Source: Myxococcota bacterium (lineage in GTDB: Bacteria > Myxococcota_A > UBA9160 > UBA6930). From it: a stretch of DNA of 64,000 bases. Positions 1 through 64,000 of this stretch are shown here, piece after piece. Under the pieces are notes generated by a model, which made no database searches, was not told where the DNA came from, and worked only from the letters and a program-made list of their open reading frames with translations. The DNA is taken from the NCBI GenBank assembly GCA_965223705.1, contig OZ245015.1, positions 480,001-544,000 of the forward strand, written 5' to 3'. Numbering within the stretch: position 1 is the stretch's first letter; the number at the start of each line of letters is the position of its first letter. The position numbers and the translations under genes were made by a program.

Positions 1-1
1 G

Positions 2-91
2 AAGATGCTGGCGAGCGTGTCGGGGACCATCCACGCCGGCGTAATCCTGACGGTGCTGCTCTACCTGGCCGGCACCTTCCTGAACGGCTAG
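2..91 (+). CDS. 3' end of a membrane protein (partial, runs off window start)
   Basis: Open frame KMLASVSGTIHAGVILTVLLYLAGTFLNG* ending TAG at 89-91; hydrophobic, GC3-rich codons. Confidence 0.5.
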   Translation, partial: KMLASVSGTIHAGVILTVLLYLAGTFLNG

Positions 92-108
92 CGCAGGCTC
101 GCGAGCCG

Positions 109-459
109 CTAGCTCCCCGGTGCTGCCGCCGCCTCGAGGTAGGCGTGCAGCGCCGGGAGCTCGGCTTCGAGGAAGGGAAGCGCGACCATCACCCGACTGT
201 CGCGTTTCGGCGTGTAGCCCTCCGGGTACTCCGCCCGCAGCACCCGCGCCTCGAGAAGTTCGAGGGAGGCTCCTGCGACCGAGGGACCCAGCCCGCCTTC
301 CTGGTTCGGGTCGGGGGCGTGGCACGCCATGCAATTGTTCTGGTAGACGACCTTGCCCCGCGCAGCGAGGGCGTCGCCGGCGGGCGCTTCGGGTCCGCCG
401 CCGCACGCCAAGGTCGAGCCCGCTAAGAGGAGCAGGGCTCCGTATCGGATCCGATTCAT
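109..459 (-). CDS. Monoheme c-type cytochrome, probable lipoprotein
   Basis: CMACH heme motif, G-x-x-V-Y-x-x-x-C and GP-S-V class I cytochrome c pattern, signal peptide with lipobox-like TLAC. Confidence 0.85.
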   Translation of the reverse strand: MNRIRYGALLLLAGSTLACGGGPEAPAGDALAARGKVVYQNNCMACHAPDPNQEGGLGPSVAGASLELLEARVLRAEYPEGYTPKRDSRVMVALPFLEAELPALHAYLEAAAAPGS

Positions 460-502
460 GCGTCTCCTCGAGAAGAGAGCGCAGCTTAGCTACCTCCCCG
501 GG

Positions 503-1045
503 GTGAGGCATCGCACCGAATCGAACTTCCGCTTGACGCCTCCTCACTTCCTGACGGCATCGCGGGTTCTCGCGGGACCGCTGATCTTGGTTCTGCTCAC
601 GCGGCCCGCTCCCGGCTGGGCCTCCCTCGTGTTTGCACTCGCCGTGGCCAGCGATCTCGTCGACGGGCGTATTGCCCGCGCTCGGGGAGAAGCGACAAGC
701 GGCGGTACTTTCTTCGATCACGCGGCCGATGCGTGGTTCGTCACCTTCGGGCTCCTGGCCTACGCCGCGCGTTTGCCGCTGACGCCGCTTCTGCCGCTCG
801 GGATCGCCCTCTCGTTCCTCGAGTACGGCTGGCCCTACCTCCGTCGAAGGGAGCCCGTACGGGGCAGCCCCTTGGGACGCTTCAACGGAGTGGCGTACTA
901 CGCCTTGCTCGGGACGCTACTCGGCGCCGACGTGCTCGCTTGGGACGCGTTCGCTGCGGGTGTCGCGCGGTTCGCCGGCGCGGCGCTCGTCGCGACGACC
1001 GTCGCTTCAGTCCTGTTGCGGCGCCGGTCCCGTCGCTTCGTCTAG
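503..1045 (+). CDS. CDP-alcohol phosphatidyltransferase family protein
   Basis: Signature SDLVDGRIARARGEATSGGTFFDHAAD; P-x-x-LT-x-x-R N-terminus; start re-chosen at GTG 503 (uncertain). Confidence 0.85.
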   Translation: MRHRTESNFRLTPPHFLTASRVLAGPLILVLLTRPAPGWASLVFALAVASDLVDGRIARARGEATSGGTFFDHAADAWFVTFGLLAYAARLPLTPLLPLGIALSFLEYGWPYLRRREPVRGSPLGRFNGVAYYALLGTLLGADVLAWDAFAAGVARFAGAALVATTVASVLLRRRSRRFV

Positions 1046-1969
1046 TGCGCGATTCGCCCGGGACAAGAAGATCAGCCCGATCGCCGCGTTGAACAACACG
1101 AAGAAGTTGTGCTGCACGAACCCGAAGGCCGCCATCGGTCCCGGATGATCCGGGTAGAGGGTGGGCCAAAGCGATACCGCCACCGCCCGAAAAGGGCCCG
1201 GAACGAAGGTGCCAAAGAAGATCACGGGAAGTGTCGCGAGCATCTCTCCGAAACTGGTTTCCACCCCGAACAGAGACAGCGCCTGGGAGTAGACCAATAC
1301 GCCGGCGACCAGAGCGGGCGACCGCATCGCCATCACCGTCAGGTACTGCCACGCCCGCGCTTTGCGGAAGCTCGCGAAGAGGGGCTTTCGGGTGAGCGCG
1401 ATCCGGGCGCCGACGGGCGTTCGGAAGAGGGCCAACACGACGCCCCAGATGACCAGGCCGCCCACGGCGAGCGCCGGCACCCCCCGAAAGATGGTCATCA
1501 CTTCCGGGAGGACGTCCCAACGCAGCAAGATTCCCGCCGCCGCCCACATCAAGAGATAGAGGAACTCGCAGAACATGATGACGAGCATCGTCGAGCCCAG
1601 CTCCCAACCGGGCACGCCTTCGCGGCGATTGAGATAGAGCGCGATGGCGCCTTTGCCGACCTGCTCGTTCAGGATCGACAAGATGTACGCGCTCGCTCGG
1701 ACCGGGAGCAAGCTCGAGAACGAGATCCGCTTGTTCCACCACGAGACGCAGCGCCACAGGATCGCCGTATCGATCAGAAAGAAGACCACCGAATACGGAA
1801 TCATCCAGGCGAGCCACGCGAGCCAGTTGACGGACGCGAACACGCCGCCGAGGTACCCGAAGACCGTGTCGCCATGGCGCGCGGCGGCCGCCGCGATGCG
1901 CGTGTACAGGTAGCCGAAGCACAGTGCGGTGATGAGCCAGGGGATCGCTTGCCGGAAGAAGCGTTTCAT
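1007..1969 (-). CDS. Lysylphosphatidylglycerol synthase TM / flippase-like (UPF0104) membrane protein
   Basis: Multiple TM helices, N-terminal basic + hydrophobic segment; similar layout to 54853..55824. Confidence 0.55.
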   Translation of the reverse strand: MKRFFRQAIPWLITALCFGYLYTRIAAAAARHGDTVFGYLGGVFASVNWLAWLAWMIPYSVVFFLIDTAILWRCVSWWNKRISFSSLLPVRASAYILSILNEQVGKGAIALYLNRREGVPGWELGSTMLVIMFCEFLYLLMWAAAGILLRWDVLPEVMTIFRGVPALAVGGLVIWGVVLALFRTPVGARIALTRKPLFASFRKARAWQYLTVMAMRSPALVAGVLVYSQALSLFGVETSFGEMLATLPVIFFGTFVPGPFRAVAVSLWPTLYPDHPGPMAAFGFVQHNFFVLFNAAIGLIFLSRANRALDEATGPAPQQD

Positions 1970-2883
1970 TGCGGGCTTGTCCTACTCGCTTCGCGGCGCA
2001 GCACGTGCCGCAAGGTGTCGTCCAGGGGCCGAGGTGTCGTGCCGAGCGCCTGGAAGAGCGGGGAAGGGTCGACTTCGTCGTCGTGAAGGAGCACGCCGAG
2101 CATCGCTTCAGTAAGCGGCGGGTTTGCGGAAAAACGCTCGGCCATGCGCGCGAGCCAGCGGACGACGGTGACAGGTACATGCAAGGGGCGAGGGTTCGTT
2201 CCGAGCAGTGAGGCGGCGCGCAACACCAAGTCGCGATGGGTCAGGCATTCGGGGCCGGCGATTTCGAACGCGCCGGTCAGCGGTTCGCCGCGCAAGGCGG
2301 CGGTGCAAGTCGACTCGACGAAATCTCGCGCGTCGAGAGGCTGCTCTTTCGACATGCCGTCGCCGATCCACACCGCCCGGCCGCTCGCGCGGGAATAAAG
2401 CGCCCGGGCGGCGGGGCTCTCCGGTGACAAAACCATCGGGGCCCGCAGCACCAGGGCGGGCAGGTCGCTGTCCATGAGCAGCGCATCGCTCCGCCCGCGG
2501 GACGCCAGGCACGAGTTCGCGGCGTTCGGGTCCGCGCCGACGATGCTCGCGGCGACAACGCGCAAACCGCCCACTTCCCGGAGCGCGGAGATGAGTGCGC
2601 GGGTGACGCCTTCGTGGGTGTCCGCGTAGCGCGCCGCGCGGGTCTCCTTGATGATCCCGACCAGGTGGATCACCGCATCGCAACCTTCGGCCGCCCGAGC
2701 GAGCGCCGCATCGTCGTGATAGTCGACGCGGACGATTTCCGGAGGGCGCGAAGCGAGGTGGCTGGCGACCATGGCCTTCGCGCGCTCCGAGCGAACGAGT
2801 GCGCGCGCGGCAATCCCCCGCAACCCCAACAAACGAAGGAGCGGGATTCCCAGTTCACCGTTGGCGCCCGTGACGAGCAGCAT
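1966..2883 (-). CDS. NAD(P)-binding atypical SDR (NDUFA9-like epimerase family)
   Basis: MLLVTGANGELG Rossmann motif, VIHLVGII, FEIAGPE; ATG at 2883. Confidence 0.8.
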   Translation of the reverse strand: MLLVTGANGELGIPLLRLLGLRGIAARALVRSERAKAMVASHLASRPPEIVRVDYHDDAALARAAEGCDAVIHLVGIIKETRAARYADTHEGVTRALISALREVGGLRVVAASIVGADPNAANSCLASRGRSDALLMDSDLPALVLRAPMVLSPESPAARALYSRASGRAVWIGDGMSKEQPLDARDFVESTCTAALRGEPLTGAFEIAGPECLTHRDLVLRAASLLGTNPRPLHVPVTVVRWLARMAERFSANPPLTEAMLGVLLHDDEVDPSPLFQALGTTPRPLDDTLRHVLRREASRTSPQ

Positions 2884-2967
2884 GGCCGCATGGTACTGCG
2901 CGAGAGGCCTGCGCCACGCCCCTGCTACACTGACCGCCAGCCGTTCCCAGGCCGCTCGAGGGGTACC

Positions 2968-4560
2968 GTGTCCACCGTCGTCCAGAGTCTCCTCGCGCTG
3001 CAGCATCGTGAAGGATGGCTTCCTCCCGACGAGCTTCGAAAACTCGCCCGAGAACGCCGGTTGCCGCTCCACCGCATCGAGAGCGTCGCGAGTTTCTACA
3101 CACACTTTCGACGCACGCCCCCGCCGAAGCACACGGTCGCCGTCTGCCGCGATCTCTCTTGCGCGCTCGCCGACGCAGGGGCTTGCCCTTCGATTCGCAG
3201 CGCTCTGGCGTCTCGCGGAGACGTGGAAGTCGCCGAGGTCTCCTGCCTCGGGCGTTGCGAAGATGCCCCGGCGGCAGCATTGGACGACCGCCCGCTGCGC
3301 GCCGACCCGGCTGTTGTCGCCCGCGCGCTCGACGGCGACGAGACCGCTTTTCTCGAATTGGCTCCCCCGAGCAGTTGGGACGCAGAAATCTACGCGGATC
3401 GGTCTGCACGCTACGGCACGTTGCGCAGGGCACTCGGCGCTCCGCGAGAACGGCTGGCGGAAGAGTTGTCGCAGGCGGGCTTGCGGGGGATGGGCGGCGC
3501 GGGCTTTCCGACCGGCCGCAAGTGGCAACTCGTCGCGGCGGAGAGCGAGCCCGAGAAGTACGTCATTTGCAACGCCGACGAGAGCGAGCCCGGGACCTTC
3601 AAAGACCGCCAAATCTTGGCGGATCTCCCCCACCTCGTGATCGAGGGCATGGTGCTCGGCGGCTACGCCATCGGCGCGAGGCACGGAACGATCTTCATCC
3701 GCAATGAATACGCCCTCGAGCGTGCTCGCGTAGAAGAAGCGGTCGAGGAAGCGCGTGCGATCGGAGCGATCGGCTCCGACGTATTCGGGAGCGGTTGGTC
3801 TTTCGACGTCGATGTTTTCGTTTCGCCGGGTGGCTACATCCTCGGCGAAGAGAGCGCGCTTCTCGAGTGCATGGAAGACCGCCGCGGCGAGCCTCGCAAC
3901 AAGCCGCCCTTCCCGGGGACGTCGGGCCTCTACGGAAAGCCGACGCTCATCAACAACGTCGAGACGTTTGCGCACGCGACGGCCATCATCGCGCGCGGCG
4001 CGGCGTGGTGGGAGACGTTGGCCTCCGGCGAGTTCGCCGGTCACAAGTGGATCAGTGTAAGTGGCGACGTCGCCCGGCCAGGCGTCGTCCTCGTTCCCAT
4101 CGGAACGACGCTCGGCGGTTTGCTCGAGCGCTGCGGCGGGATGCGCGACGGTGCGAAGCTCGCGGCGGTGGCGCCCGGAGGTGCGTCGAGCAATTTCCTG
4201 CCTCCGAGCGCACTCGACACGCCTCTCGATTTCGAGGCGCTGCAACAAGCGGGCTCGATGCTCGGTTCCGGCGCCGTGATCTTCCTCGCCGAAGGGCAGT
4301 CCCTCTTGTCGGCCGGCACCAACGTCGCGCGGTTCTTTCGGAACGAGTCCTGCGGCAAGTGTGTTCCGTGCCGCGTCGGGACGGAAAAGGCCCTCGACAT
4401 GTTGGGAGAAGGCGAGGCGCTCACCGGCGCAAGCGAAGCACGCCTGCGCGAGCTCCACGAAACGCTGCGCCGTACGAGCATTTGCGGTTTGGGTCAGGTC
4501 GCCCTCGCGCCGCTGCTCTCGATCCTCGATCGCTTCCCCGACGCAAAGACCGGCACTTGA
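2968..4560 (+). CDS. Fused NuoE/NuoF-like NAD(H)-dependent flavoprotein (FdsG/FdsB-like diaphorase)
   Basis: N-terminal VASFY, VCRDLSC and SCLGRCEDAP 2Fe-2S motifs; GLRGMGGAGFPTG, CNADESEPGTFKDR, GEESAL, ESCGKCVPCRVG, SICGLG; GTG start after GAGGGG. Confidence 0.9.
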   Translation: MSTVVQSLLALQHREGWLPPDELRKLARERRLPLHRIESVASFYTHFRRTPPPKHTVAVCRDLSCALADAGACPSIRSALASRGDVEVAEVSCLGRCEDAPAAALDDRPLRADPAVVARALDGDETAFLELAPPSSWDAEIYADRSARYGTLRRALGAPRERLAEELSQAGLRGMGGAGFPTGRKWQLVAAESEPEKYVICNADESEPGTFKDRQILADLPHLVIEGMVLGGYAIGARHGTIFIRNEYALERARVEEAVEEARAIGAIGSDVFGSGWSFDVDVFVSPGGYILGEESALLECMEDRRGEPRNKPPFPGTSGLYGKPTLINNVETFAHATAIIARGAAWWETLASGEFAGHKWISVSGDVARPGVVLVPIGTTLGGLLERCGGMRDGAKLAAVAPGGASSNFLPPSALDTPLDFEALQQAGSMLGSGAVIFLAEGQSLLSAGTNVARFFRNESCGKCVPCRVGTEKALDMLGEGEALTGASEARLRELHETLRRTSICGLGQVALAPLLSILDRFPDAKTGT

Positions 4561-5378
4561 TGTCCGTTGCTGGGGCGGTCCTGTGCGGTGGCCTTTCGAG
4601 CCGTATGGGGCGACCGAAAGCCCTTCTCCCGTGGCAGGGTACGACCCTCGTGGAACACATGGTCTCGGCACTTCGGCCGGTCGTCGATCGCGTTCTGGTG
4701 ATTTCGTCGGAAGCGCTGGCCCTACCGGGTCTCGATGCGTCCGTCGTGGTCGACCGCGAGCCAGAGCTCGGTCCCCTCGGTGCGATTCGAGAGGCGTTGG
4801 CAGCGGCTACCGAGAAGAGAGTCGTCGTCGTCGCGACCGACGCCCCGTTTCTCACGCGGGAGTTTCTCGCGGCCTTGCTCGACGCTGGTGACGTCGTCGC
4901 CGCGCGCGACGAAGAGGGCATCGTCCAACCTCTCGTCGCCGTCTATCCGACGGCCGGATCGGACACCGCGCAGCGGATGGTCGAAGCCGGCGTGCGGAAA
5001 CCGATGCAGCTTCTCGAAGAACTCGGCGTTCGCCCCATCGATCCCGAAGCCTTGCCGCGCGTTCAGAGCCTTCGCGGTTTCAATACGCCCGAGTCGTACC
5101 TGTCCGCGGTTCGCAGCGTCGAACCCGAAGCGAAAGCGACGGTCGAGTTCTTCGGGCGCCCGCGCCTGGCCGTCGGGGCGCGTCGGCGACAGGCGCGGAT
5201 CAATGCGCTCGGGGCGCTCTTGGAAGAAGCGGCACCCGAAGTCACGTGGCTCGAAGACGGGAAACTGTCTCGCGAGTTCCTCATCTCGCTCGACGGCCGC
5301 GCCTTCGTCCGCAACACGTCGCTGCCGGTGGGTCCCGGAGAGACCGTCATTGCGCTCGACGCACCCGCCGGAGGGTAG
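4560..5378 (+). CDS. mobA: Molybdenum cofactor guanylyltransferase fused to a C-terminal MoaD/ThiS-like domain
   Basis: AVLCGGLSSRMGRPKALL, GPLGAI, ATDAPF, QPLVAVY, FNTPE; C-terminal ~85 aa ending DAPAGG; ATG overlaps upstream TGA. Confidence 0.85.
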   Translation: MSVAGAVLCGGLSSRMGRPKALLPWQGTTLVEHMVSALRPVVDRVLVISSEALALPGLDASVVVDREPELGPLGAIREALAAATEKRVVVVATDAPFLTREFLAALLDAGDVVAARDEEGIVQPLVAVYPTAGSDTAQRMVEAGVRKPMQLLEELGVRPIDPEALPRVQSLRGFNTPESYLSAVRSVEPEAKATVEFFGRPRLAVGARRRQARINALGALLEEAAPEVTWLEDGKLSREFLISLDGRAFVRNTSLPVGPGETVIALDAPAGG

Positions 5379-7088
5379 ATGTTCGGTTACCACGGGCGGT
5401 ACCTGCGGAGCGATCTTACGACCGGCGAGTGCGTCGCGGTCGACATCCCCGACGATGTGTTTCGGCGCTACATCGGCGGCGTGGGCCTCGCCGCGTGGTT
5501 GCTCCAGCGGGAGCATCCGACAGGCGTGTCCGCCCTCGACCCACGCGCGGCGCTGGTGTTCGCGTTTTCTCCGCTCGTCGGCACCGGTGTGACCACCTCG
5601 GCAAAGTTCGCCGTGGCCGGGAAATCCCCTCTCACCGGGATGTTCTGCGACGCGATGTCGAGCTCTCACTTCGCGATCGCGGGGAAGGGGCTCGGCGCCG
5701 ATGCGCTCGTTTTCGTCGGCGCGGCGCCGGGGCCGTCGATATGGGTCAACGGGGTTTTGGAGCCCACGGATCTCTTTGGCCAGAGCCCCGCCGAAGTCGG
5801 CAAAGCCATGCGCTCGCGGGGGCGTTGTGTTGCGATCGGGGTCGCCGGAGAGAACCGGGTTCCGTTCGCGTGCCTTTCTTCGGAGGGACGCCACGCCGGA
5901 CGGGGTGGGCTCGGCGCCGTCATGGGCGCAAAACGGCTCAAGGCGATTGTCGCCTGGGGCCACGCGGAGACCGCCGTCGCAGATCCCGCGCGCCTGACCG
6001 CGCTGACGCGCGAATGGCGCGAACGAAGCCTCGGCCCGGGCACCGCGAAGTACCGAGAGCTCGGAACGGCGGCGAACGTGGCGGCCTTCAACCGACTCGG
6101 GCTCCTCCCCACGCGCAACTTCCGGTCCGGGCACTTCGACGGCGCCGAGGACGTTTCGGCCGAGCGCCTGGGCATCGGAAGAGCCCGAGAGCGGCGATCG
6201 TGCGCGTCGTGCACGATCGGTTGTGACCATCGCTACGGAACCGGCGACGGGAAAACCGTGCGGGCCGAGTACGAGAGCTTGTTCGCCCTGGGGCCGCTTT
6301 GCGGTGTGGCGAATCCCGATGCAATTCTCCGGGCAGCGGCCCGCTGCGATGTGCTCGGACTCGATACGGTGTCGACGGGCGTTACCCTCGCGTTCGCGAT
6401 GGAGTGCCGCGAAAAGGGCTGGCTCGACACAGGCCCCGCTCCCACGGACGGAGAGGCTTGGCTCGACGCGATCGACGATATCGCGCAGCGGCGCGGGGTG
6501 GGCGAGCTGTTGGCTCAGGGGTCGCGCCATCTCGCGCGAATGCTCGGGCCGGAAGCGCAGGCGATCGCCCCGGAGGTCAAAGGTCTGGAGCTTCCGGGCT
6601 ACGAGCCCCGCGCGCTTCCCTATATGGCTTTGGGGTTCGCGGTCGGTACACGAGGAGCGGACCACAATCGCAGCAGTGCGTACGAAGTCGACTTTTCGCC
6701 CGAATCGGATCGAGGCGTGGCCGCCGTCGTCGCTGCAGAAGACCGCTCCGCACTGCTCGACTCGCTCATTTTGTGCAAGTTCCTGCGCGGGGCCTTCGAC
6801 GACTTCGAAGCCGAGGCGGCGGCATTGCTCTCCGCGGTCACTGGAGTGCCGTTTGGCGCGGGCGAGCTGCGAGAAATCGCGGCGCGGATCGTGACAGCAC
6901 GCAAATGTTTCAACGTTCGAGAGGGCTGGACCCCGAGCGACGATACGCTGCCCGCCCGCTTCTTCGACGAGCCCCTCGACGATCGTACGCCGGCACTCTC
7001 GCGCGAGGCGTTGGCGAACAGGATCAGGGAGTACAATCTCGCTCGGGGCTGGCAACCCGATGGTTATCCCGAGGGAGAAGGCGCGTGA
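5379..7088 (+). CDS. aor: Aldehyde:ferredoxin oxidoreductase family (tungsten-type AOR/WOR)
   Basis: GYHGRYLRSDLT, YIGGVGL, KSPLTG, IGVAGEN, AGRGGLGAVMGAKRLKAI, CASCTIGC, EYES, VKGLELPGYEPR, RGADH, DTLPARFF. Confidence 0.92.
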   Translation: MFGYHGRYLRSDLTTGECVAVDIPDDVFRRYIGGVGLAAWLLQREHPTGVSALDPRAALVFAFSPLVGTGVTTSAKFAVAGKSPLTGMFCDAMSSSHFAIAGKGLGADALVFVGAAPGPSIWVNGVLEPTDLFGQSPAEVGKAMRSRGRCVAIGVAGENRVPFACLSSEGRHAGRGGLGAVMGAKRLKAIVAWGHAETAVADPARLTALTREWRERSLGPGTAKYRELGTAANVAAFNRLGLLPTRNFRSGHFDGAEDVSAERLGIGRARERRSCASCTIGCDHRYGTGDGKTVRAEYESLFALGPLCGVANPDAILRAAARCDVLGLDTVSTGVTLAFAMECREKGWLDTGPAPTDGEAWLDAIDDIAQRRGVGELLAQGSRHLARMLGPEAQAIAPEVKGLELPGYEPRALPYMALGFAVGTRGADHNRSSAYEVDFSPESDRGVAAVVAAEDRSALLDSLILCKFLRGAFDDFEAEAAALLSAVTGVPFGAGELREIAARIVTARKCFNVREGWTPSDDTLPARFFDEPLDDRTPALSREALANRIREYNLARGWQPDGYPEGEGA

Positions 7089-9907
7089 GCGAAGACTCGC
7101 TAATCGAGCTGACGATCGACGGGCGCGCGGTGCGTGTCGCGCCGGGTACGACCCTCTGGGACGCAGCCCGGCAGATGGGGGTCGAGATTCCCACGCTGTG
7201 TCACGACCCCGCTCTGCGCCCTGTCGGCGTATGTCGAATGTGCGTGGTCGAAGTGGGCGCGGGAGCCCTCGCCGCTTCGTGCGTGCGGGCTTGCGAGCCC
7301 GGCATGGAAGTCACGACGCGAAACGCCGAGATCGAGGGGCATCGCGCAGTGCTCACCGAACTCCTCATGGCGGACCAACCGCCTCGCGACGCCGACCCGA
7401 AGGAGCAGACCGTCGGAGGAAACGAGCTGCTCGCGTTGGCCGATCGGTACGACGCCCACGGCGACACGTTCCGGGCGAGCCGCTCGGGGTCTGCCGAGGT
7501 GCGGGGAGCGGACTCGAGTTCGCCCGTCATCGCCGTCGATCACCAGGCGTGCATCCTGTGCGACCGCTGCATCCGCGCGTGCGACGACATACAGAGCAAC
7601 GAAGTGATGGGCCGAACCGGCAAGGGCTACGGCGCGCGGATCGCGTTCGATCTCGATCAACCGATGGGCGAGAGCAGTTGCGTGTCCTGCGGCGAGTGCG
7701 CCGCGGCGTGTCCTACCGGGGCGCTGGTCGACAAGGCGGTCGGTGCGCCGCTCGCACCACGGGAGGCGCTCACGCAGGTCGACAGCGTATGTCCTTACTG
7801 CGGGGTGGGTTGTGCGATCCGCTACCACGTCGACCGACCCAACAATCGGGTAGTGTTCGCCGAAGGTCGCGAGAGCCCCGGAAATCACAGCCGCTTGTGC
7901 GTCAAGGGACGCTATGGCTGGGATTACACCCAACACCCGCAACGGCTTACCCGACCTCTCATCCGCCGCGAAGACGCGTACCCCAAGGGTCCGTTGTCCC
8001 GCGATGTCCGGGGAGAGCACGACGGTCGCCGCAAGCCGGGCGGAGTGGTCGACTACAACGAAGTCCTGCCCGCGTTTCGCGAAGCCACCTGGGAAGAGGC
8101 GCTCGACTTGGTTGCGGAGCGACTCCTCGCGGTTCGCGAAGAGCACGGGGCGCGGGCGCTCGCCGGGTTCGGGAGCGCCAAGTGCTCGAACGAAGAAGCG
8201 TATCTGTTTCAAAAGCTCGTTCGGACGGCGTTCGGCACCAACAACGTCGACCACTGTACGCGCTTGTGCCACGCGTCGAGCGTCGCGGCGCTGCTCGAAG
8301 GCATCGGCAGCGGCGCCGTCACCACCACCTACGGTGACATCGCCAACGCCGACGCCGCGCTTCTCGCGGGGACGAACACCACGTCGAATCATCCCGTGGC
8401 GGCGAGCTTCTTCAAGGAAGCGCGCAAGCGGGGAACGAGGTTGATCGTCGCCGATCCCCGGGAGTCCGAGATCGCTGCCCACGCGGACTACTACTGTCGC
8501 CTGAAGCCCGGGACCGATGTCGCTTTCTATAACGCGCTCATGCACGTGATCCTCGAAGAGGGTCTCGAGGATCGGGCGTTTATCGACGCGCGCACCGAGG
8601 ATTTCGAAGCGCTTCGCGAACACGTCAAGCGCTACGACCCGAAGCGCGCCGCGGCGATCTGCGGCGTCCCCGCCGATGTGATTCGCGAAGTCGCGCGCAT
8701 TCTCGGCCGGGCGAACAGCGCCGTGATCTATTGGGGCATGGGCATCTCGCAGCACGTGTACGGGACGAACAACGCGCGCTGTTTGATCGCGCTGGCGCTG
8801 TTGACGGGGAACGTCGGCAAACCCGGTGCCGGACTCCACCCGCTGCGCGGCCAGAACAACGTTCAGGGCGCCAGCGACGCGGGCCTCATCCCGATGGTGT
8901 ATCCGGACTACCAGCCCGTCGAGGATCCGGCGATTCGGGCCAAGTTCGAGAAAGCCTGGGGACGCGCGCTCGATCCGGAGCGGGGCTTGACCGTGGTGGA
9001 GATCGCGGCCGGGGCACTCGCCGGAACCATCCGCGGCATGTACATCATGGGCGAGAACCCGTTTCTGTCCGATCCGAACACCAACAAGGTGAGAAAGGCG
9101 CTCGCGAATCTCGACTTCCTCGTTGTTCAAGACATCTTCCTGACGGAAACGGCGGAGTTCGCCGACGTGATCCTCCCCGCCGGCGCCTACCTCGAGAAGC
9201 TCGGGACGTACACCAACACCGATCGCCGGGTGCAGATCGGAAAGCCGGCGCTCGAGATGCCCGGCGAGGCGCGCTTCGACTGGGAGATCTTGTGCGACAT
9301 TGCGACCCGCATGGGCGTCCCGATGCGCTACGACTCGCCCCGTGAGATCTTCGACGAGTTCGCCGGCCTGACCAGCGCGTATCAGACACTCACCTACGAG
9401 AATCTCGGCCCGACGGGAAAGCTGTGGCCGAACCCGAACCCGGAAACGGACGACGGTCCGGTCGTGCTGTTTGATGACGCGTTCCCGACGGAAAGCGGGC
9501 GCGCTCGTTTCGTTCCCGCCGAGTGGACGGCCGCACCGGAGCTCCCGAGCGATGAATACCCACTGGTCCTCAACACCGGCCGTTTGCTCGAACATTGGCA
9601 CACGGGATCGATGACGCGACGAAGCAAAGCCCTCGACGCAATCGTTCCCGAAGCGGCCGTCGCGATGCATCCCGACGACGCGGAAAAGCTCGGCATCCGG
9701 GCCGGGGACCGCGTTCGCGTCACGAGCGCGCGAGGCTCGGTCTCCCTCCGAGCGGATCTCTCGGAGCGCGAATGCCCGGGGGCCGTGTTTATTCCGTTCC
9801 ACTTCCGAGAAGCGGCCGCCAATTTGTTGACGCTCGATGAGCTCGATCCCGACGGAAAGATCCCGGAATTCAAGTTCTGCGCGGTCCGTGTGGAGCCTTG
9901 CGATTAG
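7085..9907 (+). CDS. fdhF: Formate dehydrogenase alpha subunit (Cys-ligated, FdhF/FdsA-type with N-terminal Fe-S domains)
   Basis: IPTLCH..CRMCVV 2Fe-2S; CILCDRCIRAC, CVSCGECAAACP; CPYCGVGC; NNVDHCTRLCHASS; PLRGQNNVQG; C-terminal PEFK; GTG 7085 overlaps aor stop. Confidence 0.95.
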   Translation: MSEDSLIELTIDGRAVRVAPGTTLWDAARQMGVEIPTLCHDPALRPVGVCRMCVVEVGAGALAASCVRACEPGMEVTTRNAEIEGHRAVLTELLMADQPPRDADPKEQTVGGNELLALADRYDAHGDTFRASRSGSAEVRGADSSSPVIAVDHQACILCDRCIRACDDIQSNEVMGRTGKGYGARIAFDLDQPMGESSCVSCGECAAACPTGALVDKAVGAPLAPREALTQVDSVCPYCGVGCAIRYHVDRPNNRVVFAEGRESPGNHSRLCVKGRYGWDYTQHPQRLTRPLIRREDAYPKGPLSRDVRGEHDGRRKPGGVVDYNEVLPAFREATWEEALDLVAERLLAVREEHGARALAGFGSAKCSNEEAYLFQKLVRTAFGTNNVDHCTRLCHASSVAALLEGIGSGAVTTTYGDIANADAALLAGTNTTSNHPVAASFFKEARKRGTRLIVADPRESEIAAHADYYCRLKPGTDVAFYNALMHVILEEGLEDRAFIDARTEDFEALREHVKRYDPKRAAAICGVPADVIREVARILGRANSAVIYWGMGISQHVYGTNNARCLIALALLTGNVGKPGAGLHPLRGQNNVQGASDAGLIPMVYPDYQPVEDPAIRAKFEKAWGRALDPERGLTVVEIAAGALAGTIRGMYIMGENPFLSDPNTNKVRKALANLDFLVVQDIFLTETAEFADVILPAGAYLEKLGTYTNTDRRVQIGKPALEMPGEARFDWEILCDIATRMGVPMRYDSPREIFDEFAGLTSAYQTLTYENLGPTGKLWPNPNPETDDGPVVLFDDAFPTESGRARFVPAEWTAAPELPSDEYPLVLNTGRLLEHWHTGSMTRRSKALDAIVPEAAVAMHPDDAEKLGIRAGDRVRVTSARGSVSLRADLSERECPGAVFIPFHFREAAANLLTLDELDPDGKIPEFKFCAVRVEPCD

Positions 9908-11117
9908 CACCGCTCCCGAGCTCCCCTCACAAGCCCGCGCTTGGTGGGTGGTTGCAGCGCTCTTCGTCGTCCTGATGTCTTCGTCCGGCCTGGCCTTCTA
10001 CAGCCTGCCCATCCTGGTTCGGGTGATGAGCGAGGAGGGTCTCTTCTCGGTCCACACGGTGTCGAGCGCCAGCGCCATCTTTTTCCTGGCGAGCGGCCTG
10101 GCGGGACTCGTGGTGGCGCGTGCCCTGCATCGTTTCGATGTCCGCATCGTCGTGACGGTGGGTAGCTTGGTCTGCGCACTCTGTTTGCTCGCACTCGGTC
10201 GCGTCGAGGATCGGGCTTCGCTCTTTGGGGTGTACGCGCTGTTCGGAGCCGGCTTCGCCGCGACTTCGCTGATCCCGGCGATGACCGTGGTGGCGCGTTG
10301 GTTCGACGAGCACCGCGCGATCGCGGTGGGTGTGGTCTCGACGGGCCTCTCGTTCGGGGGCATCGCCGTTGCGCCGGCTACCGCCCACTTCGCCGAAGCC
10401 TACGGACTGCGGGTCGTGGTGCCGTGGCTGGCGGGCGCCTATCTGCTGGGGACGATTCCACTCTGCTGGGCGTTCGTGCGCGACGGTCCCGATCGGGACG
10501 AGACGGCGGTTCCGGAAACCGCGGCGGCGAGCTACCGCGCAGCGGTGCGCACGCCGTTCTTTCTGTGGATGAGCCTCGCCTACGTCTGCCTGATGGGCGC
10601 TCAAGTGGGCGCCATGATGCACATCTACAACCTGGCTGCTTCACGCATCGATCCGACCTTCGGCCAATTCGTCGTCTCGCTCGTCGCCTTCGCGAGCGTG
10701 TGCGGGCGTTTCGGCGGCGGCTTCGTGCTGACGAAAATTTCGGTCTATCCGGCGGCCTCCGTGCTGACTCTGCTCCAGGCGGTGTCGCTGGCCGCACTGT
10801 GCGCCGGCGAGACCCGACTCGCGATCGGAGTGGCGGTCGTGGCCTTCGGCCTCTCGGTGGGCAATCTGCTGATGATGCAGCCCCTCATCCTGATCGACGC
10901 CTTCGGGGTCCGCGACTACGCGAAGATCTACGCGTTGAGCCAGTTGCTCACGACGGCGGGCTACGCCGCCGGCCCAGAGGTCATGGGCGCGATGTTCGAT
11001 CGGTTCGGGGGGTACGAGGCCGCTTTCGGGCTCGCGGCGGGATTCGCGGGGCTGGGCTTCGTTTGCTTCCGCGTCGCGATGCGTTGGCGACCGCAGATCG
11101 GCGTTCGGGAGCAATAG
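9888..11117 (+). CDS. MFS transporter (OFA/monocarboxylate-like)
   Basis: About 12 hydrophobic segments, VVARWFDEHRAIAVG motif; start uncertain. Confidence 0.8.
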   Translation: MWSLAISTAPELPSQARAWWVVAALFVVLMSSSGLAFYSLPILVRVMSEEGLFSVHTVSSASAIFFLASGLAGLVVARALHRFDVRIVVTVGSLVCALCLLALGRVEDRASLFGVYALFGAGFAATSLIPAMTVVARWFDEHRAIAVGVVSTGLSFGGIAVAPATAHFAEAYGLRVVVPWLAGAYLLGTIPLCWAFVRDGPDRDETAVPETAAASYRAAVRTPFFLWMSLAYVCLMGAQVGAMMHIYNLAASRIDPTFGQFVVSLVAFASVCGRFGGGFVLTKISVYPAASVLTLLQAVSLAALCAGETRLAIGVAVVAFGLSVGNLLMMQPLILIDAFGVRDYAKIYALSQLLTTAGYAAGPEVMGAMFDRFGGYEAAFGLAAGFAGLGFVCFRVAMRWRPQIGVREQ

Positions 11118-11135
11118 ACAGCGGGCCCGGCCGGA

Positions 11136-11474
11136 TCACATTCCGAGCTCGAGCCTCGCCGCTTCGGACATCATGGTGGGATCCCACGGCGGATCCCAAA
11201 CGAGATCGAGTTGAACGTTGCCAACCCCGGCGACGCTTCGCGCTTTGGCCTCGACTTCCGGGGGCAGCGTCTCGGCGACGGGGCACATCGGCGACGTCAG
11301 CGTCATGCGGATACCGACGTCACAAGCGTCAGAGACGTCGACGTCATAGATGAGACCCATGTCGTAGATATTCACAGGAATCTCGGGATCGTAAATCGTC
11401 CGCAAGATGTCGATGACGTCGAGTCGAATCGATTCGGCTTTCGACGGTGCTTGCTGCGAGATCTCTTCACTCAC
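11136..11474 (-). CDS. sufT: SUF system Fe-S assembly protein, DUF59/SufT family
   Basis: IYDPEIPVNIYDMGLIY, MTLTSPMCP, WDPPW. Confidence 0.9.
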   Translation of the reverse strand: MSEEISQQAPSKAESIRLDVIDILRTIYDPEIPVNIYDMGLIYDVDVSDACDVGIRMTLTSPMCPVAETLPPEVEAKARSVAGVGNVQLDLVWDPPWDPTMMSEAARLELGM

Positions 11475-11483
11475 TGGGGTTCC

Positions 11484-11936
11484 TCATTCTGTCTTGACCG
11501 TCTCGCCGTTGCCGGCGACCGCCGCGCGGAGGGTGTGCCAGGCCAGCGTCGCGCACTTGACGCGCATCGGGAATTCTCGGACACCGGCGAAGATTGCGAG
11601 CTTGCCGAGGCCCTCGGTATCCGGCGGGACCGTCGGATCGCTCGTCACCAGTTCTTTGAACTCTTCGAAGAGGCGCTCGGCTTCGGCCAGCGGCTGTCCT
11701 TTGAGGCGTTCCGTCATCATCGACGCCGAGGCCTTGGAAATGGCGCAGCCGGAGCCTTCGAAAGAAACGTCTGAAATGTTCTCGCCGTCGAGCTCCAAGT
11801 ACACGGTGATCTTGTCGCCGCAGAGCGGATTGTCGCCGCGCGCTTCGCGGTTCGCGTCCGGCAAGCGCCCGAAGTTTCGCGGGTGCTTGTTGTGATCGAG
11901 AATCGTCGTTTGGTAGAGCTCGCGCAGGTCGGACAT
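11484..11936 (-). CDS. sufU: SUF system NifU-family sulfur-transfer/scaffold protein
   Basis: LYQTTILDH, NPLCGD, GCAISKAS, RVKCATLAWH. Confidence 0.95.
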   Translation of the reverse strand: MSDLRELYQTTILDHNKHPRNFGRLPDANREARGDNPLCGDKITVYLELDGENISDVSFEGSGCAISKASASMMTERLKGQPLAEAERLFEEFKELVTSDPTVPPDTEGLGKLAIFAGVREFPMRVKCATLAWHTLRAAVAGNGETVKTE

Positions 11937-13159
11937 CAGGTCAAGAGCTCGATGGTGGTGAGGATCGCCTCGTACAGGCGATCGAGATCTTCCGTGGTGT
12001 TGTAGACGCCGAGCGAGGCGCGCGCGGTCGCCGGCACACCCAAGCGTTCCATGAGCGGCTGCGCACAGTGGTGTCCCGCGCGAATCGCTACCCCCTCTTG
12101 ATCGAGCACGGTGCCGATGTCGTGGGGATGAACGCCTTCAATCACGAACGAGAGAACGCCGGTCTTGCGCGGCGCGGTTCCGATCAACGTGACCTCGGGA
12201 ATCGATTCGAGTCGTTCCGTTCCGTACGCGAGAAGCGCTTCTTCGTGTGCTTCGATGGCCGAAAGTCCGACGGATTCGACGTAGTCGATCGCGGCGCCGA
12301 GGCCCACCGCCCCGGCGATATCCGGGGTGCCCGCCTCGAAGCGCTGCGGGATATCAGCGTACGTCGTTTCTTCGAAACTCACCGTTCGGATCATATCGCC
12401 GCCGCCCTGGTAGGGCGGCATCGAGGCGAGGAGGTCGGCGCGACCGTAGAGCGCACCCATCCCGCTCGGGCCGTAGAGCTTGTGGCTCGAAAAGACGTAG
12501 AAGTCGCAGCCCAGGGCTCCTACGTCGACGGGGAACCGCGGCACGGCCTGGGCACCATCGACGAGTACGACGGCGCCGCGCCCATGCGCACGCTCGACAA
12601 TTTGAGCGACCGGGTTGATCGTCCCCAGCGCGTTCGACACGTGCCCCACAGCGACGATCCGCGTGCGCTCGGTCAGCAGTGCATCGAAAGCGTCCATGCG
12701 AAGCACGCCGCGATCGTCGATCGGCGCCACGCGCAGCTTCGCACCGGTCACTTGGCAAATCATCTGCCAGGGGACGATGTTCGCGTGGTGCTCCATCTCG
12801 GTGATGAGAATCTCGTCCCCCGAGCCGAGCGTCGTTCGTCCGAACGTCTGTGCGACGAGGTTGATCGCTTCCGTGGCGTTGCGCGTGAAGACGATCTCGC
12901 GAGGCTCTCGCGCGCCGAGAAAGCGCGCCACTTTCGCACGCGCCTCATCGTGGAACCGCGTGGCCGTCGCGGAGAGCTCGTAGACCCCGCGGTGGATGTT
13001 CGCGTAGTTCTGCCGGTAGAAAGCGTCCATCGCTTCGAGGACGACGCGCGGCTTTTGGGCGCTGGCGGCGGTATCCAGATAGACCAGCGGCTTGCCGTTC
13101 ATCGGGCGCTCGAGGATCGGAAAGTCCCGACGCACCGCAGTGACGTCGAAGGCGCTCAC
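11936..13159 (-). CDS. sufS: Cysteine desulfurase SufS
   Basis: VYLDTAASAQKP, EHHANIVPWQ, SSHKLYGP, RAGHHCAQP. Confidence 0.96.
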   Translation of the reverse strand: MSAFDVTAVRRDFPILERPMNGKPLVYLDTAASAQKPRVVLEAMDAFYRQNYANIHRGVYELSATATRFHDEARAKVARFLGAREPREIVFTRNATEAINLVAQTFGRTTLGSGDEILITEMEHHANIVPWQMICQVTGAKLRVAPIDDRGVLRMDAFDALLTERTRIVAVGHVSNALGTINPVAQIVERAHGRGAVVLVDGAQAVPRFPVDVGALGCDFYVFSSHKLYGPSGMGALYGRADLLASMPPYQGGGDMIRTVSFEETTYADIPQRFEAGTPDIAGAVGLGAAIDYVESVGLSAIEAHEEALLAYGTERLESIPEVTLIGTAPRKTGVLSFVIEGVHPHDIGTVLDQEGVAIRAGHHCAQPLMERLGVPATARASLGVYNTTEDLDRLYEAILTTIELLT

Positions 13160-14331
13160 AACGCCGCCCCGAGCTGCGCGAGCGAAGATTCGAGGAGCCG
13201 TTCCCGCAAGCTGTCGTCAGAGATCTCCGCCAGGGCTTCGGCCGCGAAGCCGCGGACCAGGAGCCGCCCCGCTTCCTGTGGATCGATCCCTCGGGTGCGC
13301 AGGTAGTAGAGCGCTTCCGCGTCGAGTTGGCCGATCGTCGCCCCGTGTGTACAGCGCACGTCGTCGGCGTAGATCTCGAGCTGGGGTTTCGTGTCGACTT
13401 CCGCTCGCTCGTCGAGGAGGAGATTCGGGTTGCTCTGGAGCGCCTGCGTCTTCTGGGCGTCCGGTCGAACCACGACGCGACCTCGGAATACACCGCGCCC
13501 GGTTCCCGACACGACGCCCTTGTAGAGCTGATCGCTCGATCCGTGAGGAACCGCGTGGTCGACCACGGTGTGGTGATCGCAGACACCGCCTTCGGAAGTG
13601 CCGAAGAGACTCCGCAAGCGGCATGACGCGCCTTCGCCGGCGAGGGTGACCGCCAGGTCTTGACGCGTGAACGCTCCTTCGAGGGTCACGGCGTGGTAGA
13701 GCAATTGGCTGTCGCTCGCCTGGTGGATCGCGACCGTACTCGTCGAAGCGGAGCGGCCACTCTTGTGGAACACGAATTCGACGACCGCTCCCGGCTCGAG
13801 AAACAACTCGACGACGTCGTTGCGCCAACACGTTTCATCCGCCGGCGCTTCTCCGATCCGGATGCGGGCCGTCGCGTTCGCCCCGATGCGGCCCAAGACA
13901 CGCGCCGCGTGCGCCTGCGCGCGGCGAAGTGTCGGAAAGGTGATGTTGATCGGTTCGGCGATGTGGGCACCCGATTCGACCGAGAACGCTGTGCCGGCGC
14001 CGAGGAGGGCCGTGTTGAGCGCCGCCACCGGATGTGATTTCAGGTCGATGAGCTCGCCGAGCCCCGGTGCGGGGTCGGACCGGAGTGGAGCGACCGAGAC
14101 GCCTTCTTCCCGACCGATCTCGACGTGGACGGGTTCGAGAGACAGGGCGTGTTCTTCCGCGATGACGGAAGTGAGATTCGTGTAGCGCCACTCTTCGACC
14201 CGCGTGTCCGGAAAACCGCGATCCGAAAAATCGCGGAGTGCGGCCGCTCGCAAACCGGCGTGCGGGCCTTCGTGGGCGGCCGCGATCGCTGCCCACCGGT
14301 CGGTGGCCTTCGCAAAGGTCGCGCCGCTCAC
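13156..14331 (-). CDS. sufD: Fe-S cluster assembly protein SufD
   Basis: EEWRYT, QLYKGV, VDTKPQLEIYADDVRCTHGAT, YLRTRGI. Confidence 0.93.
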   Translation of the reverse strand: MSGATFAKATDRWAAIAAAHEGPHAGLRAAALRDFSDRGFPDTRVEEWRYTNLTSVIAEEHALSLEPVHVEIGREEGVSVAPLRSDPAPGLGELIDLKSHPVAALNTALLGAGTAFSVESGAHIAEPINITFPTLRRAQAHAARVLGRIGANATARIRIGEAPADETCWRNDVVELFLEPGAVVEFVFHKSGRSASTSTVAIHQASDSQLLYHAVTLEGAFTRQDLAVTLAGEGASCRLRSLFGTSEGGVCDHHTVVDHAVPHGSSDQLYKGVVSGTGRGVFRGRVVVRPDAQKTQALQSNPNLLLDERAEVDTKPQLEIYADDVRCTHGATIGQLDAEALYYLRTRGIDPQEAGRLLVRGFAAEALAEISDDSLRERLLESSLAQLGAAL

Positions 14332-15083
14332 GTCGCGGCTCCGTCCTCTTCGATCCAGCCGTAACCCTTTTCTTCGAGCTCGAGCGCCAGCTCCTTGCCT
14401 CCGGAGCGGACGATGCGGCCCTTCGAAAGCACGTGGACGTGGTCGGGAACGATGTAGTCGAGGAGCCGCTGGTAGTGCGTGATGACCAGCATGCCCCGCT
14501 CCGGTGAACGCAGATGGTTGACGCCGCCGGCGACGGTGCGGAGCGCGTCGATGTCGAGCCCCGAATCGGTCTCGTCCAAGATGGCGAGCTTGGGTTCGAG
14601 CAACAACATTTGCAGTACTTCGTTGCGCTTCTTCTCCCCGCCGGAGAAGCCTTCGTTGATTGCGCGGTTCATCAAGTCTTCGGGCATCTCGACGAGCTTC
14701 ATCTTCTCTCGCACGAGCGTCAGGAAATCGAATGCGTCGAGCTCTGGCTCTCCGCGGTGGCCACGGATCGCATTGAGCGACGCTTTGAGGAAGTAGTTGT
14801 TGCCGACTCCCGGGATCTCGACGGGATACTGGAACGCGAGGAAGATGCCCTCCCGCGCGCGTTCTTCGGGCGCCAAGTCGAGGAGTGCGCGGCCTTCGAA
14901 CAGCACCTCACCTTCGGTGACTTCAAAATCGTCGCGCCCGGCGAGAACACCGGCGAGGGTGCTCTTGCCGGAACCATTGGGTCCCATGACCGCGTGGACC
15001 TCCCCCGGATCGATTCTCAAGTCGATCCCGCGGAGGATCGCCTTGCCGTCGGCGGAAGCGTGTAGATTCCGGATTTCGAGCAC
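14328..15083 (-). CDS. sufC: Fe-S cluster assembly ATPase SufC
   Basis: GPNGSGKST, FQYPVEIPG, GFSGGEKKRNE, LDETDSGLDIDAL, ITHYQRLL. Confidence 0.97.
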   Translation of the reverse strand: MLEIRNLHASADGKAILRGIDLRIDPGEVHAVMGPNGSGKSTLAGVLAGRDDFEVTEGEVLFEGRALLDLAPEERAREGIFLAFQYPVEIPGVGNNYFLKASLNAIRGHRGEPELDAFDFLTLVREKMKLVEMPEDLMNRAINEGFSGGEKKRNEVLQMLLLEPKLAILDETDSGLDIDALRTVAGGVNHLRSPERGMLVITHYQRLLDYIVPDHVHVLSKGRIVRSGGKELALELEEKGYGWIEEDGAAT

Positions 15084-16537
15084 TAGCCCACGCTCCCTTC
15101 GAGGCTCACGCCGAGGAGTTGTTGCGCCTCGACGGCGAACTCCATCGGGAGCTCCTTGAGGACTTCTTTACAGAACCCGTTCACGATCATGGAAACCGCG
15201 TCTTCCTCCGACAGGCCACGCTGCCGGCAGAAGAACAATTGGTCCTCGCCGATCTTGGATGTCGTCGCTTCGTGCTCCACGGTGGCGCTTGAGTTCTTCA
15301 CCTCCACGTAGGGAAACGTGTGAGCGCCGCACCGATCGCCGATGAGGAGCGAATCGCATTGCGAATAATTTCTGGCATTCGAAGCTTTCGGCCCGATCCG
15401 GACCAGCCCGCGGTAGGCCTGGGAGCCATGGCCCGCGGAGATCCCTTTGCTGATGATCGTGCTGCGCGTGTTCTTGCCGATGTGCAGCATCTTGGTGCCG
15501 GTATCGGCTTGCTGGCGATTCGTCGTCATCGCGACGGAGTAGAACTCCCCGATCGATTCGTCGCCCTGAAGAATGCAGCTCGGGTACTTCCAGGTGATGG
15601 CGGAGCCCGTCTCGACCTGGGTCCAAGAAATCTTCGAGCGGCGTCCCGCACACTTGCCGCGCTTCGTCACGAAGTTGTAGATGCCGCCTTTGCCGTCTTT
15701 GTCACCCGGGTACCAGTTCTGAACGGTCGAGTACTTGATCTCCGCTTCCTCGAGCGCGACGAGTTCGACGACGGCTGCGTGCAACTGATTCTCATCGCGC
15801 ATCGGCGCGGTGCAGCCCTCCAGGTAACTGACGTAGGCGTTGTCTTCGGCGACGATCAGCGTGCGTTCGAACTGCCCGGTCTCCTGGGCGTTGATCCGAA
15901 AGTACGTCGAGAGCTCCATCGGGCAGCGCACGCCCTTCGGAATGAACGCGAACGACCCGTCGCTGAAGACGGCGGAGTTGAGTGCCGCGAAAAAGTTGTC
16001 GGAGTAGGGAACGACGGAGCCCAGATACTTCTTGACGAGCTCTGGGTGATTCTTGACCGCCTCGGAAAACGAACAGAAGATGACACCGTGTTTCTCGAGT
16101 TCGGCCTTGTAGGTCGTCGCCACGGAGACGCTGTCGAAAACGGCATCGACGGCCACCCCGGCGAGCCGCTTCTGTTCTTCGAGCGGGATTCCGAGCTTGT
16201 TGTACGTATCGAGAAGCTCGGGATCGACTTCGTCGAGGCTCGACAGCTGCTTCTTCGGTTTCGGAGCGGCGTAATAGTACATGTCCTGGTAGTCGATCTT
16301 CGGGTAGTCGACTTGCGCCCAGGTCGGCTCACTCTCTTCTTCGAGCATCGAAACAAACCGCCGGTAAGCGCGAAGGCGCCAATCGAGGAGCCACTCGGGC
16401 TCCTCCTTCTTCTCTGAGATGAGCCGGACGGTGGCTTCCGACAAGCCCTTCGGTGCGTATTCCGTCTCGATATCGGTAGCGAAGCCGTACTCGTAGTCGC
16501 GGTTCGCCAGTTTTTCGAGCGTTGTCGATTCGGACAT
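15083..16537 (-). CDS. sufB: Fe-S cluster assembly protein SufB
   Basis: [47 protein letters not shown]; start re-chosen at MSESTTLEK. Confidence 0.97.
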
Positions 16538-16565
16538 CGGGTTGGAGATTCCTTCGGAAAGTTCT

Positions 16566-17045
16566 CTAGTTCGCCGGCCGGTCGGCGACCAAGCGGAGTG
16601 CTGCAATAGATCGCTCTCCCGGGGTCACCAGGTCGGCCAGCGTGATCTCAGCGAGTGCGTCGCGCACCGCCTCGTTGATTCGCAGCCAGGGATCGCGAAT
16701 GCGACAGGTCGACTCCTGGTCGCAATGGCCCGGGCCGGCAGTGCACGCCATGAGGGCGATCGGTCCTTCGAGCGCCTCGATGATGTCGTTGACACGGATC
16801 TCTTCCGGCGGACGCGAGAGGGCGTAGCCGCCTTTCGCTCCCCGTTGAGATACGAGGAGCTCCTCTTGCGCCAGGTTCTTCAAGATCTTGCTCACCGCCG
16901 GGTAGGGCAGCAGCGTCGCCTCGGACATCTCACGCGCGTTGCGAGTCGCAGCGTCGGGGCCGGCGCTACCCGCCGCCTCGGCCGCTTCGGCAAAATGTGC
17001 CAGAAGGACCAGGCCGTAGTCCGTGAGCTTGCTGATGCGAAGCAT
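16566..17045 (-). CDS. Rrf2-family SUF system transcriptional regulator
   Basis: [33 protein letters not shown]-x6-C-x5-C triad. Confidence 0.92.
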
Positions 17046-17053
17046 CGGCTGAG

Positions 17054-17104
17054 AATATCGGACTGAATTGGTGCTGTAAATATCGGACCGTTCCAGTCCG
17101 GTTT
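17054..17104. promoter_or_regulatory. Tandem palindromic operator (CGGAC-N7-GTCCG and a degenerate copy), probable Rrf2 binding sites
   Basis: aatatcggac occurs twice 25 bp apart; CGGAC(17084-88)-N7-GTCCG(17096-100) perfect, CGGAC(17059-63)-N7-GTGCT imperfect; directly upstream of the Rrf2 start. Confidence 0.7.
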
Positions 17105-18311
17105 ACTCGCCGCCGTCGAGCTTTTCGAGATCCGTCCAGTTTCCGATCGGGTGTAAAAAGGCCCAGTTCCCGTGGGACCAATCCAAGGGGGGAGCCTGCA
17201 TCCGGCCCACGCGACAGATCCTGGAGGGAGCCAACCGTGCCAGGGTGTCCGCCGCTCGGGTCGCGTCGGCTCCGAACCCCGCGAGTCCCAGGGCCGCGAG
17301 CGAGCCGCGCATTGGACCGAGGCCTTGTAGCAACGCCGCGAGGTCGTCGAAGGGGTGGAGTCGCAAGAAGCGGTGGAGCGGGTGAGGGCGCGCTTCGTGT
17401 CGGCTCTCGCGCACCACGGCCCAGCGGTTCTCGGAGTCCGCCGCGACCCGAACCCCGGGCTCTGTCGCCGCTCGAAACGCCGCTTCCGTGACCGAATCGC
17501 CAAACGCGACCCGCACTTCCACCGGGCACGCGCCCCGCGGAAGCTCTTCTTCGACCGCGGCGAACGCGTCGGCCAGAGCGTCCATCAACGGATCGATGGC
17601 GGAGCGGTGCGCGTAGACGCCCCGCGGCGAGAGGCAACCCAGTTGATCCCACAACGCGACGTCGAAGGCGATGGCGTGCGCCGTACGTTCGATTTCTGCT
17701 TCACCACCCGCGCTACCGACTACGGCGAAGGATTCGCGATGTCCGTGACCGACGAAGCGCCGGTCGGCGCGGACGCGCGCGCCGAGGGCGCGGATCGTCT
17801 CGTCGTTCCCGTAGGCGACGACGCAGTCCGCGTCGAGAAAAGGGAGCCACGACGGGTCGTCTGGCCCCGGAAGATCGCGAACCGAGACACAAGCAGCGTG
17901 GGCGGGGCTCGTCGCTTCGAGCGCTTCGCGAAACGCCGCCGCGGAAACGGGATCGTGGCGGGCGGGCTTTGCGCGAACGTCGGCGCGCGTTACCAAGGGC
18001 AACAACAGCGCCGACCACGTTGGCATCGGCAGAGCGCCGGCGAGAACCAAGGCGATGTCCCGGAACCCGGTGAAGCGTCGCGGTCCGTTCGCGAAGTGCG
18101 GTTCGACGCTACGGAGAAAAGCCGCGCTGGAGAAGTGTTCCCAGGCGTGGGCGAGGCCGGCTCGAATGACGGCCGGGTGAAACCCCGTCGCGGGGGGAAG
18201 CCTTTCCTCGAGAAGTTTCCGAGGGAGGCCGTCCGCGTGTGACCACGTGGCGACGAACTCGGCCAACCGTCCGAGGTGTTCTTCGTCCGAAAGACCGTCG
18301 AGGGCGCTCAC
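17103..18311 (-). CDS. Acyl-CoA/acyl-protein reductase, LuxC-like
   Basis: VLAGALP, VVAYGNDETI, GHGHRESF, FDVALWDQLGCLSP (catalytic Cys), RICRVGRMQAPPLDWSH; GTG overlaps luxE-like stop. Confidence 0.85.
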   Translation of the reverse strand: MSALDGLSDEEHLGRLAEFVATWSHADGLPRKLLEERLPPATGFHPAVIRAGLAHAWEHFSSAAFLRSVEPHFANGPRRFTGFRDIALVLAGALPMPTWSALLLPLVTRADVRAKPARHDPVSAAAFREALEATSPAHAACVSVRDLPGPDDPSWLPFLDADCVVAYGNDETIRALGARVRADRRFVGHGHRESFAVVGSAGGEAEIERTAHAIAFDVALWDQLGCLSPRGVYAHRSAIDPLMDALADAFAAVEEELPRGACPVEVRVAFGDSVTEAAFRAATEPGVRVAADSENRWAVVRESRHEARPHPLHRFLRLHPFDDLAALLQGLGPMRGSLAALGLAGFGADATRAADTLARLAPSRICRVGRMQAPPLDWSHGNWAFLHPIGNWTDLEKLDGGE

Positions 18312-19396
18312 GGCAGCGCGTCGATCAATTGCGCGTCCGCGGCGACGGAGCACCCGCGCACATCGCTACCCGAGCCGCGGCCCAGAACCTCGAAGCCCGT
18401 AGGAAGCTCCCGCCCGAGGTCGGCGGTCTGCAGCGCGAGCACGCTCCCGGTGTTCGCGAGGTCGAAGATGCGGATCATGCCGACCTCGCCGGGTGCGCAA
18501 TCGGTTCCGTTCTCGGGGCGTGTCACGCGCACCCGTACCCACGGCGGCCGCTCTTTGTGGCGCGGGACTCCCGGCCGCGCGAGCACGCTGTCGTAGAACT
18601 GGCTGCCGAGTTCAGTCATTCCGTACTGATTCACGATGCGATGTTCCGGAACGCCCAATCGGTCCGTAAGGGCTCCGTAGAGCTCGTTCCGAGGGACTTC
18701 TCGCGAGCGCCCCTTGAAGCCGCCGGTTTCCATGACCCGCGCCGCGGCACCCAGGGAAACGCGGGCGCCAGCGGCCTCGAGCGCGTCGAGCAGGTGCACG
18801 AAGGCGAACGCCGTTCCCGCGACGAGGACCGGCGCATCGCAGGCCTCGGCCGCTTCTAGCGCGTCGCGGAGGGGCGCGAGCGCCAACGCACCTTCGCGCA
18901 GGAAGAACGCACTCTCGCGGTCACCGCGTTCGCGGCGCATGACGTCGAACATGTACGAGAGCGATGAGTCCGACGCTTCGTCGAGAGACGGGGCGAGAAG
19001 AAGCATCCGGACCGGTCCATCGACATCGGGCAGCACGCCGCGTGTAAAGCTCGCGCGGAGAGACGCTTCGTAGAGCTCCGTCGTGTCGAGGTAGAGCGCG
19101 CCGCGCGTACTCCCTGTCGTTCCGCTGGTCCGGAACACTCGGACCGTCCTTTTCTCTTCGAAGCTGCAGAGGCGGGCGGATTTGAACGCACCGGTCGGGA
19201 CGCAGGGAATTTCGGTCCAGGACGAGAGAGCGTCGGGACGCACGCCGAGGCTTTCACAAAACGCCCGGTACGGATCGCAGCGCTCGAACTGGTAGCGGAA
19301 CACACGGAGGGCCAGCTCGTCGAAGCGCGCCTCGGAATCGTCCCAGGGCTCCCCCATCCAGGAGAGCACATCGCGGTCGATCGCCTCTCGGGTCAC
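18308..19396 (-). CDS. Acyl-protein synthetase, LuxE-like
   Basis: FRYQF...Y, IPCVPTGAFK, FRTSGTTG, METGGFKGR, YGMTELGSQFY, DLAN, QTADLG, GR...RGCS. Confidence 0.87.
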   Translation of the reverse strand: MTREAIDRDVLSWMGEPWDDSEARFDELALRVFRYQFERCDPYRAFCESLGVRPDALSSWTEIPCVPTGAFKSARLCSFEEKRTVRVFRTSGTTGSTRGALYLDTTELYEASLRASFTRGVLPDVDGPVRMLLLAPSLDEASDSSLSYMFDVMRRERGDRESAFFLREGALALAPLRDALEAAEACDAPVLVAGTAFAFVHLLDALEAAGARVSLGAAARVMETGGFKGRSREVPRNELYGALTDRLGVPEHRIVNQYGMTELGSQFYDSVLARPGVPRHKERPPWVRVRVTRPENGTDCAPGEVGMIRIFDLANTGSVLALQTADLGRELPTGFEVLGRGSGSDVRGCSVAADAQLIDALP

Positions 19397-20667
19397 CCGA
19401 TGACCTCGCAGAGCGTCTCGAGCGCTGCGTGGAATACCTCTCGCTCGATGTTCAGAGCCGGCGTGATCGACAGCACGGAGCCCAGGGGGCCGGAGGGCAA
19501 GGTGATTACGCCGCGCTCGAGCGCGGCGCGGCACGTCGCGATTGAGCTTTCCGGTCGCGCGAATTCGATGCCGATCATCAAGCCGAGCCCGCGAACGCAA
19601 CGGACGCTCGCACGAGCGTCGAGCGCGTCCGTCAAGAACGCGCGGGCTTCGTCGCCGACGCGCGCGGCGCGCTCGGGAAGTTTCTCTTCCTCGATCACGG
19701 CCATGTTGGCCAGCGCGGCCGCGCAGCTCGGCGGATGTCCGAGGAAGGTCTGGGTATGCAACGCCTCGCCCGTCGACACCGGCCAAGCGTCCATCACGTG
19801 CTCGAGACCGAGACACGCGGAAATCGGCATCCCGCCGCTCAGCCCTTTGCCGACGCACATCAAGTCGGGGACTACGTCTTCGTGCTCGCAAGCGAACCAG
19901 GTCCCGGTCCGACCGAAGCCCGTGTACACCTCGTCCGCGATGAGGAGGTAGCCCTGATCATCGCAAAGCGATCGCAACTCGCGGAGGAAGCCCCGCGGAG
20001 GGACGACCTCGCCGCCGCGACCGAGGACGGGCTCGACGAGAACGGCGCCCACCGGGGTCGGGCAGGTTTCCGCTGCGCGAAGGACGTCCGCTGCGTCGCC
20101 GTAGCGCGCAAAGCGCGTCGTTTCGGGAAGCCGCCCGACGAACGGCGCTCGGAAGCGCTCGCCGTGGGTGACCGCCAACGTGCCGAGGGAGACGCCGTGG
20201 TAGGAGCCTTCGAAAGCGACGACACCGTCGCGGCCTGTGGCGAGCGACGCGGTCTTGAGTGCGGTTTCAACGGCATCGGCGCCGCTCGACACCAGGGTGA
20301 CCCGGGCCTTGGCGCCGCCGGGGTAGCGACCCGAGAGCGCTTCGAGCAGCTCGACCTTGACCGCCGACGGGTAGACGTCGCCCATCCCGTGCAGCAACGC
20401 GCCGGCTTGTTCGCGGACAGCGGCGACCACGCGGGGGTGGCTGTGCCCGGTGTTCGCGACGCCGAACGCGGCGGATAGGTCGACGAACCGGTTGCCGTCG
20501 ACGTCCCAGACGTTGGCACCGGACGCGCGCTCCCAGAAAATGGGAAGCGGATCGATGCAAGTGACGTCGGAGGTCTCGGCTTGCGCGAGGCGCGAGGCGA
20601 GGGCGCGGGAACGCGGCCCCGGGATTTCGCTGCGAGCTTCCGGCGGGTATGTCTGCGGGGCCGCCAT
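19393..20667 (-). CDS. Class III PLP-dependent aminotransferase (omega-amino acid / GABA-T-like)
   Basis: DVDGNRFVDL, SGADAVETALK, FEGSYHG, EPVLGRGG, LIADEVYTGFGRTG, PDLMCVGKGLSGG, HTQTFLG. Confidence 0.92.
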   Translation of the reverse strand: MAAPQTYPPEARSEIPGPRSRALASRLAQAETSDVTCIDPLPIFWERASGANVWDVDGNRFVDLSAAFGVANTGHSHPRVVAAVREQAGALLHGMGDVYPSAVKVELLEALSGRYPGGAKARVTLVSSGADAVETALKTASLATGRDGVVAFEGSYHGVSLGTLAVTHGERFRAPFVGRLPETTRFARYGDAADVLRAAETCPTPVGAVLVEPVLGRGGEVVPPRGFLRELRSLCDDQGYLLIADEVYTGFGRTGTWFACEHEDVVPDLMCVGKGLSGGMPISACLGLEHVMDAWPVSTGEALHTQTFLGHPPSCAAALANMAVIEEEKLPERAARVGDEARAFLTDALDARASVRCVRGLGLMIGIEFARPESSIATCRAALERGVITLPSGPLGSVLSITPALNIEREVFHAALETLCEVIG

Positions 20668-20697
20668 TGCGCCAGTGTAGCGAGTAGACTTCCGCCG

Positions 20698-21225
20698 ATG
20701 GCCGGAAGCGCCAACTGCTATGTCGCGCTCGGTGCGAACCTCGGAGATCGACTCGAGCACCTGGAGCTCGCGTTGCGCTGCTTCTCGGGCGATCCCCGCC
20801 TCGACGTCGTGGCGGTGTCGCACGTGTATGAGACCGCCCCGGTGGGCGGACCCGCGGACCAACCCGCTTACTTGAACGCGGCGGCGGCTCTGCGCGCCGA
20901 CGTCTCTCCCGAGGATCTACTTGCGAAGCTCCTCCGCATCGAATCGCGCGCCGGTCGCCGTCGCGACGGTGTCCGCGACGCGCCCCGGGAGCTCGATCTC
21001 GATCTGCTCGATTTCTCCGGGCGCAGCATCGAGTCGCCGGAGCTCGTGTTGCCCCACCCGAGGCTCCATCTGCGCGCTTTTGCCTTGTTGCCCCTGCGAG
21101 ACGTCGCACCCGATTGGGTGCATCCGGTAACCGGACGTACCGTAGATGCTCTGTTGGAAGAGGCGGTGGACCGCCGCGACGCGCGCCGCCTAGAAGGAGT
21201 CCGCCTGTGGCCATTGTCGCCGTAA
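20698..21225 (+). CDS. folK: 2-amino-4-hydroxy-6-hydroxymethyldihydropteridine diphosphokinase
   Basis: YVALGANLGDR, YETAPVG, QPAYLN, PRELDLDLL, LPHPRLHLRAF. Confidence 0.95.
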   Translation: MAGSANCYVALGANLGDRLEHLELALRCFSGDPRLDVVAVSHVYETAPVGGPADQPAYLNAAAALRADVSPEDLLAKLLRIESRAGRRRDGVRDAPRELDLDLLDFSGRSIESPELVLPHPRLHLRAFALLPLRDVAPDWVHPVTGRTVDALLEEAVDRRDARRLEGVRLWPLSP

Positions 21226-21512
21226 GCCTTTCTCCCGTCGGTGAGGGCGTCAGCGTCGGTGCCGACGTCGCCCGAGCCCTCGCCGTGTTGAAGAATCAAG
21301 ACCGGGTTCGCTGGGAGCTCGGCGCCATGTTTACGACCTTGGAAGGCGAGTTGCCCGAGATCTTCGATCTGATCCTCGCGATGCGAGAAGCCATCTTCGA
21401 GGCGGGCGCCCTGCGCGTCGGTGCCGTCATCAAAGTCGACGAGCGGCGCGACCGTTCGGTGTCGATCGACGACAAACTCGCCTCGGTGGAAGCGCGCCTC
21501 GAGGATCAGTAG
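21207..21512 (+). CDS. MTH1187/YkoF-like thiamine-binding family protein
   Basis: AVSLSPVG..SV, GAMFTTLEG, RV..VIKVDERRD..SIDDKL.SV. Confidence 0.85.
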   Translation: MAIVAVSLSPVGEGVSVGADVARALAVLKNQDRVRWELGAMFTTLEGELPEIFDLILAMREAIFEAGALRVGAVIKVDERRDRSVSIDDKLASVEARLEDQ

Positions 21513-21543
21513 CGTTGCTCGCGGAAGCAGTGGGAGACCCACC

Positions 21544-22089
21544 ATGACCAAGAGGATCGAGGCGCCTTTCATCCTGGGGCGGAGACAGTTCTTGGCGGCG
21601 ACAGCTTGCGTGCTCGCGTCACCGGTTCAGGCCGTCGCGCGCGACGCTGCACCGGCGCTTTCCGAGTCGACGCGTACGGCTCTCGCAAAGAGCAAGTTCG
21701 TCTACGTCTCCCCGATTCAGTCAAACGGTGAGGAGAGTCGCTGCCACGGCGAGGTGTGGTACGGCTGGCTCGAGGGCTCGGTCTTCATGACGTGCGCCTC
21801 GGACAGTTGGAAGGTGCGGGCGGTGAAGAAGGGCCTCGACCGCGCGCGAATTTGGGTGGGCGACTACGGGCGCTGGCGGAAGGCGCTCGGAGAGAACCGG
21901 GATTTCTTGAATGGGCCCCGCTTCGAGGCGGCGGCCAGCGTCTCCGAAGACACGGATCAGGTGGCGAGGCTCCTCGCGGAGCTCGCCCGCAAGTACCCGA
22001 AGGAGTTCCCCGGCTGGAAGGACCGAATGGAGTCGGGCCACCGCGACGGCTCGCGGTTGCTACTCCGCTACACGCCGGTTTCCGCTTAG
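21544..22089 (+). CDS. Tat-exported hypothetical protein, possible split beta-barrel (PPOX-like) fold
   Basis: GRRQFL twin-arginine motif followed by hydrophobic stretch and AxA site; EVW...SWKVR...LARKY pattern resembles PPOX/DUF2255-like proteins. Confidence 0.55.
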   Translation: MTKRIEAPFILGRRQFLAATACVLASPVQAVARDAAPALSESTRTALAKSKFVYVSPIQSNGEESRCHGEVWYGWLEGSVFMTCASDSWKVRAVKKGLDRARIWVGDYGRWRKALGENRDFLNGPRFEAAASVSEDTDQVARLLAELARKYPKEFPGWKDRMESGHRDGSRLLLRYTPVSA

Positions 22090-22178
22090 CCGGGCCCCTC
22101 CGGGGCTTTCGTCAAGCGAGCTCTTCTGACGGCCGATACGACCTGTAGCCCTCGTGTGATGGGCAACCGGAGACGGCC

Positions 22179-22541
22179 ATGCGGAAACTCTTGTCCTTGG
22201 CGAAACAAACTGGCGGCGGGTTCGCCCTCGCGGCGGCACTCGTGCTCGCTCCCGGCGGTGTCACGTTGGTCCACGCCGGAACCTCGGATCGGCAAACCGT
22301 TCGCGGTCCGGTCGCGGGTGTCAAGGACGAGGCGATCTGCACCGCCGACGATCAGCCCGGCCCGGCCAAAGCGCTCGCCGCGCACCGGGAGATGCGGGCG
22401 AAGCTCGCGGCCGAGATGGAAGCCGCCAAGGCATCTGGCGAGTTCATTCCGCTCGACGGCAATGGCTACAACTACGCCCTCGAAGATCGGCAGCGCGGGG
22501 AACTCATCCGCGCAGCGCTCGAAGCGGCGGAGAAGCGGTAG
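22179..22541 (+). CDS. Hypothetical exported protein
   Basis: GGAG RBS, hydrophobic signal-like segment, GC3-rich codons; fills intergenic gap. Confidence 0.5.
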   Translation: MRKLLSLAKQTGGGFALAAALVLAPGGVTLVHAGTSDRQTVRGPVAGVKDEAICTADDQPGPAKALAAHREMRAKLAAEMEAAKASGEFIPLDGNGYNYALEDRQRGELIRAALEAAEKR

Positions 22542-22607
22542 CCCGAAGTCACATTGCGTCGGATCGTCTGAGCTACCGTTTCGCGAACTCGCGGAAAGGG
22601 GCTCACA

Positions 22608-23636
22608 ATGAAGCTCGGACTCATGGTCGGGTACTCCGGCGGCTCGATGACCATCGACACAGAATCAATCCTCGAGGCCGAGCGTCTCGGGTTTGACTCC
22701 GTATGGACGGCCGAGGCTTACGGCTCTGACGCGGCTACACCGCTGGCCTACATCGCCGCGCTGACGGACCGCATCAAGCTCGGTACCGCGATCTTCCAGA
22801 TGCCGGCGCGCACGCCCGCGATGACCGCGATGACGGCGATGAGTCTCGACGCATTGTCCGGCGGGCGCTTCATCCTCGGGCTCGGCCCGAGTGGTCCCCA
22901 AGTGGTCGAAGGGTGGCACGGGGTGCCCTACGGCCGCCCGCTGACGCGCACGAAGGAATACATCCAGATCGTGCGGAAAATCTTGGCGCGCGAAGGACCC
23001 CTCGAGCACAAGGGCTTTCACTACGAGATCCCCTACATGGGAGATGGCTCGACCGGGCTCGGCAAGCCGCTAAAGAGCATTCTCCGCGGTCGGCCCGACA
23101 TGGAAATCTTCACCGCGTCCATCGGTCCGAAGGGCATCGCGTGCAGCGGCGAAGTCGCGGACGGTCTGTTTCCGGTTTGGATGGATCCGCAGAAGCCCGA
23201 ACTGTTCGACCCGTATCTCGCCGAGGGGTTCGCGAAGCGAACCGACGGCAAGAAGCGGGAGACGTTCCGCATGGCGCCGTTCGTCACCTGCGTGATGGGC
23301 GACGACCTCGAACGTTGCCGCATGCCGGTGAAGGGGATGCTCGCCCTCTACATCGGCGGCATGGGGGCGCGCGGGAAGAATTTCTACAACGACTATGCGA
23401 AGCGCATGGGCTACGAAGCCGAAGCCGTGGAGATCCAAGATCTCTACCTCGCGGGCAACAAGAACGAAGCGATGGCCAAGGTCCCCGACGCGCTGGTCGA
23501 TGAGGTCGCGCTGGTCGGCTCGGCGGATCGCATTCGCGATCAGCTCGCCAGGTGGAAGGGCACGACGGTGAACGACATGCTCATCTCGTGCAATCAGAAG
23601 CCCGCGCTGCGTGTGTTGGCCGAGTCGATTCTCTAG
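22608..23636 (+). CDS. LLM-class, probably F420-dependent oxidoreductase
   Basis: [59 protein letters not shown]. Confidence 0.9.
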
Positions 23637-24646
23637 TCGACGCGCTTCCGCGCTCGAGTGAGCGCGTCGATCGCGTCGTCGATGTCAGCGCGCGTGACAC
23701 CCAGGTGCGTCACCGCGCGGAAGCGCGTCGCGGCGAAAGCGATCAAGAGGACGCCTTCCTCACGCGCCGCTTCGAGAAACCGCGATCCGGCGTCACAGTG
23801 AAACATCACGATGTTGGTTTCCGGCTCTTCGACGGCGAAACCGCGCTCGCGAAGTCCGGTGGCGAGCCGCCTCGCGTTGTCGTGATCTTCGGCCAGCCGG
23901 TCCAGGTGATGCTCGAGGGCGTAGAGTCCGCCGGAGGCGACGATCCCCGCTTGTCGCATCCCGCCGCCCATACGCTTGCGGAACCGGTGAAGCGTTTCGG
24001 CGTAGGCCGAACTCGTCGCGACGAGCGAGCCCACCGGCGCACCGAGTCCTTTCGACAGGCAGCACGAGACCGTGTCGAAGGGAGCGGCAAAATCGCGGAG
24101 GGGAACCCCCGTGGCGACGGAGGCGTTCCAGATGCGTGCGCCGTCCAGGTGAATTGCCAGGCCGCCCGCACGACCGGCGTCCGCGATTTTTCGAATCGTC
24201 TCGAGCGGGAAGATTCTCCCGCCCGCGGCGTTATGGGTGTTCTCGATGGCCACCACGGTCGCCGGAGCTCGGTGGGGATCTCGCGGGGGGAGCGCTTCGC
24301 GGAGGTCGTTTTCGTCGAAGAGGCCCGTCTCGCCCAACGTGTGGATGTGCAACCCCGCCAGTGCCGAAGCCGCGCCGGATTCGTAGCGCAGGATGTGCGC
24401 GCCGTGCCCCGCGATGACGACGTCCCCCGGACGGGTCAACGTCTGCAACGCGACTTGGTTGGCCATGGTTCCGGACGGGAAGAAGAGCGCCGTCTCTTTC
24501 CCGAGCAGGGACGCAACGCGCTCCTGCAAACGATTCACGCTCGGATCTTCGGCGAAGACGTCGTCCCCGACGGGGGCGTCCGCCATCACTTTTCGCATGG
24601 CATCGGTAGGGCGCGTCAACGTGTCGCTGCGGAGGTCGATCGGCAT
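23633..24646 (-). CDS. ltaE: Low-specificity L-threonine aldolase
   Basis: [58 protein letters not shown]. Confidence 0.93.
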
Positions 24647-24702
24647 GCGGAAAAGCATAGCCCCGGCGGCGACCGCTCCCGAGGGTACGTTAGCGTTGCG
24701 CC

Positions 24703-25473
24703 GTGACCTCCGAAGAGCGAAATCGAGAAGCGCAGCTCGCCGATGCTTGGCGCCGCGCATCGCGCGTTTCGATCCTCACGGGAGCCGGCCTTTCCACGGC
24801 GTCGGGTATTCCCGATTTCCGCTCCCCAGGTGGGCGTTGGGAACGCTACCAGCCCGTTCCGCTCCCGGAGTTTCTCGAGAGCGAGACGTCTCGCGAAACG
24901 TATTGGGGCTACAAGCGCGAGACGTGGCCGGTCATCCAGGCCGCCGAGCCGAATCCCGCCCACGACGCACTGGCCTCACTCGGCCGAGCCGGGAAAATCG
25001 CGTTGTTGGTCACCCAGAACGTCGATGGTCTGCACGAACGCAGCGGGTTTCCGACAGACCGCCTGGTGAACATTCACGGCACCGACGCTCGGGTCCGGTG
25101 TTTGTCGTGCAGCGAGGGGTTCAGTCGGGAGGCGATTCAACATCGGCTCGAGGAAGGCGAGCGGGTCCCGCGGTGCGCGTGCGGAGGGTTGCTCAAACCC
25201 GAGACGATCTCCTTTGGACAAAGTCTCGTCGAAGACGATTTGCAACGCGCGTTCGAGGGCGCGGCGAAGTGCGACTTGTTCGTCGCCGTGGGAACGTCTC
25301 TGGTGGTCGGTCCGATCAACGCGATGTTTGACATCGCGGAGCGGGCGGGAGCCGAGACCGCGATCTTGACCGCGAGCGAGACACCTTTCGATGAGCGGGC
25401 GGGACACCGGCTCCACAGTCCACTCGAAACGGTGCTGCCGGCCTTGTGTGCCGGCGTTCTCGGAACGCACTAG
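24703..25473 (+). CDS. cobB: Sir2-family NAD-dependent protein deacylase (sirtuin)
   Basis: [43 protein letters not shown] zinc ligands, LKP...FG, GTSLVV. Confidence 0.93.
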
Positions 25474-25517
25474 TCCCGAAATCGGCAGGTAGAAGGCGTC
25501 TCGCGGCGTTTTTTTGT

Positions 25518-25545
25518 TTGACTCCGTCGGTGGAATTCGTAACAT
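25518..25545 (+). promoter_or_regulatory. Putative sigma70-type promoter for the histone gene
   Basis: TTGACT-N16-TAACAT preceded by a T-rich tract, ~90 bp upstream of ATG 25634; RBS GAGGTAGGA. Confidence 0.5.
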
Positions 25546-25633
25546 CCGGCGGCCCGCAACGAACGGGATCGCGTTTCGCGGCTCGGCGGGTCCATCGAAA
25601 AGTTAAAACCGTTCACGGGGAAAGAGGTAGGAC

Positions 25634-25849
25634 ATGGCAGCACGAAGAAAGAAGACGACCCGCCGCCGCTCGTCGAAGCCGGCAGAGCTGATTATTTCGA
25701 AGGCTCGCACGAAGGCTTCCGTCAAGAAGTGCAACGTTGGCGCGGAATTCTACGAGGCCCTCGACAAGGTCGTCCGCGACATGATCAAGGGCGCCGAGGC
25801 GCGCGCGATCGGCAACAAGCGCAAGACGCTGAAAGCGGTCGATCTCTAG
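25634..25849 (+). CDS. Bacterial histone-fold protein with basic N-terminal tail
   Basis: Core ELIISKARTK...NVGAEFYEALDKVVRDMIKGAEARAIGNKRKTLKAVDL matches the short prokaryotic histone pattern (long alpha2, RKTxxxxD, truncated alpha3); strong RBS, own promoter and terminator. Confidence 0.88.
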   Translation: MAARRKKTTRRRSSKPAELIISKARTKASVKKCNVGAEFYEALDKVVRDMIKGAEARAIGNKRKTLKAVDL

Positions 25850-25870
25850 CAGCGCTTTGCCGGAAACGGC

Positions 25871-25920
25871 ACGATAAAAGGCGGCGCGGGTCAAAGCCCG
25901 CGCCGCCTTCGTCGTTTTTA
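25871..25920. terminator. Bidirectional intrinsic terminator hairpin between convergent genes
   Basis: 13-bp perfect stem aaggcggcgcggg / cccgcgccgcctt with A-tract before and T-tract after. Confidence 0.8.
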
Positions 25921-27081
25921 ACCGTCCTCTTGGTCTTCGAGGGGTTCCGTGAAATGCGCGGGAACGACGCTTCGGTCGAGGTTGGCTCCGACTCGGAACA
26001 GATGAACGAGGGAGACTCGCCGCGCGACCTCTTCGAGGCCGAGCCCGCGTCGCGCCGCCACGTACTCGAGGCCCGCGCTGGCAATGGTGAGCGCTTTGCG
26101 GAGTGCCGCGGGTAGCGTTTCGGCATCGCCCAGCGGAAGGCGGTCCGCCACCGCGACCCGGTTCGCAAGCGCAATCAGACGAAACAACGCCGCCTGCCTG
26201 TGTCCCTCGTCGAGTGCCTGCAAAGCGAGGAGCAAACTCGGGGTGTCCTCCCGCAGGTCCGGAAGCCGCGGGATCCACACCGGAAGGGACCAGGTTCCGA
26301 TCTCGTGTTCTTCTGGCACGAGATCCCACGTGTGCTCCGGGACGAGGGCGTAGATCTCCAGCGAGGTTTCCTCGTCGGGGAACCCGAGATCCTGCAAGCG
26401 CCCTTCTCTCCAACGCCGCGCCCACTCGCGGTTTTCCGTCGGAAGCTCCCACGACACGGCCTGCAACATGCGGAAATAGCGCCAGTAGTCCTTCTGGAAG
26501 AGGATCCGCAGGAACGTGGTCACGTCCGCAAGATCATCCTGCTCGCGCCGCGCGGTGTAGTAGAACTGACCGTCGAGACTTTGGGCCGCGTCCGGAACTT
26601 TCTCTTCGTCCTCTTTGGTTTTCATGAAGACGTCGACCCGGTCCGCTAGCCAGAGGTAGACGAGCTCGGGATCGAGTTCGTGGCTCACTCGGAGCGCGGC
26701 GTCCTCGCCGGAATTGACGAGTGCGACCATCCACTCGGAGAACTTTGTGGGATCGGGCTCCCGGATGCCCCACGTATCGAGATCCACGCACGCGACCCAC
26801 TGCTCCGGCGTCGCGATGCCGAGCAGCCAGCCGGCATCGTGGAGCCCGATCGCTTTGGCGGTAAAACAGAGCTCGGCTTCCGGCAGCAACGGGACCACGT
26901 TTTCGGGTTCATCGAGGAGACCGAGAAGTTCGGCACGCGCCGCAACCGGGGTTTCGCAGATCACGGCGACGCACTGATCCGCGTCGAGCGAATTCAGTGT
27001 CGCAGAGGCCGCCGCGCGGTCTCGCCGAGCGAGACGCAGCAGATCGCCAGACAGTTCCCGAGGCGCCGCAACGGGTTTCAT
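25918..27081 (-). CDS. Conserved hypothetical protein, DUF6178-like
   Basis: Acidic helical protein with DLDTW and WREGRLQDLGF motifs recalled from DUF6178 proteins; not verified by search. Confidence 0.6.
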   Translation of the reverse strand: MKPVAAPRELSGDLLRLARRDRAAASATLNSLDADQCVAVICETPVAARAELLGLLDEPENVVPLLPEAELCFTAKAIGLHDAGWLLGIATPEQWVACVDLDTWGIREPDPTKFSEWMVALVNSGEDAALRVSHELDPELVYLWLADRVDVFMKTKEDEEKVPDAAQSLDGQFYYTARREQDDLADVTTFLRILFQKDYWRYFRMLQAVSWELPTENREWARRWREGRLQDLGFPDEETSLEIYALVPEHTWDLVPEEHEIGTWSLPVWIPRLPDLREDTPSLLLALQALDEGHRQAALFRLIALANRVAVADRLPLGDAETLPAALRKALTIASAGLEYVAARRGLGLEEVARRVSLVHLFRVGANLDRSVVPAHFTEPLEDQEDG

Positions 27082-27158
27082 AGCCGCAATCTAGCGCGCG
27101 CGGCGTCAAAGCTATGATCCCTGTCCGTGATGTGTTCCGGACGAGGAGGCGGGCTCCC

Positions 27159-27764
27159 GTGATCAGGCTCCCCGAGATTCGAGGCGCGCTCCGGGCCAAG
27201 ACGCCCGCGGAGATGGATCCCGAGGGGCGCAACCAGGCGGCCGTGGCGATGGTTTTCCGCGACGAGCCCGAAGCGACCGAAGTGCTCTTCATCGAGCGCG
27301 CGAGCCATCCGGCGGATCCGTGGTCCGGCCACATGGCCTTTCCCGGCGGGCGTGTCGATCCGGTGGACGCATCCCTCCGGGCGGCCGCCGAGCGCGAGAC
27401 GCGGGAGGAAGTCGGTGTCGAGCTCCGCGGTGCCGAATATCTGGGACGGCTCGACGACATCGAGGGCTATCGGGGCGGTCGCAAAGTGGGCCTCGTGATC
27501 AGCGCGTTCGCGTACTACCACCCGGAGCCGGAAGAGCTCATCCCGTCCTACGAAGTCGCCGAGGCACTTTGGGTGCCGGTCTCACGGCTCTGGGATCCCA
27601 CGCACCGGGTCGATCATCACCACCAGGGGGCGGGGCCGTATCCGGGAATTCAGGTCAGCGAGTCGGCGAGCCACATCGTGTGGGGCCTCACGTACCGCTT
27701 CGTGCAGAACTTCCTCGACTCACTGGGCTTGGACCGCGCCGGAGGCGCCGGGCCGCATCCCTAG
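27159..27764 (+). CDS. Nudix hydrolase, CoA pyrophosphatase (NudL-like)
   Basis: AAVAM, IERA..WSGHMAFPGG, AAERETREEVG Nudix box, VWGLTYR; start uncertain (27114 or 27159). Confidence 0.88.
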   Translation: MIRLPEIRGALRAKTPAEMDPEGRNQAAVAMVFRDEPEATEVLFIERASHPADPWSGHMAFPGGRVDPVDASLRAAAERETREEVGVELRGAEYLGRLDDIEGYRGGRKVGLVISAFAYYHPEPEELIPSYEVAEALWVPVSRLWDPTHRVDHHHQGAGPYPGIQVSESASHIVWGLTYRFVQNFLDSLGLDRAGGAGPHP

Positions 27765-27949
27765 CGTTCGTTCGAATACCCCGCGCATTCTCGGACCGGA
27801 AGCTCGGGGTAGCGGCGAAAGGCCGGGTTCTCGTCGGCCAAGCCGCAGCGATAGAACGCACTGCCTCGCCGATTGCGGGTGATGCGGGCGTGTCGGCAAG
27901 CGGCGCACAAGCCCGCCGTGCCGTTTTCGTCGCGACTCGGTTTTCCCAC
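27761..27949 (-). CDS. Small four-cysteine protein
   Basis: GLCAACRHA...GSAFYRC...FRRYPELPVRECAGY; exactly fills the gap between neighbours. Confidence 0.6.
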   Translation of the reverse strand: MGKPSRDENGTAGLCAACRHARITRNRRGSAFYRCGLADENPAFRRYPELPVRECAGYSNER

Positions 27950-27973
27950 GCGGCGAGTCTACAATCCGCGACC

Positions 27974-28858
27974 ATGCCCCGCAGAGGACGCCGCGACCGA
28001 ATCGACCGAATCCTCGAGCTGACCGAGCGTCTGCTCGGCCGCCACGTGCCGGATCCCCCCGGAAAGGACGTCTTTCGAGACACGGCGGCGTTTCGCTGGG
28101 ATGCCCGGCGCGGGCTCGGCGCCCTTGTGCCGATCGCAGCGCCGCAAGGTTTTGATCTCGACGACTTGGTCGGCGTCGACCGCGCCCGGACGCGACTCCT
28201 CGACAACACGCGTCAGTTCTTGGCGGGCGTCCCTTCGAACCACGTCCTTCTCTACGGCGAACGCGGGACCGGGAAATCTTCGGCGGTGCGCGGCCTCCTG
28301 ACGCGCTTCGCGTCCGAGGGCTTGCGGCTCATCGAGCTCCACAAGAGCGATCTCGTCCATCTTCCCGAGGTGCTCGAAGCGATTCGCGGCGCGCCGTTCC
28401 GGTTCCTGTTGTTCTGCGATGACCTCTCCTTCGACGAGGGGGAGACGGGCTACCGCGAACTCAAGGCGGCATTGGAGGGAAGCCTCGAGGCACCACCCGA
28501 GAACGTGCGGATCATCGCCACCAGCAACCGCCGCTATCTCCTACCGCAGAAGCGCTCCGAGAACGCCGAAGTGCGGGTCGACGAAGACGGAGAGCTCCAT
28601 CCCGGCGAGGCCCTCGAAGAGAAGCTCGCGCTCGCCGATCGCTTCGGACTCGTGCTCGGTTTTTTCTCCTTCGACCAAGACACGTATCTGGCGATCGTCC
28701 GGCGCTACCTCGAGAAAGACGGCGGGCCCGAGCTCGACCCGGGGCTTCGGGAGGAAGCGCTGCGCTGGGCGCTCGATCGCTCGAGCCGATCCGGGCGCAC
28801 GGCGCGCCAATTCGTCGATGACGTTCTCGGCAGGGAGGCGCTCGCCGCCGAGCGCTAG
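27974..28858 (+). CDS. AAA+ ATP-binding protein, DUF815 family
   Basis: NHVLLYGERGTGKSS, FCDDLSF, LKAALEG, ATSNRR, EEKLALADRFGL, SGRTARQF. Confidence 0.92.
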   Translation: MPRRGRRDRIDRILELTERLLGRHVPDPPGKDVFRDTAAFRWDARRGLGALVPIAAPQGFDLDDLVGVDRARTRLLDNTRQFLAGVPSNHVLLYGERGTGKSSAVRGLLTRFASEGLRLIELHKSDLVHLPEVLEAIRGAPFRFLLFCDDLSFDEGETGYRELKAALEGSLEAPPENVRIIATSNRRYLLPQKRSENAEVRVDEDGELHPGEALEEKLALADRFGLVLGFFSFDQDTYLAIVRRYLEKDGGPELDPGLREEALRWALDRSSRSGRTARQFVDDVLGREALAAER

Positions 28859-29733
28859 TCGTCTCCGAGGGCGAAGCGCTTCACCGCTTCGGCGAACCCC
28901 TCGGGGTTGTCGGTCATGACGGAATGACTGGCGCGCCCGACGATCTCGAGCGTCCCGTTCGGCAACACCTCGACCATGCGATCCACCGTCTCGGCGGCGA
29001 GTACGTCTGAAGCGGCGCCCCGAATCACCAGGGTCGGGCAGGGAATCTTCTCGAGAGCCGCCCACAGCGTCGCCGTCATTTCCGCGGACCTCGCACGCTG
29101 CTCGTCTTCACTGAGCTCCGAGCGTCGGACATGAAATTTTCGATCGGTTTTGCGCTCGTAGCGCCCGTCGTCGCGCTTGCGCACACCGTGTTTCGCGAGA
29201 CGGCGAATGGTCTTTCGGCTCGAAGCGGGATAGGCCCGCGCCATGACATCCTCGAACTCCGCGACGGACGCGAAGCTTTCCTCTCGCTTTTGGTGGCGCT
29301 CGGTGTCGGTGCGAATCCGCGACGTTCCCCGCTCATCGAACTCCGGACCGGAATCGACGATCACGAGCCCGGCCATGCGGTCAGGGTGCTTCGCGGCAAA
29401 CAAGGTCGCGACGCGGCCGCCGAAGGAGTGGCCCACGAGAACGAAGCGGTCGATTCCCAGAGCAGCGGTGGCGCTTTCCAGATCCGCGACGTGATAGGGG
29501 TAGTCGTAACGGCCCTCGGCGTCGTGGGGCGAATCGCCGTGGCCTCGAAGGTCCAGGGCGAGCGTGCGGTAGTAGGGTGCGACTTCGGGAGCGAACTCCT
29601 CCCAGATGTGCGCGTCATTGCCGAAACCGTGGAGCATCAAGAAGGGAACCCCCTCCGCGCTCCAGACCAATCCATGCAGGATCAGGCCATCGGCTCCCGC
29701 GACTTGAATCGAAGTGGGTTCCGCGTTCATCAC
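28855..29733 (-). CDS. Alpha/beta hydrolase
   Basis: [18 protein letters not shown] nucleophile elbow, C-terminal His (ASHSV). Confidence 0.9.
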
Positions 29734-29801
29734 CCCATCCTATACCGTCACCTTCCGGAAAACCGCTACGATCGCCGACCCTACGGAGGTCCCACGGAGA
29801 G

Positions 29802-32558
<2,757 letters not shown>

Positions 32559-32568
32559 GCGCGCCGTT

Positions 32569-33510
32569 TTGAAGACGGTCCTCATCGCGAATCCCGCGAG
32601 CGGCGGCTTTCGTGCGCAGCGACGACTCGCGGTCGCCGCACCTGCACTGACCGAAGCCCTGGGCGACTACGAGTTCGTGAGAACAACCGGACCGGGTGAC
32701 GGTCGGCGCCTGGCAGCGGCCGCCGTGGTCTCGGGCGCCACGCGAATCATCGCCGCCGGAGGCGATGGGACGGCGAGCGAGGTCGCCGCGGGAATCCTCG
32801 ATGCGTCGGGGGGTGGATCGGTCACTTTGGGTCTGCTGCCCGGCGGGTCGGCACAAGACGTGCTCCGCAATCTCGGCTTGCCGAGAAACTTGCCCGCAGC
32901 GATGACAGTGATTCGGGATGGGCACGTTCGCGAGATCGACGTAGGCCACGCGACGGTGACCGGTGCGGGCGCTTCGTCGGGCGGGATCCGTTTCGTCAAC
33001 GACGCGAGTTTCGGTGCCAGTGCCATGGTCGCCGGAGCCGTGGGTGAAGGCCGGCGCGGTGGTTGGCACCGCTACGTCCCGCCGCGCGTGGGCTTTGCCG
33101 TAGGCGCCGCGCGCGCTGCCGCCGGTGTGCGTCCCGTCTCTCTTTCGCTCGAAGTGGACGGGAAAGCCTTCTTCTCGGGCCGCGCCGTGTTCGGCGCCGC
33201 CGCAAACGGGCGCTGCTTTGGCGGCGGAATGCAAGTGGCCCCGCAAGCGGAACTCGACGACGGCTTGCTCGATGTCGTCGTCGTTCCCGACCTTCCGAAA
33301 GCGAGGCTGTTCCGGCACTTGCCGACGCTCTACAGCGGCGGCCTCCTCGAGGTGCCCGGGGTGCAGGCCACGCGGGGCGAACGTGTGGTCATTCGCGCCG
33401 AAGGCCCGCAGTCTGTCCCCGTCGAGACGGACGGAGAAGTCGTCGGCCGTCTCCCGGCGGAGCTCACCGTCGAGCCGCGGGCGCTCCGCGTGCTCGTGCC
33501 CAAACGATGA
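32569..33510 (+). CDS. Diacylglycerol/lipid kinase family (YegS/BmrU-like)
   Basis: IANPASGG, AGGDGT, NGRCFGGGM, LDDGLLDV, ETDGE; TTG start. Confidence 0.88.
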   Translation: MKTVLIANPASGGFRAQRRLAVAAPALTEALGDYEFVRTTGPGDGRRLAAAAVVSGATRIIAAGGDGTASEVAAGILDASGGGSVTLGLLPGGSAQDVLRNLGLPRNLPAAMTVIRDGHVREIDVGHATVTGAGASSGGIRFVNDASFGASAMVAGAVGEGRRGGWHRYVPPRVGFAVGAARAAAGVRPVSLSLEVDGKAFFSGRAVFGAAANGRCFGGGMQVAPQAELDDGLLDVVVVPDLPKARLFRHLPTLYSGGLLEVPGVQATRGERVVIRAEGPQSVPVETDGEVVGRLPAELTVEPRALRVLVPKR

Positions 33511-34460
33511 GTGTGTTTTCCGAGATCCGGACGGCCTGCGCCGAAGTCGAAAGGCGTGCTGTCTGGGTGCGCATCGAGAAGAGGGGGCTCGCCGGCGTCG
33601 CCGATCGTCTGGCCGGTGAAGCGCGAAAGGCGATCGAGGACCCGGCTCACCTGCAATTGCACACCTCGTATGAGACCTTGGCTTTCGTCGTGATCCTCGA
33701 CGCGCTGAACTTCGGCTCGGGGTGGTTTCCCGCGCTCCGAAAGCCGGACGGGCGGTCCGGTTACTTCACGATCGCGAACGCCTTGCGTGAGTTCGTCGAG
33801 GCAGAAGGCGTTCCGGAACCTCGCGACCTGTTGAGCTTTAGCGAGGTGCGGTGCGCGGAACTCTTCGGCCAGGCGGGAAACGCGGCGGTCGCGCCTTTGA
33901 TGCGACTGTTCTCGCAGTCTCTCGCCGATCTCGGCAAGCTCGTCGTCGAGAAGTTCGAGGGCCGCTTCGACGTTCTGGTGAAACAAGCGCGCGGAAACGC
34001 CGCGCAGCTCGTTGAGATCCTGGCTTCTATGCCGCTCTACCGCGATATCGCCCGGTACGGAGCTCTCGCGGTTCCCTTCTTCAAGCGCGCACAGATCACG
34101 TGCTCCGACCTGGCGCTCGCCCTCGACGGGGACCCTCTCGGCACCTTCCGAGACATCGACGAGCTCACGCTCTTTGCGGACAACCTCGTCCCCCATGTTC
34201 TCCGCTACGAAGGGGCGCTGGTGTACGATCGCGGTCTCGCGGAGCGCATCGATCGCGGTGAGCTGCTCTCCGCGGGCTCCCCCGAAGAGGTCGAGATTCG
34301 CGCCGTCGCTGTCGTAGCGGTCGAGTGTCTGGTCGAGCTTCTCGGAGATCGCGGTCGGGTCGCGACGGCGCGGTGGCTCGACGGCCGGCTCTGGTCTTGG
34401 GGACACGAAGGCGACAGGAAATCCGTACCCCGCCATCGCACGCAGTGCCCGTACTATTGA
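33507..34460 (+). CDS. Queuosine salvage protein (DUF2419 / Qng1-like Q-nucleotide N-glycosylase)
   Basis: DALNFG, FFKRAQI, LTLFADNLVPHVL, EEVEIRA, LDGRLW, C-terminal HRT..PYY. Confidence 0.85.
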   Translation: MSVFSEIRTACAEVERRAVWVRIEKRGLAGVADRLAGEARKAIEDPAHLQLHTSYETLAFVVILDALNFGSGWFPALRKPDGRSGYFTIANALREFVEAEGVPEPRDLLSFSEVRCAELFGQAGNAAVAPLMRLFSQSLADLGKLVVEKFEGRFDVLVKQARGNAAQLVEILASMPLYRDIARYGALAVPFFKRAQITCSDLALALDGDPLGTFRDIDELTLFADNLVPHVLRYEGALVYDRGLAERIDRGELLSAGSPEEVEIRAVAVVAVECLVELLGDRGRVATARWLDGRLWSWGHEGDRKSVPRHRTQCPYY

Positions 34461-34496
34461 GCGCACGGGCACGCGGCCGGGGATGATGGGACCATC

Positions 34497-35024
34497 GTGG
34501 CGGGACGCAAACGATTGATCGACGGACAACTCATCTTCATGGTGGCCGCTCTGGCCTTGCTGGTCGGCATCGGTTTCTGGCAAGGCGGGGCGCCTCGAGT
34601 CATTGAAGGCTTCGAGGGCGGGGGCCGCTTGGTGATGCGGATTGGCCTCATCGTGTTCGTCTCGCTCCTCGTCGCTGGTTTCGCCGAAGTCTTGGTGCCG
34701 AAACACTGGGTGCAAGGGGCTCTGGGCGAAGGGTCGGGGTTTCGCGGCATTGCGACCGGTGTCGTCGCCGGCGCCATCACGCCCGCAGGCCCTTACGTCG
34801 CGATGCCGATCGCCGTCGTCTTGTTGCGCTCCGGTGCGGCGGCGCCGCCGGTCATCGCGTTCTTGACGGCGTGGGCCCTACTGGCGCTTCATCGTCTGAT
34901 CGCGTGGGAAGTCCCTTTGCTCGGTTTGCGCTTTGCCGCCGTGCGCTGGGCGATTTGTCTCTTGCTTCCTTTCCTCGCGGCGTGGATGGCGACGTTTCTA
35001 CAGGACAAATTGCGGACGCCTTAA
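34497..35024 (+). CDS. Small permease (DUF318/ArsP-like half unit)
   Basis: LVPKHWVQGALGEGSG..G, AGAITPAGPYVAMPI, AFLTAW. Confidence 0.7.
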   Translation: MAGRKRLIDGQLIFMVAALALLVGIGFWQGGAPRVIEGFEGGGRLVMRIGLIVFVSLLVAGFAEVLVPKHWVQGALGEGSGFRGIATGVVAGAITPAGPYVAMPIAVVLLRSGAAAPPVIAFLTAWALLALHRLIAWEVPLLGLRFAAVRWAICLLLPFLAAWMATFLQDKLRTP

Positions 35025-35064
35025 GCTAAGCTCCTTCGTCCAACAAAAGGGGTAGAGACTGACG

Positions 35065-35442
35065 ATGGCCGCACGAAAGAAGACCACGCGCAAGAAAGCC
35101 GCTCGCAAAAAGACTGCTCGCAAGAAGACCGCTCGTAAGAAAGCGACACGGAAGAAGGCCGTGAGCAAGAAGGCCACCCGCAAGAAAGCGGGGGCCAAGA
35201 AAGCGTCTTCGAGCAAGAAGGTCGTGCGCAAGAAGGCGACTTCGCGCAAGAAAACCGCTCGCAAGAAGGCGACCCGCAAGAAAGTCGTTCGGAAGAAGGC
35301 CGCTCCGAAGCGCGCCGCGCGGAAGAAGACCACGAAGCGCAGCGCGCCGAAGAAACGCACCGCGTCGCCGAGTCTCGGCGACCGACTCGTTTTCTCCGAC
35401 GTGCGACGCGATGTCCTCCTCTGGTCGAAGCTCGGCCGTTAG
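35065..35442 (+). CDS. Histone H1-like Lys/Ala/Arg-rich repeat protein
   Basis: About 17 KK-containing pentapeptide units (RKKAA/RKKTA/RKKAT) with synonymous codon variation; AAGGGG RBS; short non-repetitive C-terminus. Confidence 0.8.
   Translation: MAARKKTTRKKAARKKTARKKTARKKATRKKAVSKKATRKKAGAKKASSSKKVVRKKATSRKKTARKKATRKKVVRKKAAPKRAARKKTTKRSAPKKRTASPSLGDRLVFSDVRRDVLLWSKLGR
35074..35360 (+). repeat. Degenerate 15-bp coding tandem repeat (cgcaagaag-core)
   Basis: Repeated cgcaagaag/cgcaagaaa units at 15-nt periodicity. Confidence 0.85.
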
Positions 35443-35450
35443 CGAGATCC

Positions 35451-36593
35451 ATGCCCCCTGCGCCGCGCGGCCCGCTCGCGGATGTCTTCGTCGTCGACCT
35501 GACCCGCGTGCTCGCGGGGCCATACTGCACGATGGTGTTGGCCGATTTGGGGGCCCGGGTCATCAAAGTGGAGCGCCCGGAAGTCGGTGACGACGCTCGG
35601 GCATTTCCACCTTTCGTAGACGGCGAATCGGCGTACTTCTCGTCGCTGAACCGCGGGAAGGAGAGCCTGGCGCTCGACCTCAAAGCGGCGGACGACCGGG
35701 CCATCTTCGAATCGCTGCTCGCGCGCGCCGACGTCTTGGTCGAGAACTACCGCGCGGGAACCCTCGACCGTTTGGGTTACGCGTGGGAGCGGCTTCACCG
35801 CGACTATCCGCGCCTCATTCTGGCGTCGGCTTCGGGCTTCGGGCAGACGGGGCCCTACGCGAATCGGCCCGCCTACGACATGGTCGTGCAGGCGATGGGC
35901 GGGATCATGAGCCTGACCGGTCACCCCGGCGGCCCCCCGACCCGTGTGGGCTCTTCCGTCGGTGACATCACGGCCGGGTTATTTACTGCGGTGGGCATCC
36001 TGACGGCGCTTCACCATCGGTCCGCGACGGGCGAGGCACAGCGCGTCGACGTCGCGATGCTCGATGGCCAGGTCGCGATCCTCGAGAACGCGATCGCGCG
36101 CTACGTCGCGACGGGCGCGGTACCGGGGCCCCTCGGTGCGCGGCATCCTTCGATCGCGCCGTTTGAGGCCTACGCCACAGCGGACGGGCATCTCGTCATC
36201 GCCGCTGGCAACGACGCGCTCTTCCGCGTCTGTTGCGACGTCTTGGGCATTCCCGAGCTACCCGCAGATCCGCGGTTCGCGGACAACGCGTCGCGCGTCG
36301 ATCACGTCGAAGCGCTGCGCGAGGTCCTCGAGGCGCGCTTCCGCCGCGAGACGACGGGCGTGTGGCTCGAGAAACTCGAAGCCGCCGGCGTCCCCTGCGG
36401 GCCGATTCAAAACGTCGAAGAAGTGCTGCGCGATCCCCAGGTCGTCGCTCGGAACATGGTCATCCGAGCCGGGGGGCTTGCGATGGCCGGAAACCCGGTG
36501 AAGATCACCGGGTTCACCGATCCGAGCGAGCGGCCTCCCGCCCCGGCGCTCGATGCGAGTCGAGACGAGATCTTGCGAGAACTCGAGGACTGA
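35451..36593 (+). CDS. CoA-transferase family III (CaiB/BaiF)
   Basis: DLTRVLAGPYCT, LGARVIKVE, NRGKES, DVLVENYR, SGFGQTGP, AYDMVVQAMGG. Confidence 0.93.
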   Translation: MPPAPRGPLADVFVVDLTRVLAGPYCTMVLADLGARVIKVERPEVGDDARAFPPFVDGESAYFSSLNRGKESLALDLKAADDRAIFESLLARADVLVENYRAGTLDRLGYAWERLHRDYPRLILASASGFGQTGPYANRPAYDMVVQAMGGIMSLTGHPGGPPTRVGSSVGDITAGLFTAVGILTALHHRSATGEAQRVDVAMLDGQVAILENAIARYVATGAVPGPLGARHPSIAPFEAYATADGHLVIAAGNDALFRVCCDVLGIPELPADPRFADNASRVDHVEALREVLEARFRRETTGVWLEKLEAAGVPCGPIQNVEEVLRDPQVVARNMVIRAGGLAMAGNPVKITGFTDPSERPPAPALDASRDEILRELED

Positions 36594-37837
36594 TCGCGCA
36601 TCAGCCCGACGATTCCGTCGGCGATCGCGCTCACGCTGTCGCGACTCAAGCCGAGTGGCCCCAGTTCTTCTCCGATCCATTCGCGCACCGCGACGGACTC
36701 GAGGCCGTCTCCCGCGCCCCGCGGCAGACGGACGACCAACCGGGAAATTTTCTCTCCGATCCGCACGAGGGCGGGGCGAAGGTCTCGGTCGAGGTTGAAC
36801 GCGGCCTCGGCCGAAGAGTTTTCCGCGAGCCGACCCTCCTGGATTTCGCGCGCCGCGCGAAAAACCGCGCGATAGAACGCAGCGAGCGCTTCCCCGTTTG
36901 CAGGCGGTAGCCCCGCATCGCGGGCTTCCCGCGCCGCGCTTTCCCCGGCGCGGCGCACGAGCGAGGCCTCGCGCTCGGGAACGTGTACGGGAATCGCCAG
37001 CTCGCGTTTCGCGTCGGCGACGGCTTCCATCAAGGCGAGGCGTTCCGCGACAGCGGCGACGAGCGCTACGAGAGGACGCGCGGTCCGCGTCGCTCCGCTG
37101 TAACCGAGCCAAGCCGAGCGCGCGGCGGCGAGCGCCCCGTCTTTCTCGCGCTCGAGAAGCCAACGATCGAGATCTTCGGCGAGCGCGGCTCGTTCCGGGT
37201 GAACCCACCAAGCCTTCCGGTCGCGCGTGAGTGGGCCGACCGTCTGCGTTTCTCCCAGTTGATCGCGCCAGTGAGGCGCTTCGATCGTGTCGGTGACGAC
37301 GGCGTCGACTTCGCCCGCGCGCAGTGCCAGGGGGACCGCCGCATTCTCGGAGAACGCGACGATTTCGTTCTCCGGGAAGAGGCCCCGGGTCACTCGTTCG
37401 AGATGGCCACCCCGGTTGACACCGATGCGGAGACCCGCCTCACGGACCCTCGCTTCGCTTGCGGGCCCGGCGTTGGCCGGAAGCAAAAGCACCGCACCGC
37501 TCTCGAGGAGCGGGACGCTGAAGCGGCCCGCGACCGTCCGTTCGGGTCGGATGGTCAGGCCTCCGAGGGCCATATCGAACTGGCCGGCGCGAAGATCGGA
37601 GAGAAGCTCGCTCCAACGGAAGGGGATGAGTTCGATCTCGCGTTGCCGGTCGGCGGCGTACGCGGCGACGAGTTCGAGGTCGAGGCCCCGGAGTTCGCCG
37701 CGATCGTCTCGAAACGCGAACGGTCGATAATCGGTGCTCGTTCCGACGCGCACCGGTTGCTCTTCGCCGGGCTCGAAGAACCGGGCCAGGGCGAGGCCTG
37801 CCAGCGCGCATGCGAAGAGCACCCCAAAGCGTTTCAC
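36407..37837 (-). CDS. Exported SBP family 3 / cyclohexadienyl dehydratase-like domain fused to AroQ-type chorismate mutase domain
   Basis: Signal peptide; GTSTDYRPF, VNRGG, VTDTIEA (PheC-like); C-terminal RLALMEAVADAK...PV..PERE, AREIQ, LDRDLRPAL (AroQ-like). Confidence 0.75.
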   Translation of the reverse strand: MKRFGVLFACALAGLALARFFEPGEEQPVRVGTSTDYRPFAFRDDRGELRGLDLELVAAYAADRQREIELIPFRWSELLSDLRAGQFDMALGGLTIRPERTVAGRFSVPLLESGAVLLLPANAGPASEARVREAGLRIGVNRGGHLERVTRGLFPENEIVAFSENAAVPLALRAGEVDAVVTDTIEAPHWRDQLGETQTVGPLTRDRKAWWVHPERAALAEDLDRWLLEREKDGALAAARSAWLGYSGATRTARPLVALVAAVAERLALMEAVADAKRELAIPVHVPEREASLVRRAGESAAREARDAGLPPANGEALAAFYRAVFRAAREIQEGRLAENSSAEAAFNLDRDLRPALVRIGEKISRLVVRLPRGAGDGLESVAVREWIGEELGPLGLSRDSVSAIADGIVGLMRDQSSSSRKISSRLASSAGAGGRSLGSVNPVIFTGFPAIASPPARMTMFRATTWGSRSTSSTF

Positions 37838-38559
37838 GGCAGCGCCAAGGTCACGATGGACGCCAGCGACTTCACGACGTGATCCGGTCGCTCCCGCGCT
37901 GGGAGCTCTTCGACTCGTTCCGGTCGGCTCGTGATGAGCACGCTCCGCATCCCGATTTCGCGGGAACCCCGCACATCGTGCAGAGGTGAATCACCGACGA
38001 ACAGACACCTCGCCGGTTCCGGGCTGCCCGCCTTCGCCAGCGCCGCGCGGAAAATGCCCGCGTCCGGCTTGCAGGAACGCGCCTCTTCGCTCGTCGTTGT
38101 GGCGTCGACCCAGGCGTCGAGATTCATCCGGTCCCACAGCGGAGCAAACTGATCGTCGTCGATGTTGCTCACGATCCCGACGTGGCAGCCGGCGTCTGCC
38201 AGCGCGCGCAGCGTCTCGGCGGCTTCGGGCCGCGGTTCGACGCGGTCGAGGCCCAAGGCGATCTGGGCTCGGTAGAAGGCGAGGCCGGTCTCATCACTGC
38301 TCGGAACGCCAAAGCCGGCGAGAAATCGCCGGACGCCGGCGCAGAAAAGATCCGCATGCCGGTAGAAGGGTCGCTCTCCAAACTCGCGAAACGCGGCAGC
38401 CATCGCTCGCCCGTAGGCCCGGCGCGCTTCATCCGGGTCGGGGTGACACCCGTGGGGGGCAAGTTGATCGAGCAACAACTGATTGAAAGGGACGTGCAGG
38501 TCTCCGTAGCGAAACAGGGTCCCCCCGAGGTCGAAAAACACCGCCTTGCAATCAAACAT
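37834..38559 (-). CDS. HAD-family hydrolase
   Basis: FFDLGGTL, IVSN, KPDAGIF, FVGDSPLHDV. Confidence 0.88.
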   Translation of the reverse strand: MFDCKAVFFDLGGTLFRYGDLHVPFNQLLLDQLAPHGCHPDPDEARRAYGRAMAAAFREFGERPFYRHADLFCAGVRRFLAGFGVPSSDETGLAFYRAQIALGLDRVEPRPEAAETLRALADAGCHVGIVSNIDDDQFAPLWDRMNLDAWVDATTTSEEARSCKPDAGIFRAALAKAGSPEPARCLFVGDSPLHDVRGSREIGMRSVLITSRPERVEELPARERPDHVVKSLASIVTLALP

Positions 38560-38780
38560 CGTTCTAATTTGACGCACTCCGTCGTGATGCTAACGTGCCG
38601 CATTCGCAGATGACGGGGTCTCGGTGCCCCGTTTACGCACCACAGGCGCCACAAAACCAGGGCCCGAACGCGGCGATCGGACGGTCACTCAGTCGGTCGA
38701 GAGCCGCCAGGGTCCGCACAAGGCGGATCGCGACAAACGGTAAACCGGTCGGATCGCAAGGACGACACAAGGGGGCTCCC

Positions 38781-39263
38781 ATGCTTCAACTCGACGACAT
38801 TGAATCCGGAGCCCTTTGCATCCACAAGAACACGAAGCTGCGTTACAGCGTGGTCGAGGTCGGCGAAGAGGAAGTCTTGCTGTCGCCCGAGAGCGAAGGA
38901 ATGCAGGATCTCGTCGTTCCCACCGATCTGTTCCGCCGCGAATTCGCTTTGGGCGATCGCTACTCCGCGCCGCGCGGCCGGAGCCGAGGCCGCTCGCGAC
39001 GCGCCCCGGTGGCGGCCGCTCCCAGCGGCCCCAAAGTTCGCGGCCGTATCAAGAAGATGGTGCGTGACCGCGGGTTCGGTTTCATCCGCGGAGACGATGG
39101 CAAAGAAGTCTTCTTCCATCGCTCCGGGCTGAACGCGTCGGACTACGACGGACTCAATGAAGGAGACGCCGTCGAGTACGTCGTTCAAGAGGGCCCCCGA
39201 GGCGCCCGCGCCGAGAACGTGCGCGGCGTCGCCGCCGATGGCGCAGCTGCACCGGCCGCGTAG
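38781..39263 (+). CDS. Cold-shock domain protein with N-terminal extra domain
   Basis: RGFGFI (RNP1) and VFFHRS (RNP2), GPRAENV-like end; ~60-aa N-terminal domain and Arg-rich linker; AGGGGG RBS. Confidence 0.85.
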   Translation: MLQLDDIESGALCIHKNTKLRYSVVEVGEEEVLLSPESEGMQDLVVPTDLFRREFALGDRYSAPRGRSRGRSRRAPVAAAPSGPKVRGRIKKMVRDRGFGFIRGDDGKEVFFHRSGLNASDYDGLNEGDAVEYVVQEGPRGARAENVRGVAADGAAAPAA

Positions 39264-39284
39264 GGTATCGATTCTCGAGACGAA

Positions 39285-40916
39285 CTAGAACGCGTAGCGA
39301 TGGACGATCGGCAGTCGCCGACCGGTCCCGAACGCCTTGGGCGAAACCCGCAGCACCAACGGGGACTGCCGCCTCTTGTATTCGTTGCGATCGAGGCGCC
39401 GGCGAATCCCCCGCGCCACTTCCTCATCGGTTCCCGGCGGGAGGGGCTCGGAAGATCCCTCGATGGCCTGGGCCAGGACGGCGTCGAGGACGTCGTAAGG
39501 CGGCAGGTCGTCTGTGTCGAGTTGGTCCGGCGCGAGTTCGGCCGAAGGGGGTTTCTCGATCGTGCTCTGCGGGATTCGTGCCCCGTCCCGGTTCGCGAAG
39601 CGCGCTAGGGCGTACACGTCCCGCTTGTAGACATCGCCCAGGACCGCGAGCCCGCCCACGGTGTCCCCGTAGAGCGTGCAGTAGCCGACCGACAGTTCGC
39701 TCTTGTTGCCGGTGGCGAGGACCAGACGGTTCTCCGCGTTCGAGGCCGCCATCAACACCGCGCCGCGGATGCGCGATTGAATATTCTGCTGGGCGAGGCC
39801 GTAGTCGTCGCGCGCACCGAAGAGCTTCTCGAACGCGCCGAGATACGATTCGTAAATGGGGCCGATCGAAATCGTGCGCACTTCGATACCCAGATTTTCT
39901 CCGAGGGCCAGGGCGTCATCGACGCTGTGCTCCGAAGAGAACGGACCCGGCATGGCGATGCCCAGCACCCGCTCCCTGCCGAGCGCGGCGACGGCCAAGT
40001 GCGCGGTCACGGCCGAGTCGATGCCGCCGGAGAGCCCGACCACCGCACCCGGCGGAAGGCCCTGCTTTCGGAAGTAGTCCGCAATCCCCAGCACGAGGGC
40101 CGCCTCGAGCTGCGCGATCCGGTCGCGTTCTTCGATCGAACCAAGCGTCAGGTCGGCGGCGTCCGCTTCGAGATCGACCACGGAGAGATCGGTCTCAAAG
40201 AGCGGACTCGGCCGAAAGAAGCGTCCGTCGCCATTGACGACGAAAGAACCGCCGTCGAAGACGAGTTCATCGTTCCCGCCGACCTGGTTGACGAAAACAA
40301 TGGGAACCCGGTGGCGGGTCGCCAAGGCCGCGATCATTTCCCGCCGCGCTTCGGGCTTCGTCGCGTGCCACGGTGAGGCCGAGAGGTTCACCATCAGGTT
40401 TGCCCCCTGCTCCGCCAGCTCCCCGATGGGGTCGACGTCGTAGGGAACGCGCTCGACCCAAGCGTCTTCGCAAACACTCATGCCGAGAGAACAACCCTCG
40501 CGGAACGGAACCGGCTGGCGCGTCGTGGCGGGCGTGAAGTAGCGCTTTTCATCGAAGACGTCGTAAGTGGGCAACAAACTCTTCGCGCGGGCCCCGACGC
40601 GGGCGCCATCTCGCAGCAGAACGGCGCAATTTTCGAGTTGTTTGCCACCCCGCGGTTCGCAGGGAAGTACCGCGCCGAGCGCGATGGCGATGGTTCGCGA
40701 AGCCGCTTCGAGCGCCTCGAGTTCACGGAGTTGGTCGCGCACGAACCCCTCGCGCTCGAGCAAGTCCATCGGGGGGTAACCCGTGAGCACCATCTCCGGA
40801 AGCACGACCAAGTCGGCGCCAGCGGCCTCGGCTTTCGCCGCCGCATCCTCTACGAGGCCGCGGTTTCCCTGGAGATCGCCGACGATCGGATTGACCTGTG
40901 CCAGTGCAATGCGCAT
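39285..40916 (-). CDS. nadE: Glutamine-dependent NAD+ synthetase
   Basis: Nitrilase-like domain (PE, K-LLPTYDVFDE, CED) plus GLSGGIDS, NIQSRIRG, TGNKSE, PPSAEL. Confidence 0.95.
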   Translation of the reverse strand: MRIALAQVNPIVGDLQGNRGLVEDAAAKAEAAGADLVVLPEMVLTGYPPMDLLEREGFVRDQLRELEALEAASRTIAIALGAVLPCEPRGGKQLENCAVLLRDGARVGARAKSLLPTYDVFDEKRYFTPATTRQPVPFREGCSLGMSVCEDAWVERVPYDVDPIGELAEQGANLMVNLSASPWHATKPEARREMIAALATRHRVPIVFVNQVGGNDELVFDGGSFVVNGDGRFFRPSPLFETDLSVVDLEADAADLTLGSIEERDRIAQLEAALVLGIADYFRKQGLPPGAVVGLSGGIDSAVTAHLAVAALGRERVLGIAMPGPFSSEHSVDDALALGENLGIEVRTISIGPIYESYLGAFEKLFGARDDYGLAQQNIQSRIRGAVLMAASNAENRLVLATGNKSELSVGYCTLYGDTVGGLAVLGDVYKRDVYALARFANRDGARIPQSTIEKPPSAELAPDQLDTDDLPPYDVLDAVLAQAIEGSSEPLPPGTDEEVARGIRRRLDRNEYKRRQSPLVLRVSPKAFGTGRRLPIVHRYAF

Positions 40917-40993
40917 TGGACGAGAATGGAGAGGCCCAACCGTCTCGTCAACCGAAGCCTTCGCGCGCAGACGCGCTGCTACGCTACCGCGCT

Positions 40994-41884
40994 ATGTCTG
41001 ACGAGGATCTGATCGGGCCGAGCTCGAACTTCTACATTTCGCAGCGCTTGCGCCTCCACTACGTCGATTGGGGCAATGAAGACGCCCCGCTCCTCCTGCT
41101 GATCCACGGCGGGCGCGATCACGCGCGGAGCTGGGACTGGGCCGCCCGCGAGCTGCGCCGCGACTACCACATCGTGGCGCCCGACCTGCGGGGCCACGGC
41201 GATAGCGCTTGGGCGATCGGCGGGAACTACGGCCTGATGGATTTCGTTCTCGACATCACGCGTCTGGTCGAGGCCCTGGGGGCCGCGCAGTTGCGCGTCG
41301 TGGGTCACTCGCTCGGCGGCAATGTCGCGCTGCATTTCGCCGGTCTGTTTCCCGACCGCGTGAGCCATCTGGTCGCGGTCGAGGGCCTCGGTCCGGCGCC
41401 CGAGATCGTCGCCCAGTACACGCAGCAGCCGGCCAAGGAGCGGCTCCTCGAGTGGATCGAGGCGACTCAAGGGCTCGCGGCGCGCCTGCCGCGACGCTAC
41501 GCGAGCATCGATGAAGCCGCCGACCGCATGCAGACCGAGAACAGCTTCCTCTCCCACGAACAAGCGCGCCACTTGACGGTCCACGGGGTCGCGCGCAACG
41601 AAGACGGCACCTTCAGCTGGAAGTTCGACAACTACGTGCGGGTCTTCTCTCCGGCCAGGCTACGGCTCGACGAGACCGAGGCGCTGTGGTCGCAGATCTC
41701 CGCGCCGACCTTGTTGATGCGCGGCACCGAAAGTTGGGCCAGCGACCCCGAAGAAGACGGACGCGCGCGACATTTTCAGAACGCCCGGGTGGCCAACGTC
41801 GATCGCGCGGGGCACTGGATCCACCACGATCAACTCGACACGTTCCTCGACATCGTCCGGCCGTTTCTCCGGAGCGGCGTCTAG
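40994..41884 (+). CDS. Alpha/beta hydrolase
   Basis: [33 protein letters not shown]. Confidence 0.9.
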   Translation: MSDEDLIGPSSNFYISQRLRLHYVDWGNEDAPLLLLIHGGRDHARSWDWAARELRRDYHIVAPDLRGHGDSAWAIGGNYGLMDFVLDITRLVEALGAAQLRVVGHSLGGNVALHFAGLFPDRVSHLVAVEGLGPAPEIVAQYTQQPAKERLLEWIEATQGLAARLPRRYASIDEAADRMQTENSFLSHEQARHLTVHGVARNEDGTFSWKFDNYVRVFSPARLRLDETEALWSQISAPTLLMRGTESWASDPEEDGRARHFQNARVANVDRAGHWIHHDQLDTFLDIVRPFLRSGV

Positions 41885-42381
41885 GGGTAGTAGACGATGT
41901 TCGCGTCCGCGTGAGCGCAGGGCCGCTCCGAGCCATCGATCTCGAACGCCAAGTGAATACGAACCCGGGCGCGGCCTTCGGGCAGGTAGCGAACGCGTTT
42001 CAAGGTGGCCCGCATTCGGACCCGCGCTCCGCACGGAACCGCCGCCCGCAGCCGCAGGCGCTCGACGCCGGGATTGACCAAGAAGCGCGCGTCCATGACA
42101 TCGATGATCTCGTCCATCAGCATCGGAGCGAGGGAGAGGGTGAGGTAACCGTGCGCGATCGTGCCGCCGAACGGAGAATCCGTTCGCGCGCGCTCGGGAT
42201 CGGTGTGAATCCACTGCTCGTCGCCGGTGGCCCGCGCGAACGCATTGATTCTGTCCTGGGTGATCTCGTGCCACGCGGACACCCCGAGCTCTTTGTCGAG
42301 GTACTGCTCGAGGTCCGCGATGTGCAGTCGTAACGTCAGCGTTCGCTCCGTCAACCCGTGCTCACGCTGGCGCGAGCTCAT
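41881..42381 (-). CDS. MaoC-family dehydratase
   Basis: FARATGDEQWIHTDPERA, TIAHGYLTLSL. Confidence 0.9.
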   Translation of the reverse strand: MSSRQREHGLTERTLTLRLHIADLEQYLDKELGVSAWHEITQDRINAFARATGDEQWIHTDPERARTDSPFGGTIAHGYLTLSLAPMLMDEIIDVMDARFLVNPGVERLRLRAAVPCGARVRMRATLKRVRYLPEGRARVRIHLAFEIDGSERPCAHADANIVYYP

Positions 42382-42390
42382 GCCGGGGCG

Positions 42391-44505
42391 CTAGCGGGGG
42401 AAGGCCTCGGGAATGCCGCCGTCGATCGGCAGCGTCGCCCCCGTCGTTGGCGTTTGATAGCTCGCGAAGAAGACGACCGCTCGCCCGACGTGCCTCGCTT
42501 CGATCCGCGTCTTCAGGAGGTTGCGTTCTTGGTAGTACTCGGGCAGCGCGTCAGTCGGGAGTCCTCGCCGCTTGGCGCGTTCGGGGCCGACTTCACTCCA
42601 GAGTCCCGATCGAACGTCGTCGGCGCTGAAAATCGCGTCGGCGTTGATCAGGTTGACCCGGACACCGAGGGGCGCGAGCTCCATCGCCGCGATTTTCGAG
42701 ATTTGGGTCGCAGCGGCCTTGCTCGCGCTGTAGGCGCCGAATTCCTCGCCCGGGGCGAAGACATTCTTCGATGCGTTGACGACCACATGACCGCCCGTGC
42801 CCTGGACGCGGAACACGCGGGCGGCTTCGCGGATGGTGTTCAGAACGCCCAGGTAGTTCACGTCCGCGACGCGCCGAGCGTGCTCTCCCGAAAGGGCTTC
42901 GATGCGCTCGACCAAGGCGACTCCCGCGTTCGGGACGACGAGATCGACCCCGCCGAAGGCGATGCACGCATCCTCGAAACCTCGGCGGACCGACGCGTCG
43001 TCGGTGACGTCCATCGCGATGGCGACGGCGCTGTCGGGCCCCGCCTCGGTGCAGATCGCGTCGGCACATTGTTGCGCGCCGACACCGTCGAGATCGGCGA
43101 CCACGATATGGGCACCGGCCGCCGCGCATTCCGAAGCGATCCCCCGTGCGATGGCCCCCGCGCCGCCGGTGACCAGCGCGACTTGGCCTTCCAGAGGTCG
43201 CGCCGAGCGACCTTGTAGTTTCGCCTGCTCGAGGCTCCAGTATTCCATCTCGAAAAGATCGGCCGGCGCGAGCGACTCGTAGCCGCCCACGGCCTCGGCC
43301 AGAGCCTTCGTTCGGAGGGTGTGTCGCGTGATATCCGACGCGATACGGGCGTCGCGAGCGGAAGTGCCAAAACACAGCGCCCCGGCACCGGGAAGCAGGA
43401 TCACGCGCGGAGCGGAATCGAGCTTCGTTTTTTCAGAAGACGCGCTGCGGGCGTGCTCTTCGAAGTAGTGGTCGTACTCGAGCCGGTAGCTCGCGACGGC
43501 CTCGCGAAGTTGCTTCTCGAGAGCCTCCTCGTCGTCCCAGGCCGGGTCGGCGATGAACAGTGGGAGGGATTTCGTGCGGATCACGTGATCGGGTGTGATA
43601 GGACCGCGGCGCACCAGGGAACGCGCTTCCTCGCTCGCACAAAACGCGAGAACGTCGGGCTCGCCGCACCAGTGGGCGACGACGCGTCGGAAGCCCTGGT
43701 CCGTCTCGACCGGCTCGGCCAACAACCCCCGAAGCCTCGGCGCGGCTGCGGCGACGAGCTCACGCGGCTCGCGAGAAGGTTTCGGGAAACGCTGCGTAAA
43801 GAGCGTCCGCTCGCTCCGGCGGGCAGCCAGGAATTGTTCCACCTCGTCGACGAGGCGGATGTGGTTCTCGTACGAGGTCCTCGCGTCGGGGCCGAAACTG
43901 AACAGGCCGTGCTTTACCAGAACGACACCGATGACGCCTTGTGCGGCGTCCACTGCGTCGGCGACGGCTTTCGCGAGCGGGAAGCCGGGCATGATGTAGG
44001 GCAGGACCGCGACGGAATCGCCGAGCGCTTCCCGTGCAAGCTCGAGGCCATCCGGCTGATCCGTCAGCGCAAGGATCGCGTCCGCGTGACTGTGGTCGAC
44101 GAACGCGTGCGGCAAGAACGCGTGCAGCAGGGTTTCGACCGAAGGGTTGGGCGAGCTCGCGTCGAGGAGATGTGTTCTGAGCTCGTTCACCATGGCCTCG
44201 TCCGATAGCTCGGTGAGGCTTCGCAACTTGCGGAGATACGCGAGATCGAGCCCCGGTAGATCCGCGGGAGCGACCGCGTCGAGCGAGGTCCCGGACCCTT
44301 TCACGAACAGCGCTTCGATTTCTTCGCCGAGGATGTTCCGCGCGACGGTCTTGACCGACGTGTTGCCGCCGCCGTGTAGAACCAGCTCCGGATCGACGCC
44401 GATCAGGCGCGACGTGTAGACGCGAAGGGCCAACGCTTCGCCGTAGGTCTTGCCGTAGCGGTCCACCGCCTCTTGGGCAGCTCCATCGTCCCAACGGCTT
44501 TTCAC
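42391..44505 (-). CDS. Bifunctional class II aldolase / short-chain dehydrogenase
   Basis: HGGGNTSVK, PSVETLLH, HSH, TPDHVIRTK, EYWSLEQAKL; SDR TGGAGAIA, NAG, YSASK; GTG start after GAAGGGA. Confidence 0.92.
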   Translation of the reverse strand: MKSRWDDGAAQEAVDRYGKTYGEALALRVYTSRLIGVDPELVLHGGGNTSVKTVARNILGEEIEALFVKGSGTSLDAVAPADLPGLDLAYLRKLRSLTELSDEAMVNELRTHLLDASSPNPSVETLLHAFLPHAFVDHSHADAILALTDQPDGLELAREALGDSVAVLPYIMPGFPLAKAVADAVDAAQGVIGVVLVKHGLFSFGPDARTSYENHIRLVDEVEQFLAARRSERTLFTQRFPKPSREPRELVAAAAPRLRGLLAEPVETDQGFRRVVAHWCGEPDVLAFCASEEARSLVRRGPITPDHVIRTKSLPLFIADPAWDDEEALEKQLREAVASYRLEYDHYFEEHARSASSEKTKLDSAPRVILLPGAGALCFGTSARDARIASDITRHTLRTKALAEAVGGYESLAPADLFEMEYWSLEQAKLQGRSARPLEGQVALVTGGAGAIARGIASECAAAGAHIVVADLDGVGAQQCADAICTEAGPDSAVAIAMDVTDDASVRRGFEDACIAFGGVDLVVPNAGVALVERIEALSGEHARRVADVNYLGVLNTIREAARVFRVQGTGGHVVVNASKNVFAPGEEFGAYSASKAAATQISKIAAMELAPLGVRVNLINADAIFSADDVRSGLWSEVGPERAKRRGLPTDALPEYYQERNLLKTRIEARHVGRAVVFFASYQTPTTGATLPIDGGIPEAFPR

Positions 44506-44562
44506 GTCGCTTTCCCTTCTTCGATTCGACGGTCCTGCAACCCGAGTATACCCTCCACAAGA

Positions 44563-45396
44563 ATGAGGATTCGGCTCGGCCTCCACTACGACGTCCGCGA
44601 ACCGGCGGGGAGTCCCGAGTCGGTGTCGAAGCTCCACCGCGATCTGCTTCGGCACGTGACGGAGCTCGAGGAACACGATCTCGACATCGCTTGGTTGGCC
44701 GAGCATCCGGCGGACCCCGATGCGGCGATCCCGTCAGCGCTCATGTTGTGCGCCGCGATCGGCCCGGCGACGAAACGGCTGCGTTTTGGTACCGGGGTTT
44801 TGCCGCTTCCGCTCTATCACCCGCTGCGCGTCGCCGAAGATGCGGCGACGATCGACGGCATCGCAGAAGGTCGCTTCGAGCTCGGGGTCGGACTCGGCGG
44901 CGAGCGCGAGGGGTTCCAGGGGTTCGGGATCGAAGCCAGGGAGCGCAGCACGCGACTCGAAGAGTCGATTACTTTGCTGCGCCAGGCCTGGTCGAGCGAA
45001 CCTGTCCAGTTCGCGGGCAGCCATTTCGATATCGAGGACATTTCCGTCGTGCCGAAACCCGTCCAACCCGGCGGCCCTCCGCTCTGGGTGGGGGCGGTGG
45101 CGCGGGAAGCGCAACGCCGCGCGGCTCGGTTCGGGGCCGGGCTTTTCCTCCCCGAGAGCGCTTCGACCGACGCCTACACCGAGGCGTGGTCGGAGACAGG
45201 ACAAGCGAAAGGGCAGGCGCGGATCGCATTCCTGCTGGAGGGCGGCGGCGAATCGGTGGCGGTCGAACGGCTGCGGGGGCTCGGCGACTGCGTCGGCGCG
45301 GTCGATGTGGTGACGCCTGCCTATCGCGACGGCGCTCTGCTCGGGCCCGCCGAACTCGACGCGTTCGCAACGCAGTGGCGGAACGCGCTCCGCTAA
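44563..45396 (+). CDS. LLM-class flavin-dependent oxidoreductase (short)
   Basis: WLAEH, LPLYHPLRVAEDAATID, GRFELGVG, PKPVQ.GGPPLWVG. Confidence 0.85.
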   Translation: MRIRLGLHYDVREPAGSPESVSKLHRDLLRHVTELEEHDLDIAWLAEHPADPDAAIPSALMLCAAIGPATKRLRFGTGVLPLPLYHPLRVAEDAATIDGIAEGRFELGVGLGGEREGFQGFGIEARERSTRLEESITLLRQAWSSEPVQFAGSHFDIEDISVVPKPVQPGGPPLWVGAVAREAQRRAARFGAGLFLPESASTDAYTEAWSETGQAKGQARIAFLLEGGGESVAVERLRGLGDCVGAVDVVTPAYRDGALLGPAELDAFATQWRNALR

Positions 45397-45403
45397 CCCG
45401 GCA

Positions 45404-46828
45404 CTAGCCCGACGCGAGACTCGCGTTGTCTTCTTCGCCGCTGATGGCCTTCTTGAACGCATTGAGCAGCGCGCGGCGAACCGTGGCCTGGTCCGCGCGG
45501 CCATACACTTTGCGGAACGCCGCTTGAGGGACGATGCCTTTGGCCATCGAGCGGTGACCGCCTCCCACGCCGAGCCCCTCGACCACGGCGCGTACGACTT
45601 CCCCCGCCGCTCGCACGTAGCCGACGTTGCGCACGGAGAAGACCAGATCCGACCCCACGACTCCGACCGCGACGGCCCATTCGGCGCCTTCCGCCTGAAG
45701 CCCGAGCTCTGCGACCTGGGGAATCACGTCCTCGCGGACGCGGCCGAGAACCAAGAGGTGGATGCCTTCCTCGACCTTCGTCCGGGAGAGGGCTCGGCCG
45801 AGTGCGCGAAGCCCGGCTTCCGGCAGAGCGGGTCTCTCGATGCGGCGCAGCAGGGCGGGGCTGTAGCAGGAATGGAGGTAGGCGAACGCCTCCATATCGG
45901 CAGCGCTCGTGTCGCGACCCAGGAGCTGCGTGTCGCTCTTCACGCCGTAGAGGAGTGCTGTCGCGAGCTTCTGCCGCATTTCGACACCGGCGGCGCGCAT
46001 GTATTCGGTCAAGATCGTCGCCGTCGCTCCGTAGCTCGTGCGAATGTCTTTGATGACCGTGTCATAGCCGGGACGTTCGGGGTGATGGTCGATCACGACG
46101 TCGACCGACAGCACCCGAGCGGGGGGGCTCTCGCCGAAAACCGTGGGCTGCACGTCGACCAACGCCAGGCCGTCGAACTCGTCGAGTTCGTCCGGAGTGA
46201 TCGTCCGCACTTCGATCCCCAGGGCTTCCACCATCGCCCGGTTTTCGGGTCGCTGTACTTCGCCAAACGACACCAGGGGCGCGGTGGGCGCTTTGCGTCC
46301 CAAGATGGCGCGCAGCCCGAACCCACAGGCGATTCCGTCCGGATCCGGATCGGGCTGGAGCAGGATCCCGATCTTTTCGCGACTGCCGAGCAACTGCCGA
46401 AGCTCGACGACACGGCGCAAATTCGTGACGTGGTGGAACTCGTGATGGACGTCGTCGCGGACCTGCGTGCGAAGCCCGGTGAGTCGCAGGCAAGGATGAT
46501 CCGGCAACTCATCGCGGGGCGCGCGATCGGACATCACCAGCACGGAGCAATCGTTCGCCGCACCGATTGCCGACACGGCGGCGCGAATGAACGGGAGCTC
46601 TTCCGAAACCACCGCGAAGATGTCGGTGGATTTCGTCTCGAGCTTCTCGATCGCGTCTTGCGAGAGCCCGCCGGGCAGCGCACGGAACCCCGGAGGTCTC
46701 GCGCGCGATTCGTCCTCGCGCGGGACCCAGAGGAGTTCTTCGGATTCGTCGGAACCGATGCGCGCCCAGAAGCGCGCGAGCTCGGCTCCGTCGCAGAGTA
46801 CGAATCGTCGACTGGTATCGGTCGGCAG
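45404..46828 (-). CDS. DHH-family phosphoesterase with N-terminal extension (start possibly CTG 46828; first GTG at 46612)
   Basis: PDPDGIA, VD, IDHH, GATATIL, GVKSDT, SVR, GGGH DHHA1 motifs; frame stays open and protein-like 72 codons upstream of 46612. Confidence 0.8.
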   Translation of the reverse strand: MPTDTSRRFVLCDGAELARFWARIGSDESEELLWVPREDESRARPPGFRALPGGLSQDAIEKLETKSTDIFAVVSEELPFIRAAVSAIGAANDCSVLVMSDRAPRDELPDHPCLRLTGLRTQVRDDVHHEFHHVTNLRRVVELRQLLGSREKIGILLQPDPDPDGIACGFGLRAILGRKAPTAPLVSFGEVQRPENRAMVEALGIEVRTITPDELDEFDGLALVDVQPTVFGESPPARVLSVDVVIDHHPERPGYDTVIKDIRTSYGATATILTEYMRAAGVEMRQKLATALLYGVKSDTQLLGRDTSAADMEAFAYLHSCYSPALLRRIERPALPEAGLRALGRALSRTKVEEGIHLLVLGRVREDVIPQVAELGLQAEGAEWAVAVGVVGSDLVFSVRNVGYVRAAGEVVRAVVEGLGVGGGHRSMAKGIVPQAAFRKVYGRADQATVRRALLNAFKKAISGEEDNASLASG

Positions 46829-46941
46829 AAGGCCCCCGTTTCGCCGCGGTGGTCGGACCGAGGGAGCTTAGCGGAACGGGGGCCTCTGCCGCGCTCTCGG
46901 ATTCCCCCCTGGGAGATGAATAAGCCGCTACACATCGACAC

Positions 46942-47781
46942 GTGCAACCGGTGTTTATCGGAGATGTCCAGGGGTGTGCGGCCGAGCTCGACGCTCTGCT
47001 GGCTCGAGCCAAACAGAGTTTCGGGAAGAAGTGCGCGTTCTGGTTCGTCGGCGATCTCGTGAACCGCGGGCCCGACAACATCGGGGTGCTCGCGCGGGTG
47101 AGGGAACTCCACGAAGCGGGGCGCGCCCACTGCGTGCTGGGAAACCACGACCTGCACTTTTTGGCCGCCTACTGGGGGCTGCGCGGGCTCGGGCCCACCG
47201 ACACGATCGGAGATTTGCTCGACCGCGCCGACGCATCCGAATGGGTCGACTGGCTGCGCCGGCTCCCCGTAGCGATCCTCGGGAAGCTGTCGAAGCGCCC
47301 CTTTGTTCTGGTCCACGCCGGGGTTCATCCCGACTGGGGCGTCGCGGAGATCCGGAATCGCGCCCGGCGCATCGGCGCCAAGCTCGCCGGAGACGAAACC
47401 CAGGCTCGTACATTTCTCGCACGTACCGCCTCGCCCGGGTCGCTACGGGACGATCTCGCCCGTATGACGAACGCGCGCGCGGTCGACGGGGATGCCTGGA
47501 CCAAAGGGGAGCCCGTTTCGAAGCAGCAGCCCTGGCATCAGCCATGGCGCAAGGCAAAGCACGACTACGCCATCGTCTACGGGCACTGGGCGACCCAGGG
47601 TCTGCATGTTAAAAAAGGCCTCAGAGGGCTCGATACGGGGTGCGTTCACCACGGCCGTAGTGGTGATCGCGCGCTCACGGCTTGGTTGCCCGATCTGGCC
47701 CGCTCTGATCCGTTCGCCCTTCCGGACGAGGGTTTTTGGCGCGAGCGCGCGCATCGGCGATACCTCCCGTCGACGCTCTAG
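46942..47781 (+). CDS. apaH: Symmetrical bis(5'-nucleosyl)-tetraphosphatase-like metallophosphoesterase
   Basis: IGDVQGC, GDLVNRGP, LGNHDLH, VHAG, YGHWA, LDTGCV. Confidence 0.88.
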   Translation: MQPVFIGDVQGCAAELDALLARAKQSFGKKCAFWFVGDLVNRGPDNIGVLARVRELHEAGRAHCVLGNHDLHFLAAYWGLRGLGPTDTIGDLLDRADASEWVDWLRRLPVAILGKLSKRPFVLVHAGVHPDWGVAEIRNRARRIGAKLAGDETQARTFLARTASPGSLRDDLARMTNARAVDGDAWTKGEPVSKQQPWHQPWRKAKHDYAIVYGHWATQGLHVKKGLRGLDTGCVHHGRSGDRALTAWLPDLARSDPFALPDEGFWRERAHRRYLPSTL

Positions 47782-47829
47782 CGTTTTACGTTCTCCGTTT
47801 GTCCGGCAAGCCGCGCTACAATGCCCCGG

Positions 47830-48102
47830 ATGCCCCGCGTGGTTATTCCGCCGCCCTATCGAGGCCCGACCGGCGGCCTCGCTGAAGTCCAAGTCGAAGG
47901 TGAATCCGTCGGAGCTTGCCTCCGGGCGGCGGCGGAAGCCCACCCGGGGCTCGGGGAGCTGATGCTTGACGGAGGGGGCGCGATCCATCATTTCGTCAAC
48001 GTGTTTTTGAACGGTGACAAGCTCGCGAAGGGCACCGCGCTGGATACGCCGGTGGGCCCGGACGACGCCGTAGAAGTGATTTCCGCCATCGCCGGCGGTT
48101 AG
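47830..48102 (+). CDS. moaD: MoaD/ThiS-family sulfur carrier
   Basis: Beta-grasp pattern, VNVFLNG, C-terminal IAGG; ATG at 47821 or 47830. Confidence 0.85.
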   Translation: MPRVVIPPPYRGPTGGLAEVQVEGESVGACLRAAAEAHPGLGELMLDGGGAIHHFVNVFLNGDKLAKGTALDTPVGPDDAVEVISAIAGG

Positions 48103-48136
48103 GGAACCAGTTGGGCAACCAGGAGGGGAGTTTACG

Positions 48137-49855
48137 ATGAGTGGCGACCGGATGATCTATGTCGATATGACCGAGCAAAAGGCCTGGACGGAGGACTTCC
48201 CGAAAGAATGGGAGCTTCTGGGTGGCCGCGGACTCTCGGCCAAGATTCTGTTGAAAGAGTGCGACCCGACCTGCGATCCGCTCGGTCCGGACAACGTGCT
48301 CGTCATGGCGCCGGGCGTTCTCGGTGGCAGCGCCGCGCCGACTTCCGGACGGATCTCGATCGGTGGCAAGAGTCCTCTCACGGGTGGGATCAAAGAAGCG
48401 AACACCGGCGGTCAACCCGGTCAGCATCTGATGAAACTCGGCTACCGCGCGATCGTGGTGAAGGGACAACCGTCGGATCCGAATGCCCGGTACGCCCTCG
48501 AGGTGACGACGGACGGACTCGCGGTCGTTCCCGCCGACGAGTTCAAGGGTATGTGGAACTACGCGCTGTGCGAGGAGCTGCACGGGCGCTACCCGAAGAC
48601 CGCGTCGTTCATCAGCTGTGGGCCCGCGGGCGAGTTGCGCCTCAAAGGCGCCTCCGTCGCGACCACCGATCAGGACAATCGGTTCCCGGCGCGCCACGCG
48701 GCGCGCGGTGGTCTCGGCGCCGTGATGGGCAGCAAGGGCCTCAAGTACGTCGCGATCGACCCCGGCAAAGCGAGCACCCGGCAGCCGGCGGATCGGAAGC
48801 AGTTCGGAGAGCTGTGCAAGAGCTACTCGAAGGAATATTTGAGCGGCGAATTGATGTTCAAGTTCGGAACCAGCGCCGTGGTACCGGTCGCGAACATGCT
48901 GCACACGTTCCCGTACAAGAACCGCACGTCGGGCCAGTCCCCGGATGTCGAGACCTTGGACGGAAAGAACATCGTCGCGACGTTCGAAGAACGCGGCGGC
49001 GGCATGCACAACTGCCTGACGGGCTGCATCGTGAAGTGCAGCAACATCGTCCACGACTCGGAGGGCAAGTACAAGACGTCGGCGCTCGAGTTTGAGACGC
49101 TGACGTTGCTCGGCGCGAACTGCGCCGTCTCCGATTGGGAAGACGTCGCGGATCTCGACCGTCTGTGCGACGAGATCGGCCTCGACACCGTCGAGACGGG
49201 TGCCGCGATCGCGGTCTACATGGACGCCGGCAAGCTCGAGTGGGGCGACGCAGCGGGCATGAAGAACCTGATGAAGGAAATCGCGGAAGGCACCGAGGTC
49301 GGTTGCGCGATCGGAAACGGAGCAGCCGCGACGGGCGCCTACTGCGGTCACGCGCGTGTCCCGACGGGTAAGGGGCAAGCTCTCCCGGCTTGGGATCCCC
49401 GTCCGCTGAAGGCGACGGGAGTGACGTACTGCACGAGTGCGATGGGCGCCGATCACACCGCCGGTCTGATCATCAACCCGGGTCTCAAGCCCGATCAATA
49501 CGCTTGGGAATCGCAGAAAGTGCAGATCGTGAACGCGGTTTGTGACACGTCCGGGTTCTGTCAGTTCCTGCAGCCGAACATGGACGACATCCGGGGCTTC
49601 TTCGGGGCGATGATTGGCCGCGAAGTGAGCCGCGAAGAGATCGCCGACCTCGGTTGGCAGGTGCTCTCGGACGAGTGGGCGTTCAATGACGCGGCGGGCT
49701 TTACCGTCGCCGACGATATCCTCGCTCCTTGTTTGTCCGAGGACGCGATCGGCGCAGAGCCCACGGTGTTCGATGTCCCGCAAGACATCATCCAGGCGGC
49801 GAAGAAGCGCATGCCGAATCAGGACGATCTGTTTACGGCTCGCGCCGCCGGCTAG
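48137..49855 (+). CDS. aor: Second aldehyde:ferredoxin oxidoreductase family protein (tungsten-type)
   Basis: LGGRGL, GKSPLTGGIKEAN, GPAGE, ARGGLGAVMGSKGLK, CLTGCIVKC, EFET, CDEIGLDT, WDPR, MGADHT, GFCQF; AGGAGG RBS. Confidence 0.92.
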   Translation: MSGDRMIYVDMTEQKAWTEDFPKEWELLGGRGLSAKILLKECDPTCDPLGPDNVLVMAPGVLGGSAAPTSGRISIGGKSPLTGGIKEANTGGQPGQHLMKLGYRAIVVKGQPSDPNARYALEVTTDGLAVVPADEFKGMWNYALCEELHGRYPKTASFISCGPAGELRLKGASVATTDQDNRFPARHAARGGLGAVMGSKGLKYVAIDPGKASTRQPADRKQFGELCKSYSKEYLSGELMFKFGTSAVVPVANMLHTFPYKNRTSGQSPDVETLDGKNIVATFEERGGGMHNCLTGCIVKCSNIVHDSEGKYKTSALEFETLTLLGANCAVSDWEDVADLDRLCDEIGLDTVETGAAIAVYMDAGKLEWGDAAGMKNLMKEIAEGTEVGCAIGNGAAATGAYCGHARVPTGKGQALPAWDPRPLKATGVTYCTSAMGADHTAGLIINPGLKPDQYAWESQKVQIVNAVCDTSGFCQFLQPNMDDIRGFFGAMIGREVSREEIADLGWQVLSDEWAFNDAAGFTVADDILAPCLSEDAIGAEPTVFDVPQDIIQAAKKRMPNQDDLFTARAAG

Positions 49856-49871
49856 TCGCGAAGCTCGCCGA

Positions 49872-49897
49872 GGGTGGCCTGCAAGTGCAGGCCACCC
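49872..49897. other. Perfect 11-bp stem-loop between aor and moeA (no U-tract)
   Basis: gggtggcctgc-aagt-gcaggccaccc. Confidence 0.6.
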
Positions 49898-49963
49898 CTC
49901 GCGCAGGCGGTTCGCCGCACGGAGCGGGTCGCCGGATAGACGGATAGGATAGACGGGCAAAGA

Positions 49964-51211
49964 ATGGACGATGTTCGGATGCGCGGTTTTACGGCGCGCG
50001 CGGACGTCGCGGACGTGCTGGCGTACATCGAGCGGACCGCCGCGCCGAAGAGCTCGGAGCCGGTCCCGCTGCGAGAAGCTGCGGGTCGCGTGCTTTCCGC
50101 GGATGTTGTCGCGGGCGCGGACGTGCCGGGGTTCGCGCGCTCCGCGATGGACGGTTTCGCCGTGCGCGGCGAAGAGACCTTCGGCGCATCCGACTACGAA
50201 CCCGTCGCTCTGCGCGTGGTCGGCGAGAGCTTTCCCGGCAACCCCTTTCCCGGGGACACCCCGTCCGGTTGCGCCGTAAAGATCATGACGGGCGCGCCAC
50301 TCCCGAGCGGCGCGGACGCCGTCGTGCGTGCCGAGGTGTGCCGACTCCGCGACGCGACCGTCGAAATCACGGAAGCCGTACCGCCGCAAAAGAACGTCGG
50401 CGTCGTCGGCGAAGACATTCGCAAGGGCGATTTGCTGCTCCGCGTCGGGCGACGTCTGCGACCGCAGGATATCGGCGTGCTCTCGTCGGTCGGGATCGCC
50501 CGGATTCCGTGCGTGGAGCGCCCCCGCGTCGCCTTGATCATCACCGGGGACGAACTGCTCCCGGCGGGTACGCCGCCGCAGGGCGCGCATATCGCCGACA
50601 GCAACTCCGTCATGCTCGCGGCACTCGTCGAACGCGACGGCGGCGCGGTGTTACCCTACGACATCCTCCCCGATCGCCCGGACACCATTCGCGCGGCGAT
50701 CGAAGACGCGGGAGCGGACGTTCTCCTGGTTTCCGGCGGCAGCTCCGTCGGCCAGGAAGATCACGCGCCGCGCCTGGTCGCTTCGCTCGGTCGGCTCGAC
50801 TATCACGGCATTGCGATGCGTCCGTCGAGCCCCGCCGGCGTCGGACGCCTACCGGGGCCGGACGGTGAGCGTTGGGTGTTCTTGTTGCCGGGGAATCCCG
50901 TGAGTTGCTTGTGCGCCTACGAGTTTTTCGCCGGACCGACCGTGCGCGTTCTCGGGGGCCGCAGCGCCGCCTGGCCTCACCGTCGGGTAACGCTTCCCCT
51001 CGAGCGGAAGATCAGCTCCGAGGTGGGTCGCGTCGATTACGTCCGCGTCGCGATCGAAAACGATCGGGTGGTTCCACTGGCGACGTCCGGCGCCTCGATT
51101 CTCTCGTCGACCGTGCGAGCGGCGGGTTGTGTGATCGTGGACCGCGACGCGGAGGGAATGGCGGAAGACACACCCGTCGAGGTGCTCCTCTACGACGAGG
51201 TCGGCCGGTGA
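49964..51211 (+). CDS. moeA: Molybdopterin molybdo/tungsto-transferase MoeA
   Basis: RSAMDGFA, IMTGAPLP.GADAVV, TGDEL, DSN, SGGSSVG, LPGNPVS. Confidence 0.93.
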   Translation: MDDVRMRGFTARADVADVLAYIERTAAPKSSEPVPLREAAGRVLSADVVAGADVPGFARSAMDGFAVRGEETFGASDYEPVALRVVGESFPGNPFPGDTPSGCAVKIMTGAPLPSGADAVVRAEVCRLRDATVEITEAVPPQKNVGVVGEDIRKGDLLLRVGRRLRPQDIGVLSSVGIARIPCVERPRVALIITGDELLPAGTPPQGAHIADSNSVMLAALVERDGGAVLPYDILPDRPDTIRAAIEDAGADVLLVSGGSSVGQEDHAPRLVASLGRLDYHGIAMRPSSPAGVGRLPGPDGERWVFLLPGNPVSCLCAYEFFAGPTVRVLGGRSAAWPHRRVTLPLERKISSEVGRVDYVRVAIENDRVVPLATSGASILSSTVRAAGCVIVDRDAEGMAEDTPVEVLLYDEVGR

Positions 51212-53094
51212 AGCAAGACCAGTTCCTCGATGTCATCGATCGCGACGAGGCGGAGAGTCGTTGGCATCACGTGCTCGATTTAACGCGACTCGAGGCTGAG
51301 GAGATCGAACTCGAGGAAGCGCTGTCCCGGGTGCTCGCCGAGGACGTCCGGGCAACCGTCGACGTTCCGGCGTTCGATCGTTCAAACATGGACGGCTTCG
51401 CGGTGCGCTCGCAGGACACGTTCGGAGCGACGGAAGAAGCCCCGGTTTATCTCGAACTGTCCCAAGAGCGCATTCCGACCGGCGTTGTGCCGCAAGGGAC
51501 TGTCGACGTCGGTCGTGCGATGACGATCGCGACTGGAGGCATGCTTCCCCGCGGAGCGGACGCCGTAGTGCCCATCGAAGTGACCGACGTATCGGGCGGA
51601 AAGCTCATGGTGAGACGCGCAGCCGTTCCGGGCGGCGCGGTGTCGTTTGCGGGCACGGATATGGGACGCGGTGAAACCGTTCTCTTCGCGGGGTCGCGAC
51701 TCACGTCTCGGGAGACGGGCGTGCTCGCCGCGATCGGCCAGCGCCGTGTGCGGGTCGTTCGCCGCCCTCGCGTCGCGGTGATCTCGACCGGGGACGAGAT
51801 CGTCGCGCCGGGAGAAACCCTCCCGCTGGGCGGCATCTACGACAGCAACGGCCGTATCCTGACCGATGCGGTGACCGAACTCGGAGGCCTGCCCGTTTTT
51901 CTCGGTGTCTTTCGCGACGATGAGGCCGCGTTGTCCGAAGCGCTCGAGCGAGGGATCGCAGAAGCGGACGCCGTCATCCTCTCCGGGGGAACGTCGAAGG
52001 GCCAAGGCGATCTCAACGCCGCCCTCGTCGCGAAACTCGACCCCGGCGTCATCGTGCACGGCGTGGCGCTCAAGCCCGGAAAGCCCATCTGTCTGGCCGC
52101 ATCGGGCACGAAACCCGTCGTTGTTCTCCCCGGTTTTCCGACGTCCGCGGTGTTCACGTTTCACGAATTCGTCGCCCCGGTCATTCGTCGTCTCGTCGGA
52201 GCGCCGCCCGAGGAGCGCGATACCGAGACCGCACGCGTCGCACTGCGGATCAACTCGGAGCGCGGGCGCCTCGAGTATCTGTTGGTGGGGCTCGTCGCAG
52301 GCCGAGACGGCGAGCTCGCGTGCTACCCGATGGGCAAGGGGAGCGGTTCGGTCACGGCCTTCAGTCGCGCCGACGGCTTCGTGCGTATCGGCCGCAACAC
52401 CGAGATCGTGGAAGCCGACGAGCGCGTCGAAGTCACCCGGATCGGGAAGGCGGGCCGCCTGCCGGATCTCGTGGTGATCGGAAGTCACTGCGCCGGACTC
52501 GACGTGTTGGCGAGTGCGCTCTCGCGCCGCGGGCTTCGCGTCAAGTTGATGGCGGTCGGCAGTCAGGGAGGCCTCTCCGCAGCACAGCGGGGTGAATGCG
52601 ACATCGCTCCCGTACATCTTCTCGACCCCGAGACCGGGAGCTACAACAAGCCTTTTCTCTCCGAAGATCTCGAGCTGATCCCCGGTTATCGCCGCATGCA
52701 GGGCCTGGTTACGCGCACGGAGGAGAAGCGCGATCTCGAGGAGATGGTGCGGGACGATCGAGTGCGCATGGTCAACCGCAACCGCGGCTCGGGAACGCGC
52801 ATCGTCATCGACGGTCTACTCGGCGCGAGACGACCGCCGGGGTACGGTTACGAGCCTCGGTCTCACTACGCGGTCGCCGCGGCCATCGCTCAGGGACGCG
52901 CCGATTGGGGCATTGCGATCGAGGGAGTCGCGCGAGAAGCCGGGCTTCGCTTCGTGCCGCTTGTCGCCGAGCACTACGACTTCATCACGCCCAAGGCGCG
53001 TCGCGACCGCCCCGCCGTGGCCGCATTCGTCGAAGGACTCCGCGGAGATCCCGAGATTCGCGAGGCACTCCTCGCCCTGGGCTTCGAGCTTTGA
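51208..53094 (+). CDS. moeA: MoeA paralogue fused to C-terminal PBP/LysR substrate-binding domain
   Basis: RSNMDGFA, STGDE, SGGTSKG, KPGKP, LPGFPTS; C-terminal GSHC, VGSQGGL, NRNRGSGTR, ADWG, EHYDF. Confidence 0.9.
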   Translation: MKQDQFLDVIDRDEAESRWHHVLDLTRLEAEEIELEEALSRVLAEDVRATVDVPAFDRSNMDGFAVRSQDTFGATEEAPVYLELSQERIPTGVVPQGTVDVGRAMTIATGGMLPRGADAVVPIEVTDVSGGKLMVRRAAVPGGAVSFAGTDMGRGETVLFAGSRLTSRETGVLAAIGQRRVRVVRRPRVAVISTGDEIVAPGETLPLGGIYDSNGRILTDAVTELGGLPVFLGVFRDDEAALSEALERGIAEADAVILSGGTSKGQGDLNAALVAKLDPGVIVHGVALKPGKPICLAASGTKPVVVLPGFPTSAVFTFHEFVAPVIRRLVGAPPEERDTETARVALRINSERGRLEYLLVGLVAGRDGELACYPMGKGSGSVTAFSRADGFVRIGRNTEIVEADERVEVTRIGKAGRLPDLVVIGSHCAGLDVLASALSRRGLRVKLMAVGSQGGLSAAQRGECDIAPVHLLDPETGSYNKPFLSEDLELIPGYRRMQGLVTRTEEKRDLEEMVRDDRVRMVNRNRGSGTRIVIDGLLGARRPPGYGYEPRSHYAVAAAIAQGRADWGIAIEGVAREAGLRFVPLVAEHYDFITPKARRDRPAVAAFVEGLRGDPEIREALLALGFEL

Positions 53095-54257
53095 GCCGAA
53101 GGAGCGCGGACGAGTTCGAACTCGAAATCGAGAGCCTGGCCGCGGGAGGAGACGGCGTGGGCCACGCCCCCGACGGTCGGGCGGTGTTCGTTCCATTCTC
53201 CGCTCCCGGCGACCGGATGCGTGTGCGCGTCCAGAACGAACACGCGCGTTACCTCCACGCCGAAGCGACAGAGCTTGTCTCGCCCGGGCCGGGCCGAACC
53301 GATCCGCTGTGTCCGGTGTTCGGCTCCTGCGGCGGCTGTTCGTGGCAACACCTGGATCTCGCGACACAAACCCGGGCGAAGGCCGACATCATCCGCGACG
53401 CGTTCTCGAGAATCGCGAAGCTACCGCTTCCGCGGAGTTTTCGAATGAACGCCTCGGACGCACCCTACGGCACGCGCAGCCGGGCGCGCGTGTTGGCTTC
53501 GTCGGGCCGCGTCGGTTTCCGCAGGCGCCGTTCGAACGCATTGTGCGCGGTGCATCGGTGTCCCGCATTGTCGCCCGAGCTCGACGAACTGCTCGAATCC
53601 CTGCCGGAACGCGCCGGTCGGCGTCGCGGCGAGTGGGAGCTCGCCGTCGGGGACGATGCGCGGCCCGTGTGCGTTCCGCTTCCGCCCGAAGGCGACGAGG
53701 CCATCACGCTCCGCGTGGGAAGGCGGGAGCTCCGCATTACCGCCGGGGTGTTCTTCCAGGCCCACCGCGGACTCCGCACGGCGCTGCGCGACGTCGTGAC
53801 GGGCCTCGCAGAAAACGGAGAGCGACTCCTCGAGCTCTACGCGGGCTCGGGGTTCTTTACGGGCGAGCTCGCCCGTCGCTACGCCCGAGTCGTCGCGGTC
53901 GAGGGCGTCGGGCTCGCCGCTGCGGACCTGACCTACAACACCGAAGGGATGAGTCTCGTTACCGTGCTCCACGCGAGTGTCGAGGCCGCGTTCGACTCCC
54001 CCATAGTTGCTGGTGCACCACCCGAGACGGTCGTCCTCGACCCGCCGAGGGAAGGTATCTCCGAAGCGGTTCGCGAGGGCTTGCTCGACCTCTCTCCCAA
54101 TTTGATCGTCTATGCGTCGTGCGATCCGGCGACCCTGGCGCGCGATGTCGGACATTTCGCCGACCGCGACTACGCACTGGAACACGCCGAAGGCTTCGAT
54201 CTGTTCCCCCAAACACCCCACGTCGAATGCGTGGTGGCGCTCCGGCGCGGCCACTAG
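53091..54257 (+). CDS. TRAM-domain RNA (uracil-5)-methyltransferase, RlmD/TrmA family
   Basis: GDGVG..FVP..APGD TRAM, CPVFGSCGGC, FFQ, ELYAGSG, LDPPREG, YASCDPATLARD, DLFPQTPHVE. Confidence 0.9.
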   Translation: MSRRSADEFELEIESLAAGGDGVGHAPDGRAVFVPFSAPGDRMRVRVQNEHARYLHAEATELVSPGPGRTDPLCPVFGSCGGCSWQHLDLATQTRAKADIIRDAFSRIAKLPLPRSFRMNASDAPYGTRSRARVLASSGRVGFRRRRSNALCAVHRCPALSPELDELLESLPERAGRRRGEWELAVGDDARPVCVPLPPEGDEAITLRVGRRELRITAGVFFQAHRGLRTALRDVVTGLAENGERLLELYAGSGFFTGELARRYARVVAVEGVGLAAADLTYNTEGMSLVTVLHASVEAAFDSPIVAGAPPETVVLDPPREGISEAVREGLLDLSPNLIVYASCDPATLARDVGHFADRDYALEHAEGFDLFPQTPHVECVVALRRGH

Positions 54258-54274
54258 CTAGGGTCTCGCGTCTC

Positions 54275-54856
54275 ATGTCCAACCAATTCTTCCTGTACGT
54301 CGAAGGCCCCCGGGACCTCGAGCTCCTCACGTTGTGGGCACGGCAGGAATCTCCGCAGCTCGCGAAAGAAGTCGAGAAAGCGGGCGTCATACTGGGCGGT
54401 CGGCAGCCCGATCGCGCCTCGACACACTTGGGGCAGCGGCGACACGCTTCGGGCGTTTGCCTACTCGATCGCGACGAAGGTTTAGAGGTCATGCCCTCTG
54501 AGACGGGCGGTTTGCGATTTCACCAGTGGACACGGCGTCACATCGAGAGCTATTTGCTCGTGCGACGGGTGCTGCGCGCCGGGCTCGCTCCGCGAGAGGA
54601 CCCCCATCGTCTCGATCGACTGATCGAAGAAGAAGTTCCGGAGAGCGAAGCGGAGCTCCGAACGATCCACGCGAAACGGCTCCTCGGAGCGAAAGGGCCT
54701 TTTGCCAAAGCGCTGGGGCGGACCCCGGATCTCCGCCGCGTCGCGCGCTGCATGCGCTCGGACGATCTCCACACCGATATCCAGGCGCTCTTTTCCATGG
54801 TTCGCGAGGGGATCGGCTTACAGGCGCCCGCTGTGAGCTACAAGCAGAGCGTCTAA
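54275..54856 (+). CDS. Stand-alone TOPRIM-like domain protein
   Basis: LYVEGPRD, CLLDRD, RRHIESYLL motifs typical of OLD-family TOPRIM domains. Confidence 0.6.
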   Translation: MSNQFFLYVEGPRDLELLTLWARQESPQLAKEVEKAGVILGGRQPDRASTHLGQRRHASGVCLLDRDEGLEVMPSETGGLRFHQWTRRHIESYLLVRRVLRAGLAPREDPHRLDRLIEEEVPESEAELRTIHAKRLLGAKGPFAKALGRTPDLRRVARCMRSDDLHTDIQALFSMVREGIGLQAPAVSYKQSV

Positions 54857-55824
54857 TCGCGCAAGGCGTCGCGCAGGCGCGGCGTCTGTCCGCGTTTGCG
54901 TTCCGCCCGGACTTCCGCCAACAGATCGAAGGCCCGCCGCAAGAAGACCGCGCCGATCAACACGTGGAAGACGACGAACAACGCGTTCATGGCGAAGGCG
55001 TACGCGATCAGCTCGTCTTGCGGCGCTTGATCTCCGAACAAGTTCGCCCAGGCGAACTCGCGAACGCCGAAGTTGCCCACCGACGGGAGCGAAAGCGCCA
55101 GATAGAGCAGGGGGAGCCGGGAGGTGAGCACCAGCCAATCGAGGGAAATCCCAAAAGCTCGAGACGCCAACCCTTGGATCAAGACGTCGAAGAACGCCAA
55201 ACCGAGGAACCATCCGAAGAACGGGGCGAGGCGCTCGATGGGCAGGCTCTCGATCCAGCGCCTTACGCCCTCGAGAAAGGGAATGGCGAGGTGACGCGAA
55301 GCTCGTGTGAGGAGGCCCAAGGCGACGAGACCCAACCAACCGATCACGACCATCCACCGCACTCCGGTGGTTTCGGAGCTGGCCGGAACGAAAGGGAGGA
55401 CGACGGTCGCTTGTGCCAGCAGCACGAGAAAGTGCAGGACGAAGGGGATGATGGCCGCGGCGACGAGCGCATCGAGGCGTCCGCCGACGTAGCGAGAGAC
55501 TCCGACCAGGAACGCGGCGTCTGCCAGGGGATTGTTGAGCGCGCGAAATCCCTCGGACGCACCGCGCAACGCGAGCAACGTGCGGCGCGGGGCAGGGGTG
55601 ACGAATCGGCGTATCGCTTCGATGGAGACGAAGCTCCAGACGGCGAAGAAGACCAGCTTGTCGAGCGCCGCGAAGGCGATAAAGAGCGGCAGGTTCGCAC
55701 GCTCGGTCACTTCGACGAGTCGCTCCCAGTTCGTCACATGGAAGACGTACGCCAACGACGCGATCGAAATCGCCCAGGGAAGTATTCGTTGGAATAGGCT
55801 GCGCCGCGGCGGCGGGCTTGTCAC
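54853..55824 (-). CDS. Flippase-like (UPF0104) membrane protein
   Basis: Multi-TM; RILPWAI..., LPSVGNFGVRE motif. Confidence 0.6.
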   Translation of the reverse strand: MTSPPPRRSLFQRILPWAISIASLAYVFHVTNWERLVEVTERANLPLFIAFAALDKLVFFAVWSFVSIEAIRRFVTPAPRRTLLALRGASEGFRALNNPLADAAFLVGVSRYVGGRLDALVAAAIIPFVLHFLVLLAQATVVLPFVPASSETTGVRWMVVIGWLGLVALGLLTRASRHLAIPFLEGVRRWIESLPIERLAPFFGWFLGLAFFDVLIQGLASRAFGISLDWLVLTSRLPLLYLALSLPSVGNFGVREFAWANLFGDQAPQDELIAYAFAMNALFVVFHVLIGAVFLRRAFDLLAEVRAERKRGQTPRLRDALRD

Positions 55825-55895
55825 CCGGCGAGCATAGCGGCTCGCAGCGAACCGGCCTCCGTGGTAAAAGGCTACGCCGTGGACGACACCCGCAA

Positions 55896-56705
55896 ATGCT
55901 AAGCGGCACCGCTCGGAAGACGGTGGTAGCCCTCGATTTCGACGGGGTCATTTCCGACAGCGCTCCCGAATCTTTCGCCGTTGCGCTGGCGACGTACGCC
56001 GAATTTCGACCCGCGGCAAAGCTCTCTCCTCTGGCCGAAGCGAGCCCCGAGCGCCCCGAACGGCAGCGGCTCTACCGCTCATTCCTCTCGCTCATGCCGC
56101 TCGGAAACCGCGCCGAAGACTATTTCGTCGCGTTGGACGCCATCGAACGAGGCGAGGCGATCGAGGATCAAGCCGCCTACGACGTCACGTACGCGTCGTA
56201 TGAACCCGACCTCCTCATGGATTTTCACCGGCGATTGTACGAGCGGCGCGACGCGTGGCGAGAGCGCGATCCCGAAGGCTGGTGCCGCTTGATGGCACCC
56301 TATCCGGGGATGCGCGACATCCTCGAAGCGCTCGCCGAGCGCGCGACCTTGGCCATCGCGACGGCGAAGGACCTCGCATCGGTGCTCCTCCTGCTCGAGA
56401 GCTACGGGATGTCGCATCTGTTTCCCGCCCAGCTTCTTTGCGACAAGAGCCACGGTCGAGAGAAAGCTTCCCACCTCCGGGCGCTCGCCGACACAACCGG
56501 ACAGCGCTTTCCCGACATCACGTTCGTCGACGACAAGCTGAATCATCTCGAGGCGGTGGCGCCCCTCGGCGTGCGCTGCGTCCTCGCGAGTTGGGGCTAC
56601 AACAGCGAGCGGGAAATCGAGGCCGCCCGGGAGCGGGGTTTCGCGGTGGCAAGCCTCGCCGACGCCCGGGAAGTCCTTCCCGGCGTCGCTCGCTCGGCGA
56701 CCTGA
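55896..56705 (+). CDS. HAD-family hydrolase
   Basis: ALDFDGVISDS, ATAK, FVDDK, ASWGYN. Confidence 0.82.
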   Translation: MLSGTARKTVVALDFDGVISDSAPESFAVALATYAEFRPAAKLSPLAEASPERPERQRLYRSFLSLMPLGNRAEDYFVALDAIERGEAIEDQAAYDVTYASYEPDLLMDFHRRLYERRDAWRERDPEGWCRLMAPYPGMRDILEALAERATLAIATAKDLASVLLLLESYGMSHLFPAQLLCDKSHGREKASHLRALADTTGQRFPDITFVDDKLNHLEAVAPLGVRCVLASWGYNSEREIEAARERGFAVASLADAREVLPGVARSAT

Positions 56706-56779
56706 CCGGCTACACCGCCCACCGGCAGGACGCGCGCACTTGGCGCAGCCCCGCGGGCGTCCCTACCCTTGCTTGCAGA

Positions 56780-57349
56780 ATGGAAATCCAGGCGGACCTC
56801 GACTTCCGATTTCATGCAGAACGAACGCCGAACCCGAACAGCATCAAGTGGGTGCTCGGACGGCCGATGGCTCCTACAGGGGTGACGGCCCAGTTCTCGG
56901 AGCCGGTCGGTGCGGAGGTGTCCCCGCTCGCAGCGGCTCTGTTCGAGATCGAAGGAATCGTCGGAGTTCTTGTGGCTGCGAATATGGTGACGGTGACGAA
57001 GCGCGAGGAAGCCGACTGGGAGGCCCTGGCACCGTCGATTCTCGACGTCTTGAAGGGCTGCGCCGCGAGCGGCTCCGACGCTTTGGGGCCCGCATGGGTC
57101 CCGCCCGATCGAAGCGAAGAATCCGAAATTGTCACGCGGATACGAGAGGTTCTGGACAACGAAATCCGACCTGCCGTCGCGATGGACGGCGGCGACGTAG
57201 CGTTCGTCGATTTCGAAGCCGGAGTCGTCCGCGTTCTACTTCAGGGTGCCTGTGTCGGGTGCCCGAGTTCGACAGCCACCCTGCGTTTTGGCATCGAGGG
57301 GCGGCTGCGCGAGGTCATTCCCGAGGTCGAACGGGTGGTCTCGGTCTGA
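56780..57349 (+). CDS. Nfu-type Fe-S carrier (Nfu_N + NifU C-terminal domain)
   Basis: TPNPNSIK, SPLA..LF, IRPAVAMDGGD, GACVGCPSS.ATL. Confidence 0.9.
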   Translation: MEIQADLDFRFHAERTPNPNSIKWVLGRPMAPTGVTAQFSEPVGAEVSPLAAALFEIEGIVGVLVAANMVTVTKREEADWEALAPSILDVLKGCAASGSDALGPAWVPPDRSEESEIVTRIREVLDNEIRPAVAMDGGDVAFVDFEAGVVRVLLQGACVGCPSSTATLRFGIEGRLREVIPEVERVVSV

Positions 57350-57453
57350 TTCAGCCGATGCAGCGTTTCTGGGCTCCCCCCCACCGGCGGTGTTCGCCGT
57401 GCCCCACAGATTGACGCGCCGGGACCGACGGCGCGCGGTGGAACGGGGGAATC

Positions 57454-58776
57454 GTGTCAGAAGGAAGAGAATCCCGCGCGGGGCGACTCACCATGCGAGG
57501 GCGCCTCACCCTGATGGGCCTGTTCGCGGTGGCGTCGGCGTCGGTTCTCGGGTGGGCGCTCGAGCGCGGGCCCGCATCGGCGGAACCCTCCGCTGTCCCG
57601 GTCGCCAGCGAGCCCGTCGCGCCAGCCGAAATCTTTCTCGAACCGCCCGTCACGGTCGACCAATGGCTCTCCGACTCGCCGGTTCGAACACGTCCCGGTC
57701 CGCCGGGCCCGCGCAATGTGCCTGGGCCCCTCGAAGTGGAGTACACGTTCTCGCCGGACCTGATGTCGCGCGCGTTCGCGTTGCTCGAGCGGAGTAAGGT
57801 CGCCCTCGGGCACATCGTCGTCCTCGATCCCGAGAGTGGTCAGTTGCTGGCTTATGCCTCGACCGACACCGAAAACTTTCCTCCCCAGCAACTTTATCCC
57901 GCGGCGTCTCTCGTGAAGGTCGTCACCACGGAAGCGACCCTGCGACACGCTCCCGAGGCGGCGCGCGCGCCGTGTCGATTCGTCGGGAGCCCGTATCGGT
58001 TGACTCGAAGTCGCGTCGATCCACCTCGCCGGGGACGCGAGACGAGCTTGAAGCGAGCGCTCGCCATGTCGAACAATCAGTGCTTCGCCCAGCTCGCCGT
58101 GCACCACCTCGGGGCGAACCGATTGCTCGACAGTTTCGAGCGCTTCGGCCTCTTGGAATCTCCGGCGCCGGGACATCCCGCCGGGCGTGCCAGCGATCCG
58201 TCCGGGGACCCCCTGGAACTCGGTCGGCTCGGTTCGGGTCTGGCCGGGCTGCGTATCACGCCGCTCCATGCGGCGCGGATGGCGGCGCTCCTGAGTCACG
58301 GCCGTCTGGTGACGCCGCGCTGGGTCGCGCGCGCCACCGATTCGTTGGGACGCGACCTGGTGCTCCCCCAGTTTCCGGATCGCGAGGTGCTCCGCGCGGA
58401 AACCACGGTGAAGTTGCGGAAGATGTTGGTGGAGACCACGCGTCGCGGAACAGCGAGTCGAGCTTTTCGAACGCGCCGTGGTCGGCCGCTCCTCCAGGAC
58501 GTCGCGGTGGCCGGGAAAACCGGGAGCCTTTCCGGAGAGGAGCCGAAAGGGCGCTACGAGTGGTTCATCGGGGTCGCGCCCGCAGAAGCCCCGCGCGTCG
58601 CCGTCGCTGTCCTCGTCGTGCAGGGAGAGCTCTACTGGGCGACCTCGTCTCAGGTTGCTGCGGAGCTTTTCAAGGAGTTGTTCTGTCCGAAGGGCGTATG
58701 CGACGAGAGCGCTGTCGAGCGCTTCCTGCCCGTCTCCCAATCCGCCGGTCGAACGAGCACGCCGCACGCGGGGTAG
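57454..58776 (+). CDS. Penicillin-binding transpeptidase-domain protein
   Basis: SLVK (SxxK), SNN (SxN), KTG; one N-terminal TM segment; start 57454 or 57493. Confidence 0.85.
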   Translation: MSEGRESRAGRLTMRGRLTLMGLFAVASASVLGWALERGPASAEPSAVPVASEPVAPAEIFLEPPVTVDQWLSDSPVRTRPGPPGPRNVPGPLEVEYTFSPDLMSRAFALLERSKVALGHIVVLDPESGQLLAYASTDTENFPPQQLYPAASLVKVVTTEATLRHAPEAARAPCRFVGSPYRLTRSRVDPPRRGRETSLKRALAMSNNQCFAQLAVHHLGANRLLDSFERFGLLESPAPGHPAGRASDPSGDPLELGRLGSGLAGLRITPLHAARMAALLSHGRLVTPRWVARATDSLGRDLVLPQFPDREVLRAETTVKLRKMLVETTRRGTASRAFRTRRGRPLLQDVAVAGKTGSLSGEEPKGRYEWFIGVAPAEAPRVAVAVLVVQGELYWATSSQVAAELFKELFCPKGVCDESAVERFLPVSQSAGRTSTPHAG

Positions 58777-58791
58777 AGGCAGAGGCTGGCT

Positions 58792-60420
58792 CTAGTCTTC
58801 GGAAATCGGATCGAACAGATCGCCTTCGAGGATCTCGGAAATGACCGTGCCGATGTTGTTGTCCTCGCCTTCTTGCAGGGACTCGACGCCCGGTAGCGAC
58901 AGCACGAGATTTTCGAGTCGCTCCCCGATTTCTTGAGGCACGTTCTCGAACTGTAGGGCCACACCTTCCGGACCCTCGTTGCGAATCACTTCGGCTGCCA
59001 CCACGAGCGGTTCCTCGCGAGCGTCTCCGTAGACGGCGAGGCTGAGCTTCATTCCCGGCATCAGATCCGGCTGCGGGTCGACGCGCATACCGCCGGCCGA
59101 GATGTCGCGTCCCACCAGGACGCGCTCGGCGCGTTCCCCGAGCTGGGTGATTTGTTGGTCGTAGCGCGCGCGTTTCTCTTTGCGCCGCTCATCCGGGGAG
59201 CCTGGGCCCGCCGAGGGCAGCGAGTCTGCGTCGCCGCCGTGCTCTTCGGAAACGACCACCGGATCGTCCTCGTCGTCGAGGGCATCGGGGATGGTCGGCG
59301 CGTCGTCCTCATCGACAGGCGGTTCCGTCGGAGCATCGAAGCTCTCGGATTCCGCCGCGGCCGATTCGAGCGCATCGGTCGGGGTCGGCGCTTCGTCGCT
59401 CTCGACCTCGGGTGCGTCCTCGGCGTCCGCGCCGGCCCGCGGAGCTTCGCGATCGACGAATTCGCTGAGTCCGTCCTGCGAGTAGAGGTTCGGCTCGTGG
59501 ATGAACGGGCTCCCCTCGGTGATGTCCTCCTCTTCGGAGAACTCCATCTCGATCCCGTTCGGCTCCGGCGGCGGAACGACGGCGGGTACGTCCGGCGCCG
59601 GCTTTTTCGGTTTGCGAGCTTCCGCGGCTTTTCGGACGTCCTGCTTCGTCTGAGCACCGTGCGCCTTGGCAGCTTCCCGAGAGAGTACGGCGAGGTCGCG
59701 AGACCCCTGCAGCACGCGGTGAACTTGCCGCTTCGCGTCGAGGGTCATCTCCTCGAAGAGAAGGCCGATGCTCCACTGCTGGCTGCCGTCTTCGCGGGTC
59801 AGCGCTGTCGACCGGACGACCTTGGCTCGGATCGGGATCGGCTTGGCGCCGACCATGGCGCGATCGGGTTGCAGGGTGACGCGAGAACCCGTTTGGAGGT
59901 TGCGTTTCGAGAGAAGCCGACAACCCCGTAAGGAGAGGTCCGCCAAAATGGCGCTTCTGCGGCGGAGCCCCTGGCGGTAGTGAATCTCCGCTCCGATCGG
60001 AGCGCGGGTCTCCCTCCGCCGTTCATCACCCGCGTAGAGCGCGCGCAGGCACAGGAGTCGCAGGGCATACGGGTGGAACGGACGGCGCACGAGCATGTCG
60101 AAGCCGATCCGTCGCAGCATGCTCCGCAGGGTGTTGGAATCATCCGTCACCACCGCCACCCGCACCGGACCGGTCGTCGAAGTCACCCAGTTGCCGGCCA
60201 CCACCGCGCGACGCGAGCTCGCGACGAACAAGTGCTTCGGCGGGTCGACCCGCGCGGGGATGTTGCCGCCGCGCAGCCGTACGATGTCGTCGGTCAGCGT
60301 CAGCAAAACCTCGTGCACATCGTCGAGCTCCCCGTCGTCCAACAGAAGAACGGACGGAGCGGGATTCTGTCCGGGTGTGGTTTCCAAGCGCAGGTGTTCC
60401 TCAGGGCAGGAATCGGTCAA
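58792..60420 (-). CDS. Tandem PilZ-domain protein with receiver-like N-terminus and acidic linker
   Basis: ERRRETR...DLSLRG and ERRKEKR...DISAGG (RxxxR + D-x-S-x-x-G); VLLLDD N-terminal motif. Confidence 0.82.
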   Translation of the reverse strand: MTDSCPEEHLRLETTPGQNPAPSVLLLDDGELDDVHEVLLTLTDDIVRLRGGNIPARVDPPKHLFVASSRRAVVAGNWVTSTTGPVRVAVVTDDSNTLRSMLRRIGFDMLVRRPFHPYALRLLCLRALYAGDERRRETRAPIGAEIHYRQGLRRRSAILADLSLRGCRLLSKRNLQTGSRVTLQPDRAMVGAKPIPIRAKVVRSTALTREDGSQQWSIGLLFEEMTLDAKRQVHRVLQGSRDLAVLSREAAKAHGAQTKQDVRKAAEARKPKKPAPDVPAVVPPPEPNGIEMEFSEEEDITEGSPFIHEPNLYSQDGLSEFVDREAPRAGADAEDAPEVESDEAPTPTDALESAAAESESFDAPTEPPVDEDDAPTIPDALDDEDDPVVVSEEHGGDADSLPSAGPGSPDERRKEKRARYDQQITQLGERAERVLVGRDISAGGMRVDPQPDLMPGMKLSLAVYGDAREEPLVVAAEVIRNEGPEGVALQFENVPQEIGERLENLVLSLPGVESLQEGEDNNIGTVISEILEGDLFDPISED

Positions 60421-60432
60421 GCGCGCCCGCGG

Positions 60433-61197
60433 CTAAAGCTTCTCGTGGTTTTGCTGGATCGGGGCACCCGCGGTGATTCTTCGGACCGCAAAGTCCACGC
60501 AGACGGCGATCGCCAGAAGCGATGCGAAAAACACCCAGTTGGATGTGATAGCACCCAGAACCGCCAAGGTGTTGTTCGCGCTGTGGGCGACGATCGCCGG
60601 CAACGTGCTGCCGGTCCGCAACGCGAGTACTCCGAGGTACAGCCCCAAGGGAAACGCTGCGGTGGCGTGGACGGCATCGATATGGGCGAGCGCAAAGGCC
60701 AGGGCGGCGGCTGGAACGCAGAGGGCGCCGATGCTGTCGCGAAGCCATCGCTGCAGGAATCCGCGAAAAAAGATCTCCTCGCCGATACCGGGGGCGATGC
60801 CCAGGGCGAGAACGGCGAGCAGCGCGAGCGTTCCCCGGCTCTCCGCCAACAACTCCGCCACGGCGCCCAGGCTGCCGCTTTCGTCGAGAGACGCGAACCG
60901 CAGCAACCACGACAGGCCCGAGGAGAGGCCGCAAAACCCGAGAATCCAAAGCCGCAGTTCGCGCCGGCTCGCAGGGACGCTTGCGAACCCCAAACTGGCG
61001 GCGACTGCACGCCGTTGAAAGGCCACAGCGGCGACCGCCAGACCGACCCACATCACCTGAGACAGCAACGCCGCGACCAACAGACCCGCCGGGGCCAGCG
61101 CGTTTGTGACGCCGAGGGCCAGCGCGACGGCGCAGGCGGCCAGGCCGAGGGCCCCCCAGGCGAGGAGCGGCCGGGTCGATTCGGGGGCTTCGCGCAT
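60433..61197 (-). CDS. CPBP-family intramembrane metalloprotease
   Basis: EEIFFRG, FALAH, HSANN. Confidence 0.9.
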   Translation of the reverse strand: MREAPESTRPLLAWGALGLAACAVALALGVTNALAPAGLLVAALLSQVMWVGLAVAAVAFQRRAVAASLGFASVPASRRELRLWILGFCGLSSGLSWLLRFASLDESGSLGAVAELLAESRGTLALLAVLALGIAPGIGEEIFFRGFLQRWLRDSIGALCVPAAALAFALAHIDAVHATAAFPLGLYLGVLALRTGSTLPAIVAHSANNTLAVLGAITSNWVFFASLLAIAVCVDFAVRRITAGAPIQQNHEKL

Positions 61198-61254
61198 GGC
61201 GGGAAGAGTAGGCGCACAACGAGGTGGGCGTCCGGCCGCTGCTACCCTTGCCGC

Positions 61255-61806
61255 GTGTCCGACTCCCTCGCGCCCGCGTTCCTCGTCGCCATGCCCCAGC
61301 TCATGGACCCGAACTTTCGGGGCACCGTCGTCCTCGTGACGGAACATGACGAGAGCGGCAGCTTCGGGCTCGTCTTGAACCGGCCGACGGATCTCGCGAT
61401 GGAATCCCTGTGCGAGAACCTCGACATGGTCTGGGGAGGTCCATCGGACGCCACGGTGAATTGGGGAGGACCGGTGTCGCCCGATCACGGTTGGGTGCTC
61501 GTCGGAACCGCGGGAGCGGAATCCCTCTCCCTGGTCGATGTCGTTCCCGGGTTGCGCTTCACCAGTGCCCCGGACGATCTGCGACAACTCGCCGAGTCGC
61601 CGCCGGAGCAGATGCGCGTGTTTCTGGGCTTCGCCGGATGGGGACCGGGTCAGTTGGCACAGGAAATCGCCGCCGGCGCCTGGTTGGTCGCACCGGTATC
61701 GCCCGAAATCATTTTCGAGACCCCCGAAGGTCGCGCCTGGGAACGCGTGCTTCTCGACATGGGGATCAACCCGGCGATGTTGATATCGACCCAGGGGATC
61801 AACTAG
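61255..61806 (+). CDS. YqgE/AlgH family protein
   Basis: LVAMPQLMDPNF, GLVLNRP, GGPV, GFAGWGPGQL..EI..GAW. Confidence 0.93.
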   Translation: MSDSLAPAFLVAMPQLMDPNFRGTVVLVTEHDESGSFGLVLNRPTDLAMESLCENLDMVWGGPSDATVNWGGPVSPDHGWVLVGTAGAESLSLVDVVPGLRFTSAPDDLRQLAESPPEQMRVFLGFAGWGPGQLAQEIAAGAWLVAPVSPEIIFETPEGRAWERVLLDMGINPAMLISTQGIN

Positions 61807-61842
61807 TAGTACCGGTCAGCGCATGTCACGAAGGGAAATCGC

Positions 61843-62949
61843 ATGAAGGTGAAAGCAGCCGTAGCCGTCGAGGCGGCGAAGCCGCTCGAGATCGCAGAGA
61901 TCGACCTCGAAGGCCCGAAAGACGGAGAATGTCTCGTCCGACTCGCCGCCACCGGGGTGTGTCACACCGACGCCTTTACCCTTTCCGGGAGCGATCCCGA
62001 GGGACTCTTTCCCGCCGTGCTCGGTCACGAGGGCGCGGGGGTCGTCGAAGAAGTCGGTCCGTCGGTGCGCTCTCTCGAGCCAGGGGACCATGTGATCCCG
62101 CTGTACATTCCCGAATGCCGCGAGTGCAAGTTCTGCCTTTCGGGGAAGACGAACTTGTGCGGTCGCCTGCGCGAGACCCAAGGGCAGGGCCTCATGCCCG
62201 ACGGAACCAGCCGGTTGTCGTGGAACGGGCGTCCGGTCCACCACTACATGGGCACCTCGACGTTCGCCGAGTACACCGTCGTGCCGGAAATCGCCTTGGC
62301 CAAGGTGCGCAAAGACGCACCCCTCGACAAAGTGTGCCTGCTCGGTTGTGGGGTGACGACGGGCATCGGCGCTGTGCTCAACACGGCGAAGGCCGAGCCC
62401 GGCTGCTCGATCGCCGTCTTCGGACTCGGGGGCATCGGTCTTTCGGTGCTGCAAGGGGCGGGGATGGCGGGCGCGGAGCGCGTGATCGCGGTGGACACCA
62501 ATCCGAAGAAGTTCGAGCTCGCGCGCCAGTTCGGGGCGACGGATTGCATCAATCCGAACGATGTCGACGACGTCGCCGAAGCGATCATCGAGATGACCGA
62601 CGGGGGTGTCGACTACTCCTTCGAGTGCATCGGCAATGTGGAAGTCATGGGCCAGGCCCTGTGGTGCACCCACAAGGGGTGGGGACAGTCCATCATCATC
62701 GGCGTCGCCGGAGCGGGCCAGGAGATCCACGCCCGCCCGTTCTTGCTCGTGACGGGTCGCTCTTGGCGCGGAACGGCCTTCGGCGGGACGAAGGGCCGCA
62801 CGCAGCTTCCGCAGCTGGTCGACCGCTACATGTCCGGCCGCGTCAAGCTCGACGAGATGGTGAGTGCCACGCTCCCCCTCGAAGACATCAATCGGGCATT
62901 CGACCTCATGCACGAGGGCGAGGTCATCCGCAGCGTGATCACGTACTAG
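61843..62949 (+). CDS. frmA: S-(hydroxymethyl)glutathione dehydrogenase / class III alcohol dehydrogenase
   Basis: [29 protein letters not shown]...[26 protein letters not shown]. Confidence 0.96.
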
Positions 62950-63683
62950 AGCTCCGAGAAGAGCAGGCGGATGGCGATCACCGTGAGGACGCCTCGGTAG
63001 AGGCGATCGAACCACCGTTCGTTGACGCGGTCGAGGATCTTGGTCCCGACGAAGCTACCGAGTACGACGCACACCGACAGCGCGACGAGTGGGATCGCGA
63101 ACGCGAAGAACGCGAAGCCCGTCGCGCCGAACAAGACGATCTTGATGGCGTGACCCAACGCCTGGGTCGCCGCTTTCGTGCCGACCAGGGCGTGGCGTGA
63201 GAGGCCCGTGTTGAGGAAGAACGGGGCCGCGAAGGGTCCCGTCGCGCCGACCGTCATGTTGAGGAAGCCGACACAACCGCCGAGCGCGATGAAGCGTTTG
63301 CGGGGATCGATCGCCGACGGATCCATTCCCAGAAGTAGCCAACGCGGTCGCCACGTCGCGAGCAGGACGAAGACGCCGATCGCGATCCGCAGCGCGCTCG
63401 CGGGAAGCGCACCGCCCACGATGAGACCGACGATCGACGCCGGGAGCATGAGAACGGCGAAGTAACCGAGGATGTTCGGTGCGACGTGCTGCCGCTGAAA
63501 CCAAGCGCGCGACAGGTTCGAGACGAGTTGAATCACGCCGTGAAGAGGAAGGACGACCAGCGGTTCGAAAAACAGCAGCATCACCGCGAGCAGGGTGATA
63601 CCACCGGCGAGCCCGACGATCGCCGAGAGCATGGCTGTCGCGAAAGCGGCACCACACAAGATCGCCAGGGTCGCCGGCTCCAA
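62946..63683 (-). CDS. TauE/SafE (TSUP) family transporter
   Basis: GLAGG, QLVSN, VGATGP, GTKA; hydrophobic repeats. Confidence 0.85.
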
Positions 63684-63689
63684 GAGCGG

Positions 63690-64000
63690 CTAGGACTCGT
63701 CGGTTCGAGAGGCGACCCAGCCGAGAACCGAGCGGACGGAATCCGGATTTGGCAACAAGTGCCGCGCCCCGGTCACCGTCTCGGAAGTCCCGACGCGGAA
63801 CGTCATGGCCAGGCCCGAGAGAAAACGGAACGCGTCCTCGTCGGTCTGATCGTCGCCGATGTAGACGGCGCGAATCTGCTCCGACCAGGACGGGCCAAAG
63901 CGCTCGCGCAAGATATGAAGCACGGCGCGCCCCTTGTCCCAACCGATCGGCGGGCGCGCCTCCAAGGCGTCGTGGGCTTCGCGGGGCTGGTAGCCCGCCG
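63690..64000 (-). CDS. otsB: Trehalose-6-phosphate phosphatase domain (partial, 5' end outside window)
   Basis: EARPPIGWDKGRAV, YIGDDQTDEDAF, VG. Confidence 0.82.
   Translation of the reverse strand, partial: AGYQPREAHDALEARPPIGWDKGRAVLHILRERFGPSWSEQIRAVYIGDDQTDEDAFRFLSGLAMTFRVGTSETVTGARHLLPNPDSVRSVLGWVASRTDES

Follow-up and report, generated by a model that had tools for sequence, protein, structure and literature searches.

Histones were recognized in bacteria only in 2023 to 2025, and a single bacterial face-to-face (FtF) histone, HLp of Leptospira perolatii, has been studied at the bench. FtF histones are defined by a predicted closed tetramer, and the Myxococcota are placed among the bacterial phyla rich in them (Schwab et al. 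2024, PMC11390915). According to the same paper, the most conserved positions of the FtF HMM are 48, 52, 54, 56, and 61, which hold R, N, R, T, and D. R48 and N52 make the contact between dimers and are described there as absent from the "bacterial dimers" such as HBb (PMC11390915). HLp is a stable tetramer that wraps ~60 bp (Hu et al. 2025, PMC12701072). The archaeal FtF histone HTkC of T. kodakarensis, solved as 9F2C, forms a torus tetramer (PMC11390915), and Bd0055 (HBb) of Bdellovibrio is reported as a DNA-bending dimer (PMC12701072). Schwab et al. describe most bacterial FtF histones as carrying positively charged tails, which they term "H3-like," and archaeal FtF histones as generally lacking tails (PMC11390915). 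A full-text search of the literature for at least two of FtF histones, Myxococcota, and tails listed no further FtF-histone paper beyond that one, its preprint, and PMC12701072.

Like the histone described here, other nucleoid proteins combine a small DNA-binding core with a low-complexity basic extension, believed to increase DNA affinity and compaction. Lys-rich tails are carried by Hc1 of Chlamydia and by HU of Deinococcus. Mycobacterial MDP1 likewise has a Lys-rich disordered tail (PMC5974015). Unlike the present protein, these have HU or H1-like core folds, and their tails are usually longer and often C-terminal.

The gene that we describe lies in the window, by which we mean the whole 64,000-nucleotide stretch of DNA that was analyzed. 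The features of its immediate surroundings are as follows.

24703 to 25473, plus strand: Sir2-family NAD-dependent deacylase (Pfam PF02146, E 4e-40), 160 nt upstream of the histone gene
25518 to 25545, plus strand: sigma-70-like promoter TTGACT-16-TAACAT, 9/12 matches
25546 to 25633, plus strand: leader of ~88 nt with the Shine-Dalgarno sequence AAGAGG at 25622 to 25627, read from the sequence
25634 to 25681, plus strand: basic tail, predicted to be disordered, residues 1 to 16 (MAARRKKTTRRRSSKP), from pLDDT and a comparison of loci
25682 to 25849, plus strand: alpha3-truncated histone fold, residues 17 to 71 plus the stop codon, from the profile, AlphaFold2, Foldseek, and a four-copy model
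25878 to 25919, no strand assigned: G+C-rich hairpin and T-run, with a stem at 25878 to 25909 (14 pairs, 11 of them G-C) followed by CGTCGTTTTT
25918 to 27081, minus strand: DUF6178 protein, convergent and downstream (Pfam PF19676, E 5e-64)

The open reading frame at 25634 to 25849 (plus strand) is a real and correctly delimited gene. It encodes 71 amino acids, reads MAARRKKTTRRRSSKPAELIISK...GNKRKTLKAVDL in the sequence and its translation, and is identical to the frame quoted in a preliminary description of this DNA. The ORF stands out from chance, with E ≤ 0.01 for 1625 of 1626 candidate proteins of similar length. Many of these candidate relatives carry the JGI label "histone H3/H4," and the named examples come from metagenome-assembled genomes of Myxococcota or "Deltaproteobacteria." An exhaustive phmmer scan gave 106 cluster representatives at E ≤ 0.001. 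In species-representative genomes, tblastn confirmed 460 relatives out of 529 pattern matches; the pattern was taken from a closer alignment, A2, since the diverse alignment, A1, held no sufficiently conserved stretch. For the comparison of loci we used a set of 81, the window and 80 relatives, which are kin and not independent. The histone gene is single copy in this genome.

The start codon is equally clear. From the upstream stop to the fold, the frame contains no ATG, GTG, or TTG besides the ATG at 25634, and the next in-frame ATG encodes M50, within alpha2. Because there is no alternative in-frame start before the fold, the tail belongs to the protein unless a noncanonical start is used. 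The Shine-Dalgarno sequence AAGAGG lies 6 nt upstream of the ATG, and a Shine-Dalgarno-like motif at −18 to −4 is found in 81/81 loci, compared with 22% of random 15-mers. The preliminary description had allowed for a true start downstream of the tail; the ATG upstream of the tail and the motif in every locus speak against it. Several candidate starts are present in 55 listed loci, and the window locus (L001) is not one of them.

We looked across the sampled genomes of the phylum with a profile, A1, built from 45 diverse family members. Of 57 further genomes sampled from this class, 56 carried the histone gene at E ≤ 1e-5, and the exception was a 99%-complete genome in 820 contigs. In the rest of the phylum, 29/243 genomes had a match, with far weaker scores. 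The histone is thus conserved throughout its class of uncultured Myxococcota. In a sister family (f5; for example, G073, G098, G148, and G233), many genomes have two or three matches to the profile, one strong (E ~1e-30) and one or two weak (1e-6 to 1e-9). We take the weak ones, found alongside a strong one, to be diverged paralogues.

Searches of Pfam-A and NCBIfam with the single protein gave no usable match, and against solved chains the single sequence alone reached only E 0.015, to 9F2C. Profile A1 gave the following matches.

HTkC of T. kodakarensis (9F2C), archaeal FtF histone: E 2.1e-15, 60.1 bits
HLp of L. perolatii (9QT0), bacterial FtF histone: E 4.6e-12, 49.4 bits
HBb/Bd0055 (8CMP and 8FVX), Bdellovibrio dimer histone: E 1e-9 and 4e-9, 41.7 and 39.9 bits
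NF-YB, HMfA/B, and H2B, classical histone folds: E 0.04 to ~1

An AlphaFold2 model made on the A1 alignment (mean pLDDT 81.8) places alpha1 at residues 23 to 29, alpha2 at 37 to 60, and a one-turn alpha3 at 68 to 70. The best eight Foldseek rows for this model are chains of HTkC, HLp, and HBb, with an rmsd of 1.2 to 1.9 Å and target-normalized TM scores of 0.77 to 0.87; the Foldseek E-values all exceed 0.001 because the domain is so short (~55 residues). Judged by profile and predicted structure, the protein is a genuine alpha3-truncated histone. The preliminary description had proposed a histone fold from the pattern RKTxxxxD, the length of alpha2, and the truncation of alpha3, and the profile, the AlphaFold model, and Foldseek bear this out.

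We then compared the C-terminal half of the fold with the published FtF positions. R57, N61, R63, T65, and D70 are spaced +4, +2, +2, and +5, identical to HMM positions 48, 52, 54, 56, and 61. Among the 45 diverse relatives, N61, T65, and D70 are invariant, with R57 and R63 conserved to 90% or more. The RxTxxxxD motif is present as R63-K64-T65...D70, the protein terminates one residue past D70, and the model, with an alpha3 of 3 residues behind an alpha2 at 37 to 60, agrees with the FtF fold, in which alpha3 is reduced to 3 or 4 residues and alpha2 is shortened. A model of four copies scored 0.86 against 0.00 for the best control; the 0.86 mark was attained by 20/30 proteins solved as one-chain pairs and by 1/23 solved as single chains. 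Contacts in the four-copy model agree between runs to at least 96%, with a partner pLDDT of 80 or more. In addition to the handshake dimer, the model contains a second interface formed by residues 56 and 57, 60 and 61, 63, and 69 and 70, and the tetramer interface is modeled with an expected error below 8 Å. Similar tetramers (9F2C and 9QT0) have already been solved, so the success of the model may be memory, and we take it as likeness and not as proof for this copy. Every FtF feature open to testing on sequence or models is seen in this protein, and the features that define the Bd0055 group are not.

HLp (PDB 9QT0 to 9QT2) is the closest bacterial parallel. Like the window protein, it is an alpha3-truncated histone of ~65 to 70 amino acids with the C-terminal motif R...N.R.T....D, it ends one residue past the Asp, and it is encoded by a stand-alone gene. 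It forms a tetramer via the same region that is modeled here, and its target-normalized TM score is 0.85 to 0.87. The two differ in that they share 23% identity in the structural alignment, and the tail of the window protein is longer and more regular. Leptospira is reported to have no HU (PMC12701072), whereas two HU/IHF-family genes are encoded in this genome, and the Leptospira gene has SMC and MAP neighbors (PMC12701072), in contrast to Sir2 and DUF6178 here. HTkC is the best solved match by both profile and fold, with 33% identity and an rmsd of 1.2 Å. It differs in being archaeal and 59 amino acids long, in having Glu where the family has the invariant N61, and in its N terminus: the profile alignment begins at its residue 4, so that it is without an N-terminal extension. 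Bd0055/HBb (PDB 8CMP, 8FVX, and 9EZZ) is bacterial and shares the alpha3-truncated fold and the RKT....D motif, but it is without a basic tail and differs at the positions of R57 and N61, as discussed below.

The tail of the window protein contains 8 Lys/Arg (R4, R5, K6, K7, R10, R11, R12, and K15) and 4 Ser/Thr (T8, T9, S13, and S14) in 16 residues, the same counts as in the preliminary description. It is predicted to be disordered, with a mean pLDDT of 53 to 62 over the first 20 residues in the AlphaFold2 model, and its residues are in none of the interfaces of the four-copy model. A disordered basic N-terminal extension of this kind is a feature of eukaryote-type tails. The preliminary description held that most short prokaryotic histones lack tails and suggested a survey of homologues. 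The former is mistaken for bacteria, where most FtF histones carry positively charged tails (PMC11390915), and the survey found a tail in 81/81 loci. Since tails on most bacterial FtF histones have already been published, the one described here is expected and not exceptional.

Across the 81 loci the tail begins with MAA[RK][RK]K in every case, behind the Shine-Dalgarno-like motif, and within the class its end, K-P-[AV]-E, is also conserved. Measured up to the [LM]IISK core, the tails are 9 to 21 residues long (median, 17) and hold 3 to 10 Lys/Arg (median, 7), with one acidic residue per tail, at the junction with the fold. They contain between 0 and 4 Ser/Thr and none in 38/81, so the four Ser/Thr of the window copy are not a family feature. 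We did not find this class-specific motif, with its MAA[RK][RK]K start and K-P-[AV]-E end, stated in print; Supplementary Figs 13, 19, and 20 of PMC11390915, which depict bacterial tails, may include it.

The basic residues themselves vary in an ordered way. The Arg share of the basic residues in the tail increases with the G+C content of the locus (rho 0.55, among loci that are kin and not independent), which fits selection for charge. Single positions depart from this. Position 4 is Lys in 27 and Arg in 52 of the 81 loci counted, while position 6 is Lys in 76 and Arg in 3 (80 counted), position 7 is Lys in 57 and Arg in 1 (80 counted), and the position before Pro (K15 here) is Lys in 54 and Arg in 0 (81 counted). 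This position-specific pattern persists in the 65 loci with a G+C content of at least 62%. Where G+C reaches 62 to 76%, the positions of K6, K7, and K15 stay Lys and the neighboring basic positions have drifted to Arg. Such lysine-specific retention is the sole detail of the sequences that hints at something beyond bulk charge.

The wider family shows more variation at the N terminus. Some relatives are tail-less, including 56-amino-acid forms such as P0148. Others are tandem doublets (pseudodimers) that have a short Gly/Pro/Ser linker and no basic tail, namely, P0001 (125 amino acids) and the frame at G188:C50:163422-163784 (minus strand); these doublets are 73% identical to the window protein. 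In G188, a 2.8-Mb genome of the same family as that of the window, two profile matches fall within one 167-amino-acid frame. The existence of tail-less doublets means that the tail is not indispensable to the function of the fold. More distant relatives (P0144, P0153, P0158, P0162, and P0172) have Lys-rich tails of ~30 to 45 residues with KKA/KKT-like repeats, so that tails differ greatly in length over the wider family.

On the downstream side the gene has a conserved neighborhood, with DUF6178 present in 68, NUDIX in 63, and DUF815 in 32 of the 80 related loci. The block encoding DUF6178, NUDIX, and a DUF815 AAA-type ATPase lies beside the histone gene in the class (positions 25918 to 29733 in the window; loci L003 to L082). 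The DUF6178 proteins of the class match only model positions 1 to ~351 of 561 and thus represent a short form. We rejected DUF6178 as a functional partner: the family is phylum-wide (199/301 genomes), the histone is missing from most of the genomes that have it, and we read the position of DUF6178 as class-level synteny. Upstream, 16/80 related loci have a Sir2 homologue on the same strand at a distance of up to 5 kb; it is adjacent in 5 of them, and an alpha/beta-hydrolase gene intervenes in the other 11. The proximity of Sir2 and histone genes is suggestive but looks like lineage synteny.

The histone gene is a monocistronic unit. The preliminary description listed a promoter-like site, a ribosome-binding site, and a terminator of its own, all of which we found again as TTGACT-16-TAACAT, AAGAGG, and the 14-pair hairpin. 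One sigma-70-like site occurs in the region, compared with a mean of 0.1 in 50 shuffles. In 52/81 loci a related site (TTGACN-N16-18-TANNNT) precedes the histone ATG by no more than 200 nt (median distance, 98 nt), compared with a background of 1.6% in random 200-nt windows from the same loci. Going by these sequence patterns, the family has kept a promoter of its own together with a long leader. In the window, the leader has no excess of RNA structure over shuffles (z +1.12) and no Rfam match near the gathering score. No consensus pairs emerged from 14 aligned upstream regions, a weak test because the coordinates of several loci were offset from the true ATG. Downstream, the hairpin region adjoins the stop codon of the convergent gene, and an AAAA just upstream of the stem would yield a U-run on the minus strand. 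The hairpin is therefore probably a two-way terminator common to the histone and DUF6178 genes. Among the relatives, 20/80 had a downstream terminator by a crude criterion that is too rough for use.

The preliminary description also took the histone to be strongly expressed, a claim for which we found no support. The codon adaptation index (CAI) of the gene is 0.67, at the 77th percentile of 2851 filtered ORFs and the 57th of size-matched windows. The weights were derived from 12 genes for translation and transcription in the neighborhood of L16, which was identified by Pfam; the others were recognized by eye. These reference genes score 0.62 to 0.75 against a background median of 0.64, and since the reference set barely differs from the genome, the CAI is uninformative on expression here. 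A marine metatranscriptome run (X1), located using the histone gene, contains three contigs of 102, 171, and 137 nt that cover 25561 to 25840 with 2, 7, and 13 differences. These are sequences of relatives, and as contigs they cannot show level, strand, or ends. DNA may be present in that library, so these contigs do not prove transcription of the histone, and the missing cover of the neighbors proves nothing. Runs X2, X3, and X5 contain near-identical DNA; X2 and X3 are possibly the source of the assembly. High expression of the histone is plausible by analogy with the FtF histone of L. interrogans, which Schwab et al. report in the top 2% of transcripts (PMC11390915).

Taking these results together, we consider it highly probable that the histone is a small nucleoid-associated protein of the FtF type. 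The most likely mode of action, by analogy with the studied members, is that of an FtF tetramer that wraps DNA nonspecifically, its basic tail adding electrostatic contacts. Two chains would form a histone handshake dimer, and two dimers would close into a tetramer via the last part of alpha2 and the short alpha3, with R57, N61, R63, D70, and the free C terminus at the contact. In the cell, such a tetramer would bind DNA without sequence preference and wrap ~60 bp, as HLp of L. perolatii does. The disordered 16-residue tail, rich in Lys/Arg and lying outside the interfaces, would add nonspecific electrostatic contacts with DNA, leading to higher affinity, charge neutralization, and compaction. 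The histone would act beside HU/IHF and would not replace them.

The preliminary description named both the FtF histones and Bdellovibrio Bd0055 as relatives of this protein. A histone of the Bd0055/HBb "bacterial dimer" type would stay a dimer and would bend DNA or coat it end-on without wrapping. HBb is indeed significant in the profile (E 1e-9) and in structure (target-normalized TM, 0.77), the Lys of RKTxxxxD is noted for bacterial dimers and not strongly conserved in the FtF profile, and bacterial dimers are placed in "Myxococcota_A" (PMC11390915). The FtF structures nevertheless score 60 and 49 bits against 42 for HBb. R57 and N61 are present and conserved in the family, while their equivalents R48 and N52 are missing from bacterial dimers as described in PMC11390915, and HBb aligned to the family profile has Ser and Asp where R57 and N61 stand. 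It is precisely on R57 and N61, moreover, that the modeled tetramer contact sits. We therefore regard a dimer of the Bd0055 type as decidedly improbable; of the two relatives named earlier, the FtF type holds, on R57/N61 and the predicted tetramer, and Bd0055 does not.

Within the FtF reading, the tail could do more than neutralize charge. It might be a platform for regulated modification, an idea already in the preliminary description, which named acetylation, methylation, and phosphorylation sites. Its lysines would then be acetylated, deacetylated by the adjacent Sir2 enzyme, or methylated so as to tune chromatin, in addition to binding DNA. The specific retention of Lys at positions 6 and 7 and before Pro points this way, as do the Sir2 gene directly upstream and the presence in this genome of a SET-domain gene (G000:C1:2207611-2207895, plus strand; locus L085; 49.7 bits, above the Pfam cutoff). 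Linkage to a dedicated writer or eraser is not seen, however. No sirtuin lies in the 5-kb flank of 64/80 loci, and the gene that intervenes in 11 of the 16 sirtuin loci makes the arrangement resemble lineage synteny. SET genes occur in 97/301 sampled genomes of the phylum: in 28/57 genomes of the class, compared with 56/57 for the histone, and in 68/243 elsewhere in the phylum; the 8 other family members yielded none. We rejected the SET-domain methyltransferase as a linked tail writer, since it is not codistributed with the histone. The 38/81 tails without Ser/Thr and the rise of Arg with G+C, expected if charge is selected, also argue against such a platform, and we think it unlikely. Its specific form, in which lysines 6, 7, and 15 are candidates for reversible acylation with the Sir2 enzyme as eraser, is very unlikely. 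A different view is that the conserved MAARKK start mainly reflects selection on the mRNA, for an A-rich, unstructured start in a G+C-rich genome, and that the basic residues have little function in the protein. Codons 2 to 6 end in A/T in 179/405 cases (0.44); the share drops to 0.22 over the remaining tail codons and to 0.15 in the core. GCA accounts for 83/160 early Ala codons versus 123/870 later ones, and CGA plus AGA account for 40/74 early Arg codons versus 37/423 later ones. A bias of this kind usually marks an unstructured translation start, and the first residues may be conserved in part for the sake of the mRNA rather than the protein. The basic character nevertheless spans the whole 9- to 21-residue tail, past codon 6 the codons mostly end in G/C, and Lys/Arg swaps preserve net charge; distant bacterial FtF histones are also described with basic tails (PMC11390915). 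As the main explanation, selection on the mRNA has scarcely any probability, and we retain the FtF tetramer with a DNA-contacting tail.

The histone falls within the published class and confirms the known picture without changing it. The new details are the Lys-specific tail positions 6, 7, and 15 and the sirtuin gene upstream in 16/80 loci. If tail acylation were true, bacteria would have evolved, independently of eukaryotes, a counterpart of histone-tail regulation. Among uncultured, largely marine Myxococcota this family makes up the main FtF clade, and since nearly all sampled genomes of the class keep it, it probably serves there as a core chromatin protein beside HU. The window histone is a convenient natural case in which the contribution of a basic tail to a prokaryotic histone can be studied.

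Follow-up and report, generated by a model that had tools for sequence, protein, structure and literature searches.

Introduction

Chlamydial Hc2 and BpH1 are described as variable proteins built from pentamers and completed by a non-repeat C-terminal part, and BpH1 is reported to be non-essential (PMC2848022). In Pseudomonas, AlgP and PhaF are described as DNA tethers for granules (PMC9239181), and in GC-rich bacteria, an enrichment of lysine repeats is reported for many DNA-binding proteins unrelated to each other (PMC5714199). True histones are known from few bacteria, most of them uncultured. Face-to-face histones are reported from Myxococcota (PMC12701072), and the basic tails that are common among such bacterial histones are described as not conserved in sequence (PMC11390915).

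Here we describe a Lys-repeat gene in a 64,000-nucleotide stretch of Myxococcota DNA (hereafter, the window; host genome, 4.56 Mb, 65% GC). An earlier note on the window had described the gene product as H1-like and suggested a possible tie to a tailed histone encoded upstream.

Results

The Lys-repeat gene and its basic chain

The Lys-repeat gene occupies window positions 35065–35442 on the forward strand, from an ATG at 35065 to a TAG ending at 35442, and encodes 125 amino acids. A purine-rich AAGGGG (35047–35052, +), located 12 nt 5′ of the ATG, resembles a ribosome-binding site in sequence and may function as one. The protein begins with MAARKKTTRKK, in which the MAARKK leader is encoded at 35065–35082 (+), and ends with LGDRLVFSDVRRDVLLWSKLGR. 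Its Lys/Arg/Ala/Thr repeat region (aa 4–98; 35074–35358, +) is acid-free, and the protein has exactly 17 KK pairs, mainly in imperfect (R/K)KK-x-x pentamers, in agreement with the reading frame, termini, and about 17 KK units given in the earlier note. Its composition is K37 R20 A21 T12 S10 (K+R = 57), and acidic residues are absent before position 106. A promoter scan at the gene gave no sigma-70-like site, and five terminator-like matches there were rejected as antisense copies of the repeats.

Pfam HC2 matched aa 2–100 of the Lys-repeat protein with an E-value of 1.5e-7 and 32.2 bits (cut-off 40), and NCBIfam NF038053 matched the repeats only, with an E-value of 1.6e-7 and 31.8 bits (cut-off 80), whereas the score for NF038052 (Hc2) was 14.1 bits against a cut-off of 135. 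One of ten other members of the family described below matched HC2, at 23 bits. The H1-like class proposed previously thus stands in the sense of an Hc2-type basic protein scoring below the Pfam and NCBIfam cut-offs, and fails in the stricter sense, as an H1 globular domain was not predicted. The basic repeat region likely binds nucleic acid, and by analogy with Hc2, BpH1, AlgP, and PhaF, the protein would quite probably bind DNA. AlphaFold, run on the single full-length sequence, drew aa 2–79 as one long helix (pTM 0.31), an outcome that we regard as uninformative for a low-complexity chain; the basic part is presumably disordered. An ESM Atlas search returned composition-level leads only, with low recognition scores, and in a cluster look-up the window's protein was absent from the collection, the existing names being 'hypothetical protein'.

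A module family confined to one Myxococcota order

The C-terminal 35 aa of the Lys-repeat protein, used as a query, retrieved syntenic copies in three genomes, and iterated module alignments grew to 19, 45, and then 63 rows. By ORF reading, 73 of the order's 193 genomes (44 + 20 + 9) were confirmed to carry the module family, a count that leaves out some weak rows (E 0.01–0.1) of one profile search and includes a few members cut by contig ends or masking. Fifteen weak profile matches (4/18, 4/24, and 7/16) were discarded as false. Among the class's 32 other genomes, three with weak matches were read and all proved false (a fourth was left out), as did both matches outside the order among 401 genomes of the phylum. 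A scan of 1.84 billion representatives, from which, together with the genome searches, fused or longer forms were judged, produced 36 matches, none exceeding 142 aa: 33 with the same architecture, one fragment, one apparent TerB chimera, and one unrelated repeat.

The module forms the end of the ORF in all 73 genomes, and a K/R-rich chain precedes it wherever the contig covers the upstream region. Complete members are Lys/Arg-rich proteins of 52–139 aa whose repeat length varies widely; the median chain has ~42% K+R and one acidic residue. Conservation of the C-terminus, which the earlier note had proposed to check, was borne out: the last ~20 aa are conserved and define the family. The family is single-copy save in one genome. 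In G011, two syntenic gene copies (L110 and L085) lie on different contigs, possibly reflecting a strain mixture.

Among the 63 rows, conserved Ser residues are encoded by 18 AGY and 29 TCN codons, and codon-position entropy is 1.18 at the third position versus 0.77 and 0.63 at the others. Because both Ser codon boxes are used and third positions are the most variable, we conclude that the Lys-repeat gene is a real coding gene; it is conserved, patchily lost, and confined to one Myxococcota order. The window copy is among the most divergent members (E-values of 2e-5 and 0.008 against family profiles), with F replacing Y in the module. Pfam, NCBIfam, and PDB gave no significant match to the module, and a literature search, with most subscription journals outside its reach, found no description of the family.

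The C-terminal module and its predicted helix

The C-terminal module (aa 108–125; 35386–35439, +) was delineated from the alignments, the column profile, and an AlphaFold helix. The consensus of its ~18 residues is h-V-Y-S-D-h-R-R...h..h-L-x-R-L, in which an h-V-[YF]-[ST]-D cap precedes a predicted helix that bears a hydrophobic stripe. In 73 distinct tails, V was present in 60, Y in 65, S in 62, and R in 66; past this R come R/K, hydrophobic residues at +7, +11/12, and +15, and R at +14 in 59 of the 73. The count of D in this profile is fixed by the selection pattern used; in the alignments, D stands in every row of the 45 and in at least 90% of the 63, and one family has S in its place. AlphaFold placed the helix at residues 18–29 of the C-terminal 30-mer and at residues 104–122 of the full protein. 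The tail helix has a net charge of about +2, and in the window copy it contains Trp.

A PDB profile search with the module gave a single match, which was not significant (E 0.31): the core h-V-Y-S-D-h (window 35386–35403) aligned with the tyrosine motif of an MPZL1 peptide (PDB 9mq5). This core resembles an ITIM-type pattern. Because several members have F or S in place of Y, the MPZL1/ITIM likeness is probably due to chance.

The averaged hydrophobic period is ~4 residues (peak at 85–90 degrees, with a weak signal at 100), and small residues lie on either side of the stripe. The best 11-mer had a hydrophobic moment of 0.47 versus 0.42 for shuffled sequences, 55 of the 73 tails lying above their shuffles; the corresponding values for the tails of ParA/MinD-like ATPases were 0.53 versus 0.40, with 32 of 39 above. 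These measurements bear on a reading of the protein as a tether of DNA to the inner membrane or a storage granule, in which the basic chain would hold DNA and the helix would enter the membrane or a lipid/PHA body. Consistent with such a role, the cationic helix lies at the extreme C-terminus and ends h-h-x-R-h-h like membrane-targeting tails, the tail looks by eye like that of the lineage's ParA/MinD-like ATPase, and the genome holds three WS/DGAT and three PhaC_N matches. Precedents are described in TubY, for a lysine-rich amphipathic tail that binds both DNA and membrane (PMC7762940), and in PhaF, with the order reversed (PMC9239181). Yet the amphipathicity is only slightly above that of shuffles and weaker than in the ATPase tails, to which the family profile gives 3.2 bits or less, so that homology between the two was rejected at profile level. 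Furthermore, no lipid or PHA gene was identified among the recurring neighbors at 44 loci of about ±1.5 kb, and by eye, other, phasin-like ORFs occupy the genome's PHA/WS loci. A tether is conceivable but rather unlikely.

Protein contact fits somewhat better than a lipid anchor, since specific residues are conserved and amphipathicity is modest; the chance that the predicted end helix is a protein-contact module instead of a lipid anchor is close to even. Such contacts have precedents in chlamydial Hc1, described as having a dimerization domain and a lysine-rich DNA-binding part (PMC2848022), and in PhaF, in which an oligomerization domain is reported (PMC9239181).

The ATPase used for comparison is an orphan in this genome (C1:4096034–4096909, –); it is found in 45 of 61 relatives, and a flexible linker leads to its conserved amphipathic end helix. 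The ParA/MinD-like ATPase gene of genus g2 stands directly before the CoA-transferase gene, whose start there often has a basic leader of its own.

A basic leader shared by DNA-associated proteins

The tailed bacterial histone of the window (71 aa; 25634–25849, +), our comparison gene, starts with MAARRKKTTRRR, and the DNA starts of the histone and Lys-repeat genes are as quoted in the earlier note. A degenerate DNA pattern for the leader matched eight sites in the genome, versus one with a reversed control. Four of the seven matches that were read are true gene starts, belonging to the histone, the Lys-repeat gene, a KATRK polymer, and Topo VI-A; otherwise the leader is rare in this genome. 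Alignment of the first 30 nt with those of the Lys-repeat gene gave 25 for the polymer, 21 for the histone, and 20 for Topo VI-A. The extended match KKTTR recurs in the genome four times in the tail of Topo III (C1:849561–852440), which ends in KKTTR repeats, and three times in another basic protein, and it is not retained between the histone and the Lys-repeat gene in relatives.

In five genomes, 30 of 31 matches to the leader pattern were read, yielding 16 true starts: 15 belong to proteins that are DNA-associated or pure K/R, among them a DNA methyltransferase, and one to a CheA-like kinase. The relatives' proteins with such a start include, in one genome, this type of methyltransferase together with a phasin-like protein, and a FYDLN protein begins similarly. 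It is well kept on the histone, whose tail is retained as MAA(R/K)(R/K)K in relatives, and on the polymer in seven genomes; a MAARKK-type leader was found in just 34 of 78 module-family members. The A-rich codons GCA and CGA are favored in general near gene starts of this genome: in a sample of 740 roughly called genes, GCA made up 20% of Ala codons near starts versus 7.5%, and CGA 30% of Arg codons versus 13%.

The resemblance between the starts of the histone and the Lys-repeat protein is real, as had been claimed, but it is not exclusive to the pair, because Topo VI-A and the KATRK polymer carry the leader too. Occurrence of the motif on unrelated basic proteins, which the earlier note had named as grounds for refutation, counts in part against its reading and favors the low-complexity explanation that had been offered as an alternative. 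Most plausibly, MAARKK is a standard, lineage-wide basic leader of DNA-associated proteins, and we do not take it as evidence for a histone-specific linker.

Lysine repeats in this genome occur also on Topo III, Topo VI-A, Topo VI-B, and a FYDLN protein, and one modifying enzyme may be common to all lysine-repeat proteins of the lineage. A bolder reading takes the leaders of the histone, polymer, Lys-repeat protein, and Topo VI for a common address or modification site served by one writer/eraser pair, with the Lys-repeat helix anchoring condensed chromatin to a membrane or scaffold protein. It appears very improbable; if true, the order would have a eukaryote-like chromatin toolkit by convergence.

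Several other basic proteins were observed in the lineage. The KATRK polymer is a near-pure repeat of 153 aa (G000:C1:1537343–1537804, +, in this genome), encoded just before an rpoZ-like gene; the sequence upstream of the polymer gene is conserved. Similar polymers occur in G014, G025, G036, G039, G042, and G050, including genomes without the module family, and the polymer is a better candidate than the Lys-repeat protein for the order's main H1-like protein. A 34-codon pure K/R/A ORF in G038 (L187:1501–1602) that shares the leader and has a good ribosome-binding-like sequence is possibly its shortest form. At the topoisomerase VI locus (C1:634890–637818, –), Topo VI-A starts with MAARKK, likewise in G014 and G039, and the B subunit has a basic N-terminal stretch. 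A 161-aa protein (C1:40956–41441, –) has an aromatic N-terminal unit (WLYYLDK-type) twice and a long RKK tail, with no significant Pfam match. Two related G014 proteins (L347:1477–1869, +; L357:1485–1976, –) each join a lysine-repeat chain to a phasin-/AlgP-like helical part, one with the two parts in the reverse order of the other; for neither was a homolog found in this genome.

Gene neighborhood of the Lys-repeat gene

In the window, the Lys-repeat gene lies between a small ArsP_1-like permease gene (34497–35024, +) and a CoA-transferase family III gene (35451–36593, +), both of which represent family-level synteny only. Depending on the family, the neighbors are queuosine salvage and CoA-transferase genes, TerB and EF-G genes, or a radical SAM gene. 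As the neighbors change by family, we rejected an operon function deduced from them.

The EF-G gene, found near the Lys-repeat gene at 14 of 44 loci in several families, accords with the idea that the protein mainly binds RNA, ribosomes, or polyphosphate and not chromosomal DNA, the helix serving as a docking or turnover signal. Hc2 is reported to bind RNA more tightly and to repress translation (PMC2848022), and AlgP is described as sitting on polyphosphate granules (PMC9239181). However, the EF-G neighbor reflects lineage synteny and is not universal, and the leader otherwise marks DNA-associated or pure K/R proteins at 15 of the 16 true starts. We consider such a ligand improbable.

Co-occurrence and linkage with the histone

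The histone gene starts 9431 nt upstream of the Lys-repeat gene and is flanked by a sirtuin gene (Sir2/CobB-like deacylase; 24703–25473, +; Pfam SIR2, E 4e-40). Its product matched PDB 9f2c weakly (E 0.015). The earlier note had suggested a core, linker, and eraser set; in such a model, the Lys-repeat protein would serve the face-to-face histone as its dedicated linker, the repeat would be the source of the histone tail, and the sirtuin would act as eraser. In sampled relatives, the histone was found in 58 of 61 genomes and the module family in 34 of 61, all 34 with the histone. Since the histone is near-universal, this overlap is expected anyway (~32 by chance at 58/61), so that no special tie is indicated; 24 of the 58 histone genomes had no module-family match, absence calls being soft on account of the short profile and the draft genomes. 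Co-occurrence thus runs one way only.

Clean losses of the Lys-repeat gene between conserved neighbors also argue against a dedicated linker. G014, a single-contig genome of 97% completeness, keeps both the histone and the queuosine-salvage/permease block, and the Lys-repeat gene is missing; in G024, which likewise lacks it, the permease gene is joined directly to the CoA-transferase gene. Linkage is confined to family f1, where 11 of 20 genomes have the two genes on one contig, with a spacing of 10–17 kb in ten and 75 kb in one. Both leaders are conserved. Outside f1, the two are separated by at least 23–91 kb in seven genomes, and the module was absent from all 57 further histone loci over flanks of up to 10 kb, complete at 23 of them.

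The sirtuin gene lies within 1.5 kb of the histone gene in only 8 of 30 loci, outside the conserved context of the Lys-repeat gene, although the sirtuin CobB1 is reported to act on the lysine-repeat nucleoid protein HupS (PMC11229371). A DUF6178 gene (window 25918–27081, –) converges on the histone gene in 25 of the 30 loci, far more often than the sirtuin adjoins it. The leader of the Lys-repeat gene is, moreover, closer to that of the KATRK polymer, which G014 and four more genomes without the family carry, and the missing H1 globular domain also weighs against a linker. Nearness of the histone and Lys-repeat genes is family-level synteny only, and a dedicated core-plus-linker histone pair is not supported; as a whole, the proposed set is very unlikely.

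Discussion

We propose that the Lys-repeat protein would be an accessory nucleoid protein whose basic chain would bind DNA without sequence preference. Its end helix would self-associate or dock on a partner, and several basic chains joined in this manner would bridge and compact DNA. We hold this reading tentatively, at a likelihood somewhat short of even.

The genomic evidence does not back the reading of a dedicated bacterial linker histone. What is gained is a small, nameless, easily synthesized family with a conserved 18-residue module. Besides a tailed histone, the order has lysine-tailed topoisomerases and a minimum of two proteins that resemble H1 tails, a combination that makes it suitable for tests of polycations on histone-wrapped bacterial DNA.

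Compared with eukaryotic linker histone H1, the Lys-repeat protein has the composition of the H1 C-terminal tail and coexists with a histone-fold protein; by contrast, nothing corresponds to the globular winged-helix domain (no Pfam match; two AlphaFold helices without a compact fold, pTM 0.31). In actinobacteria, like repeats are described as recurring on the unrelated DNA-binding proteins TopA, HupS, and Ku of one GC-rich genome (PMC5714199), and a sirtuin is reported to be able to act on such lysine repeats (PMC11229371). Those proteins belong to another phylum, and the Lys-repeat protein differs from them in consisting mostly of repeat and in opening with a stereotyped MAARKK leader that a histone carries too.

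With AlgP and PhaF, as these are described, the Lys-repeat protein has in common a lysine/alanine chain joined to a helical part. Their helical domain is reported to be N-terminal, large (124 aa in AlgP), and accompanied by KPAA repeats, whereas the module here is C-terminal and 18 aa long; a phasin domain was not found by Pfam, pha genes were not among the recurring neighbors, and a polyphosphate gene context was not observed either.

The closest likeness is to Hc2 and BpH1, which, as far as they are described, share consecutive pentamers in which two or three residues are basic, a variable length, acid-free repeats, a separate non-repeat C-terminal part, and a distribution that looks like that of a non-essential gene. 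Against the models for Hc2 (HctB; PF07382, NF038052) and BpH1 (NF038053), the Lys-repeat protein falls below all cut-offs and matches in the repeats only; the family is shorter (52–139 aa), a 36-aa super-repeat is not evident, and its members are limited to a single Myxococcota order, in which a true histone is present as well. By analogy, the family may be regarded as an order-restricted, so far nameless variant of the Hc2/BpH1-type basic nucleoid proteins, with an end helix of its own.
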